Source: Octopus sinensis (Eukaryota). From it: a stretch of 64,000 bases of DNA. The notes beneath the pieces are model-generated. The model had not been told where the DNA came from and made no database searches. It saw nothing but the letters and a program-made list of their open reading frames with translations. The position numbers were made by a program, and so were the translations under genes. Position 1 is the stretch's first letter; each line of letters begins with the position of its first letter. Shown in pieces: positions 1-64,000 of this stretch. The DNA lies in assembly GCF_006345805.1 (NCBI RefSeq), contig NC_043004.1, positions 28,768,001-28,832,000 of the forward strand, written 5' to 3'.

Positions 1-1307
1 CAGCTGCAATTTCCATTGATGTTGATCAACTTCGATTTTGGTTCTGCTTTCTGATATCTGATTTGATTTGGTTTGATTTTGATTTTGATTTTCACTTGCC
101 TCAAAGAGTCTTCACAAGTGGAGTTTTGTGTCCCAAGAAGGAAAGGTATGTATAAGTCGACTGGCTACATACCAAGCAGAGGCCACGGGTTATGGTCTCA
201 CTAGTCTTCTCACGCACAGCATACTTCCAGAGGTCTCGGTCTCTAGTCATTTCCTTGGTGAGACCTAAAGTTCGAAGGTCGTGCTTCACCACCTCGTCCC
301 AGGTTTTCCTGGGTCTACCTCTTCCACAGGTTCCCTCAGCTTCTAGGGTGTGGCACTTTTGCACGCAACTATCTTCAGCCATTCTCGTCACATGACCATA
401 CCAGCGCAAACGTCTCTCTTGCACACCACAACTGATGCTTCTTAGGTCCAACTTTTCTCTCAAGGTACTTACACTCTGTCGATTATGAACACTGACATTA
501 CACATCCATCGGAGCATACTGGCTTCATTTCTTGCGAGCTTACGCATATCCTCAGCAGTCACAGCCCCTGTTTCACTACCATGTAGCATGGCTGTACGTA
601 CACATGCATCATACAGTCTGCCTTTTACTCTGAGCGAGAGGCCTTTTGTCACCAGCAGGGGTAAGAGCTCTCTAAACTTTGCCCAGGCTATTCTTACTCT
701 AGCAGTTACACTTTCAGCACACCCACCCCCGCTACTGACTTGGTCACCTAGGTAGCGGAAGCTATCCACTACTTGTTTTTCTCCCTGGAACGTGGTAGAA
801 GTTGGTCTCTGCACATTTTCAGCGTTTATTGCTCCTGAGCATCTGCCAGACAAAATCTATTTTCCTAGTTAGCCTTCCTTTGACATTGCTACACCTCTTA
901 TGTGTCCATAGCTTACACTTGGTGCACCTTGTAGAGTTTCTACCTACGCCTTTTTTACAGATCGAGCAGGACCATCTACCTGAAGGCGTTTGTGATTGGT
1001 CTAGATTCCTACTTATTAGGACTTTGGTTTTGGCTAGGTTGATTCTAAGGCCCTTCGATTCTAAACCTTGCTTCCACACCTGAAACTTCTCCTCCAGTTC
1101 TGATAGTGACTCAGCAATTAGAGCAAGGTCATCAGCATAGAGGAGCTCCCAGAGGCATCCTGTCTTGAATTCCTCCATTATTGCCTGGAGGACTATGATA
1201 AATAGGAGGGGACTGAGGACTGAACCTTGGTGGACCCCAACCTCTACCTGGAATTCTTCACTGTACTCGTTGCCAACCCTCACCTTACTAGCAGCGTCTC
1301 TGTACAA
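1..1307 (-). mobile_element. RTE-clade LINE, 5'-truncated, RT C-half plus ORF end and start of 3'UTR, one frameshift
   Basis: GVHQGSVLSPLLF, LLYADDL, FRYLGD and [12 protein letters not shown] motifs in ORFs 819..1307 and 101..853. Confidence 0.93.
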
Positions 1308-1399
1308 TGAAAATTGCCCTGGCTGGTTGCCATTTTGCCACTGACAATGACGTCATAGACACTGTAGGAAGTTCCTTAGAGTCTCAAACAAAAGAGTTT

Positions 1400-1542
1400 C
1401 TCTATGTCAGGATAATGGTGCTTCAGCACCACTGGAGAAAGTGTTCAGCCATCAAAGGGGACTATGTTGAAAAATAAATCATCAGAAGTCTTGTACTATG
1501 TTTTGTTTTTTTGAGGCTCAAGACTTTTCAGACACTCCTCGT
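1400..1542 (+). mobile_element. mariner 3' end remnant
   Basis: KGDYVEK* (aaaggggactatgttgaaaaataa), then a TIR-like gacttttcagacactcctcg followed by (TA)n. Confidence 0.7.
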
Positions 1543-1689
1543 ATATATATATATATATATATATACATCTATCTTTTAAATTTGTTTAAAGGAAACGCTT
1601 TGAATATGCAAATAAAGCACCTGTTCCATTACGCCAGCCACAGTCTAATGATGCCGACTGATGAACCAGCTTTTTGAGGTTCCACCAAG

Positions 1690-2200
1690 CTGTACCAATA
1701 TAATTTATCCATTCTGAAGTTTGTCCATCACCATTTTACATTATTCACAAAAGAATCTCACCTTTTGTTGTATGCCCCTCTGTCCTCACCGTTTTGAGTC
1801 TCCTGAAATCAGCTTTTACCTCCTCTTCTCAGGTCTTCCTTCTACTTATCTTCATCATGATCTGTCTATTCATCGTTTATACTTTGTTGTTTTCTCAGCT
1901 CATTTGCTCATTTGTACTTGTTCATGCACAGTAACATTATATACTTCACTTCTTTCTATCCTTTTTATATCATCTGCATTCAATGTCCATGTTCCATTCT
2001 CATCTAACATCATACTTTGAACATATTCATCACTCAGAGAGAAATCCTTTATTACTAGCTGAGGTAATAGCTCCCTAAATTTTTTCCACTTCTTTCTAAC
2101 TCTGTTCACTCTGCTTTCAGAAAAACCAGTTCCACTCCTAAATATGCTGCTAAAAGTACTTTTCAGTTAGAATATACCAAAGTTGCCCAAGTATCCATTT
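1690..2200 (-). mobile_element. Old RTE LINE fragment
   Basis: WKKFRELLPQL and WTLNADDIKRIERSE, homologous to 101..853. Confidence 0.75.
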
Positions 2201-4334
2201 AATACAGAATATAACTAAGCACTGTTTTCCTCTGATAACTGGTTAACAACAGAATATCAAGTTACCAGCTGAAAGGCCCATGATTCTTAGTATCTAGTTT
2301 CATCAATTTAGATTCTGTGTTCTGGTGGATGACTTAAGACTTGCATCAATTAAGTGAAAGCACGAGCCAGTAATTCATCAATTCAAATCAATCAACTATT
2401 ATATACGTCTTTTTGCAAGAGTAATTGGTTTTCAGCCCCACCAAAATAGATCTATTTCAAAGGAGGATAAATTAATTCTTTACAATTTTAATTAAGAAAC
2501 TATGATCCAGAACAAAGTCTGGGTTCAACATTCAGTTAGTTACATTCTCCAGAAGTCAATAAACCAAGAGCACCAAACCTAATGGAAATATTCATATTTA
2601 TATTTCATGCTGACAATCCAATTTTTATGTCAGCATCCTCTAAGAAAGAGTTCCACTTGACTACAAACACACTTAAATACAACCTTTTTTTGATTTTTTA
2701 TCAGACTCTTACTAATGCAAAAACACTCAGCTATGATTTTAGACATTATGTCACCGAATTTAAGATAGAAAAATGCAACAGGTTCACTTATTGGATTTGT
2801 ACCTATCACATATCAAAGATCTCTCAGTAGGCACATTTCCCTCTTTTGTCTTAAATGGGTGATTTTAAAATTTGATATCAAATACAACTGAAATCATATA
2901 TGAAAATGTCTTGGAAAGCCTGAAATAACACCAAATAGTATCAGTTTGTTTAAAATGTTTATTCCGTTTCTGTCTTGCAAATTATGTTAACAGCCAAAAT
3001 ACATGCATGAATTAAAGGTATGTGTTCACTTTTCCATTGTGAAAAATAGAACTCCTAGTCAGAATAATGTTTATGCAAATGCACAAAATAAAATGAAAAC
3101 AAAACAAATAATTATGAAAACCATAAAACAGAGTTTTAAGGAAAAATAGGATTGTATTTGACAAAAGAAGTCAACATGAAAATTTCAGTTTCAGTTCCAA
3201 CACAAATCTTTGTATGATAAGAAAGGGAGAAAAAGAAAGTTTTGTCAGTTTCACAGCTTTTAATTGGAAATAAATGAATTTGTAATAACAATGAGTTAGT
3301 TTTATTTACAAGTTATTTAACTAACAGATGAATTTTGAATGATTTCTGTTAAACTTAGAAACAGTTTTTTCAAGAGTCATAATATCATATTTTAAATAAG
3401 TTATTAAATATAAAACTTATCTAAAATATCAAATTAAATCTCAGTGAGAAACCACATTCATATGATGAAAAGGGTTCCCACAACAGTTTTACATACCTGT
3501 AAATTCCACAAATTGTTTACCTTTAAACAAAGAATATTTCTTACTCAGGTGAAATATAAAGCAAAAAGGTTTTCGTTTTTAGAAATTAAAAAAAAAATAC
3601 TGAAATTATTTAGTGAATTAATAATAAGGATATGTGATTGTACATATTATCCTGATAATTTAAGAATTTGGAAACTGAACATGACAACTGCTTTGTTAGG
3701 AGAATGAGAAAATATATTTCTCTTGTAGTCAAGAAGATAAATATTGAAGCACTTACATATAATGTAAGCAGTTAAATTCAGAGGTTACTGAAACAAAACA
3801 TAAGTAAATGGGCAGACCATTTTTCAACAACCTGGAAAAGTGTTAACACACATCTCACAATGACATACATTTTCCACTCATACACACATCTATTTTCCGA
3901 TATTTACAAAGAAGAGCACAAGCCATTGTTAATTAACAGAAGAAAAAAATTAGATTATTTGGTATATAAAATGGAAAAATGAATTTATGCTGTTCATAGG
4001 ATTTTCTCTCATTTACCAACCACTGTTTCACCTGTTAATCAAAAATATATCCTTTGTATTGACTGCTGTCATCTTAGTTCTGCAAACACCTGAGCAATGG
4101 AGACATTATATTCTCAATGAAATGGCAAGTTTCCCATCACAGAGTTTTGCGGTTACAAGCAGACACATATCTTTTTCAACATAAAAATATACACAATGTT
4201 TACACAGCATCCAGTGGCTAAAGTTTGTGCATGATAATCTTCATTGGCATTATAATGGCAGCTGTCATTGTGCAAATTCTATTTTTATTTTTGTCCTCCA
4301 TTAGTTATTTCTCCTGACTTCAAACCTCACACTT

Positions 4335-5393
4335 CTAACTAACACTAGCTATCTCTGTCTTTGATGCATTTCCATTCATTTTTATTGATTTCTCCTTATT
4401 AACATCTCCAGTGCCATCTCTTTTATTAGATCGAGCTGTAGGTCCTGTGCATGGATCAACAATTTTATTACCATTGATCATAGTTTCTAGTTGTTTCTTA
4501 TTGTCAAGTTTCTGGCAGAATGTATTTTCTTGTTTAGACATTCCTTTTGAAGTTACTCTGCAGTGACTTGAGCATCCTTGTATAGGTTTACTAGCAGAAG
4601 AAACAGCAACACTTTTTTGATTACCATTAGTTTGGAAACATTTTTGTGGAATATTTTGTGGCATCTTCTGCCAATTATCTTGAGAATTCTTCGGTCCATA
4701 GTTGTGAGTAACCTTTATTGAATTAGTTTGCATTACACATTGTGCATTAGTTTGGTTTACTTTTGGAAGTGACATTTCGTTGTTTTGGGGAAAGTTACTC
4801 GGTTGAAATTTCTGAAGTTGTGATGTCCTTTGCATAAGCACAGGCAGAGGTTTCTGAAAATTTGCAATGGACATTCTTTGAGGATTGAGTGATACAGAAT
4901 TAGGTAAAGATTTGGGAGCTATAACTTGAGGTCTTTGAAAGATTTCAGGGGGTTTGGGTGCAATAAGCTGAGGTGTTTTGAGAGTTTGCAAAGTTTTCTG
5001 ATTATGACTATGTTTAGTTGAAGGTGGTGGTTGAGTAGGTTTGTGAAATACAGCATTATCACTGCATGGCCTCATTACAGAGCTGCTATTGGTTGTTGTT
5101 TCAGTGCAGCTAGCATTGGTACGTACAGTAGTTGTGACAACAGTGGTAGTAGTTGGTGTTGGAGTGGTCAATTGAACAGTAGTGGCAGTAGGTGTTAAGA
5201 CAGTTGAAGTTTTTGTCACATGTGGAACAGCTGCTGTAGTATTTGTTACAGTGTTAGTGACACTAGTAGTGGACACTGACAGCTTCAGTTTTTCTTTCAC
5301 ACTTCTGTTTTCAGAGACAGTTTCTGTGTTAGACAGTTTTGGTTTCTTAGCACTATTTTCAAACACAGAATAGAAGAGTCGCAATGGAGCATT
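4335..5393 (-). CDS. BMI1: BMI1-like terminal exon: NAPLRLFY plus a long T/P/Q/N/K-rich disordered C-terminal region
   Basis: Acceptor cttttgcag; open for 352 codons to TAG at 4337-4335; ORF track 4335..5441. Confidence 0.9.
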   Translation of the reverse strand, partial: NAPLRLFYSVFENSAKKPKLSNTETVSENRSVKEKLKLSVSTTSVTNTVTNTTAAVPHVTKTSTVLTPTATTVQLTTPTPTTTTVVTTTVRTNASCTETTTNSSSVMRPCSDNAVFHKPTQPPPSTKHSHNQKTLQTLKTPQLIAPKPPEIFQRPQVIAPKSLPNSVSLNPQRMSIANFQKPLPVLMQRTSQLQKFQPSNFPQNNEMSLPKVNQTNAQCVMQTNSIKVTHNYGPKNSQDNWQKMPQNIPQKCFQTNGNQKSVAVSSASKPIQGCSSHCRVTSKGMSKQENTFCQKLDNKKQLETMINGNKIVDPCTGPTARSNKRDGTGDVNKEKSIKMNGNASKTEIASVS

Positions 5394-8300
5394 CTGCAAA
5401 AGACATTTCAGTAACATATTAATCATAAATGCCAAGTTCAATCACAGATTGCTTAAAAATTTTTTAAATGGATTAAAACACACAATTCTGTCTTTCACAA
5501 AGCAATCAGATAAACATCACAAATACCATTAAATATCAAAAGTAGCTCACTTTCCTTAAAATATCAAACAAGCTAGAAACTGAATCCACAATTTATTATA
5601 GTTACAGAATGTAATTTATCGGCTTTAATCTAACAAAGCTATATGAGATTAATGAAACACAGAGTAATTACCTATAAATTCTGTATACTAGTGACAATGT
5701 TAACTTTAATCACTTCAACCAATGTGACATTGTATTGAAAATCTTAGTATAAGTTTATGAGTTCACTATGGCAGGATTTTCACTCAAAACACATACTACT
5801 AAATAACACTAATTTAAACATTCTACATCAGCATTCAGCTACTGTACTTTATTTCATAAAACTGAAATACACTTCAGATGCTGACTTCCTGCCAAGTTAG
5901 AACAGTGGACCGAAGCCTATAATATATATATATATATTGTAGCTTGATCTTCCACAAATAGCAGCTAAATTCCTACATAATATTCTCTACTATCTTTACA
6001 GCTTAATGTTGTAACCTTGAATATACTCTGCCTGAAAAGCAAAAGTACAAAATGGCCATTGCTAAAATGGCTTTCATCACAGATTTACATATCAGTTTCA
6101 ATTTCACTGATCTCAGGAGGCCTATAAACAGTGGTGGACTGGCCAGGTTGCCGATTTGCCTGATGGCAAGTGGGACCCTGCAACATTAGAATCCATATAT
6201 GGGGGCCCATTCCCTCAAGTTTGAGAATTTTTTATTCACTCCTGGAAGAATGCATTAATTGTTTCAGCCTGGCTGTGTTTGTAGACAGTTGAAAAGAATA
6301 CTTTTAACAAAAAAAAAAATAAAATAAAAAATAAATGATAGCATTGTAGTTGCAAGTGGGACCCCTTAGTCTCCTGGCAAGACCCAGCCCACCACTGCCT
6401 ATAAAGGTTATAAGTACAGTTGCTTCCTCTAGGCTAAACTATTAAAAACATGTTAAAACAATTATAGAGAATGGTTATAGAAACTTACCCGTCTCCAGGT
6501 ATAAATGTAAGCAATATCAATCAAAGTGTAGTTGTCTTTCAGTGGTTCATCAGAATGAAATATGTGAATCTGCGCAGACAAGCAATTATCATTAGAAACA
6601 GTGAAGATAGAATGAAGACCATCAAAAACAAAAGAGCACAAAACTTTGTAGACAAACTAAAAACAAAACATTCCTTATTTCTTGGCTGTTGATCTCTCAT
6701 TATTGCTGTTATTTTTTTTTCCATTTCTTCAACCAACAAAAAAATTGGTAAAAAGGAGATGGCCAAATAAATATGGTATAGAAATGCCAGTTTTTAATAT
6801 TAATAATACAAACAATGCTAAAAAAGCAATACAGATATATTAATCACTATCATGATTGATTACATTGGGGAACATGGTTTTCATTATCTGGTGTTGGAGG
6901 CATATCCGCAGGTAATTTTGGAGTTGCTGATTTCAAAAATGAAATCCATTTTGCTCTATCATATCAATATTTTTACAAACTCAAATATCTATTTTGCAAC
7001 ATTTCCAGTATTGTAACCATTTTAAAAAATAGATATGAGTTCATCAAATGCAAACCCATGTATAGAGATTGACATAACTTTGAAACATAGTTTTTCAATA
7101 TTGTTTAAAGTAAATGCAATTACAAAAAGTGTTGAGGAAAGATTCCAACCACCCCCAAGTAACTAAAAGTGGACTGATATATTACTCTAAAATAAAGAAC
7201 TGTCAGTAGTTCAGGGTAAGAAGTTCACTGTGAGCCACTGGCAGAGAGCATTTAACCTTGTGTAACAGTAATCATTGAGCATTGTGTGACGTTCCCTGTT
7301 CAATACTTGCTGGCAATGTATAAATATGGTCTAAAAAGATGAAGAATTTGTCACCTATGCAGGGGTTGTTAACCCCAGATATGTTTAAATGTCTAATTTT
7401 TGTTCAAGGGCTAACTGCAAGCAAAGGTGCAGATATAGGTTGCCAGATATTAACAAAATTAGAACAGGACCAAAAATTAACTCTACAGGCAGTAGCAGAA
7501 GAATGCCGGAAGATTACAAATCTAAGATATGACACAGATAAAACTGAAGAGAAAGATTGCTCTCATATTCATGTGTCAATCGGTAATGGACAAGAAAAAA
7601 GGAGAAAAATGTCAAAACTGAATCCATGTTATGGGTGCAGTGGTCTACATGTTTAAAGTAACTGTTTAAAAATATAAAATGCTTCAAGTGTGGTAAGATA
7701 GATCATAAAAAATCATACTGTAAAACAAAAGCTAAAAAACAGTTCAACTGAAAAAATCACGTAAACAGGTTATTGGTGACAAGAAATATGAACAACCCTC
7801 AAAGGAAATTTGTGTATGTAAAAATTAGCGACACAAACATAAAGTTACAATTGGATACGGGCAGTGATATCTTGATAATGCAGATACATGGAAAAAAATC
7901 TGGGGACCTAGATTAAAAGAAACTTTGAAAATTGCATGTGGTATTTCAGGAAAAAAATTACATTTTAAGGGCAAAATGATAAATGGCATTACATTTTGAG
8001 GAAATATCTTAAAAGCCAAAGTTTTTGTGTTGAATAATACAACAAATTTATTCAGAACAGACTGGATACAATTATTTAACTTATGGGACCTACCTATAAA
8101 TTTTTTCTGTAAAAATGTGAATGATTTTTCTGCTGGAACAAATAAGTTGTCAGACGAATTAAAATAAAAAATTTAAAACGATTTTTCCTGAAGTTTTGTC
8201 TGATGAATTAAGTCTGTGCGCCAAAACAAAGGTGACTTTTCAAGTAAAAGAAAATGCTATACCGATATTTAAACCAAAACAAACTGTACTTTTCACAGTG

Positions 8301-11300
8301 TTGAAACAAGTCAATGAAGAATTGGATAGTCTTGAAAAGCGTGGAGTTGAAAAAATTGATTATGCTGAATGGGCATCCCCAACAGTTTATATGAAGGAAA
8401 AAAAACCCAATAAAATCCAGGTATGCGCGAATTATCTAACTGTTTTAAATGAGTGTTTGATGACACATAATAACCCACTAGAAAGTGCAGAAGAAATTTT
8501 TGCAAACTTGAATGGAGGAAAATTTTTTTTGAAGTTGGATTTATCTGAAGTATATGTGCATGTAAGTTGAAGAGTGTTCAAAATTATCAACAATAAACAC
8601 TCATAAAGGATTAGATGAATTTAATAGACTTCTTTTGGTATAAAGTTAACACTGGGTATTTTCCAACAAGTCATGGATACTATGCTTGCTGGTTCGGATT
8701 TCATGATAGCCTACTTGGATGAAGTACTCATAAAAAGCATATCCAGGGACCAGCATGTTGAACATGTAAAATATGTAAAGTGTGAGATTTAGAAATGTAT
8801 TATTTCTATTTTCAAAAATTGGTGAATGCAATTCACTTGAAATATATGTTTTCAAAGGAGGATAGACATTGACAGCTAGCAAGCCATGCTACTCCAGACT
8901 GATGATGAGCAATGACTCTGAAACTAGTCCCTGGTTGCTGGCTTTGCAGGGTGGAGGTGCTTGCCTCCACTTTGAAAACATAAGGACACAAGAAATGTGT
9001 CAAGTCCAACAGGAAACAGTAGCATCCTTCCCTTTCATGGGACTGTCACATTAAGTTGACAACATACTATCACTTTATCATGTTGCTACTGTATAATTCT
9101 CTCTGAGAGATTTAGAAATGTGTTATTTCTATGTAAAATATGTGTTTGAAAAAATAGCTTCACTTTGAGTGAGGAGACGTGTGAATTCTTACCTAAAATA
9201 AAATATTTAGAGCAAATCATTGGTAAAAATGGACATCAACTAGTTCCATCAAGGGCAGATACAATTAACAATATGGCTCCTCCAACAAATGTATCTACCT
9301 TACAAGTTTTTTGGGGACTGACAAACTGTTACCAAAATTATATACCAAATATGCCTAAGGTAAGAGCTCCACTAAATAATCTACTAAAAAAGATGCTAAG
9401 TGGAGTTGGTCTGAAAATTGTCGGAAGGCGTTTGACAAAATTAAAAAAATATCAACATCTGATTCACCCGTAGCACATTTTGATCCTGCAGTAGAGATTA
9501 TATTAGCTTCAGATGCCTCTGAGTATGGTATTGGAGCAGTAATGCAACATAAGTATAAAGATGGTAACATGAAGGCTGTGGTTCGTGCTTCCCATTCTCT
9601 GCTACCAACAGAGAAAAATTATGGCCAAATTGAAAAAAGAGGCCTTAGTGATTACTTTTACCGTAAAAAAAAAATTTTGTAGATTTTTAAATGGTAGAAA
9701 TCTTTGACTACTGACTGATCATCGTTGTTATTATGGGTCGAAGAAAAGAATCGTTACTCATACTGCTAATAGGTTGCAATACTGGGGTACTATATTACTA
9801 AACATGGATTTTAACTGGAGTATATTACCATCTAAGAAATTAGGACATGATTGTTTATGAAGACTAATTTCAAAAAATGTTGAACAGTTTGAAGACACAG
9901 TGACTGCTGTGTTGCAGAAAATGAAATTAAAAATGTTTCATGTAACATCATACATGAACTGTCAGTTACATTACAAGACATAAAATTAAAAGCAGAATAC
10001 AATCAATTCATTAAAAAAAAAAGGAAAGAAATGCTGAGGACTAAAAGAGATAAAAATAGGCATTTTTCTGAATGTGTGACATTCTCAATGCGTGACAATG
10101 TGTTGATGTAAGCACAAAGAGTTGTAGTGCCAGCCATACTACAGAAGTGATTACTAAAGGAATTTCACATTGGTCACCCAGGGATTTCGAGAATGGAATC
10201 ATTAATGAGAAGTTATGTATATTGGCCAACAATTGACCGTGACATTGAAGAACTAGTGAAAGCATGCCGAGGGTGTGCCCTAGCTGCAAAAGCACCTACC
10301 ACTAAATGGCAACCATGACCCAAAACATATTCCATGGTCCAGACTGCATGTTGATTATGCAGGCCTACTTAAGGGTTCATATTACCTTGTGGTGGACAGA
10401 ATTTCAAAGTGGCCTGAAGTGCATAAGTGTAAAAAGCCAACATCTGCAGTTACCTTAAGTTTTTTACACGAATTGTTCACCAGATATGGTATTCCTGATA
10501 CCATTGTGACTGATAATGGAACTCAGTTTACTTCAGATGAGTTCAAAAAATTTGTAAAATGATCATTATCAAGTGTGGCCACGGATAAGTAGAGCATTTT
10601 GTTGACAATTCTAAGATGCCCTTAAAAATGGCGAACAATGAAGTAATGGATGACCTTGCACTTCAACAATTTCTAAGAGTGTACTGAGTAACACCTAATC
10701 CAAATACCCTGCCTGGAATGTCACCTGTGGAATTGATGTTTGCTAGAAACATCAGATCCATCTTTGATAAGCTGATACTGAGTGAGAATAGAAAAAGGCG
10801 AACAACAAATATACTTCAGTTCGGTGACACAGTCTTTTTTAAAACCTGTAGACAACCTAAAGAAAGCTGGGAGGATGGTGTAATTATTAAACAAATTGGA
10901 AGAATGATATTCCTAGTAAAAGGAAAAAATGTCGAACATAAAAGACATACAAACCAACTTACGAATGGAAACGCTGGAATTGAACCCTAAGCATAAGAGA
11001 TATTAAAACTCTGAGTGGAGTTTAATTCTAAAAAGGGGAGATGCTGTGGAAGGATTCTGACACCCCCAAGTGACTAAAAGTGGACTGGCACATTGCTATA
11101 AAATAAAGAACTGTCAGCAGTTCAATGTGAGCTGCTGTCAGAGAGCATTTAACCTTGTGTAACATTAATTGTAGTGCATTATGTGAACACCTTTTTTCCA
11201 CTTCATTAAATTATTTATCCAACACCAAGATATTAAAAAAAAAAGTTGAAACAAAAATATCTTCAGTAAATAAAAAGCATTGAACTTGAGCAACTTTCAC

Positions 11301-12859
11301 TATTTTCAATCTAACCAGTTGTAAATGTCATGATGTTAATATGAGACACATATGATGATGTCCTTGACATTATGATTTCCCCAAGTGACAACTGGCTTGA
11401 AAATATGCTTTGTATTTCAGAAATATGGCCAGTTGCGAAAGAAGAAAATGTTAAAACAGTCTCAATGTCTTCTACTATATTTGTGGATGTTACGCTTTAC
11501 CTAGGCAGTGAAACAAAATCACTAATTTTGTGAAGAGAGCTTACCAAACTTACTTTGGTATAAAACTGGGCAAACAAGACAAAGCCTGGGTATCGCCATG
11601 TTGAAACAGTGAGACAGAGACTGCTTCAAATAGACAAGCTGGAAGTTTCCAGCTTTGTCTCTTGGTAAAATTAAGTTTGGTGTGTTTGACAGGTCACAGA
11701 TTACATGGTTACTGGAGGATGAGCAGTTTTTATAAACCATGTCAGGCACCAAAAAACTAGCATGGAATGCTTTTGCTGTAGTTGTGATTTTTTTGGGAGA
11801 CAGGAGGTCATCAAATTATGAAGAACTTCTGCAGACCCTGTTAGCCAGTGTTTGAGCACCAAGCTGCAATATGAGTGCAAAAATGCATTTCATGCACTAT
11901 CATCTGGACTACTTTCCTGAAAATTATAATACAATAAGTGATGAGCAAGGAGAAAGATTCCACCAAGACATTGTGACTATGAAGACGAGGTATCAAGGTA
12001 GGTGGAACACAAACATGATGGCTGATTACTGCTGGCCACTGCTAAGAGACTGTTGTGATGCAAGTTATTCACACAAAGTAGCAAAGAGAAAGTTCATGCC
12101 TTGAATAACAGAAACTCCAGTTTGACAGAAATAGCTATCCAAAGATGTGTAATTAAACACTTTGTGTAATATATTTGTTAAACAATAAAAAGTACTATTT
12201 AGTTTGCGTTAGTTTCTTATTTTAGTATTGCATTTAATGTCAAAATTGACATTTTATGATAAAAATTGAATTCCTGTTCAACGAAAGACTTGACTTGATA
12301 GAAATGTTCTGATGGCATCTCTCGACCCAGCTCCATCAAAGTAAGTAGGACTAATTGTAAAAAAGAAGACAACTAAAAACATTTTAAAATGTTCTCTAAT
12401 ATTATCAATAAGATAATAAAAGCAGATGAGCAGCCCTATTACTCACAGACAACAACACAATTGTGCTTATTCAGCTGTAAAAAAAAAGACTTGACATGAT
12501 AGAAGAAAAGTGATTGTAGTTTTGCTTTCAAAACATGGAGTAAATGAAATAGGGACAACTGAAGAAGGGGAATATTCTTTATGTTGTATGTCTCTTTTCT
12601 CTGTTTTTCTCATTGTCCGTAAAAAAGTTCGTTTCTATGTATTTGTTTTTATGTTTTCGTTTCTCATTGTGTTCAACGTTTTTTTGATGTCCTGTACCCA
12701 TATATGCATGTATATATACATATATATGTAGGTATGTACATATATGTATGCATATATGCATATATTTATATATTATTTATATTATTATATGATCGAACGC
12801 CACGCATCCTTTCCCAAGTAAGTTTTATATATATATACATACATATATGAATATATATT

Positions 12860-12902
<43 letters not shown>

Positions 12903-14451
12903 CCCTGAATCAAAATCAGTGCATGACCTGGGCATTGACATGAACAATGATGCATCTCTCCAAGTGCATATTACCAATTTGGTAATAAAATGCAGATGGC
13001 TGGCTTGATGGCTCCTCAAAACTTTCAAAACAAGAAAAAAGGAGATTTTGATGATCCCATGGAGGAGATATGTTCTCAGCTGCTTAGACTATTGCTCCCA
13101 ACTATGCTCATCACACAATAAGAAATCCACAGTGGAACTCGAAGTAATCCAACGAAGCTGCACTAAGAAAATTGTCTCAATGCAACATGTCAGCAACTGG
13201 GAAAGAGTTAAAGAATTAAAACTCTTCTCTCTAAAACAGGAGAGATATGCAGTGATATACATCTGGAAAATCCTAGAAGGCCTTGTACCAAGCTTTGGCA
13301 TTGAAAGTTACCCAAACTGCAGAACAGGGTGCTACTGCATAGTGCCAAAGATCCCAGCATCGCCATCAAAACACAGGACCAGATATTGCAACAGTTTGGG
13401 CATCAAGGGCCCACAGCTCTTTAATATCCTTCCAAAATGCTTGAGAGACCTGCATGGTGTGGATGTAAGTGTCTTTAAAACAAAACAGGAGATCTTCCTG
13501 TTATGAGGTTCCAGATGAGCCTATCTCACGGCAGGAAATGCAGATGATGGCAGCAGCATCAAACTCCGTCATTGTCCAAATGCCACCTATCAGAGGAAGT
13601 TCCAAATAATGATATAGCTCTGTCAACAGTGGTGCTCCAGCCTGACTGCAGCTTTGCAGCTGAAACATTTTAAAATAATTAAAATAAAATAAAATTATAT
13701 ATATATGTGTGTGTGTGTGTGTATATATATATATGTATGTATATATATGCATATATATATGTATATATATGTATAGAGATATGTATATATATATATTCTG
13801 TTGTGTCTGGGGAGATTCATTCTCTTTTGATGCCTTATAATTTAACACACCCACCAGTAAAATTTCCACCTATTTCTTTTTTATTTTTCTAAAATTTTTC
13901 TTGCGTATATATATTGAGGCAATGACAAGTGACCAAGACATTTAGGGATATGCAGTGCTTGGGAAGACCTGGCAAACCAAGTGAGACTGTAACTGTGACC
14001 AATGCCAGTGCAGCATAACCAGCCCATTTAAGAGTACCCTTCAATCATTGGGCAATAAAATGCACTGGCAAAGACCTGTTGAGGCAAGTGAAATCGCTGT
14101 CATAGCCAAAGTCAGTACTGCCTAATTGGCACCTGTGCCAGTGGCACATTAAGAGCGCCATTCGAGCATGATTATTGCCAGTGCCACCTGACTGGCTCCT
14201 CTGCCAGTTGTATGTAAAAAACATCATTCAAGCGTGATCATTGACTGGTGGCACATGAAAAGCACCCACTACACTCTTGGAGTGGTTGGCATTAGAAAGG
14301 CATCCAGCTGTAGCAGCTCTGCCAGATCAGATTGGAGCCTGATGCAGCCTTCTGGCTCGCCAGCCCTCAGTCAACCCATGTCCAACCCATGCCAGCATGG
14401 AAAGCAGATGTTAAACAACGACGATGATGACGTTTTATTTATATATATGTG

Positions 14452-14489
<38 letters not shown>

Positions 14490-17400
14490 TGTAAATACGT
14501 ATATATATATGTGTGTGTATGTATATGTATATGTGTGTATATATATGTTTTTATGGTACAACCCAGTTAAGAGTACCCCTGATGTGTCGGGCGATATATG
14601 CTTGATGTATGTTGAGTCAAGTAAAACCAATATTGTAGATGTGGCCAATGACCCAACTGGCTCCTGTGCCTCTGGCTCAGGAAAAGCACCATCCAAATGT
14701 GGTCAATGCCAGTACCCTCTGAGTGGCTCCTATGCCGTTAGCATATAAAATGCACCATCTGAATGTGGCTGATGCCAGTACCCACTGACTGGCCCCTATG
14801 CCGGTGGCACTTAAAATGCACTATCTGTATGTGATTGATGCCAGGCCTGCCTGACTGGCTCCTGTACCAGTGGCATGTAAAAAGCACCCACTACAGTCCC
14901 AGAAAGGTTGGTGTTAGGAAGGGCATCCAGCTGTAGAAATATTGCCAGATCAAGTTGGAGCCTGGTGCAGCAGCTAGCTCCCCAGTCCTCAGTCAAACCG
15001 TCCAACCCATGCCAGCATGGAAAACAGACGTTAAACGATGATGATGATGATCAAAATTTTTTCCTGAGTGTTTGGTTTTGACCAGAAATTAATCTCCTTG
15101 GTTCAGTCTGGGGTGTTTGAGGTGTAAGGTGTTGTTGCAACTCTACTTTCAGAGCATCCTCCTTCACTGCTAATAAGTTCACTTAAGAGAGACTATTTAC
15201 TACTTCTAGGGAGCTTCCTGGGCATTTCAGAAAGTCTGTTTCCTGTGTGCTCTATTTATATATTCATCACGCACATCAGCCTGAAACAAATTCTACTTTC
15301 TCTGCTAACCCTCCTGTGATCCCACTGCTCTTATGTATCCATAGTCTGCACTGAGTATACTATGGAATTTCTACCTACACCTTGTCTACATACCAGAAGG
15401 GATTACTGTCCTATTTTGTTTTCCTGCTAACTAGAACCTTGATCTTTGCGAAGTCAACTTTAAGACACTTTGATTCCAGGTTTGGCGTCCACACTTATTG
15501 TTAACTCTCACTTTGCTAACAGCATTTCTGTTCATGGATTGAATGTCTCTCACCAGTCTTTCATCGACTCCTGGCTTCTGCAGCAACCATAAGACGAGAG
15601 AGAGCAAGGAATCCTGTCAAACGTTTGTTCCAGGTCAAGGAATGCTAAGTACAGTAGTTTATATTTTGCTAAATACTTCTGCCATTGCCAAACTATAAAA
15701 AGAGTATCTGAAGTACTTCTCCCTGACATGAAAGCAAACTAAAATCTCATCTCGGTTAGCTCTCTTTCTAATTAACAGAGCAGTGATTCGTTCAGCAACT
15801 TCATTAACTGGTCCAGTAATTTGACACTTCTGTAATTACTTTTTTTCAAGCTATTTCTTTACCCTTGTAACATTTGACTACAATGCTGCCACACCAATTA
15901 CTGGGTATGATGGTTATATGAGTAACCAGACCATATCCTACACTACCAGATATTTCAATCATTTCAGAAGAAATTCTTAATGGACCAGGGGCCTACCCAG
16001 TTTTCATACTCTTAACTACTCTATCTATAACACTGCATTTAACAAGAATAGCTGGATCCTCTATCGTGATCACATTAGGAAGAGTCTCTTTCTCCCATGC
16101 ATTCTCCACATCTAATAATAGCACTTTCATAATAGCAATTCCATGCCTCCTCATTTTTAGAATCACTTTTACACACACACCTCTCTCCTACAACATTTTG
16201 ATTCTCTTTGTTATACTGGCTTGGAATGCAGAACACCTCATGCTAATGGTCATCATGATGAAGAACATTAGTAAACCTCTTCTTTTCTGCCTCTTCCCTT
16301 GCTAAATAGACCTGTCTCCCAGCTTCTCTTCTAGCAACCTGGTAAAGTTCACTGCAACTCCATTCTTCCAAACTTTCCAAGCCTGCCTCTTTGCTTCTAT
16401 TGCTCTGTCTACTTCTCTGTTGCACCAAGACATCACCCTTGGCCTAGCTGGAATTTTATACTAGCCACAAATTTTATTTGTAGCCCTCAATAGATTGTCC
16501 ATGAACTTCTAACTGTCTTCTATGCTATGTCTCTATCCCTTCCTATTTTTAACCAAATACTTTAATTAGAACACTTCCAAATCTCTGACATGCATCACCT
16601 TCTTCTTCACCCAATTCACCAGAAGGTCAAGCTTTGCAGATTCTTCTCCATAAATGGTCAGTGCATCTCTGAGCTGGTGAATTGAGTTGCTGAAAAGGGT
16701 GATATTGTTCACATATTCCAGGTCAGTAAGGTGGTAGTTCCCGAAGGTAACACCAGACTCACTTACAGAGACCATGAGTGGCCATGTAGCTCTGTCTAAC
16801 ACTGCTATTGATGGGGAACCAGCCAGCGTCCTTCCTGTTCATTTGCAGGCAGCTCTCAGCACTGCTATAGAGGGTGGAGATCTTGGGAGGTAGACTAATA
16901 ACCTCGAGAATTTTCTAGAGAGATGTGTGGTTGACCATGTTGAAAGTTGCCTTGGGGTCGATGAAGGTAGTGTAGAGGTGGCAATCTTTGCGCAACTCCT
17001 AAGATCTTTCAGTGATAAGATGAAGGGGAAAATTACGGTCGGCAGTAGATTGTTTCAGCATGAATCTGGATTGTAGTAGGTGGCATCTGCTTCTCATAGT
17101 AGAAAGAGCACAGTTGAGAAGGATTCATGTCAGAGATGGCCTGGGCCGTCCTCCCTCCTCTCCATATTGGCCCTGATGATGTTGAAGTGTTTGTCAGCTC
17201 CTTCATCTACCTGGACTCCACAGTTATCAACAATGGAGATCTGACCCTGAAGATCAACCACAAATGTGGCCTGATCCCTATGGAAGCCCCTATGGCACCA
17301 CTGCACTATCTCTCAGAAGACAAAACACCACGTCAACAACACATCGGTCCTCTCTATTCTCCTCTATGGAACAGAATCATGACTCCTCTCGAAGATACAG

Positions 17401-20400
17401 CAAAGCTCTGAGAACCAGAGAACATCAGATGGTACCATCACATTTCCAGCAAAGAACTGCATGTGTGCATGCATCAAGCTGCAGCCTCCCACTTCATAGC
17501 TGTCTGTCACATGCACCAGTATGGACATGTCCTGTCTCCTGCTAGATGACCCTACCAGGACTTTACTCTCATTTGACAGGACAACTGCAGGCTGGAAGAG
17601 GTTTTCTTGGCAGGATCTGTACCAATCTGGCTGGATGTAAATGGGGAAGATCTCTAGAGGCTCAATGTCACCTTGGAGGATGTACAGGGGCTGGCATGAG
17701 ACCACTGTGATGGAGATCACTGGTGGACCTAGTCGGCTCTATGCATGATGATGTCTATGAAACCACTCACTTGGAAATGACCCCAGCCCCATCAAACAAG
17801 AGCATGAGTCAAGAAGCCAAGCTAAATCTGACTGAAAGATTCCTAAACTTTCAGATCTTCCTTTCCCAGATTAGTTTGCATCTCTGAGACCACTGATACA
17901 AAGTCTGAAGTTACTACTATCCTATGTTGGGAAGTACATTCTTCATCAAGAAAGGACTTTGCATTCACAAGTATCTGCCTACCTTGCTTTATAGTGAGAA
18001 TGTAGTCAACCTGGCTTTTGTGCGTACCGGATTCAATAGGTGATCAAAAGGTTGATAGGTTAATGTTGCAGATCAACAAGCCATTAGCACTATAGACTCC
18101 CAGTAACCTTCTTCCCTCCCTATTTCTAAAATCCCACACACCTATGTATGCATACATATATACAAACATACATACACACACACACATATATACATATATA
18201 CACATATATATGTGTATGACTGTGTGCGTATGTGTGGGGATCTCACAAAAGAGCAAACTCATGGAACAGATAGTCAGATGGAAACTAATTGCATTCCTTG
18301 ACGAGAATGACTTGCTGAACAACACTCAGCACAGTTTTCAACCAAGTAGAAGCTGCCTGGCACAGCTCTTGCAGCACTACAGCTGGGTGTTTAAGAAGCT
18401 AACCAACAACTCAAATGTGGATGTCATATAGTTTGACTTTGCAAAATCTTTTGATAAAGTTGACCATGATATATGCTATAAGCTGCATAATCACAGCATA
18501 GTTGGAAAACTTGGAGAGTGGTCACACAACTTTCTAAACGATAAAAATTAGGTAGTAGTAGTCAACAGGACTACCTCCAAGGAAATGTAAATAATGAGTG
18601 GTGTTGGTCATACACTTTGACCACTGAGTAACTCTCGCTATGCATGAATGAAATCCAACCTCTGAAACTGGCTGTTTTTAGGACTGCTGCTAAGTAGCAA
18701 TGATTGATCCTGCCGAAAGCTGCAACTGATTCAAAATGACCAAGGCCCACCAATGCCAGATTTGTTACCTGCTCTCTCCAAGGTGAATCACATAAGGCCA
18801 AGGTGGAAGTTGTGTGATAGATGGATCTATTGGGATTGCATACATTCGTGTTTTCCCAAATAACCTACAAACAAGTGCTAACCTCGCTCCTACACCCAGG
18901 TCAAAATCTAAAATTCTACATTCAGAAGGGTTATGATCCAGAAATTAACAATAATATCCCCTTTGTTCGCATTCCTTCTCAGCAGCAATCACAAACCACA
19001 GCTCACAGAACTGGGAATTCTATTCTGAAGCCAGTTGCAGTGAACACTTGCAAAGAGATCACCAACCAAGTCTGACATATAACTGCAAATCTTATAAGGC
19101 AGATCATCTAAACCAGGTGATTTGTCCCTTCCGCAACTACTCAATACCTCCCATATATCATTTGTTGATATTGGCCTATTGAAGTGCTTTGCTTTTCCAG
19201 TGAGAAGTGTGTGGCCAGGCTGTTGAGGTAGGAACTGCAGTCCATAACCATATCTTATCTACCACTTACTTCAAAAAGTCAATTAAAGTGCTGCTGGAAT
19301 GCAGTGCACATTTGTTTATGGCAAAATACTATGTGCCCTTCACGGTATGTCAAGGCCTGAATTGTGACTTTGTGACCACAGAGCACCTCCTAACTTATAC
19401 CCATCAAATTGCTTTTGTTCCTGCTTGTTTTACCTTATGAGCTCTATCTCTGACAATGCAGCTTTTGTGTTTTGTGCTGAAGACATTAAGCACATTGATT
19501 GCTATGCCTTTTCTAACCACTTCTGCTAACTTGCTAACTAGCTTCCTCGCTATCATTAGCACTCTATCTAAAACTATGAACCCATATTTTTAACAACAAA
19601 ACAGCAAAACAGGTGATTTGTCCCTGCTGCAACCACTTGATACTTCTCATATATCAGTTGTTGTTAACAGCCTATTGCAGTGCCTTGCTTTCACAATGAG
19701 AAGTGTGTGTGACCAGGCTGTTGAGGTAGGCACTAAAGTCCATAGCTATATTTAATCTACCACTTACTTCAAACAGTCAAAATGAAGTGATAAAGTTTGC
19801 CTTGCAATAAATAGTGTGGTGTAAAATTTCTGCTGCATAATTAGAGCCAATTACTACATGAATGGTTTACTCACCACCAGAATGATGACAGGTAAAGCTG
19901 ATTACCTGCAAGATATGGACTCAATGAAACAGGGAAAGTAAAATCTGTATATTGTGTTTATTTATTCTTGCTTGTGTGAACACACTACCCTAACGATAAG
20001 AGGATGGATAATCTAATAAGTGAGGAATGAATGGAAGAGACACAGATCTTGCAAGCTACATCCTGGCAATTCATCTAGCAGAGAAGAAACTCTAGTTAAA
20101 AATTAATAGTGAGAGAGTATAGGACACTTTTTATTTCTGTCACAGACAATATCTCAGAATAGGTGACAAGGAAAATCAGATATAGAATGATGATTCTGAA
20201 GAAAAAAGGTTTCTAACTTTGACATATTTTAAGAGAAAAGCAATATAACCAACCCTAATAAGTATGCAAAAGGTAAACATGATTCAAGCTGAATTCGAAA
20301 AAAAACAATTATAAAGAAACGGACACAAAATGTATTGCAAAAATATATAACTTGATTACTACCATTTCAGGGATAACACTGCCATAATGGTCATGATGAC

Positions 20401-23095
20401 AGCAAGGATGATGATAGTAATAAGGGTAGTAATATTTGTGGAAGTAGTAATAAAAAAATAAATAAAACACAACAGAGTTGTAACATAGTAGGATTGAAAT
20501 GATTTTGTTCAATTATACAACTAAACATAAAAATGATATTGACAATAACAAGTTGAAATTCTAATAAGGAATAAATCATTAATTCCCTACATTGAAGCAT
20601 ATTGAATTTTTAACCCCTCTTTACTTGCAAATATTGTATTTAGTTATCCCTTGTGAGAATTTTCGTTCAGGGATGAGTTTTGTTCTATTTTTTAATTTAA
20701 CTAATTATTATTTCTATCTGTTAAGTATGTCTTTATGACCAAGATGTCCTTCCTAGAAGCAACTCTTGCAAGAAAATAAAATCTAGAACCTTACAGAAGA
20801 TAAATGGAGGTAAAAATACTGGAGATGGTAAAAGAATATAAAAAAATACAGACATAGGATCACGTTAGGCAAATTGTTAAGGAATGACTCACCTCATAGC
20901 GCTGTGATAATTCAAATTTCATTCGCAGAAATTTCTTTAAATGTGCAACTGTGAAAGCTGCAGGACACAGCAGATAACGAATTTCTTTGCCCTGAAATTG
21001 CCAAATAAAAAGGTATACATAAAAATTCTTTTGAAAATATATTTTTTTGTTTTGCATTCTAGAGATGCTAGAATATAATATAAAATGGATGCTATAAATA
21101 GTCACACACACACACAGATATCATAGCCTAACTAATTAGTGGGAGAATTAGTCAAGATAAGATGCAGCTTGGTTTTGTACCAGGGAGAAGCACCACTGAT
21201 GCTATATTTCTGGTAAGGCAACTGCAGGAGAAATACATAGCCAAAGATAAACCTCTGTACTTAGCTTTTTTTGACTTGGAGAAAGCTTTTGACAGGGTCC
21301 CCTGATCCCTTATCTGGTGGTCAATGCAGAAATTAGAGATAGACAAGTGAGAGTTGTACATGCCATGTACAGAGACACTACTAGTAACAAGGTGAGGATT
21401 GGCAATGAGTACAGCGAAGAATACAGGGAACAAGTAGGGGTTCACCAAGGATTGGTCCTAAGTACTCTCTTGTTCATCATAGTCCTCCAGGCAATAACAG
21501 AGGAATTCAAGACAGGCTGCCCCTGGGAGTTCCTCTATGCTGATGACCTTGTTCTTATAGCTGAATCACTACCAAAACTAGAAAAGAAGTTCCAGGTATG
21601 GAAGCAAGGTCTAGAATCGAAGGGCCATTGAGTTAACTTAGCAAAAACCAAAGTCTTAGTAAATAGGAAGGCAGACAAATCATAAGTCCCTTCAGGTAGA
21701 TGACACTGCTTGATCTGTAGAAAAGGTGTAGGTAGTAACACTGTAAGATACACCAGTGAAAGCTTTGGACACATAAAAGGTGCAGTAATATCAGAGAAAG
21801 GTTAACAGGGAAAATAGCTTTTGTGTGTGGTAGATGCACAGGTACCATAAACATACAAAAATGTACAGAAAATAGACTCCATCACCTGCAAGGGGAGTAA
21901 GCTAGAGGTAGTAGATAGCTTCCGTTACCTTGGTGATCAAGTTAATAGTGGAGGTGGATGCTCCAAGAGCATAGCTGTCAGAATAAGATTAGGTTGGATA
22001 AAGTTTAGAGAGATCCTGCCTCTGCTGGCAACAAAGAGCCTCTCTCTCAGGGTGAAAGACAGAGTGTATGATGCTTGTGTGTGAACAGCTATACTACATG
22101 GCAGTGAAACATGGGCTGTGACAGCTGAGGACATGTGTAGGCTTGAAAGAAATGAAGCCAGTATGCTTTGCTGGATGTGCAATGTCAGTGTGCATGTTTG
22201 ACAGAGTGTAAGCATCTTGAGAGAAACGTTAGGCATAAGAGGAATCAGACATGGTGTGCAAGAGACGAATGTGCTGGTATTGTCATGTAATGCATATAGA
22301 CAAGGACAGCTGAGTAAAGAAGGGAACTTGTAGTAGAAGCAGACCCAGGAAAACATGGGATGAGGTGTTGAAGCATGATCTCTGAACTTTGGGCTTCACA
22401 GAGGCAATGACTAGTGACCAAGACCTTTGGCGATATGCTGTGCTTGAGAAGACCTGTCAGGCCAAGTGAAATCACAGTTGTGGCTGATGCTGGTGTGACA
22501 TAGCTTGCACCTGTGCAGGTGGCACATAAAGAGCATCTTTTGAGCGTTGAGCTTCATGGAGACAGAGTGGTTGAGCTCCTTTCGAGTGTTGGGCCTCACA
22601 GAGGCAATGACTGACACCTTTGGCATTATGTTGTGCTTGAGAAGAAGACCCATCAAGCCAAGTGAAAATGGCAGTCGTGGCGGATACCAGTGTTATGCAA
22701 ATGGCATGTAAAAGCACCTTTCGAGCATTGGGCTTCATAGAGGTAAAAACCAAGTCCATTTGGCATTATGCCATGCTTGAGAAGAAGACCCACTAAACAA
22801 AGTAAAACTGCAGTTGTGACATATACTGGTGTTACGCAAATGGCACCCATGCCAGTGGCGCGTAAAAAAGTACCCAATATACTCTCAGAGTGGTTGGTGT
22901 TAGGAAGGGCATCCAGTTGTAAAAGCCATTCCAAAACAGACTGGAGTCTGATGCAGCCTTCCAGCCCTGGTCAAACCATCCAACCCATGCCACCATGGAC
23001 ATCGGATGTTGAGTGATGATGTGTCTATATATATTTATTTAAATGGCGATGTGTATATATACATATATGTATTTAAATAATGATGGTGTGTATGC

Positions 23096-23129
<34 letters not shown>

Positions 23130-24466
23130 GTATTTATTCAAATGACGGTGATGTATATATGAGGGGGTACCCAAAAGGAACCGGAAATTTGCAATATTAT
23201 TTTATTCACTTAGATTCACATGTTTACACTTTTATTGCTTTCAAAGTAGTCTCCATTTGAAACAATGCCTTGGTCCAGACATGTTTCCCACTGTTCAAGG
23301 CAGTGCTGAAACTCATGCAAAGTGATGCCTTTTAACACCTCCATCATTTTTTACTTCACCTCTTCCACATTTGCGAAACATTTTCCTTTAAGGATATTTT
23401 TCATTTGGAGGAACAAAAAAAGAAATTGCAGAGGACAAGACTGGGTGAATAGGAGGGGTGGGTAAGAGGGGTCATGCCATTTTTGGTCAAAAACGTCTCA
23501 CACTCAAGGCAGTGTGCACAGGCACATTGTCATAATGAAACTACCACTTTCCACTTTGCCACAGGTCGGGGCGTCTTAATCTCACCATGTCTTGCAAATG
23601 CTTCAAAAGTGCTCAGTAAAATATCTGGTTAACAGTCTGAGCAGGAGTAACAAATTCTGTGTGGACAATTCCTTTCACACCAATGAAACAAATCAGCATC
23701 GTCTTGACATTGGACTTGACTTGACGTGCTATTTTGGGGCATGGTGACATCAAATTCTTCCACTGATTGATTGCTGCTTCGTTTTCAGGTTGTAGCTGTA
23801 GCACTAGCTTTTGATACCAGTCATGACCTGCCAAAAAAAGGTCCGGATCAACTTCCAACTGTTCTTTCAGTTCACAACACGCTTCCAGTTGTGACAAGCA
23901 AAGTACAAATTTTGCTGCAATTCTTTTCATTTGCAATTCCTCACTCAAAATTCATTGGCAGGAGCCCCAGGACACATATCAACAAGTTTGTCAATTGTTT
24001 GGCGATAGCCCTCAAAGACCAGTACATGAATTTTCATGATATTTTCATTTGTTCAGGAGGTTGATGGTTGCTCTGAACGAGGTTGGTCTTCAAGCAACAA
24101 GTGACAATTCCTAAAGTGTGAAAACTGCTTGCTAACTTGTGTTTTGCTAATGGCAGCATCTTAGTATGCTGTCTGAGGCATGACAACTGTTTCAGCTGCC
24201 ATTTTCCCTGGCAGAAAACAGAATTTCATGGAAGCACACTGTTCTTTTGTTTCAGCCATCACAAAAATTGACGATCAAGGGAGAAGCAGTATAAAATAAA
24301 TATGCACCACGTGGCAGTAGAACCTCACAGAACACTGCTGGTTGGCAGACTGATGCCTGGGTGTCACATTAAATGGTTTCTAGCAGTAGAAGCCAGAACT
24401 ACAATGATCTTGTCCCACAAAGAACATTTCCAGTTACTCTTGGGTACCCCTTCATATATAGGCATA

Positions 24467-24498
<32 letters not shown>

Positions 24499-24565
24499 AT
24501 TAGGGAGTAAATCCAAACTTACAGGGAAAAGTTAGATTTAGGATTAAATCTAATTTTACAGTATA

Positions 24566-24603
<38 letters not shown>

Positions 24604-27600
24604 TATATATATATAAATTTATAAATATAAATTAATAATTTAAATTTTTAACTTTAAATTTAAATAATTTAAATTTTGAATATTATATTTTATATATTAT
24701 ATTAATTAATTTTATTTCTATGTTTTGGTTTATGTTTTTCACTGTTTGATTTGCCTAATAGTGGTTTTATCTCTAATTTAATTTATATATATATATATGG
24801 GTATATCTATGCATTTATTTGCATATATATGAAGATATGTATATGTATCAGATCATCATCATCTAATATTCATTTTCTAAGCGGGCATGGGTTGGACGGT
24901 TTGACAGGAGCTGGCCAGCCGAAGAGCTGCCTAAGACCCCATGTCCATTTTGGCATGGTTTCTATGGTTTCCTAATGCCAACCACTGTACAGAGTGTACA
25001 AGGTGTTTTCAAGCAGTACTGGCACAGATGTATTTCATGGGGTACCAACAACCACAAGCCTGCAAGATTAGAAATGTTCAGCTGGAGAGAGATGCAGGGA
25101 ACAAACCTGTATGCAAGAACCATGCTTTTACTTAGCTTGGCATGTTTTCTCAAGCACAGCAGACTGCCAGGGGTCTCAGTCCTCTGTTCACCTGTCTCTG
25201 AGTCCCAACATCTGTAGATCCTTTCTCACCACTTCATCAGTCTTCCTGGGCCTAGCCCTTCTATATGTTCCCTCTAAAATTAGAGACCGGCACCTCTTGA
25301 TAAAACTGTCTTCATTCATATGTATTACATGACCATACCATTGGAGTCTTCTCTCTTGCACACTACATCTGATGCCTCATATACCCAGTTTTTCTTTAAA
25401 ATCTCTTATACTCGGTTGTATATGCATCCTAACAGTACCCATCCAGCAGAGCATACTGGCTTCATTTCTTTCAAGCCTTTGCATATCGTCAGTAGTCATA
25501 GCTCACGTTTCACAGCCATGTAGCATAGCTGTCTGTACACAAGCATCATACAATCTGCCTTTCAGTCTGAGGGAGAGGCCCTTCATTACTATCAAAAGTA
25601 CTAGCTCTCTGAATATCCCCCAGCCCATTCCTATTCTAGCAGCTATACTTTCAGAACAACCTCCCCACTAGAAAACGAAAACTGTCCCCTATTCTAAGGA
25701 TCATCACTGACATTTGAGGAAGTCTATTTTTTAAACATTCCTGGTATTTATTGTACCTACACATCTGCCACATCTACAGACTACTTTCTACCTTTAGTCT
25801 TTCAATGATACTGCCGCACTTCTTGTGTGTCCAGAGTTGAACATACAACCACAAACAATCATTGTGCTGTGTGCATGGAGAAACATAGGAAGAACTAAGA
25901 GAGCAAATCCTGGTGCTCAGTATAAGGGCCTGCCAAAACAGTCAAAGACTATTTTCTGGTGTAACCACTGATTAGTGAAAAACGATTTGAACATCTTGTA
26001 TTTTATCATTTTTCACCATTTTGTATCCTTGTTGTGAAACAAGCATATCTTTCAGCATATATTCTAGAATTAAAAGTTTTCAGTGAAACTCACTGGGAGA
26101 TTAGGGTGGTGCATTCAATATCTGTGTGTGATTAGGTTTCAGAGGGTTAATAAGACACAAACTAAGACTTGATGAGATATACTTTGGTATTGTGCCTGGG
26201 AGAAGGACTACTGATGTTATCTTCCTGGTAAGATAACAGCTGAGGAAGTATTTATTTAAGAATAAACCATGGTACTTGGCATTTATGACCTGGAGAAAGC
26301 CCTCAACAGGAGTCTCCCACTCTGTGATATGGTGGCCTCTAAGGAAGTTAGGGATAGACTTGTGAAATCTGTACAATCCATGTACAGTGGTGCTGTCAGT
26401 AAGGTGAGAGTTAATCATGAATACAGTGATGGAATTCTGTGAGTGTGTGAAGGCAGGCATTCACTAAGGATCAATTCTCAGTCTCTTCTTATTCAACATT
26501 ATCCTCCAAGTCACAACAGAAGAATTTAAAACCAGCTGCTCTTGGGGACTACTACATGCTGATGATTTTGCTTTCATAATGGAAACTGTAACATAATTAG
26601 GAAAGAAATTCCAGATGGAACACACTATCCAAACCTCTTACCCTTGACTATTGTCAGGAGTTGCATTACCTGATTCACACAATGGTGATTATACTAATTA
26701 AATAATATAAACGCCACCTATATAACACTTCAAATTGTTAATAATTAGACTACTTCCTACTGCTGGCTTTCTTTAATATCCCATCTGGTTCTTCCTCTAA
26801 CTCCGTACAAGGTGTACTTTATTATATAACACCCTGTTTCTTTGAACTACTCAATGATAAGTAGTACTCTACTATTACTACTAGGTCTTTCCTCTCTGGG
26901 CAAACATGTCCTAATATTACAAGTGATCCCCACTAACTCATATAACATATTCATGTCTAAAACAACACCCTGTATCTTTCCACTGTATCAGATAAACCAT
27001 TCCTGCTTCACACTACAATTCCTTAAAAGTTAGATCTTATTACTCGATTGCCTTTGTACCCTTCTCCAACTTTCATCCTATATCCACAGAATACCCCTAA
27101 ATTCTGTATATCTCTGCCCTTCTCCCTTAGTTAACAAATCCTAAACCCCAACCCTATGCCTAATAGGCCTGTATGCATTTATTTTCCTTCACTTTTATTT
27201 TTCACTATCTTTATTCTTTATCTTTAATTTATCTTCAGTCCTCTCCCAGCCTACTATAGTATCATTTACATTCCACTCCAGCCTACCAAAGAACCAATCT
27301 AGCAGACTCCTAACTCACCCAGGTCACTGACCTTAAATATCATATTACACCCTTTCACAAACTATACTCTTAACCTAACCCCATCCCCTAATGCCCACAA
27401 TGGTCAACTTTGTTGATCATTCTCCCATTTCAGAGTTAGCCTCAACAGATATCAGCCACAACCTTGCTGTATTCTTTGGTTTGTAAAATTACGTTTCATC
27501 TGATGATTACAATTTCTTATAATGGAGTAATGTTCTCATTATTCTATCAAAAAAAAAGTGTAAGAAACAGCTGTAATGAGCTGATAATTATCCATTTGAT

Positions 27601-29716
27601 TATAACACACCAATGAGATTTACAATTTGTCGGACACCCTCGACTATACCGACAATGTATAATTCAACATAATATATTCTTTGGACCAGCCCGTAGGTGT
27701 TAAATACTCATGGGGTTGGTTTTCTCTGTGTACACAACCAGAATATCCTATTTAATACTTACCAACCATAGGCCAGAACCACAGGTTTATCCAACCCTAC
27801 CTGATTCATATCTTTTCAAGTACCTAATTCTATCAGAATCCTTATTTTACTATATATATATATATATATATATATACTGAACTACAAAAGAAATGTTGCA
27901 CTCTAATAGATTATTTATTTCACACATAATATTGAGATTATATGGATTTTATCACATTTCTAGGTAATTTGACATCGGGAAGATATTACTGACCACAACA
28001 CCACAATCTTTTGAAAACACAAGGATTGCATGTAGGGTTCGAACTCGTTCACTTCTTGTGAACATGGTAATGCTTGTGAATACATCTTTATGAAAAGCAT
28101 GATGCACGTGCAAAACATTGACTCATTGGGTATAAACAGCATCCTAGTTTACCAGCCTGATATTCGTTTCCAGAATGCAGCAAGCATGCCAAGACTGACA
28201 TGAAATCAGAAGGAGCAAGCCATCGGATGTCTCTATGCTGGTCAACATCCATGGGTCATTGCTAATGACTTGAACTACAGTATTCGGACAATTGAGGGGC
28301 TGAGGGAATGATACAATGCCACAAATAGCACAGATGATCATCCAGGCACCGACAGCACTTGCAGGACCAATTCCAGAGGGAAACAGAATCAGCTAGGCAG
28401 ATCATAAGCACTCACCACAGACTCATTAGTACAAAGACATTTCACCACTGGCTGAGATCTTTCAATGTCTTGTCAATGTCTGGCTAGGGGGCCCCATCCT
28501 CACAGATTGTTAACAATGGACACATCTGCAGTGGGCTCAAAAACGTCAGAATTGGTGATATCAGCAGTGGAGGACTGTAGTCTCCTCTGGCAAAAGTTGC
28601 TATTGCATTTCTGTGGCAGAGCTAGGGTTTGGAGAAGATGAGGTGAAAGTCATACCGATGGTTGTGTGGTGGAAAGAGACTCATGGAGAGGACAGAGCAT
28701 CGTGGTATGGGATGGGATTGTACTCAACCGAAACTTGGACTAGTGGTCTTCCAAAACATCGGCCAAGGCCAGGGCAATAGAGTAACTACTGCTTGCTACA
28801 TCAACCAAGTGTTGAGGCCTCATATTTTGTCATACTTTGCCCACCATCAGACTCATGTGTTCCAACACAACAACACCCATGCCCATACTGCCAGGTTGAC
28901 AACAGACTTCCTCCAACAGTACAACACCCAGACACTGCCATGGCCTGCCCTAAGTCCAGACTTGAACCCTATAGAGCACCTGTGGAACAACATCCAAAGA
29001 AGGCTAAATGACATAGGTCCAAGGCTGTCAACTGTGGTACAACCCACTGCAAGTTTTAACAGTGTGGGCTGCTATCCCCATGGCCTTCAATCAATTGGTG
29101 CATTCAATGTACAGAAGACACCTGGCGGCAATCAATGCTAATGGTGGTCACACACAAGTTATTGATCTGGAACACTCCATCACCATGTGACACCATGTAA
29201 CATGAAACATGTTTCAGGAAATGACGTCTTATTAGGTAAGAATGGTTTCTTAATTAGCACTCTTCAATCAATGCTATGCCAGTCTGTTTATAAACTGGTT
29301 TCTATTTAGTATGTGTACAACAATTCTTTTGTGGTTCAGTTTATATATCATTATGATCATCATTTAACATCCACTTTCCCTTGCTTGTATGGATCAGATA
29401 GAATTTGTTGAGGCAATTTTGGCTATAGCTAAATGTCATTCCTGTCTCCAGCCCATAGCTGTTTCAAAGCAAAGTAATATTTTCCTTTAGGCATAGGAGT
29501 GGCTGTGTGGTAAGTAGCTTGCTTACGAACTACATGGTTCTGGGTTCAGTCCCACTGCATGGCACCTTGGGCAAGTGTCTTCTACTATAGCCTCGGGCCG
29601 ACCAAAGCCATGTGAGTGGATTTGGTAGACGGAAACTAAAAGAAGCCTATCATATATATGTATATATATATGTCCAACCCATGCCAGCATGGAAAGCGGA
29701 CGCTAAACGATGATGA

Positions 29717-29759
<43 letters not shown>

Positions 29760-32700
29760 GTGTGTATATATGTTTGTGAGTCTGTGTCCCCTCCCCCCAA
29801 CATCGCTTGACAACTGATGCTGGTGTGTTTACGTCCCTGTAACTTAGCAGTTCAGCAAAAGAGACCGATAGAATAGGCACTAGGATTACAAAGAATAAGT
29901 CCTAGGGTCGATTTGCTTGACTAAAGGCAGCACTCCAGCATGGCCACAGTCACATGACTGAAAGAAGTAAAGGAGTATAGGTAGATATGTTTCCCCACAG
30001 ATAACTAGAAATGAAGCTCACTTGTATGATGGTAATGCTCGTTTACAACCATCACGTGATGTCTGGGCAAAGTTGCACAAACACACACACACACATATGA
30101 CAGGTTTCTTTCAGATTCTGTCGAACAAATCCGGTTACAAAGCTTTGGCTGGTCTGGGGCCATAGTAGAAGACACTTGCCATAGGTACTGAACTCATGAC
30201 TATATGGTTTAGAAGCAAGCTTCCTGTTTGTGCAATTGAAAAGCTTGCTTCCCACTCTTGTGGTCTCAAGGTTCAGGCTTACCATGTGGCATGTAGGGCA
30301 AGTGCCTTCCACTATAGCCCTGGGCCAACCAAGGCCTTGTGAGAGGATTTGGTAGACAGAAACTATGAGAAACCAGATTTGGAGCAACAGCAGAAGTACA
30401 AGTTAGGGGGGCAAAGGGTGGCAAAAATATAGGTTGGGTAGGATACAACTATAAGACTACAATAAAATTATTTAGTCAGAAGTAAACCATTATACTCAGT
30501 ATTTATTGACCAGAAGAAAAAAAACCCACTCTCTGATCTGGTCACTTTAGAAGCTAGGAGTATCTGAATCATTTGTGAAAGCTGTACAAACCATGCACAG
30601 GGTTACAATCTGTAAGGTGAGAGTTAACTGATGAATTAAAAGTAGAGGTAGGTGTTCACCAGAGCTTGGGTCTCAGTTCCCTCTTCTTCATCACTGTCCT
30701 CCAGGCTCTAACAAAGGAATTTAAGACCAGCTAACCTTGGGAACTACTATATGCTGACAACTTTATTCTTATAGCAAAATCTGTAATAGATTTAGATAAA
30801 TTCAAAGTATGGAAGCAAAACTTGGAATTAAAAGGCCTCAAAACTAACTTAGAAAAGACCAAAGTTCTACAAAGAAATGTGTAGGCAGGAATTCCAAACA
30901 GTGTACAGAGTGCAAGTTATGGAGAAATGCATTGGAATCAAGAAAAAATAAAGAAAGTAGTGTTTGTATGTGGAAGATGCTAAGGAGAATTGGATTTTCT
31001 CAAATGTGCAGGATGATCCCTAAGGACAGTAGATAGTTTCTGTTACCTAGATAATTTAATGGTGGAAGAAGATATTTGGAGAGATAGTCACTAGAGTAAG
31101 AATAGGGTAGAGAAAGTTCTGAGAATTATTACCCATGTTGGTAACAAAATATTTCTCAGAGTGAAAAGCAGATTGTATGATACCTGTGTACAAACAGTAA
31201 GGCTACATGATAGTTAGATGCAAGCCCTGAATGCAGAAGATATGTGATGACTAGAAAGGAATGAGGCAAGCACCCTTCATTGGATGTGCAATGTATGACA
31301 AAATACAAATGAGAGAAAAAAATGAACGTAAGTGGAATCAGATATATGTACAAAAGAGAAGATTGTACTGGTGTGGTGACATGTATGAATGAGACCAGCT
31401 ACATAAAGAAGTGCCAATCACTTAATGTGAACAGGTTCTGTGAAAAAGGAAGATGTAGGATGAAGTTTACCAAGATGTTGAGTCTCACAAAGGAAATGAC
31501 AAAGGACTAAGATGAGTAGCAATTCACTGAACTTGAAAAGGCCAATCTGCCATGACAAAAGTGAGATCCTAAAAGTACTGGCTTTACATAATGAGGAAAT
31601 AATCATAATATGTGATAGATCTATTGAAGTAGTATGTACTATGAGCACACTAGAAATAAATTCTCCTAAATGCCCAGATGGCTCACTAAAAGCAGTAAAT
31701 AGCTTTTGTTATCAAGGATACATAATTAGCAGGAGGAGATGGTTGTTCTGAAAACATAATAGCCTGGGTAAGAATGAGAACAAAAAAGTCCAGGGAGCTA
31801 CCAATGCTACTGGCAACAAAGGTGCTAACAAAATGCAGCATATCAGGTACTGAAGCGATCCTCATCAAAATACAGCTTAGATGGTCAGGACATCTCTCCA
31901 ATATGAGTGATATCAGAATTCCAAAGCAACTTCTCTTTGGCCAATTCCCAATAGGAAGGTCAGTTGAAAGGCCACTGTTGTGCTTCAAAGACGAACTAAA
32001 TGACAATCTGAAGCAATGCAACACTCTCTTTTCTTCCTGAGAAAACAAAGCATCAGAGTGTAGGACCTGATGCCTCTGAATGAAAAGTAGACCATATGAT
32101 GCTTGTGCTAGAACTGTGAAGCTGCATGATAGTCAAACATATGCCTTGAATGAACAAAACTTGAGAAGACTAGAATAAAATGAAGCTAGCATGCTCTGTT
32201 GGATGTGCAGTGTAAGTGTGTGTGAACAACGAAGTACAAATGTATTGAGAGAAAAACTGGGGATAAGAATAAGATGTAGTGGTGCAAAATTGAATGCTAC
32301 ATTGGTATAGACATGTGAAGCATATGGTGGAGGACAGCCTTATAAAGAAGTGCTAGTTACTTAATGTAGCTGGAACTCCAAAAGAGAGAGACCCAGGAAG
32401 ACAGGGAATGAAGTAGTGAAGGCTCAATTCAGAATCTAGAACCACAGTGTAATGAGATCCTTATATATATATATATATATATATATAAATTAGAGAAGAA
32501 CTACCATGTAGCAATTCAACAATGATATACTTAAATCATACCATATAGAAAAAAATTAACGATACAATAAAACATTTACCTGGAATTAAATAAAGTACGA
32601 AATAATAAATAAATAGTATATAATTTGCAGGTGGCACGTAAAAAGCACCCACTACACTCTCGGAGTGGTTGGCGTTAGGAAGGGCATCCAGATGTAGAAA

Positions 32701-33023
32701 CTCTACCAGATCAAGACTGGAACCTGGTGCAGCCACCTGGCTCACCAGCCCTCAGTCAAAATCGTCCAACCCATACTAGCATGGAAAACGGATGTTAAAC
32801 GATGATGATGATGAATTTGTATATATTTCATACTTTATTTAGTTCTAGGTAAATGTTTTATTGTATCTTTAATTTTTTTCTATATGGTACGATTTAAGTA
32901 TATCATTGTTGAATTGCTACATGGTGGTTCTCTAATTTATATACATGTAGTATATATTGTGAAACTTGATTTAGTATTACTAAATTGAATTTTTCCCTGT
33001 AAGTTTGGAATCATATTCCCTAA

Positions 33024-33103
<80 letters not shown>

Positions 33104-36100
33104 TATATATATATATGCACAACAGGGACTCCTCACGTAATTTCTTCCTGAAGCCAACACCACCACCCATCATTTCGCTAATTGCAGTATTCTGCTGCTG
33201 AAATAGACGTGAGCAGAACCACATACTTCTCCAGATTTTCTCTGAAACCACTAATCTTTCTTACTACTCAGTAACTTCTCACCTGATATCCATTCATTAT
33301 TCTTATTACTGTCTATCTGCACCCACATTTTATATTGATTACCCTTCTATACTACTGAATTATTTCTCCTCCTCAGCCATAATATATTTCTCATTCTCCC
33401 CTTGCACTATGCCTGCCTTTCCCTTCACACTCTTGCAACCTACACAACCACACACATCATCTTTCTTTCTCACATCCTTCCCTTGTCTAATGAATTATTA
33501 TTATTATTATTATTACTATTCTATTGTTCTTGAGCATTTTCTGCACTACCATATACAACTCTCCCTTATCTCATCCCAACTCGTATGCAGTATTAATCAC
33601 CTCCATCCTTACCCACCCTTCAACCGTACTGGGTAGGCTTCAGGGGTGAATAAGGTAAGGAAGAGTAGGTGATCTCTACAGTTATCATTTACTCTTCTTT
33701 ACCTTCCTTCCTATCAACATATACTTATCCTTCAACACTTGTTCTTCATTATATTCACCTCACCCTTCATTCCACATACCACATCACCTTTCACTTTCCC
33801 CATGTACTCTTGCAACTTATACCCACCTACACTACCTGTTCTTGTGTCACCACTCACTTTTACTCTCCTTGTGCCTCAAAGTTTCACCCTCATATCTCAT
33901 CATCACTCCGGTTACTCCCACCTGTTCTTCTTTAATGTGAACAGCCATTTAGTTCCTCTATAACAAGAAAAGTGCTCTGTTATGATCCCCCCTCTCGTAT
34001 ACTTCTAGCATAAAGCTACCTTTCCCTCTCCTGTAGCTCCACCCAGTTGACAGAGGTTGTTATCTTGCAAGCTGCATGGTGACCTCACTAGTGCTAGTGT
34101 CACAAAAAAGCACACAGAAAATGCTGTAAAGGGCATTCAACTGCAGAAACTATGCCAAAGCAGACAGTGGAGCATGATGCAGTCCTCTGAGCCATTACAA
34201 TCTGTCAAACCATCTAAACAATGCTAACATGGAACATAAACATCAATATAAGATGAAGACGGTGATACTGATGAAATATCTAAACATTTACCACTATAAA
34301 CAAAATGAGAACTCTAATATTAAATCAGATATGTAAACTAGTGAAAGATGGCATATATTTATACATATGTATATGTATGTGTAGAGCTTCAGCAAGTGAT
34401 AATGACAGAGGCATTTCCTGGCATTTTAGTGGAAAATTGGGATTCAATTTTTGTAATGTAATATGCACTGTTGTTAATAACATCAATCAGAAATTAGGAG
34501 ATTAAGCTTATAATTGCTTTGAAGTTTGAAACATGTCTTACTGTTCAAGAGCAGATGGGGTGAAGTACAAGTATCTTTACTTTGATATATATAGGGATTT
34601 TATTTTGGTATTGTTGAAAGAGTCTGGGTGGCAATGTTTACACTGAATAATGTTCTGAAGGCTTCTGGTAATGAAAGCAATGAATGTTTGGATGTGGATG
34701 ACTTTTGTATGCAAAAAGTTGGAGAAAAGTTAATGGCAGTATTATCTGCAAATGTATGCTTATAACTAGAAGTGATATTAGGTAGGTAATTAATATATAC
34801 AGAAATATGCATGTTGGCAATAAAATTGGTTTTCACATTGCAGCAGAACTGATAGAGTGACAGTCAGGGAGCAAATATTGTAGTCTGTTAGCATCAATCC
34901 AACATTTGAGAGACAGATGAATAAATACAAACAAACGTAGTGTCAAAAGCAAAGAAATACTGATGAGTGAGATAACACAAGTGTACAGTTGATGGCTGTT
35001 CATCAATTTTCAGGTGTTAGTGAGACTGGAAGAGAGTTAAAGAGGAATTTTGTAGAGGACATACTGTTATTGAGGAAAAGTGGGCAGTAAATGTGGAAGC
35101 TCTTTTCAATACGTATTGACAAATGGTGCATTTAAGTATCTGTAATTGGAAGTGCACCAACAAATTTAGAGGAAGTTTAGAGTATGTATTGGCATTTGTG
35201 TTTCTTGCTGGAAGTGAATGCAATATCTACATATTGCTTCTACCATTAAAAGAGATCAATATGGCACCAACATTCTAGGCTTTTGACTGGACTTCCATGT
35301 TTTAAATGAAGTAAAATGGTCCTGGTATTTATGAAATAAAGCAAAATGAATTGTGTATGAAACAGAAACTGATTGTATGTCATAATCTTTTAGTGACCAA
35401 AAAGATAAGGAGTAGACTAACTTATATGTTTTCAGCTAAAATATATTCTTCCCCAAGCTTCACACAACCAAGCTACTTGGAATAGGAATTAGACTATTGC
35501 TATGTTCACCAAGTACAGATTACATTGTCATCAACATTTTTAACCCACTAGAAACTGGATTTAAGCAATTACATCATGGAGTCCTACATGCCTTGACAAT
35601 AAAAACTAATACCCAGATACACACACATGCATGCACTACATTACAAAAACAAATGCCTGTAAACTGAAAACAAACAAAAACAAATTACCTGGTTCTTTGT
35701 GTTTCCATTCAGATTTTCACGAGTTAAAAACCGTATTCTCTCTTCACTGTAACTACAAAAGTAGATAGTTAAAAAGTTCAAATCAGATTACTGACTAAAA
35801 AGTGTTTATATAACAATCTAAATAACAAAAACATTTTCACTTAACTGATAGTAACAAATAGAGACAGAAAGATATTGTTATTTTAGTTCATCATAAAATA
35901 GTTATTGATACTGTTCTTAGAATTAATATCATAATGATTAATTATGAATTATTAGTTACAAGTTTACAAAGCCAAAAACATATCTTTGGATCCAATTGTG
36001 CTTATATTGAGGACTATAGATTTCCACTGCTGCTCTATTAATAGGACATTTCAACCAAATAGCTTATATACTTTATAGAACCATTACAACCCATAATTTC

Positions 36101-39100
36101 ATACTTACATTTAACATGTAAATGAAAATAAATATATTTCTTTACTAAATAGCATAGGCTAATAAGTGAGCATTTACAAGAGAATTCAGTCAGAAATTGC
36201 AAACAAATACCCTTCATACTACACTGTGCCATCTTAAATAAAGGGTAATTGAATAATGTAGTTCTTAGACATAAACATGAAAACACTTGGCTGTCATACT
36301 GGAAGACTTTCCATCATATATATTTGTTCAATTAAAATTGAACTAGGGCTAATCAGCAAATAAAAACTGCTGCCATTTTTAATGGTGTTGCAAAATACGT
36401 ATCCTACAATTTACCCAAGATGTAAATAGGACACAAAGAGATTCCAAGATCATATATTTCTTACAGCAGGTGCATAATTAAATGAAATGAAATTCGACAC
36501 AGTATTTGAAACCCTCTAGAATTGAAGGACTATTTCTAATAACCCACATATAAGTTTTAACAACACTAAAGACTTTTGGTACCAACAGCATAACTAATAC
36601 ATACATACATACATATATACATATTTATATGCACATATATAAGCATATGTATACATGCATATACACAATAATATTGGAGAAGAAGAAACAACGCGTGGCG
36701 TTCAATCATATAACAATTTAATAAATAAAACATGCATATATTGCATATTATTCACTTAAAAGTAAAGAAAGCCCACTGTTTACAGCAGAGGTTATAGCTC
36801 TCTGAACTTTTATCACCCTGTTCTTATTCTGGTTACTATACTTTCAGAGCCTCCTCTCTCACTACTGATTAGGTTGTCAAGATAACAAATGTTATCAACT
36901 ACTATTGAGCTTCCTAAACATTGGGAAGAATTTATTTTATTTATGTTCTGATTACCAACAAGTCATGTATATCTGTAACAAAGAAAGTTGTTTACTGACA
37001 GCCTGTTTTCATCACATTTAGTGTACACTCATAGATCATGTTAAATAATACTCCACATGAAATTTCTACTAACTCATGGTCTGCACACCAAACAGGGCCA
37101 CTTCTCTGATAGTAGCAGGGTCTTATCTTTTTTCTCACTTACCAGAGCTTTAGTTTTTGCCAAGTTTACACTAAAGCCTTTCTATTCTAGAGTTCGCATC
37201 TGCATTTAGAATTTCTTCAACAGCCATCCACAGTCTCAGTTATAATAATTGTTATTGACATATAAGAGTTCCAAAGAACAGACAGTCTTAAACTCTTCAG
37301 TTGTTGATTGGAGAACTATAATATATGGAAGCAGGTTGAGAATTGAGCCTGGATGTATACCAACCTGCAAGTTCAATTTTTGTCACTCAACTTAAACTCT
37401 CACTTAGTTCACTGCATCTTTGTATGTGGCTTTAACTGTTCTCAGCTGCCCTTCATCTACACCTCGTTTTCTGAAAGGCTATCAGGCTATAGATTGCAAT
37501 GCTTTGTCAAAAGCCTACTCCAGAACAATTGATACTAGAAGCTTAATATGAGCTAAAAATTTCTCTTGCCTCCCGGGGAAGAAAGCAATCTGGAACAAAT
37601 CAGAATCGAATCTCATGTAAGTGAATTTTTTCCTTAAACAACTGAGCTAAGATGGTTCTTTCCTAACTTAGCCAATGGGTTAGATACCTCTGTAGTAGTT
37701 TCTTTCTTTCTAAGGCATCTACTTGTGGCAGCTGATGATTATACAGCTATGCATGTCACTAGGGTTGGAACTTTTCTGTATTACCTGGCTTACTATGTGA
37801 GTGAGTTTCTTGAGTACTACTTCATTAAATTTTCAGCATCTCAGTGAAAATAACTGATTGAGCTGCTTCACATTCTTAATATTCATTTTGACCATGTAAC
37901 ATCCCTTCAATAGCTGACTTTTCTGTTGATTATTATACTTGGTGTAGATCTTATTTACACATAATTTCAACATTTCAAAGTTTCTTCTTTCTTTTCTTTG
38001 CAGTGTAGCCCCATTTTTACACATACACATGGACAAATGAAAGACACACACTCAATACACGAAGTAACATTTAATTATTTGTTAGAATTTGTTGATCCAC
38101 TATAAAACTATGAGTTTCTCACCTGGGATAGATATCACAGGTGCAAGGAACAAAGAATAAAGCAGTGTCATTTGTGCATTTGCATACTCGTTCTGATGGC
38201 ATTAGAGTTAAATAAAATATAGAATCTAAACTGTTTCAACACACACACACACAACAAAAAGAAAAGAAAAGAAACGAAAAACAACACTGAATGTAAAACT
38301 GAGAAAACTTATAAGTAAAACATTAGGTACTTACCCAGTGAGAAGTTCCAGTGAAAGACTAACCCTCTCATCTTCAGTGTAAATGAGACGTTCAATTGCT
38401 TCATCACCTCTATCTTCACCTGGAGTCTGTGCTGTGTGATTGCCTAAATGTACTAAAAACCATACAGATGCAGTTGATTATTAACAAATAACCCCCACAA
38501 CCTACCCATAAGTGTAGATTCTTAAATACAGTCATTATCAGAGGAATTGACAGAAACTTGCACAGCAGTTTAGGATTCCTACACACCCACAGCATGTCTT
38601 GGATTATGACAATATTTGGCAGCTTGGGTCAATGTACTTGTAGACTGCTAACTGTAATAGTTAGTTAGTTAATTTTTTGGCTCAAAAAGCAAAAAGCAAG
38701 GCCATGTAGGGGGACATGGAATTATGTACAGGGTGGTGTTCATGTAAAGAGTTCAGGCCACTTGAGGTCAAGGGAGACTTTGAACCGAGCGGTCGTCGGC
38801 ATCTTCACCATCTTGTCTGGCAGCTTATTCCACGGATCTGCAACCCTGACAGAGAAAGCCCCTCTCCTTTGATTGAGATAAAATCATCGCAGATAGAGCT
38901 TTTCGGAATGACCCCGCAGCCGACGCTCTGGAGCAGGAGTGAAGAACAACTCTTTCGAGAGGTTACACTTTCCGCTTATGATGTTGTAAGCAAGAATGAG
39001 ATCTCCACGGCGTCGTTGTTTTTAGTCAAATCTGACTTCAGTATATCACTGGTAGTCATTTTAACTATGGAGTTAGATTGATTAAAGGCAAAATTGTTTG

Positions 39101-42100
39101 GCTCTGAATGAATTTGGTGGTAAAAATAAAATTGTAAAGTATGTAATTTGTCTTTCTACTAGTTCTACAAGTTCTACCAACATACCACTTTAACCATTTA
39201 TGTTAACACGAATAAATATGAAAATGAAAATCATACCTTTGTGGCTGGCATAGAAATCTCGACGACGTTTCATCTCATCTGAAATGTAGAAATAAGAAGT
39301 TGCAGATGAATATAGCAAATAAATGGATAAAGAATGAGGATTTCATTTTTACAAGGCAAGAAGCCTATATAATCTATAAATTGCAGGTATGGGATGATGT
39401 GATGCTGAAGCTTTTCCCAAAAGGTCATCAGTAACATATGTAAAATGAAGCAACAAGTTAAACTTGGAATCAGAATTATGCTTGCAGAAGCTCTCTGTCT
39501 CTCTTTATGAAACAGAACTAACTTTTGATAAGTTAAGTCCATTTTAACTAAAATCTTAAATCACTCAGCAAAATTCGATATCAAAAAGATTAAAGACAAC
39601 ATCAAAACTATGCTGAAATTAAAAAAATAAATGCATTCAATCAGATACTTTGACTGAGCTTGCCGCATAGCTTGACTGTGGTCATAGTATATTACAGCAG
39701 ATAATGAAAAGCTTTGTTGGAATGTGTATAAGACAATGGCTGACACCCGATTTGAAGAAAAGAAAGGTGGAAGCCTGCTCTAATCTGTTGATAGCACTTG
39801 AAGCAAATGAGGACAATTTTTCTGATTTGGTCACAGAGAGTGAAAAGTGACCGTATCTTCATGATCCAGAAATGATGGTTCACTCCATAGAAAGGTGTCA
39901 CACTTCTTCTCCATTTAAACAATTTATGTCAATTAATGGAAAAGTTATGCCTATGTTTACATTACTTTTGGTAATAACTTTTGAAAGTTTTTGGTAAGTG
40001 ATAATTAATGTTGGTATTATAAAGCGGCCTTTTGCCACTGTTGTATGTCTTTGTATGATGGTTGTTGCTCTAACAGATATTGTTATATTCTGAAGTCATC
40101 AAAAGTATGGTTCTATCTGGCACTGTATGACCCCCAGTTGTATAGTGTTATTATCCTCCAAATCATTACAATGTCCACTCAGTATCACAGTATAATTACT
40201 ATATCGGCACAGACATGAGTATCAACACATTCTACACATACTCTCTCGATACTGGCTGACGTTACCTTACTTATAGTGACCGACTCATTCCACTTGTCAC
40301 GTGGGAGGAGTGTACCATTATTACTAATTCCCTACATCTCCCCTTCTAAGGTTTTCTTAGGAAATGTCATTTTATTTAGCAATAATATTTCTATTCACCC
40401 TACCTCCCTTTTTGGAATTGTTTTTCCCCCGAACAATTTAATATTTTTTCTCTTGGCATCTATTTTCAGAACTCTGTAAGTTTACTTTTCTTTTCACTAT
40501 TACGCCTGGGTTCAATCACCTGCAGTGGCGTTGGTACTTGGAACATATCGTACAACCATTCTGTCAGTTCCTCCAACTTCTTTGGTTCACTTTCCATAAA
40601 TCTCTTTTACAGTTGGTTCCTGTGTCTCTTTTGTATGTCTTTTCTACTTTTTACCAAATATGTCATTTTACTTATGTATTTGGTAATTTTGCACTCTTCC
40701 TAGTTCTGCTTTTCATTTTTGCATGTCCTCATATACACTTTATCACCAACTTCAAAAAAATCTTGCTATGTTGTCCCTGGCACTTTTTTCTTTTCTTTCC
40801 AGGTAAAAATTTATCAAAAACTGACTTTGTTTTCCTTGCAAACATCAGCTCCACTAGTGAGCAACCTGCTGGTGTATTCAGATTTGGTGTTACACGGTAC
40901 ACTCTTAGAAATTGTTGAAGACCTACCGCATCCGTGCTTTCCTTAAAGCTCTTTTGAAGGTATCAACAAAGCGTTCTGCCTGTCCATTAGATCTGAGATG
41001 GTATGATGCTGTAGTTATGTTCCACTGTGAACATTTGACAAAATTTTAAAAATTTGCTAGACACAAATGGCGTACCATGGTCATCAATTACTTGTCCTAA
41101 GTTTGTTTTTTTTTCCAGCAAGAGTTCACACTTTACTTTCGTTAATCTGAACCCATATTTGCTTATTTTCTTGAATACTCTTTTAATATGTTTTAAGTGT
41201 TGCTCCTGTGACTTACTCTTTATCAAAATATCATGCTGACAGGCAAAAACGAAATCACAATCACTCAGCATTGCATCCATCATTTGCTAAAATATGGCAG
41301 GAACCACTTTTATTCTGAAGGGAAGCCATTTAAACGGTGTATGTTGATTGTTAACAAATGTGTGCATTCTTCCACTACTTGTATTTGTAGATATGCCTCT
41401 GGGAGGTCTAATTTAGAGAAGAATTTCCCTCTATTTAATTTTGCAAACACTTCTTCCAGATTGGGCAAAAAGTCTGCACAGGCTCATAGTTTGTTATTTG
41501 TGAACCCGATCTATGTTCTTTGTTAACCCAGTCTATTTCCACAAATGGCACATTCTGTTTGGGCCTAAAGACCGGTGTTGTACCTTGTTTTACTGTGATC
41601 TTAGCTTTTGTTTTTGTGCAGCAACTCAGTTCTTCCAAAAACATCTGGAAATAATTAAAAAAATTTTTTGCCTCAGTATTTTGGCCTCTTTTGAACATTT
41701 GACTGACCCAAATACATTTCCACACAGAAAGCTTAAGAGTGCATTCCGCAATTTAAATAGTTCCATCCATTCTCTACTGAATAAGTTAAGGGAATCTTTC
41801 AACACATAAATCTTTACTTTCATCATTTCACCCCGAAAAGTTACATTGCATTCAAATTCACAGAAAAAATATAATTTTTTTCCTGTAACACCATGTGCTA
41901 CCATTTTAGATTTAATTAAATTCAGCTTACCAGCATATTTCCACATTTTTTGCGTTTATAATAGTAATGTCACTACCTGTGTCCAACTGCATTTCAACAG
42001 TTGTATTTCTGATTTTCACCTTTACGAATTTTCTCAGCTTTAAATTCTTCCAATGACATACCTTTTTCTGACATTTTATAAGCTTCATTCTACAATGAGA

Positions 42101-44527
42101 CTTTATATGTCCTATATTTCCAAAATGAAAACTCACTTTTTTAAATGGATAATTTTTCCTCGGGTGCATACCACCACATGCAAAACATGGGTTTATATCC
42201 CAATGTTTGTTGTGTTTTATCTCTCTTCAGATTATTTCACAATAGTTTTACTTGGAAACAATCTCTACATTCAATTTCCTCTGTGTTGTGTCTTAAGTAT
42301 CCTTTCACATTCTTCAGACACTTTTTGCAGGATTACATCCTGGCTTTGTTTCAGCTTTGCAAGAATTCTGGTTCTGACTTCTGCATCCTTTTCGGCAGTT
42401 GTCCCTGTGTAAAATTCAGGCATTTGAACATATCTGGAGTTAAATCATCCAGTTTAAACTTCTTGCATTCCTTGTTTACTCTACCAACATATGTGATGTA
42501 ATCCTCATTGTTGTTTTTCTCTATGTTCAGTCACTTCCAACGAGTGTTGAAACAATGAACTATTTTCACTGAAACTTTTATACAATATATCTATTGTATC
42601 ATTAAAGTTTATCTCTGGAGGTTTTATTGGGAGTACATAATTACTGTATTGTTCATGTTCTGTTGCTGCCAGTTTTCAAGATTAAGTGCATTCTCATCTC
42701 ACCATCCCAGTCTTTATATTCTTTCTGAAAGATTTGCTCATATCATCTGTAGTATGTCTCAAAGCAAACTCCTTCATCAGATTCATATTTAAATTTAGTA
42801 ATTGACTTCACAACATAGTCTGGCGAGAAAACTTTTTCTGGCTTTCCTGAGGACTTCAGTAATTGCAGCACTTACTGCTGTAATATTAATTGATGTTGCA
42901 TCTGTTATTGTTCTTGCAGTTGTATCTGTTGTTGTTGTTGTTGTTCATTTAGATGTTGTTGCTGATTTTGCAATTTAAACAAACCTGCCAACAAATTTTC
43001 CATAGTCTTACAATTTTTCTTAAAATTCGTACAACAAATTTTGTAAGTTTATTAGCTCCAAGTGAATTGGTTTATCCTCGTTGAGTTTATCAATTTCTCA
43101 TGAGTTGTTTAAATCCTCTTTGAGTTTCTATTAACTCCACATGAATTGGTTTATCCTTGTCACCACTGTTATGAAATGGTCTTTTGCTACTGTTGAATCT
43201 GCCTTTATACAACAGCTGTTGCTCTGACAGATATTGTTATATTCCCAGTTGTCAATAAGATGTTTCTATTTGGCACTGTATGACCCCCCAGTTGTATAGT
43301 GTTATTATCCCCAAAGGGTTGGATCATTACAACGTCCACTCAATATCACAGTATAATTACTATATCAGCACAGACATAACTATCAACACGGTCTACACGT
43401 ACTCTTTGTACTCTCTCAATACTGGCTGATGTCACCTTACTAATAGTGACCAACTCATTCCATTCGTCCCGCTGTACCGTTCTTACTACTCCCTACAATT
43501 GGTTTTATAGCAGTTTATATTTTTCGCTGCTGAAAGTTTTTCCGTTTGACATTATATAGCTATTAATGGATGATTCATTTTTGCTTGGTTTAAGATTGTA
43601 GTGAGAAACATAGTATAAATGGTAACACAAAGCAAAGAAAATACTTTGATCCCAATTAAACATCCACTACTCAAGTTCTCATTTAATAAATTCAATTTGC
43701 TGACAAGCAGTACTAAAAAAAACTCAGTGAATTAGCCATGCAGCTGTTGTACCCTTTGTTGAGAACACTTTACTTCCTATCACTAGTGGTAGGTAGTCTG
43801 CTGGACCTGACCATCAGATTTCCTACCCTTGAAATTAATGCGTAAGCAACTGAGTATTTGACAGTCATGTGTACTCTTAATGTAATTCTCAGATCAAGTC
43901 AGAGTGACACCGTGTGACAAAACTGAGCTCTGAATTATATGAGAGAGAGAGAGAGAGAGAGAGGCAGAGAAATAAGTCCAAGTATTGATCCAGTATCTTA
44001 TTTATAGGCATAACTGAAGTGGTAAGGACCAATCTTAGAATGTTGGGCTTCATGGAGGGAATGACAATGGATTGAGATGACTGGTCATATGAGTTTCTTG
44101 AGAAGACCTGCACATAGAGAAACCAAGTTCTAGAATAGCTGTGTGTTCCACCCACATCTAACAAGAAAACTTTTCACACATCCAACTGTAACAAACCAAA
44201 CTACATCTCTTCTCTTCCCCACATCTCCTCCTTCATGTACCATGCTTATTTCTCACTCCTCAATCCTCTACTTAGAACCCTGTTCACTGTATCATTGCTA
44301 GCCGGTAGCCAACCCCTCTATACACCCAGGTTCTTCACCACTCACTGCATTCCTCCTGCCCACACTCTACTCACGCTTCTTTGGCAATGCTCTGACACTT
44401 GCCACCATGTATCTCTCTCTTCTTTTACTTGACCTTCCTATTTGTATTCCAATCCCTGTCCCTTGTGAGTATGCCCAGCATTTTGCCATCATCTCTTTCC
44501 TGCTCTCTCTTGCACTCCTGCTGTCTC

Positions 44528-44564
<37 letters not shown>

Positions 44565-47500
44565 TGTTTCTGTCTCTTTATAACCTTTCATCAGCTGACA
44601 CAAGATCACCTCCTCAAATGCTCCCTTCCTTCTCAAAGGATCTTTGTCTTACAAGTTGCTTGGTGATCCTTCCAGTACTGGTGCCACTTCAAAACGCCAT
44701 CCAGTCTACACTGTAAAGTGCTTGGTGTTTGAAAGGGCACCAGCTGTAAAAACAATGCCAAAACTGACCTTGCTTGTGTTTGTGCCACATAAAAAGCACT
44801 CAATCTGCTCTGCTTGGTGGTTGGTATTAGGAAGGGGGAGCCAACCATAAAAAGCCCACCAAAACAGACACATAATTATGGTGCAGGCTCCTGCCTGACT
44901 AGCTCCTGTCGAACCGTCCAACCCATGCCAGCATGGAACGAGGACGTTAAATGATGATTATGATGATGATGATGAAACTGAAAAAAGGCAAAGCCGACAA
45001 GATGTGAACTCAGAGTACAGAGAGCAAGAATGAAACTGCAAGGCATTTCATCTGATACTTTGATGTTGATTCTGTCAGTTTGCCGTTTTAACTGTATCGT
45101 GAACACCATTGGGAAAGACATGATTGTCCAATATGCCACTTCCCCTAAAATAGGCTAATGTGACAAATGAAACTAAAATCAATACATAAAAAAAAAAATT
45201 AAATTTTTAATTAGAAATATTTATATGGTGAGGAAAGTGACAATATTAGTTCAATGATGAAATGGATAATATTATTTCAACCAAATATGGATGACAATTC
45301 AAGGCATGTCATATTAGTCCTCCAGTGAAATCTGACAACATTCTTACCAAAGTTGTGATGAGAGAGTCATTAAGCAGATGTAGTATCTTTAACACAATTA
45401 AGAGGCGGGGACCATTACTTCCTCGCAAAATACTTTAAAGACTAGTCATCCATAACCTTACAAATAAGCTCATACATACACAAATTCTATGTTAGTAGAC
45501 TATCTTGCTGTTAGGTTCTACTACTGTACAACCCATTTGCATATAAATATTATTCATAACGTCAATAAGAAAGTTGCACAAAGAATAAATTTAATTTCTC
45601 ATCTCCATAAACATTGGATTATATGTGAGTATATATATAGCTAGATGTAGGTACATGTGTATGTATATGTATGTGTTACACACACACACACCACATGCAC
45701 CATGTCATAAATCAAGGAGCCAGTTTCCCAATATTCTGATGAAGAATACTGTGAGATTGAAGATACTGTTTGGGTAAAAATCTGTAAAGCAATTTATACA
45801 TACACATACTTCCACATAAATATATACTTACATTTACACACCACATATATATTATCTATTTACATCTAAACACACACATTAACACATACGTACGTCTACA
45901 CACACATTTATGCAGCATAGTATGTTAACATAACAGCTTCTGTATAAAAAGAAAAAAAAAAAAACCATTGTTTTATGTAAAAGATTGCCAACAACTGAAT
46001 CTGGTAATTGTGTCAATAAATGGAAATGTAAGAGAAGTATGGAGCAATGTTGTCATGTGACAGGTATCAGAAGATGAGCAATACAGATTTTTCATTCATT
46101 GTACATTAAGTCAATCCTTCATCACAAAAGGAAGTACATGTAGAGGAGGGGAGAGCAAGGATAGGCTGAAACATGACTGAAAGAAATAGAGAGAGTGAAC
46201 ACAGAGAAAAAGACAAAGAAAAGAGCAGAGGAGGTGGAGAAAGAATACAATAGAAGGAATGTGAAGACAAAAGATATTTGAACACAAATATATGTACATA
46301 TATATACAGTTATGGACAGACATAGGTTTGGCATAAAAAAAAAAATGATGGCAAAGTTAATTTCAAAGTTCAAAACTATGAAAACAATTAAAGGCTAGTA
46401 GTATGCAATAATGGTATTACATCACCATTTTGTGAAGAATATACCCTAACAAAAAGAAAATGAATAACAGTATTACAACAATAAAAAAATCAATATTTAG
46501 ATATGAAAATCCTATGAATTTACCATGACATCACTATAGATGAATATTTGAAGAAAGGAGTAAATTGAATAAGGGAAAAGTAAATATGCAGAAAACTCAC
46601 TTCGGTAAAGGCCAGGAACCAATTTATACACTAAGTCTTGTAAAGTTTCATCAGCCCTGGAAAATAACAAATGGATTATCTTTTTTTAGATTCACCAATA
46701 TTATTATATTAATTGCAAGTAAAACACAATATAGGGATACTAAATATTTTAGACACAGATTTTTTATTTCAATTGAGGCTTTATTAAAAAAAAATGCTAA
46801 CAATTTCTGTTTTGATGTTTATTAATAAAAATCTGATAACTGCTTAAAATGTTTAGATTTAATTCAAATGCTATTTAATTATATATGAGAAAGATATATA
46901 AGCTAATGCTGTCTTACAATATATTAAGAAATCTTGCTAGATATAAAAAGTACCATTTAATTGTTAACAATATTGTCAAAGAATAACTATCACAAAAAGA
47001 GGAAAGTATTGCTGGTGTATCATGAAAATTGTTTGAAAACAATTGTATGGAAATAATTATTCGCAAAACAGTTATTCGAAATAAATAACATTTGTGTTCT
47101 TTATTTTTATTGAGTGCATGATATGATGATGGTAATAATAATAATATTATTAATCCTTTTTACTAAAGGCACAAGATATGAAAGTTTTGGGGAAGGAACT
47201 AGTCGATTACATCCTCCCCAATGTTTCACAGGTACTCAATTTATCGACCCTGAAGGGATCAAAGGCAAAGTTGACCTCGACTGATGAAATACTGCTAACC
47301 ATTTTGACCAGAATGCTAATGATTCTGCCAGTTCAATAATAATAATGGTTTTTAAAATTTTGGCAGAAGGACAGCAATTTTGAGATGAGGGGGAGCAGTT
47401 GATAACATCATTTTCAGTACTTGACTGGTACTTTGACCTTCAAAAGACAAAAGGCATAGTGGACCTGGTAGGATTTGTGTTTCACTTTCCCCAGTTAAAA

Positions 47501-50500
47501 TCTTAATTTTAATTTTTTAGCTATGCAAAAAAATTTTCCCTTTCATGAAGCCCTGGAAATGAAGATCTGACAGATTTTTTTAGCAAAAAAATCATTATGA
47601 CTATAACAAAAATTTAGATAGTTTTTGGAAGTAAAAATACATATATTTTCGTGTTCATACATAAATACACAAATGCTCATTCATTCATTCAATATCTATT
47701 TTCCCATGCTAACACAAATAGACCAAGGGCTTATTCAAGGCAGGATTTTTTTAACTAAATGAATGTTCTTCCCATTGACAACTCTTACTCACACCCCAAG
47801 TAAAGGATTATTCATTCCATAAATGTTCTAAAATGAAGCTCAAGTTGTTATGTCAGCAAAGAATATAAACAAGGAATGGAAAAAAATAAAATCAGTTTTG
47901 CACAGCCTGTGACAAGATTGGCTATGCTATAGCAACAGTTAACCTTTTAGTGTTCAGACCAGCCGTATCCAATTCCTCTACAAAATCACTAAAAAAATAA
48001 ACAAATCACGTTATTGAATTCTCATAGCTTTGAGTTAATGTGAGATAAAGCCTTTCCTGCCTTTATTCAAGTAAAAATACCACAAAATTTTTGAGACTTC
48101 TTGGTTTTTTCAAAATTTGAAAAAAAGTCTCTATCTTAGTTTTTAACAATATGGCCATCAGCAAGTAGTGATTCCGACTTTGAAGGTTTTATTTACTCTT
48201 GATGATGTACAAAATGTAAATGAGAACAACAGTGATTTGCCTTCGGATGAATCTGATACTGATATTTACGAAATTTCATCAGACGAGGAATATCTTGATA
48301 ATGAAAAGGATGAAAATGATATTGAAAACATTACAGCAATATGGTTGAAGATTACTACATCAACTACAATTTCCAATTTCACAGAAAAGATTAGTCCACA
48401 ATACAGTCCACCTCCAAATGCTCAACCATTGGACTATTCATTTTTATTTTTACTGAAAAGCTTTTTTTGAAACTGTCGTGGAGGAAACAAATAAATATGC
48501 TCAACACATAATTTCTAATAGTGGAAGACCTGATCCACTATAGCAGCCAACTGATACTGTGGATATACAAGCTTTTTTTACTATAAACATTATGTTTGGT
48601 TTCAAGCTGCTTCCTCGACTGTGAAACTACTGGAATCCTGATATAAGGTATAAGTCCTGATATAGCATTATGTCTAACTATAGTTAATTCATATATTGTT
48701 TATGTAAAAAGCCAGAAGGTACCTCTGCCACCAACGGCCTATGACCATTTGAAATTTGGGATTGACATCGCATCTCTGTTATGTGAAGGATTTCTTCTAG
48801 AAAGCACAAAACTGGGAGGAAAGCAAAATTAACTGAGGTGGATGTCAAGAGAGAAAATATTGACTCCCATAAAGTGGAAAAAATAAATGGAAGGAAAAAA
48901 GTTTGCAGTGTGTGTTCACAGCACAAAAGAAAACCTGCAAAAGAATATCAGGTTGAGACCTAATTTATGTGTTCATTTTGCAAAGTGCCCTTGTGTTTTG
49001 GACAATTTCATGATTGAAATATGGCATAACTATATTTTGTAGTTTGATAGTAATACTATCATATATTCCTTTAATTTTATTACAAATAATATGTGAAAGG
49101 GAGAAACAGATATCAATTTTCAGTATGTTACATACCTGTTTTCACCTTTATCTCACTTGTTAATGAGCTTTTTTAATTAGATGCATTCTGCTATGTAAAT
49201 GTATTCACTAAATTGTATAACAGTACATAGCCAATGGTATATTGACTAGTAAAAGAGTTTTGTACGTTATTTTCAATGAAAATGCTTGAATGAAATCTAG
49301 AGAAAGAATAAAATCTGTATTTTAATAAATTCAAACTAATGTACCTCAACTTGACAAGTAGCAAAATTGTTGGCAGTTGATATCTGGGATGAATTTAGCA
49401 ACAAGTCAAACAGATGCATTAAGAATTTCAATTTTAGTGTTTATCCATAAAGTTATTGCTTTAACCCTTGTTAATTAAATTTACCTGTCCATAAAAGTCA
49501 AATTCAATCATTAAGATCAGCTAAAGTTACATAACTATAAACCACTGGTACATAAGCACCCACTGACAAAATTTCCAATCTGTCCGAAAAAATTCAGTTA
49601 TAAGCAAATACTCTGGACACCCCTCTTGAACCTGAATAATTCAAAATAATGTGAACAAGTAAGAATTACATTTGACAGATTAATCTGAACACTAAAGGGT
49701 TAAAGAATTTCACACACAATAAATTACCAACAATTTCTATCAACCAAATTCACTCACAAGACACTCATCAATACATCACTATAGAACAAGGAATTTGCTC
49801 AAAATGTCACACAGTAAACTTGTTTGTGCCTATAGCATACCTGTATCTAAAAGTTAAGTACCACCTAAAATGTTACTTAACTTTTCTGATTTGACAGAAA
49901 CTGGTGTTCTCAGTGTGATGCATCAAAATTCAAATTAAAATAGCATAATATACAGCAATCAATCAAGCAAACACACAAAGGAGATAACCTAATTTTACTG
50001 GCTGGATATGCTGAACATTTGAAATGGCAGTGAAGGACCACTGAAAACACATTGAACACTAAGGTGAAGAATTAGTGATCATTTGGTTGCTATAGTTATT
50101 GTGTTGTGTCCTTAAGCAAAAGTATCCTTAATTTACTAGACTGACAAAAACAGATGAATGGCTACTGAGATTATTTTAACCCCACTCCTAATAATACATG
50201 AATAAGGGTGTAGTTAAACTAGAAACTTTATCAATACTTCAAAATCAATGGACAAATTCTGAAGCTTATTTTGCAATTCCAATATTTATATGCTTAAACC
50301 TATTACCATGCATTATCAGCAAATGTTCTGGATCAAATTGCATGTAGTCAGTTTAAGAGGAAAGGAGAGAAGGAGAGATAAAGACTACAAGTAAGGGGGG
50401 TGAGTGAGGGAAGAGAAAGAATGAGAAAACAAAGATAGAAAGACAGTCAGGCAGAACTCATAAATATATAATGGCAGTGAGATAAAACAATATTTTTTAT

Positions 50501-53500
50501 ATCATGATAAAAAAAAAAAACCCTAAAATTAAAGATTGCAAATGCACACATATACAAAATTGTGAACTTAACATGAGAGAAATCATTAAAAATATGATTA
50601 TTAACATAACCTAATGCCATAATCAGAGTAACATATCAGCCACACATATTAGCAGATTATGCATAAAATATTATGTAATGTATTTTTTGTGAAATTAATT
50701 CTTTAAATAATCTATATTATGTACGTAATTACTTGGTCTTGAAATTCCTTTCCTATTCCAGGCAAGAAAAAAAAAATTTAAGAAAGAAAATGAAAACAGA
50801 TGTGTGTTGACATCATGCAATTAATTCCTACAATGAAATATTAAAGCAAATAATAATAATAATAGTAAAAAAAATACATCTTTCAATAAAATCCTAGAAT
50901 TCCTAAATAAATGTAAAATTTTACATGCTGCAGATTTCCTATTCAGGTAAGGCATATGGGTGTGTGTGTGTGTGTGTGTGTGTGAGTTAGACAGGTTGTC
51001 ATAGTCTGAGCCATTTCTTATAGAAAGTCACTCCTTCCATAGATTGGTGCTTCTACAAATCATTTAGCTTCATTTCTATGACTGGATACCCTTCCTGTAA
51101 TCAACCACTATTACAAAGTGTACTGAGAGTTTTTCTCATGGTACCAACACTGTCCATGGGAACTCCTATATGCAGATGGTCTAGTTTTCAAAGCAGAATC
51201 TACAGTAGTAGTAGTAGTAGAGAAGAAATTCCTGGTGTGGAAGCTAAATCTTCAATCAAAAGGCATCAAGATAAACTTAGAGAAAATTAAGATTTTAGTT
51301 TAGCTAGTGAAGAAGACAGAAACTTGGTAGCCCCAGGGAAATGTCTTACTTGATATGCAGGAAAGGAAAAAGTATAACCTTCATATGTGGTACCCTATGT
51401 ATGCTATGAACATACATAGGGTGCCACATATAGGGTAATATATACACACACACTCATAACTGGGAAAAAGTATGAAATAATATTGACGATAATGATACAA
51501 CAATAACCCAACTAATAATAATATTTGAAAAGAATTATAATTAAAAAAATGTTTTGATATCAATTTATAGACAAATTCAATGTTACCTTATGTTCTGTAG
51601 TGGTCTAGTTTTGTGGACCATGACTTCACAAATGGGGCAGAATTTACTAGATTCCAGGTAACGCACAATGCAGGCACGGCAAACTAAAGAAAGCGGTGAT
51701 AAAGTAGTAATTAAGTTTGGATAGTGGGACTGAAACCATAAACAGTAAGTTTCTTAACAACACGCAAATTACACACATATATAATGAGTAGATGCAAGCT
51801 AATTCATATAAATAAGAAATAGCATTGAATGCATTACAAAGATTGGAGTAACATAAAATATACCTCAGAATTTTAGCTTTTCATAAAAGAGTACAATAGA
51901 GAATATATATTTATATAGAACTGAGGTTGACAATGAAAAGACTGAGTGATAGAGGAGTAGCTGGGATGGACAAAGCCAAGACTGAGTGATGGAGAGTAAC
52001 TGAGGTAAGACAGAGTGATGGAAGAATAATTGAGGTGGGGAACGATAAGACAGAGTAATGGGTAGTAACTGAGATGGACAATGGCAAGACAGATTGATGG
52101 TAGAGTACTAACTGATGTAATGCAATCATTCATAACTTGGCCTTGTAGTGAGTAACAAAAGTGGAGGTTAAAGAGGGTGTTAGAGGAAATTGAATATGAA
52201 TAGGTCCAATCCTATCCCACATTTCCTGGGTGGCATGGTAATGTGGATAAGAGAGAAAATGAGTATTATAGAGATAGCTCAGACAGGTTTAATGTCATTC
52301 CTAATTATATAGGAATGTTGATAAAGTGAATAAGAGAGATCTATTGGCACCCTTACTTACACAGGTAGTATAGAACAGAGGATGAATAAAGGGAGTGAAA
52401 TTTTTCATACGTTCAATTTCTATTATATTTCCTTTAGTCTTCACTTCATAGCTTCCATTTTCTATGACTTAGTCAGGAGGAAGACAGACTTTTCTTAACC
52501 CTTGCAGACATTCTGAGACTGATCAGATGCATGCAATGTATAGCTTGCTTTGAATATCTACATGTTAAAGTTATAATAGATGACATCAACAGGCAGCTAT
52601 AGATGACAAGGAAATAATTCCAAGAGTTGATACTCTGAGAAGGATTGTGTATAGGGATTAATATAGGGTTTGGGTGGCAAGGCTCAGCAGAGTGACAAGA
52701 GGAAGAGATGGGGTATATTAGTAGGCTTAGTTGGAAGTTGTATGTAACTAGTGAGTTCAAGAAATGGAGTTTGTTGAGGAAACAAAACAGACAGAGAAAG
52801 CAGATAATACTTATGTGTACAGCAATTAGAAAAAGAAAAAACTGAAATTGTCATGATACTTTAAAATCTACTCAATATTTCAACAAAGTTTTTACATCAT
52901 AATATAACAGCTCTGTGTATGTTAATTTTTGATATAGTTGAAGTCAATGTCATGAGCAGTCAATAAAAAAAAAAAAAAATACATTTGGGAAAAGATGGAG
53001 GACTTCTGGTTTCAATAAAAGAATAGCTCAAGGCTTGAACTCAAGTGGGGAAAAAAAACAACAGGTTTTATATTTTATTGAGAGAATAGTTAGGCTCAGG
53101 GAAATCAGCTATTTGAAGTTTTCTTAATAAATGGTGAATTTTTTTCCCAATTTCTTTCACTATCCCATCTAGTTTGCATCCTCAAGTCACACCACATTGT
53201 GCCCAAACCAATACAATTGCTTCTCAAGCATATGTTTTTTAGTAACATAAGCTCCTCTGCATTCAGCAGTGGTGGCTCATGTATAGGCACTGTTGAGCTG
53301 CAGTACTCCCTATTTCCACTCAATATCATTGATAACATTCAATATAATGAGTCTATTTTTTCTTTAATTCTTTCTTTATACTTGTACATTATATAATCCT
53401 TAAGCTTAATGTCAGTAGCCATCCCCTTGTTTGTGAAAAAAAATGCAAAAATCATTGTATAGAACTGTGCACTTCACAGTTCCAGCAATGCAGGGTTTGG

Positions 53501-54219
53501 ATGTCATGTGCGTGCTCACATGTCCAAGATAGGAAGCTTCATGCTAGGGAGAGAGAGTACTGTATGAACGACAGTGCCAACACCTGTATTCTAGTGAAAG
53601 GTAGTGTTTCTTTTTGACTCTGCGTGTGTTGTGCTTAAATCGTGTTTATATTCTTGAATGTGATAAAGCATAGAATTAGATTATTATCCTGCTTCCAGCT
53701 TCAGTGTTGCTGCCAGGATTTGAAAAATAGGGCACATTTTTCCCCCTTATTTTGTGATTAAGGGAGTGTTTTTGAAAAAGAAGTGGGAATTCACAGTGGT
53801 GTTCAGTGAAAAAAATATAAACACTACCTGGCAGTGGCTAGAATGTGAACCGATCAAGTTTATGTGTAAATTTTCTTTTTATATGTTTGTTCCCTTTTAC
53901 ACAATATTAAATCAATGGCTAAAAATTTTCTGAAGTAGCACTCCCACTTATTTTATCTATGAGCCGCCACTGGCATTCAAATAAAGCTGTCAAATGCAAT
54001 GTTCAGAGCATCTGTGTGTGTGTAAAAGCTTCAAAAAACTCTTCAAATTAAGAAAACTGAAAATTTTTCTCCTTTATTTTTACTTACAAGGATGGAGACA
54101 TTCAATTATGGTTGTAGCATCAATAAAATATCCTCCGCACAAGATACATGTCAAATGAGGATTCAATTCAGTTATTTTAATCCCTACAGAATGGCTTTTC
54201 TCTGGAGATTTAGAAATCT
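4335..54219 (-). CDS. BMI1: Polycomb group RING finger protein (BMI1/PCGF4/Psc-like), spliced and 5'-incomplete: join(54219-54088,51683-51587,46656-46601,39278-39237,38443-38335,35752-35689,20991-20893,6569-6489,5393-4335)
   Basis: Manual splicing gives ..[145 protein letters not shown].., collinear with BMI1/PCGF2. All introns are GT-AG and the phases match through all nine exons. Confidence 0.95.
6129..6397. mobile_element. hAT-type MITE
   Basis: TIRs cagtggtggactgg / ccagcccaccactg; perfect 8 bp TSD cctataaa (6121-6128 and 6398-6405). Confidence 0.88.
6489..6569 (-). CDS. BMI1: BMI1-like exon, RAWUL end ([27 protein letters not shown])
   Basis: Acceptor tctgcgcag and donor gtaagt; 81 nt; [18 protein letters not shown] motif. 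Confidence 0.96.
8777..9132 (+). mobile_element. Non-coding hammerhead-ribozyme retroelement (retrozyme or Penelope-pLTR-like)
   Basis: Interrupts the Gypsy RT (EHVKYV|FEKI); TSD gtaaaatatgt at 8766-8776 and 9133-9143; terminal direct repeat gagatttagaaatgtRttatttctat at 8784-8809 and 9107-9132. Confidence 0.8.
8881..8946 (+). ncRNA. Minimal type I hammerhead ribozyme
   Basis: ccag(a)-CTGATGA-t gag caatga ctc t-GAAA-c ta GTC-(c)ctgg; palindromic stem III actagt; helix I extended by aagcca/tggctt; predicted cleavage after C8929. Confidence 0.75.
12902..13697 (+). mobile_element. CR1-like LINE 3' end
   Basis: [31 protein letters not shown] and [14 protein letters not shown] motifs; (aaaat)n tail; flanked by (TA)n. 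Confidence 0.85.
13915..14431 (+). mobile_element. RTE 3'-end/UTR fragment with the common (GAT)n tail module
   Basis: aaaagcacccactacactc..gtggttggcattagaaaggcatccagctgtag..tccaacccatgccagcatggaaag..gatgatga. Confidence 0.75.
14567..15051 (+). mobile_element. RTE 3'UTR fragment with ~55-60 bp internal tandem units and (GAT)n tail
   Basis: Repeated gccagtacc..actggctcct..gcc..ggca..taaaa..gcacc units and the same terminal module. Confidence 0.75.
15290..16560 (-). mobile_element. Degenerate RTE LINE (RT region)
   Basis: [11 protein letters not shown] and VVKSMKTG motifs; same family as 21150-22470. Confidence 0.75.
16582..17820 (+). mobile_element. RTE/RTE-X LINE with an inverted 5' segment (16582-17125 minus, 17126-17820 plus)
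   Basis: The minus part encodes [19 protein letters not shown]; the plus part resumes at [18 protein letters not shown]; catgtcagagat is present at both breakpoints. Confidence 0.75.
18243..18570 (+). mobile_element. CR1-like RT fragment
   Basis: [38 protein letters not shown]. Confidence 0.8.
18575..19790 (-). mobile_element. L1/Tx1-like LINE relic with an internal ~165 bp duplication
   Basis: [23 protein letters not shown] and [19 protein letters not shown] motifs; 19115-19275 is repeated at 19611-19775. Confidence 0.65.
20893..20991 (-). CDS. BMI1: BMI1-like exon, RAWUL ([33 protein letters not shown])
   Basis: Acceptor atttcag and donor gtgagt; 99 nt, phase 0-0. Confidence 0.95.
21150..23021 (+). 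mobile_element. RTE LINE 3' half with tandemly repeated ORF-end/3'UTR units and (GAT)n tail
   Basis: [33 protein letters not shown] and YADD motifs; about three copies of a ~180 bp unit at 22385-22860. Confidence 0.92.
23159..24455 (-). mobile_element. mariner DNA transposon, near full length, degenerate
   Basis: TIRs gagggggtacccaaaaggaaccggaaa / tttccagttactcttgggtaccccttc inside TA tracts; [24 protein letters not shown]. Confidence 0.9.
24850..25830 (-). mobile_element. RTE LINE 3' end with tail
   Basis: Reverse-strand homology to the 101-853 and 21900-22470 regions; gcatgggttggacgg tail module. Confidence 0.85.
26100..26620 (+). mobile_element. Degenerate RTE RT fragment
   Basis: [22 protein letters not shown] and LLHADD remnants. 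Confidence 0.8.
27875..29342 (+). mobile_element. Tc1-like DNA transposon, degenerate
   Basis: TIRs actgaactacaaaagaaatgttg / caacaattcttttgtggttcagt with TA flanks; [24 protein letters not shown]. Confidence 0.92.
29490..29975 (+). mobile_element. tRNA-derived SINE, interrupted by (TA)n and an RTE tail fragment
   Basis: A box gtggctgtgtggtaag and B box gggttcagtccc; body ggcaccttgggcaagtgtcttctactatagcc; partial copies in both orientations at 30090-30370. Confidence 0.85.
30540..32450 (+). mobile_element. Two old RTE fragments, the second containing a BovB-like RTE segment (31825-32085)
   Basis: GVHQ, LLYADN and FRELL remnants; [23 protein letters not shown]. Confidence 0.75.
32486..32941. 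repeat. Long inverted repeat (~135 bp arms) with an RTE tail module (32627-32813) in the loop
   Basis: aaattagag..catgtagcaattcaacaatgatatacttaaatc versus gatttaagtatatcattgttgaattgctacatg..ctctaattt; aatttg occurs on both sides of the insert. Confidence 0.88.
35689..35752 (-). CDS. BMI1: BMI1-like linker exon ([21 protein letters not shown])
   Basis: Acceptor ttttgtag and donor gtaatt; 64 nt; bridges the phase 2 to phase 0 gap between its neighbours; poorly conserved loop. Confidence 0.8.
37060..38030 (-). mobile_element. Very old RTE relic
   Basis: Residual [11 protein letters not shown] and LEKAFD-like motifs on the minus strand. Confidence 0.55.
38335..38443 (-). CDS. BMI1: BMI1-like exon ([35 protein letters not shown])
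   Basis: Acceptor atttag and donor gtaagt; 109 nt; EDRG..SLSLE marks the RAWUL start. Confidence 0.93.
38657..39017 (-). mobile_element. CR1 LINE 3' end, well preserved
   Basis: [43 protein letters not shown] followed by a (taac)n tail. Confidence 0.88.
39237..39278 (-). CDS. BMI1: BMI1-like exon ([14 protein letters not shown])
   Basis: Acceptor atttcag and donor gtatga; 42 nt; [10 protein letters not shown] as in BMI1. Confidence 0.94.
40015..43497 (-). mobile_element. Gypsy (Mag-like) LTR retrotransposon, internally deleted
   Basis: LTRs 43167-43497 and 40015-40336; PBS tggtgacaaggat; PPT agaaggggaga; TSD gttgg/attgg; gag TPDMFKCL, protease QLDTGSDIT and RT relics. Confidence 0.92.
44025..44975 (+). 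mobile_element. RTE ORF end plus pyrimidine-rich 3'UTR and (GAT)n tail
   Basis: cttagaatgttgggcttcatggag..cttgagaagacc, then a CT-rich UTR and the tccaacccatgccagcatgga tail; similar older copy at ~33200-34270. Confidence 0.7.
46601..46656 (-). CDS. BMI1: BMI1-like exon ([18 protein letters not shown])
   Basis: Acceptor ttttccag and donor gtgagt; 56 nt; PCGF D.TLQD.VYKLVP motif. Confidence 0.95.
47150..47335 (-). mobile_element. tRNA-derived SINE (second family)
   Basis: Reverse complement of gaggtcaactttgcctttgatcccttcagggtcgataaattgagtacc core; homologous to 56348-56562. Confidence 0.75.
47943..49699 (+). mobile_element. piggyBac DNA transposon, internally deleted
   Basis: TTAA|ccttttagtgttcaga .. 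tctgaacactaaaggg|TTAA; acidic N-terminus [16 protein letters not shown], and C-terminal [23 protein letters not shown]. Confidence 0.88.
51587..51683 (-). CDS. BMI1: BMI1-like exon, RING C-half ([33 protein letters not shown])
   Basis: Acceptor ctttctttag and donor gtaaca; 97 nt; two CxxC pairs. Confidence 0.96.
53267..53972. mobile_element. hAT-type MITE
   Basis: TIRs cagtggtggctcat / atgagccgccactg; 8 bp TSD gcattcag/gcattcaa. Confidence 0.85.
54088..54219 (-). CDS. BMI1: BMI1-like exon, RING N-half ([43 protein letters not shown])
   Basis: Acceptor ttcttctctttgcag and donor gtaagt; 132 nt; no in-frame ATG. Confidence 0.93.
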
Positions 54220-55614
54220 CTGCAAAGAGAAGAAAATAAGAATCAGTTTACAAGTGTAAAACAAGATATCACACAATATACAAATAAATCAAAATAGTTT
54301 CTCTTCAATAAGGAAAGGAGCTTATTTTCTCGCCTCTTCAGGGATTAAGTACTAAAATAAAATCTGGAATCCAAGTAAAGTGGTGACAATCTTTATCAGC
54401 AACAATTAATTCACAAGCAATTTCAATGAGTTAAAATGTTATGAGAAGGTAAACTGAAGTTGACAACATTTGAACCCAATATAGAGAATCAAAACAATTC
54501 TGTAAGGCTCTTCTAAGGTTTCAAGACCATTGTCTAAAAAACATCTTGTACATTTACATCCTAATTATTTTTATAAATTTGCTTTCATAAAATACAATTG
54601 AAAAATAATACATGACAAGTTTAGCAATTTTACTAATCAAGTAATTTAATCCCAGATAAATAATAGTGTCCCAAAATGAAGAGCTGATTAGTGATGATTG
54701 TATTTTATATAAAAATGACATACTACCTTAAAATATTTTCAAAGCACTGTTACACCAGAAGGTAACTAGATACATTTGTTAATCAAGATTAATTTACACT
54801 AATCTTACGAATCAGACAACGGTGATGAAATCTCATCAATTAAGTAGTTGAAGTGAATATACCCTTGGACAGCATGTTACTCAAATGCAAATAATTTATA
54901 ATGTAGGCCCTATCTCACAAAATAGAGTAAACCTAGGTTTGTAGAACAAGGCCTCTTGTTCAGAGACACAACAGAATATTTAGAGTAGCCTGTCTATAAT
55001 TCACATAATGAGTTATTATATAGCCATCCCCATCTAAAACACATAGGTACACAACAAACAGTTTGAATGGAGGAATCATGCTCAGTAAGTTGTAAGCAGT
55101 GACCCTTCTAAGTAGTGTGCTTGTATGTGCACAAGTAGGAAAGGAAAGATAAGGTGCAAACACAAAGTTTACACAATGAAATCAGATTTTTGTATAATTG
55201 AAGAAATATGAGTGATGGTTATTTGCATAAACGTGCACATACTTTACAAAGGAAGGTAAAATTTGTACACAGTGCAAACTTTTGTACACACCTACAAAGA
55301 AACTTAAAGGGGGGCATTGGTTGTGAGTTTAATTCTCAATCTAAGAGGCATGTTGTGCCCTTGAGCAATGCATTCCATTTCATGTTGCTTTAGTTTACTC
55401 ATTTGAAAATGAGTACCAGCAACAGTTGAGGGTTAACTCTGTTACAGACTAGTATTCTGTTTGGGAGGAGTGAGGTCTTATAATTTTAGTCACTTAAACA
55501 CCATGGAAACTAGGTAAGCAGGTGTCCAATGGGTGTCTGCTTGGGTAAAGAATATCCCTCAAATACGAGCATATCTGCATGAGTACATGAATACTCCTCT
55601 CAAAGAGTGATACA

Positions 55615-56127
55615 TCTATATATATAAAACTGTAGTTGTGTGAGTGTCTGTCCCCTTCGATTTAGATTCCTAACTACTCCCACATTTTGTGGTGCAGTTT
55701 AACCAAATTTGGGTATCTTATAGTCGTGATTCATATCGAGCCCGTCTGAGTATTAGCACGCATCTACGATGAGTCTACGATTTTAAAAATAATTTAACAT
55801 CATTTTTTATTCCATTTTAATGCATAATTTTTCGTGTGTCGATGGCGGCGGAGTTGGCGTCCATGGTCACACCTGCACCTGTTTGCTTCTCCCCCTTCTT
55901 CCCTCCCTCGTGAAGCTGTGGGGAAGGGAGTGTAAGGAAATCAACGTCGTAAAGCGTTGTCAAGGAGACCAGCGTTCTTTTAGAACAACGACTTCATGGC
56001 TTGAAGACACCAAAACAGAAATGGCTAAGAAAGCCCGAATTGGCATCTATAAGGGAAGTAACTCTCTAAAAATGCTTATATAGTTATTTCCCTTACAAAC
56101 CCAAGCAACGCCGGGCGATACTGCTAG
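55615..56127 (+). mobile_element. Non-autonomous Helitron
   Basis: A|TCtatatatataaaac 5' end; subterminal hairpin cccaagcaacgccggg; CTAG|T 3' end; no TSD. Confidence 0.85.
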
Positions 56128-56347
56128 TTAGAAATAACTTGCTGTCCATCTGTCTATCTATCTATCTATCTATCTCTGTTTCTCTTTATTTTCACCATTA
56201 TCAACAACAATGTCACTGCCAGTACCTTTGTCATCCCACTACCATAACTACCAGCTGCCTATTTCTCATTTTTTGTGAGTTACTTCTCTTAACATTATAC
56301 AATTATATAAATAGTAAGTAGGAGCTTACTATTATAGTAATAAAAAT

Positions 56348-56562
56348 GGCATTGAGCTGGCAGAATTGTTAGCACACTGGGCAAAAATGCTTAGCTGCAT
56401 TTCATCTGTCTTTGTGTTCTGAGTTCAAATTCTGCCATGGTCAACTTGGCCTTTCATCCTTTTGAGATTGATAAAACAAGAACTAGTTGAGCACTGTGAT
56501 GGATATAATTGACTTACCCCAACCCCTGAAATTGCTGGCCGTATTCCAAAATTTGAAACCAA
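56348..56562 (+). mobile_element. tRNA-derived SINE (second family)
   Basis: gagctggcagaattgttag A box, gagttcaaattc B box, gcctttcatccttttgagattgataaa core. Confidence 0.78.
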
Positions 56563-57388
56563 TATACTGATAGAAAGGTATTATTTAAAAGTGTGCTCTT
56601 TGACCTAAAGTAGATAAAGAACAATTAATTAAAAGTTCCAGGGATAATAAACTCGTGGTCCAGCTAGCTGAAGGCACTGGTGAAAAAAAAATGTATATGA
56701 TCCCCCTTGATACTTAGACTATTTCATCTGAAATGTCTCTGAGTTGAAAGCTATACCTTGTTTTTAACAAATAAGTAATTTTAATCTTGTTTGAAAAAGT
56801 AAATGAAATGGTTACTGCACAGGATTTATCTTTCCATGAGCAGAAAAAAATTAACATTCTTCAACAGGTTAGACATTGGATCAGAAAGGATACAACTATC
56901 TTCTCTCCAGTAGCAAATAACTATGGAATATACAAACTCAGACACAGTCAAACCAGTTTAATTTGTACAACAGTGCATGCACTAACAATGTGGAATAAGT
57001 TACTCATTCATAATGCTTGTCACATTGTTTTTGATTTATTTAAGATGTAAGATATAACATTTCTAATGAGCATAATTTTAGCTGCCTTGTAAAAATGTAA
57101 ACAAAATGGTTAGACAACAGGTTTTGTACCTTTGTGGGCAAAAAAGAAAAAAAAATAGAATTCACAAGTCTCAACAGAAATCAGAAACTAAAGTAAGAAA
57201 TAGATTTTGAGGAAGTAAAAATATATAGGAAAGTGAAGGATCAGGAACTGAGTCCCAATAAATTGGCCAACCAAAACAATTTAACATATAAGACCATTCC
57301 TTACAGTGGGAATACCAGCAACAAACATATAAGCATCAAGTAAATAAAATAGGTGAGTACTGTAGTTTGCTTGAAGTATTGTGTATCG

Positions 57389-57598
57389 TTTGTAAAGAAT
57401 AAAAAATTTTGAATGGTACAACAATGCACTATAATACAGACAAAGGGCTATATACCTGTTGTAATTTAGTCAGCCATAGTCTGATATGATATTTCGGAAT
57501 ATCATATCAAACTATGGATGACTAAATTACAACAAGTATATAGCACATTGTATTATAGTGCATTGTTGTACCATTCAAAACTTTTTATTCTTTACAAA
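57389..57598. repeat. ~210 bp near-perfect palindrome (fold-back)
   Basis: tttgtaaagaataaaaa..gaatggtacaacaatgcactataatac..gatatgatat ttcgga atatcatatc..gtattatagtgcattgttgtaccattc..ttattctttacaaa. Confidence 0.93.
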
Positions 57599-60500
57599 TA
57601 AAATAGAAATACAATACAATGTGTGTACATGCATGTGTGTGAACAAGAAAGAGACTTATCGGTAGATTAACTGATTAATAACATTTACAAAGAACTGCTG
57701 GCTATTAACAAAATATTATGGTAAGGAAGTCTACTTGTGAGTAAATATTGTACAAGTATTTACATTGAAGTACTAATGGTTCTTCCTAAATGTGGAACAA
57801 CTGGTTGTTTAGGAGCAAGAAAAGTACATTTAAGGAAGAGTTAGTTTGCAAATGATGTAAGTGCAGAAAAGTACAAATAAATTTATCAATTATGAGACTA
57901 AATAAACAGCAGCAGTGGTGGTGGTATGAGTTGGTAAAAAGTAATGGACAGTGAAAAAGATAACTGACGATTATAAACTATAAATACTGTTTAGAAGTGT
58001 ATGTAACTTGTGTTAATCAAAGATATGTATACAGAGCCACTTCATCACATTGCAGAATATGTATTTTATTTAGTAATGAATTCTTAATTTAGAAAACAGC
58101 AGTTATTTAAAAGTATTCTACCTGTGTTTTTTTTTTTTGTTTTCGTTTTACCAATATACAAAGTAACTTGGCAAATTTGCCAAAATATTAAATTCTGCTC
58201 TTGAACCAAAGGCAGAAATGATAGTGAATAATGAATTTTAGATATTTATCATATGCTGTGATACATGGGAGAGAAATACAAGAATGGTGAACTGTGTTGT
58301 TATATCTTGTTCCACTAAGAAATAGTTTTTAGTTGAGAATATAAGCACTTTTTTGTGGGGGGAAGTATGTAAAGTTTATGATACCTTTACAACAAAAACT
58401 ACTGTTATGTGAATCTCTTTCACCAAACTATTGCCTGTTACTTAAGCTAAAACTGAACTTCTATACTTTCTCTAAAGTCAGTTTTACTCTTACACATTTC
58501 CTGTAGAACAGCTACAAAAATTTAACCAAAAAACAGGTAAATGTAATTCATTTTCTAAATATTGATTTGTTAATTTCAGGGTCACATTCCTCTGTAGGAG
58601 ATGCTGGTTCTTCCTCCATGTCATCATTTATATTTATGTATTTATGTATCATTTGGCATCGTGCTCTTCCAGCATATATTTATGACGTAAAATGTTTGTA
58701 ATCAGCTAATTACTTCACTTACAGTTACTGTGCTTGTTAACAGTCCTAGACAGCTCTTTGTATCAGAAGCATTATAACATACAGGCAGCTGAGAGAACAC
58801 TTTTATGTAATCCATTTTTTGTAGTCATTCTGCGTCATACCATGGACAAGATCAGGAAGTCAGTCTATAACTACCGTTATCCAATGTCCTTAATACATCT
58901 GATTTGAGGAAGATTTAGCTGCTAATTGTAGCATGTCAAGCTAACACATAGATGCTGCATAGAGGATACACAGAGTCTAAAAGTTTTTTTAATTATTTTA
59001 AAACAAACAGAGAGATAAGAATGTTTTGTCAACTACTTAATGAAGATCTACAGAACTTATTTCAGTTATCTCTTGTTATCTTATATTGAAAAAAATATTC
59101 TTTTAAAACCTACTTATCTTAACATCAATTATATCTGTGTGTGTGTGTGTGTGAGTGCATGGTCAAAATTTGTAACATCAGATCTAGTGCCAATTTATAC
59201 GCCAATTTTATTTTAATGCTTTGAAAAACAGACTTAAATAATAAAAGCAAAAATAATTAAATGTTAAATACATTCAATTTTACAAGTCAATGAAAAAACT
59301 GAAAAGAATCTGAAATATCAGTTATGGAAAACTTTTAATTACATTTTGTAAAAAATCTATTTAAAACAAATATAAGTAGGAGACACATAAGATATGAAGC
59401 TTTTGTGATTAGTTTCCAATTTTTAAAAAAGAGGTAATATACTCCTTGAAAATAGGCAAAGCATGAGAAGAACATATCAAGAGTTACTGCTGATTTACTG
59501 GGCATGTCAGAGATCAAAAAGGAGAGAAAACATGTATTCTTCAACATTTAAAGAATTCAATTTAGAAGAGTGGTCTATTTTGAATGATCCTAATGTTATA
59601 TAGAAATAACAATGCTATCAGAGATCAAATCTTCTTCTAAATGTTTTAACTTTGTGGTCAACTAATCTTTAAGCAAAAATTAATCAATGAAAATTAGAAC
59701 AAAAAAATTACAGGATGGTCTTTATTATAAAATTAATGTATTTGCAGATGAAATCCCAAATGAAACTAAACTGCATGATAATAAGGCTCCAACAAATTTC
59801 TTAACTGCCTTTCTAGAAATCCTAATCAAATTAATTTTGTCAAGATTATTCCTAATCATCGCTGTTGTTTTTAACACAAAACTTTATGCAGTGAACCAAA
59901 ATACAAGACATAAAAAACTCTTTATCATAATTATGTTTAATGATCAAGATGTTCAAAGAACTTTTAAAAGAAATCAATAATATGCAAATTCATTCCAACT
60001 CCATCAAAGAAACAAATAAATGAAAGAAAGTTTTGCATAAAGCTAGATTTCAAAAGAAATCTCATTTTACCTGATATTTCTCACTTTGTGGAGAATTATT
60101 TCCTACCACAAACACCCATAAACACATGGCACATATACGTAGAGCATTTTATGACTCTTTAGTCTTAGTTACTTTTAAGAATGCATGCACATAGATGACA
60201 CAATCTTACAGTGTATTGGGAATTAACTTCAAAAATTATAATCAAACAATAAAGAATGCAGCTTTTGTTAAAATAACATCTTTGGCATCCTTCTATCACA
60301 GAAGATAGGATATACATTGGATAAACTTCTGTATTTTTATAAAGAAATGCCACTGTTTGGCTGAGACCATCACCCTATGAAGCACTTATTCTTCAGCCCA
60401 TCTTTTTATAGAGAGTAAAGTTTATGTCTAGCACATACTTATCCATGCATCTTGCCTTTTTTGGAAAGATAGAGAAGTGTAACTCGAAGGACATTTATTT

Positions 60501-61303
60501 AGGTGGTATTTCCATCAAGTCACGGGTTTCCTCATTGGCTGAGAAGCTAATATATATATTTTGTTGTTTAGCCTCACTGAGTAGACTTATAATCATAGAA
60601 ATCTAGCCAGGACCACTCCATCTTATTATTTTCAGATAATTATCTGTAATTATATCATCCAATAATTTGTTACATTTTTAAGAAACTGAGAAAGGATTTC
60701 AAGAAAATTTGGTTCCCTACTTGACACAATTGTGCAAGTTAAAATAAGTTGGCGAAAATAGCTTGTAAAGTGAGATGAAAATAACACTTATGTAATAATC
60801 ATATTTTTGTGGCAAAGACCCATCACTGAATTGAATTCAATTTATTGCCGGAATAAATAAGGAAAGTATTTTATTTTTAACTAAATAACTATGACAAATA
60901 ATAAAATAGTCCACTAAAAATATTATAGATTGTGTAGTTTTTGTTGAGCCCTAGTCAACCATGTTTGAACAGGCTTATGATCAAATGCCAGTCAGCTGTG
61001 GCCAGCTCATCTCATTTTATTCAAATGTAATATCTCAAGCTTAACATTATCTAAAGTGTCATTACTAAGATAAGGGTGTGATGAGAGACTGATTTGTTTG
61101 CACTTTTCACCATACTGAGTGATCAACTACAAACTTCAGCAGAAATACTTTTTATAACTACAAATGTTCCATACTACATAAACATGTAGTAAGTACTACC
61201 ATTCATTCATTTAACAAGTATGAACTACTTTATAAATTATGGGAATATGATGGCCCCCCAGTGAATAAAGTGTGAACTACCTCAATCAGTGATCATATAT
61301 TGC

Positions 61304-61520
61304 TTAACCCTTTGGAATTTAAACTGGTCATATCTGACCCAAATATTCTACCTGCTTTATGTTTAAACTGGCCATATCTGGCCTCACATCTACCCTAAAA
61401 TTCTCAAAATAAACAATCACATCATCAAAATGTTGAAGCTGTGAGATAATGCATGATTAATTCAGAACAATGTGAATAAATATTACATTTGACAGAGTAA
61501 TCTGAATGCTAAAGGATTAA
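61304..61520 (+). mobile_element. piggyBac-type MITE
   Basis: ttaacccttt .. ttacatttgacagagtaatctgaatgctaaaggattaa; ends homologous to 47943-49699. Confidence 0.8.
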
Positions 61521-62179
61521 GTAAGTGTTAAGTGTGCACTTAGAAACTGTCCTTCAGTGGAAAGCATTTTTATTTTATTAAAATTGCATTATATAAATGA
61601 GACTATTAAATTGTATTTACATTAAATTGGCATTCTTATGAAAAGAATGAATAGCAATTCTTAATTTTTCATTGATTTCTTTTTAGCCATTTTATTTAAT
61701 CATAATTAAAAATCAGGTTTTAATCTTCACTTATCAATTTGTCAAAAAAAAAAAGGATGCACTGGGTCTAGAAGAACATAAGTTTTCAGGGAAAGCTGCA
61801 GTGGAAGTGTCACAAAATTTCTCACATGTCCCAACATATTTATATTTTGACAGGGTCGAATATATCTCCTTCTGAAAAGGAGGCTTTAAAAAAATTTCTG
61901 AGAAAAGAAAGCTTAAATATAAACAATGAAGTAATAAAAGGGAATTTTTAAGTAACTTAGTTTTTGAGTAGAAGTATAATTATACATCCTACAGTGAATG
62001 GGCAGTGAAACAGAACAACAGGTGTTGTAGCAATAGCTGAAGGAATACATAAATTAACAGTAGATATTGTTAATAAAGAGGAGTTTTTTTAAAAGATTAG
62101 TTTAATCAGCAAACTTGGGACTGAGTCTTTACCATGATTTCTTTCCTCTTTACTCATACCTATATTTTTAAAAAATGAG

Positions 62180-62460
62180 GTACTTTTGAAAAGTCACCTG
62201 CGGAGATACCTCTGCACCTATGATGGATGACAGTAGTTTCTTTAGCATCTCACCAGTAAGGTGTTGATGCATGATGAGTTGAAACAATTGAAGTAGTTCT
62301 GAATTAAGAGCCTCATGAATTCCATTTTCTGTCTCTAACATTTTTCATATAAACTCTACGGACACAAAGGAATTCCCAGAATAAATCCAGTGATGTATAC
62401 CTCCATACTATTATTGACATCAGGTAGTCGAATACTGTAGACAGGCTTTAAACAGCACAC
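62180..62460 (-). mobile_element. Old BovB-like RTE relic
   Basis: EALNSELLQLFQLI, KETTVIH and CRGISAG in shifting frames resemble the RTE pre-RT motifs. Confidence 0.5.
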
Positions 62461-62499
62461 TACAAGCTGTATATTAAAATATAAAATTATTACTGTGTA

Positions 62500-62548
<49 letters not shown>

Positions 62549-62789
62549 ATATATATATAAATTTAAATAATAAGGGTAAAACATTGAATATTAATTTGAT
62601 TAATATCAATTTAAACCAGTGGCCTAGCATATTGAAAAAAATATGAAGATAGGGATGACCACTAAGTGGTCATCCAATATGATGGATGTAGACCCCATAT
62701 GATCTGACCACAAAGAAAAGATTGTCCACAAGAACATTTTTAATTTCACATATGTGCATTGCTTGCTTTTGATTTTGTCAACTACACAG

Positions 62790-63340
62790 TATAGTAGGGT
62801 CAGTTGGGCACCATCTGTGAGAAAAACAGCACCATGAAGCAATTCACTCTGCTAGAAATTTGGAAATGACATGCTGTACTGCTTGATATTCGTGCTGGAA
62901 GCTCCAATACAAACATTTCAGAGTGTTTGGGTGTCAATTTGAGAACATGTACTGAGAGTGATAAAAATCAAACATCCAGTCAACATCATGGTGCTTGGAA
63001 TGATCACTAGTGATGGTGAGATTATACCTCCATTCATCTTCCCACACAGTCTCAGGCTCAATATGGAGCCTACATCAAGTGCCTGGAGGAGGTAGTGTTG
63101 CCCTGGATCAAGAGGGTCACTGCTGGAAGACCCTATGTCTGACAACAAGACTCTGCACCATGCCACACAAGCAGGAGAACTGAGTCATGGCTGTCAGACA
63201 ATTTCTGCAAACACAACACCCTTCACATCTGGCCACCCAACTACCAAGACTGCAATTCACTTTATTGTGCGGGGGTGCAGTTGAGCAAGAGACCAACAAA
63301 ACTTCTTGTAACACTAAAGATGAACTAAAGGCAGCATTCA
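62790..63340 (+). mobile_element. maT/DD37D-type Tc1-mariner transposase relic
   Basis: KHPVNIMVLGMITSDGEIIPPFIF..YIKCLEEVVLPWI..QQDSAPCHTSRRT..IWPPN.QDCN. Confidence 0.85.
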
Positions 63341-64000
63341 CGTGGAGTTAGACAACAGTTCATTCACCGCACCCTGTATACACACAGTCACAGACACACA
63401 CACATATATATATATATATTATACACACACACATATATTCACACACACAAGTAGAGTGAGTGTATGTATCTATATGTACACAATTATATGTTTTGAATTG
63501 ATGTTGAATTCCCTTTTTATCTCAGTCATTCATACAACATAGTTCAAATGATTAGTTTTTCCATACACCCAAATTATTCTCTAATAGAAAGAAATCTGAT
63601 ATTTTCCAAACTATCTTTATTTGGTTAGTAGCTAGGTTTTGCTAAGACCTAGACAGCAATGATCCAACAGATCAAATCATCAATGATGTTCCAACTCTAT
63701 CTAATTTCACAAATAAATAAATCTATATAAATTATAACTGAACCATACCTATAGCACTTGATGTATCCTTTTCTTTCAAGATGACATGGTGTGATTTGAA
63801 GGCAATTTCTAGGTCAAGTGACAGCGTCCTACATCAGTCTGAACTGAAGAGGCACCTTGCTTTAATTGATTGAAATAAAAGAACCTTACTGCTTCATTTA
63901 AAATTATAAGGTCATCTCTTACACACACCATAATGAGCTGGGAGTACTATGAATAGATTGTATATATTAATTGTTTATATTGATGCTATGACTCTCTGAC

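Follow-up and report, generated by a model that had tools for sequence, protein, structure and literature searches.

A dispersed non-coding hammerhead element of Octopus sinensis, likely inserted by a Penelope-like enzyme

The insert at 8777-9132 of the window (the whole 64,000-nt stretch of Octopus sinensis DNA analysed here) is one old copy, truncated at its 5' end, of a non-coding element that has a unit of 348 nt, is dispersed in the genome and contains a predicted type I hammerhead ribozyme; a Penelope-like reverse transcriptase (RT)-endonuclease likely inserted it in trans. Penelope mobilisation of the family is well supported. The family has no open reading frame (ORF) and yet bears the Penelope end signature, from which we infer mobilisation in trans; a sequence-only reading of the window had proposed as much, and the proposal is now strongly backed by twin fixed 3' ends, head-to-head inversions and target site duplications (TSDs) of 8-14 bp. 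The mobiliser of animal retrozymes had previously been argued from co-occurrence or pLTR homology; here the signature sits at the insertion ends of ORF-less elements, and the end statistics make the Penelope mechanism testable.

The window insert, its family and its ribozyme

The features of the window discussed below are as follows.

8777-9132, +: whole insertion; ~1.08 turns of the 348-nt unit, preceded by 4 untemplated bases and ending at site B
8766-8776, +: left TSD (11 bp, gtaaaatatgt); 8764-8776 if extended to 13 bp
9133-9143, +: right TSD (11 bp); 9131-9143 if extended to 13 bp
8781-8809, +: terminal redundancy, first copy; second copy at 9104-9132; 27/29 identical, period 323
8880-8948, +: type I hammerhead with extended stem I; predicted cut at 8929/8930
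8998-9130, +: conserved multi-branch RNA domain, made up of a closing stem, inner hairpins and a tail hairpin, that contains both insertion ends
9068-9080, +: site A, the first of two sites at which copies preferentially have their 3' end; it covers unit positions 310-322, with 319 at window 9077
9125-9132, +: site B, the second preferred 3' end, ~55 nt downstream of A; unit positions 19-38; Penelope-like 'tail'
7324-10990 (bounds approximate), +: decayed Gypsy-like LTR retrotransposon pol in ORF pieces, the insertion target
4338-5393, -: 352-codon stop-ending ORF, T/Q/P-rich, with an acceptor-like start; looks like a terminal exon

The insert at 8777-9132 with its 11-bp TSD had been recognised from the letters alone and stands, and the TSD extends to 13 bp by two further bases that are common to the TSD and the element end. 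The terminal redundancy, first described as a 26-bp repeat at a 323-bp period, is likewise real and spans 29 nt, whereas the 323-nt unit read from it is not that of the family: the majority unit of this family, F1, is 348 nt long (GC 39.7%), and the window copy has a period of 323 because it lacks 23 nt (at 9014/9015) and another 2 nt of this unit. The copy further differs from the family majority by 20 substitutions in 349 and contains no inverted piece. For its 323-nt unit, the fold energy is -101.5 kcal/mol (z = -5.6), a value that none of 100 shuffles reached. The junctions of the insert are each spanned by a contig from another organism, two organisms in all (8692-8819 with 9 differences, 9102-9385 with 0), so the insertion is older than at least one lineage split. 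In two contigs, related Gypsy sequence jumps over the stretch that contains the insert, with unknown letters in between, and may represent an empty site. We regard the window copy as an old, probably inactive passenger.

As had been anticipated, the insert belongs to a dispersed family and is not single-copy. A first look at the Octopus sinensis genome (2.72 Gb) returned 2483 candidates for F1, 40 of them scored, and the genome holds 63 exact 41-nt hammerhead cores and 307 26-nt cores at no more than 1 mismatch, against 0 for the control. F1 is also present in high copy in four other organisms, and its top copies are ~4.7% off the majority outside CpG sites. The loci divide by subfamily into groups of 67 and 18 (L022 left out). 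One F1 subfamily (L221-L250) has C.A for U.U at the base of stem II and frequently ends in TA repeats. Unit positions 14, 182 and 308 (A/G) and 278 (C/T) are highly polymorphic, lie outside CpG and show weak linkage; on the ribozyme strand a U precedes each of the three A/G sites, where fixed A-to-I editing of templates is a possibility.

A sister family, F2, has a 358-nt unit that is identical to F1 in 232 of 377 columns (62%). It is represented by L196-L220, L136:4954-5270 and L279, numbers 3353 first-look candidates, is often inserted in TA repeats and has a hammerhead of its own, with C.A at the stem II base and a CCGG loop III. Family F5 (L253-L277, 874 candidates) has the domain that contains sites A and B and a 4-bp stem II, and its hammerhead core usually shows U or C at the position expected to be the conserved A9. 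Further diverged relatives with the same end domain lie at L251:246-734, L199:2195-2328, L064:2875-3004 and L267:2277-2407, with a period of 360 for F6.

The hammerhead core motifs of the window copy are where the sequence-only reading placed them (CTGATGA at 8899-8905, GAG/CTC, GAAA at 8920-8923, palindromic ACTAGT, and GTC ending at 8929). Its label 'minimal', however, has to be withdrawn, as the architecture is canonical type I by the criteria given in the accessible portion of PMC4209133, namely a helix I of ~6 bp, a helix II of ~4 bp and a short helix III with a palindromic loop. In the family ribozyme, proximal stem I is 6 bp long and has a UAC/U internal loop, stem II consists of U.U plus 3 bp closed by a hexaloop, and stem III is palindromic, with 2 bp and a 2-nt loop. 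It thus departs from the Penelope min-HHR, with its helix II of 7-8 bp, helix I of 4-5 bp and poorly defined loop 1. The family loops presumably resemble the tertiary contacts of Schistosoma.

CUGANGA, GAAA and NUH in type I order are the majority state of 34 F1 and 29 F2 motifs, which were selected on the core itself. Between the majority states of F1 and F2, 7 pairs are altered on both sides (four in stem I, one in the stem III loop and two distal), which strongly supports the ribozyme fold and supplies the compensatory pairing expected of a hammerhead. Within F1, conservation of the core does not significantly exceed that of the other positions (15/522 vs 570/12070, p = 0.055). The proposed check against Rfam Hammerhead_1 came out negative: a scan of window 8000-10000 gave 0 matches at E<=1, loci L004 and L018 gave none to Hammerhead_1 at E<=10, F5 reached E = 0.0038, below the cut-off, and a genome-wide search yielded 7 matches, all in other families. 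An unrelated hammerhead repeat with inverted copies, above the Rfam Hammerhead_1 cut-off, occurs at L061 and L064-L067, with a period of 431 nt in one locus. The canonical hammerhead at L062:1501-1547 (41.9 bits) has a flank unlike the others among the seven Rfam matches and may be a conserved ribozyme that exists in a single copy.

The window copy keeps 4 of the 6 proximal stem I pairs, and one of the lost pairs adjoins the cut site. Position 8930 is C in the window and T in 30 of the 34 family motifs; the equivalent position is T in 97-99.5% of contig depth in four other organisms. Judged by these changes, the predicted ribozyme of the window copy is probably crippled and likely cleaves poorly or not at all. 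The lowest-energy fold of the monomer buries the core, a prediction that would fit dimer-dependent cleavage; intact family ribozymes would cleave best as dimers. A short reading frame that starts inside the hammerhead, as in PAc, was considered as the remnant of an ORF start and rejected, F2 having C, not U, at the corresponding position.

Insertion ends and the mobilising enzyme

We mapped 86 distinct F1 loci (89 fetched, 3 duplicates dropped), drawn from the top BLAST or exact-core matches and hence a sample biased to long, core-bearing copies. Among the outer 3' ends of these loci, 120 of 142 fall within windows A and B, which together cover 33 of 348 nt, where 13.5 would be expected, while the 5' ends are scattered over the whole unit. 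The permuted end points that had been predicted are therefore found at the 5' side, where ends vary, and not at the 3' side, where they are fixed at A or B. A head-to-head inverted piece occurs in 56 of the 86 loci. When the ends of these inverted copies are paired, with slightly wider A and B windows, 44 combine A with B, 8 combine A and 4 combine B with another end, and neither AA nor BB occurs; the AB pairing in 44 of 44 has p = 6e-14. Inverted copies of F2 behave alike (14 AB and 4 other among 18, 0 AA, 0 BB), which brings the two families together to 58 AB, 0 AA and 0 BB. The absence of AA and BB could also reflect selective loss of such insertions. The 30 plain, uninverted copies end at B (15), at A (12) or elsewhere (3). 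TSDs of at least 8 bp flank 47 of the 86 loci (2 of them microsatellite matches), compared with 2.3% of controls; family TSDs measure 8-14 bp with a mode of 12 bp, and the targets are AT-rich. Inversion joints mostly show 1-11 nt of overlap.

Inverted pieces could also arise if the element were a SINE moved by a LINE enzyme (RTE, CR1 or L1), through L1-style twin priming. The window is rich in LINE-like RT fragments, and TSDs of 8-14 bp with 5' truncation are also compatible with LINE-driven insertion. However, the copies have no A-rich or simple-repeat tail and end at two fixed 3' sites; moreover, inverted and direct pieces have sequence in common, and the inverted one always begins at whichever fixed site the direct one does not use, whereas L1 twin priming yields two pieces from separate parts of a single RNA. 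We consider movement by a LINE enzyme very unlikely. The terminal inverted repeats and TSDs of the inverted copies would suit a DNA-level origin of the inversions and repeats, whether by a MITE-like element, recombination or repair. Such an origin appears to us highly improbable, given that 30 of the 86 copies have no inverted piece, that 5' ends and inversion points are scattered and show short microhomologies, that the two outer ends are unlike (A vs B), and that the ribozyme and fold are strand-specific (-122 vs -99 kcal/mol).

All of the insertion marks of F1 are known from Penelope elements. According to the accessible parts of PMC11167929, a Penelope protein, predicted to be a dimer, cuts and extends both target strands, takes uncleaved RNA as its main template, and starts reverse transcription at two internal sites that lie next to each other downstream of the hammerhead and define the genomic Penelope tail; an inverted 5' copy and a one-ended tail are described as Penelope hallmarks (PMC8557442; PMC3846280). 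Transferred to F1, these properties suggest that a Penelope-like enzyme would bind a conserved domain of the RNA, which begins 90 nt and ends 226 nt downstream from the cut site, nick both target strands ~12 bp apart, and prime cDNA at site B on one strand and at site A on the other. Where both cDNAs were kept, a head-to-head join would result, and where one was kept, a plain copy; the window copy would be plain and B-primed.

Penelope-like copies number in the thousands in the Octopus sinensis genome, and some of them have intact 781-aa RT + GIY-YIG ORFs. One ORF-bearing Penelope-like family in the same genome has two ends, with one of each in 2 of 2 inverted copies, and its RT matches an RT + GIY-YIG protein at 22% over 232 aa (E = 5e-6). 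A search by DNA similarity for an autonomous partner that shares the 348-nt unit gave none in 119 fetched, partly overlapping Penelope loci, which were the best-scored of 5029, 7280 and 8019 candidates and represent a small part of the Penelope copies; a covariance model likewise gave none in the searched subset of Penelope loci. The partner may be unsampled or extinct. L094, L136, L194, L084 and L279 were rejected as partner pLTRs, each case being a separate insertion of a sister element. A young Penelope-like family (L098-L102; intact 781-aa RT + GIY-YIG ORFs, 96-99% DNA identity) shows no hammerhead in a pattern search and no obvious pLTR repeat.

With Penelope sampling thus partial, every insertion mark Penelope-like, and Xenopus retrozymes reported as homologous to pLTRs in the available part of a preprint (bioRxiv 10.64898/2026.07.22.740005), the unit might instead be the pLTR of an unsampled autonomous Penelope element and its copies solo or truncated pLTR fragments. 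The copies themselves argue otherwise. Long copies run upstream of the ribozyme into the previous turn of the unit, and past site B they continue into the unit and never into an ORF. L001-L060 have no common foreign flank at a shared breakpoint, and the family ribozyme is canonical, whereas sampled ORF-bearing elements have short-stem types. The sequence-only reading had set attachment to a Penelope ORF as the mark of an ordinary pLTR fragment, and none of the F1 copies examined runs into a Penelope RT + GIY-YIG ORF. We consider the pLTR origin unlikely and retain a non-autonomous element inserted in trans.

The shared RNA domain and the template

The domain at 8998-9130 is likely the signal for RT recognition and start. 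A covariance model built from F1 and F2 weakly matched it at the right place in F5 (E 0.001-0.2) and F6 (E 0.005), and independent folds gave the closing stem and the tail hairpin in most examples. In the alignment, 93% of cells are paired, with thin covariation, as only 2 of 19 pairs are two-sided. We tentatively propose that at least four hammerhead families of 350-360 nt share this domain and that a dimeric Penelope enzyme may read it asymmetrically, one subunit always priming at A and the other at B, each on one of the two nicked target strands. Such a reading, if true, would identify the class of enzyme that moves animal retrozymes as well as their signal in cis, and would account for Penelope head-to-head inversions and one-ended tails without antisense self-priming. 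The strict A/B pairing constrains the Penelope mechanism, for which the accessible literature offers an older model of antisense self-priming and in vitro work with two start sites that reports no strand difference between them. The shared 130-nt domain also provides a compact template for the published in vitro system.

The 86 loci comprise 146 pieces, of which 97 extend across the cut site and 28 span at least 348 nt. As these cDNAs pass through the cut site and beyond one unit, their template exceeded a cleaved monomer in length, and was either an uncleaved tandem transcript or a circle. A strict retrozyme cycle, in which a monomeric RNA circle is read for more than one round and so gives the terminal redundancy, is a sub-case of the Penelope explanation. 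The unit folds very stably when circularised (-122.1 kcal/mol; z = -8.1 against 60 shuffles), the seam of the unit is crossed by copies just as the cut site is, laps never mix subfamilies (13/13), and RNA circles are demonstrated for coral, mussel and axolotl retrozymes in the available text of PMC7229834. On the other hand, successive laps agree at only 26 of 46 polymorphic sites, compared with 24.6 expected (main subfamily, 16 loci), in a test that is weak, as divergence is mostly post-insertion (8.2-8.3% within loci vs 8.7-9.3% between). Furthermore, the A and B pieces of one insertion agree at 67 of 97 sites against 54.0 expected (p = 0.005), and the two laps of L119 differ at polymorphic sites. 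A first haplotype test of different-template laps (165/204 vs 79/126) was confounded by subfamily and has been superseded by the subfamily-split test. Taken alone, the circle step is possible but somewhat doubtful, and the data lean slightly to a tandem or mixed template.

L119 is the only true dimer among the 86 loci (L022 is a local triplication), so sources with two tandem ribozymes are rare. Similarly, no pair of same-strand cores at unit spacing occurs among the 100 of 307 cores listed, in an assembly that may collapse arrays. In a related organism, three RNA runs, sampled at ~6% of each, contained 471-623 family reads per 11.5-12.9 million on both strands, or ~40-50 per million, with no defined ends. 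These runs show no pile-up of reads at the cut site, although the library may exclude circles; together with the lap counts, they fail to bear out the circular RNA intermediate that had been suggested. A loose end beyond site B (~90 reads per run), tried as partner sequence, has 0 matches in the Octopus sinensis genome and most likely derives from sequence that adjoins a single expressed copy in that related organism.

Relation to known elements and the target locus

With a non-coding unit within 170-400 nt, no LTR, GC below 50% and TSDs longer than 4 bp, we class the family as a non-LTR retrozyme, a kind of element already known, including from mussel (PMC7229834, in the part accessible). It is likened to published retrozymes by form and not by sequence homology. 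The nearest forms in the available text of Cervera and de la Pena 2020 (PMC7229834) are axolotl Rtz_353 / HHR_Amex2 and mussel repeats of 350-390 bp, and the metazoan elements described there share with ours a non-coding unit of ~350 nt, a GC content of 40%, a canonical type I hammerhead, TSDs longer than 4 bp, a highly self-paired fold and the presence of Penelope elements in the same genome. Like axolotl HHR_Amex2 as presented in that text, the family ribozyme has U.U at the helix II base and a 2-bp helix III, though its helix III loop is of 2 nt and not 4. Unlike the retrozyme tandem arrays reported there, the family consists mostly of dispersed 0.3-1.5-mers with inverted heads, with 1 true dimer in 86. 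The accessible portion of a 2020 review (PMC7761336) states that animal retrozymes have no motif pointing to a mobiliser; in contrast, a conserved end domain is common to several families here.

The likeness to EN+ Penelope elements, such as Poseidon PAc, is equally close in the parts of PMC11167929, PMC8557442 and PMC3846280 available to us, and comprises two fixed 3' ends downstream of the hammerhead, a one-ended tail, a head-to-head inverted 5' piece, TSDs of 8-14 bp and AT-rich targets. The family differs from the elements described there in having no ORF, a tail of ~55 nt instead of the published 30-40, a canonical and not a minimal ribozyme, and no homologous pLTR among the sampled Penelope loci. 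As a non-autonomous element that uses Penelope enzymes, it resembles the vertebrate retrozymes of bioRxiv 10.64898/2026.07.22.740005 and Chlamys MRC1 (PMC8557442), again within the accessible text. In this 2026 preprint, co-occurrence and Xenopus pLTR homology are used to argue that retrozymes are non-autonomous Penelope derivatives. Its main text, so far as accessible, covers vertebrates only and no mollusc, and tails, inversions and start sites are absent from it; its detection requires two tandem units, which almost all copies of our family do not have. The giant squid genome paper gives, in its available part, only a count of 235 Hammerhead_1 matches (PMC6962438). Full-text searches of the literature turned up neither this family nor a strict pairing of A with B; Repbase, Dfam and supplements may already list the family.

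The Gypsy-like target is marked on the + strand by YLDE at 8712-8723, read from the sequence, and by Pfam matches to RT_RNaseH_2 (9380-9679) and rve (10284-10559). From the ORF at 4338-5393 (-), the insert would lie in an intron of a putative host gene, in antisense orientation to it; the ORF has no Pfam match, and the ESM Atlas gave for this putative host exon only a 0.78 lead. LINE-like RT fragments are common within the window, and an ORF piece at 822-1352 (-) matches RVT_1, followed by a weak match to a PHD/C1-like zinc finger.
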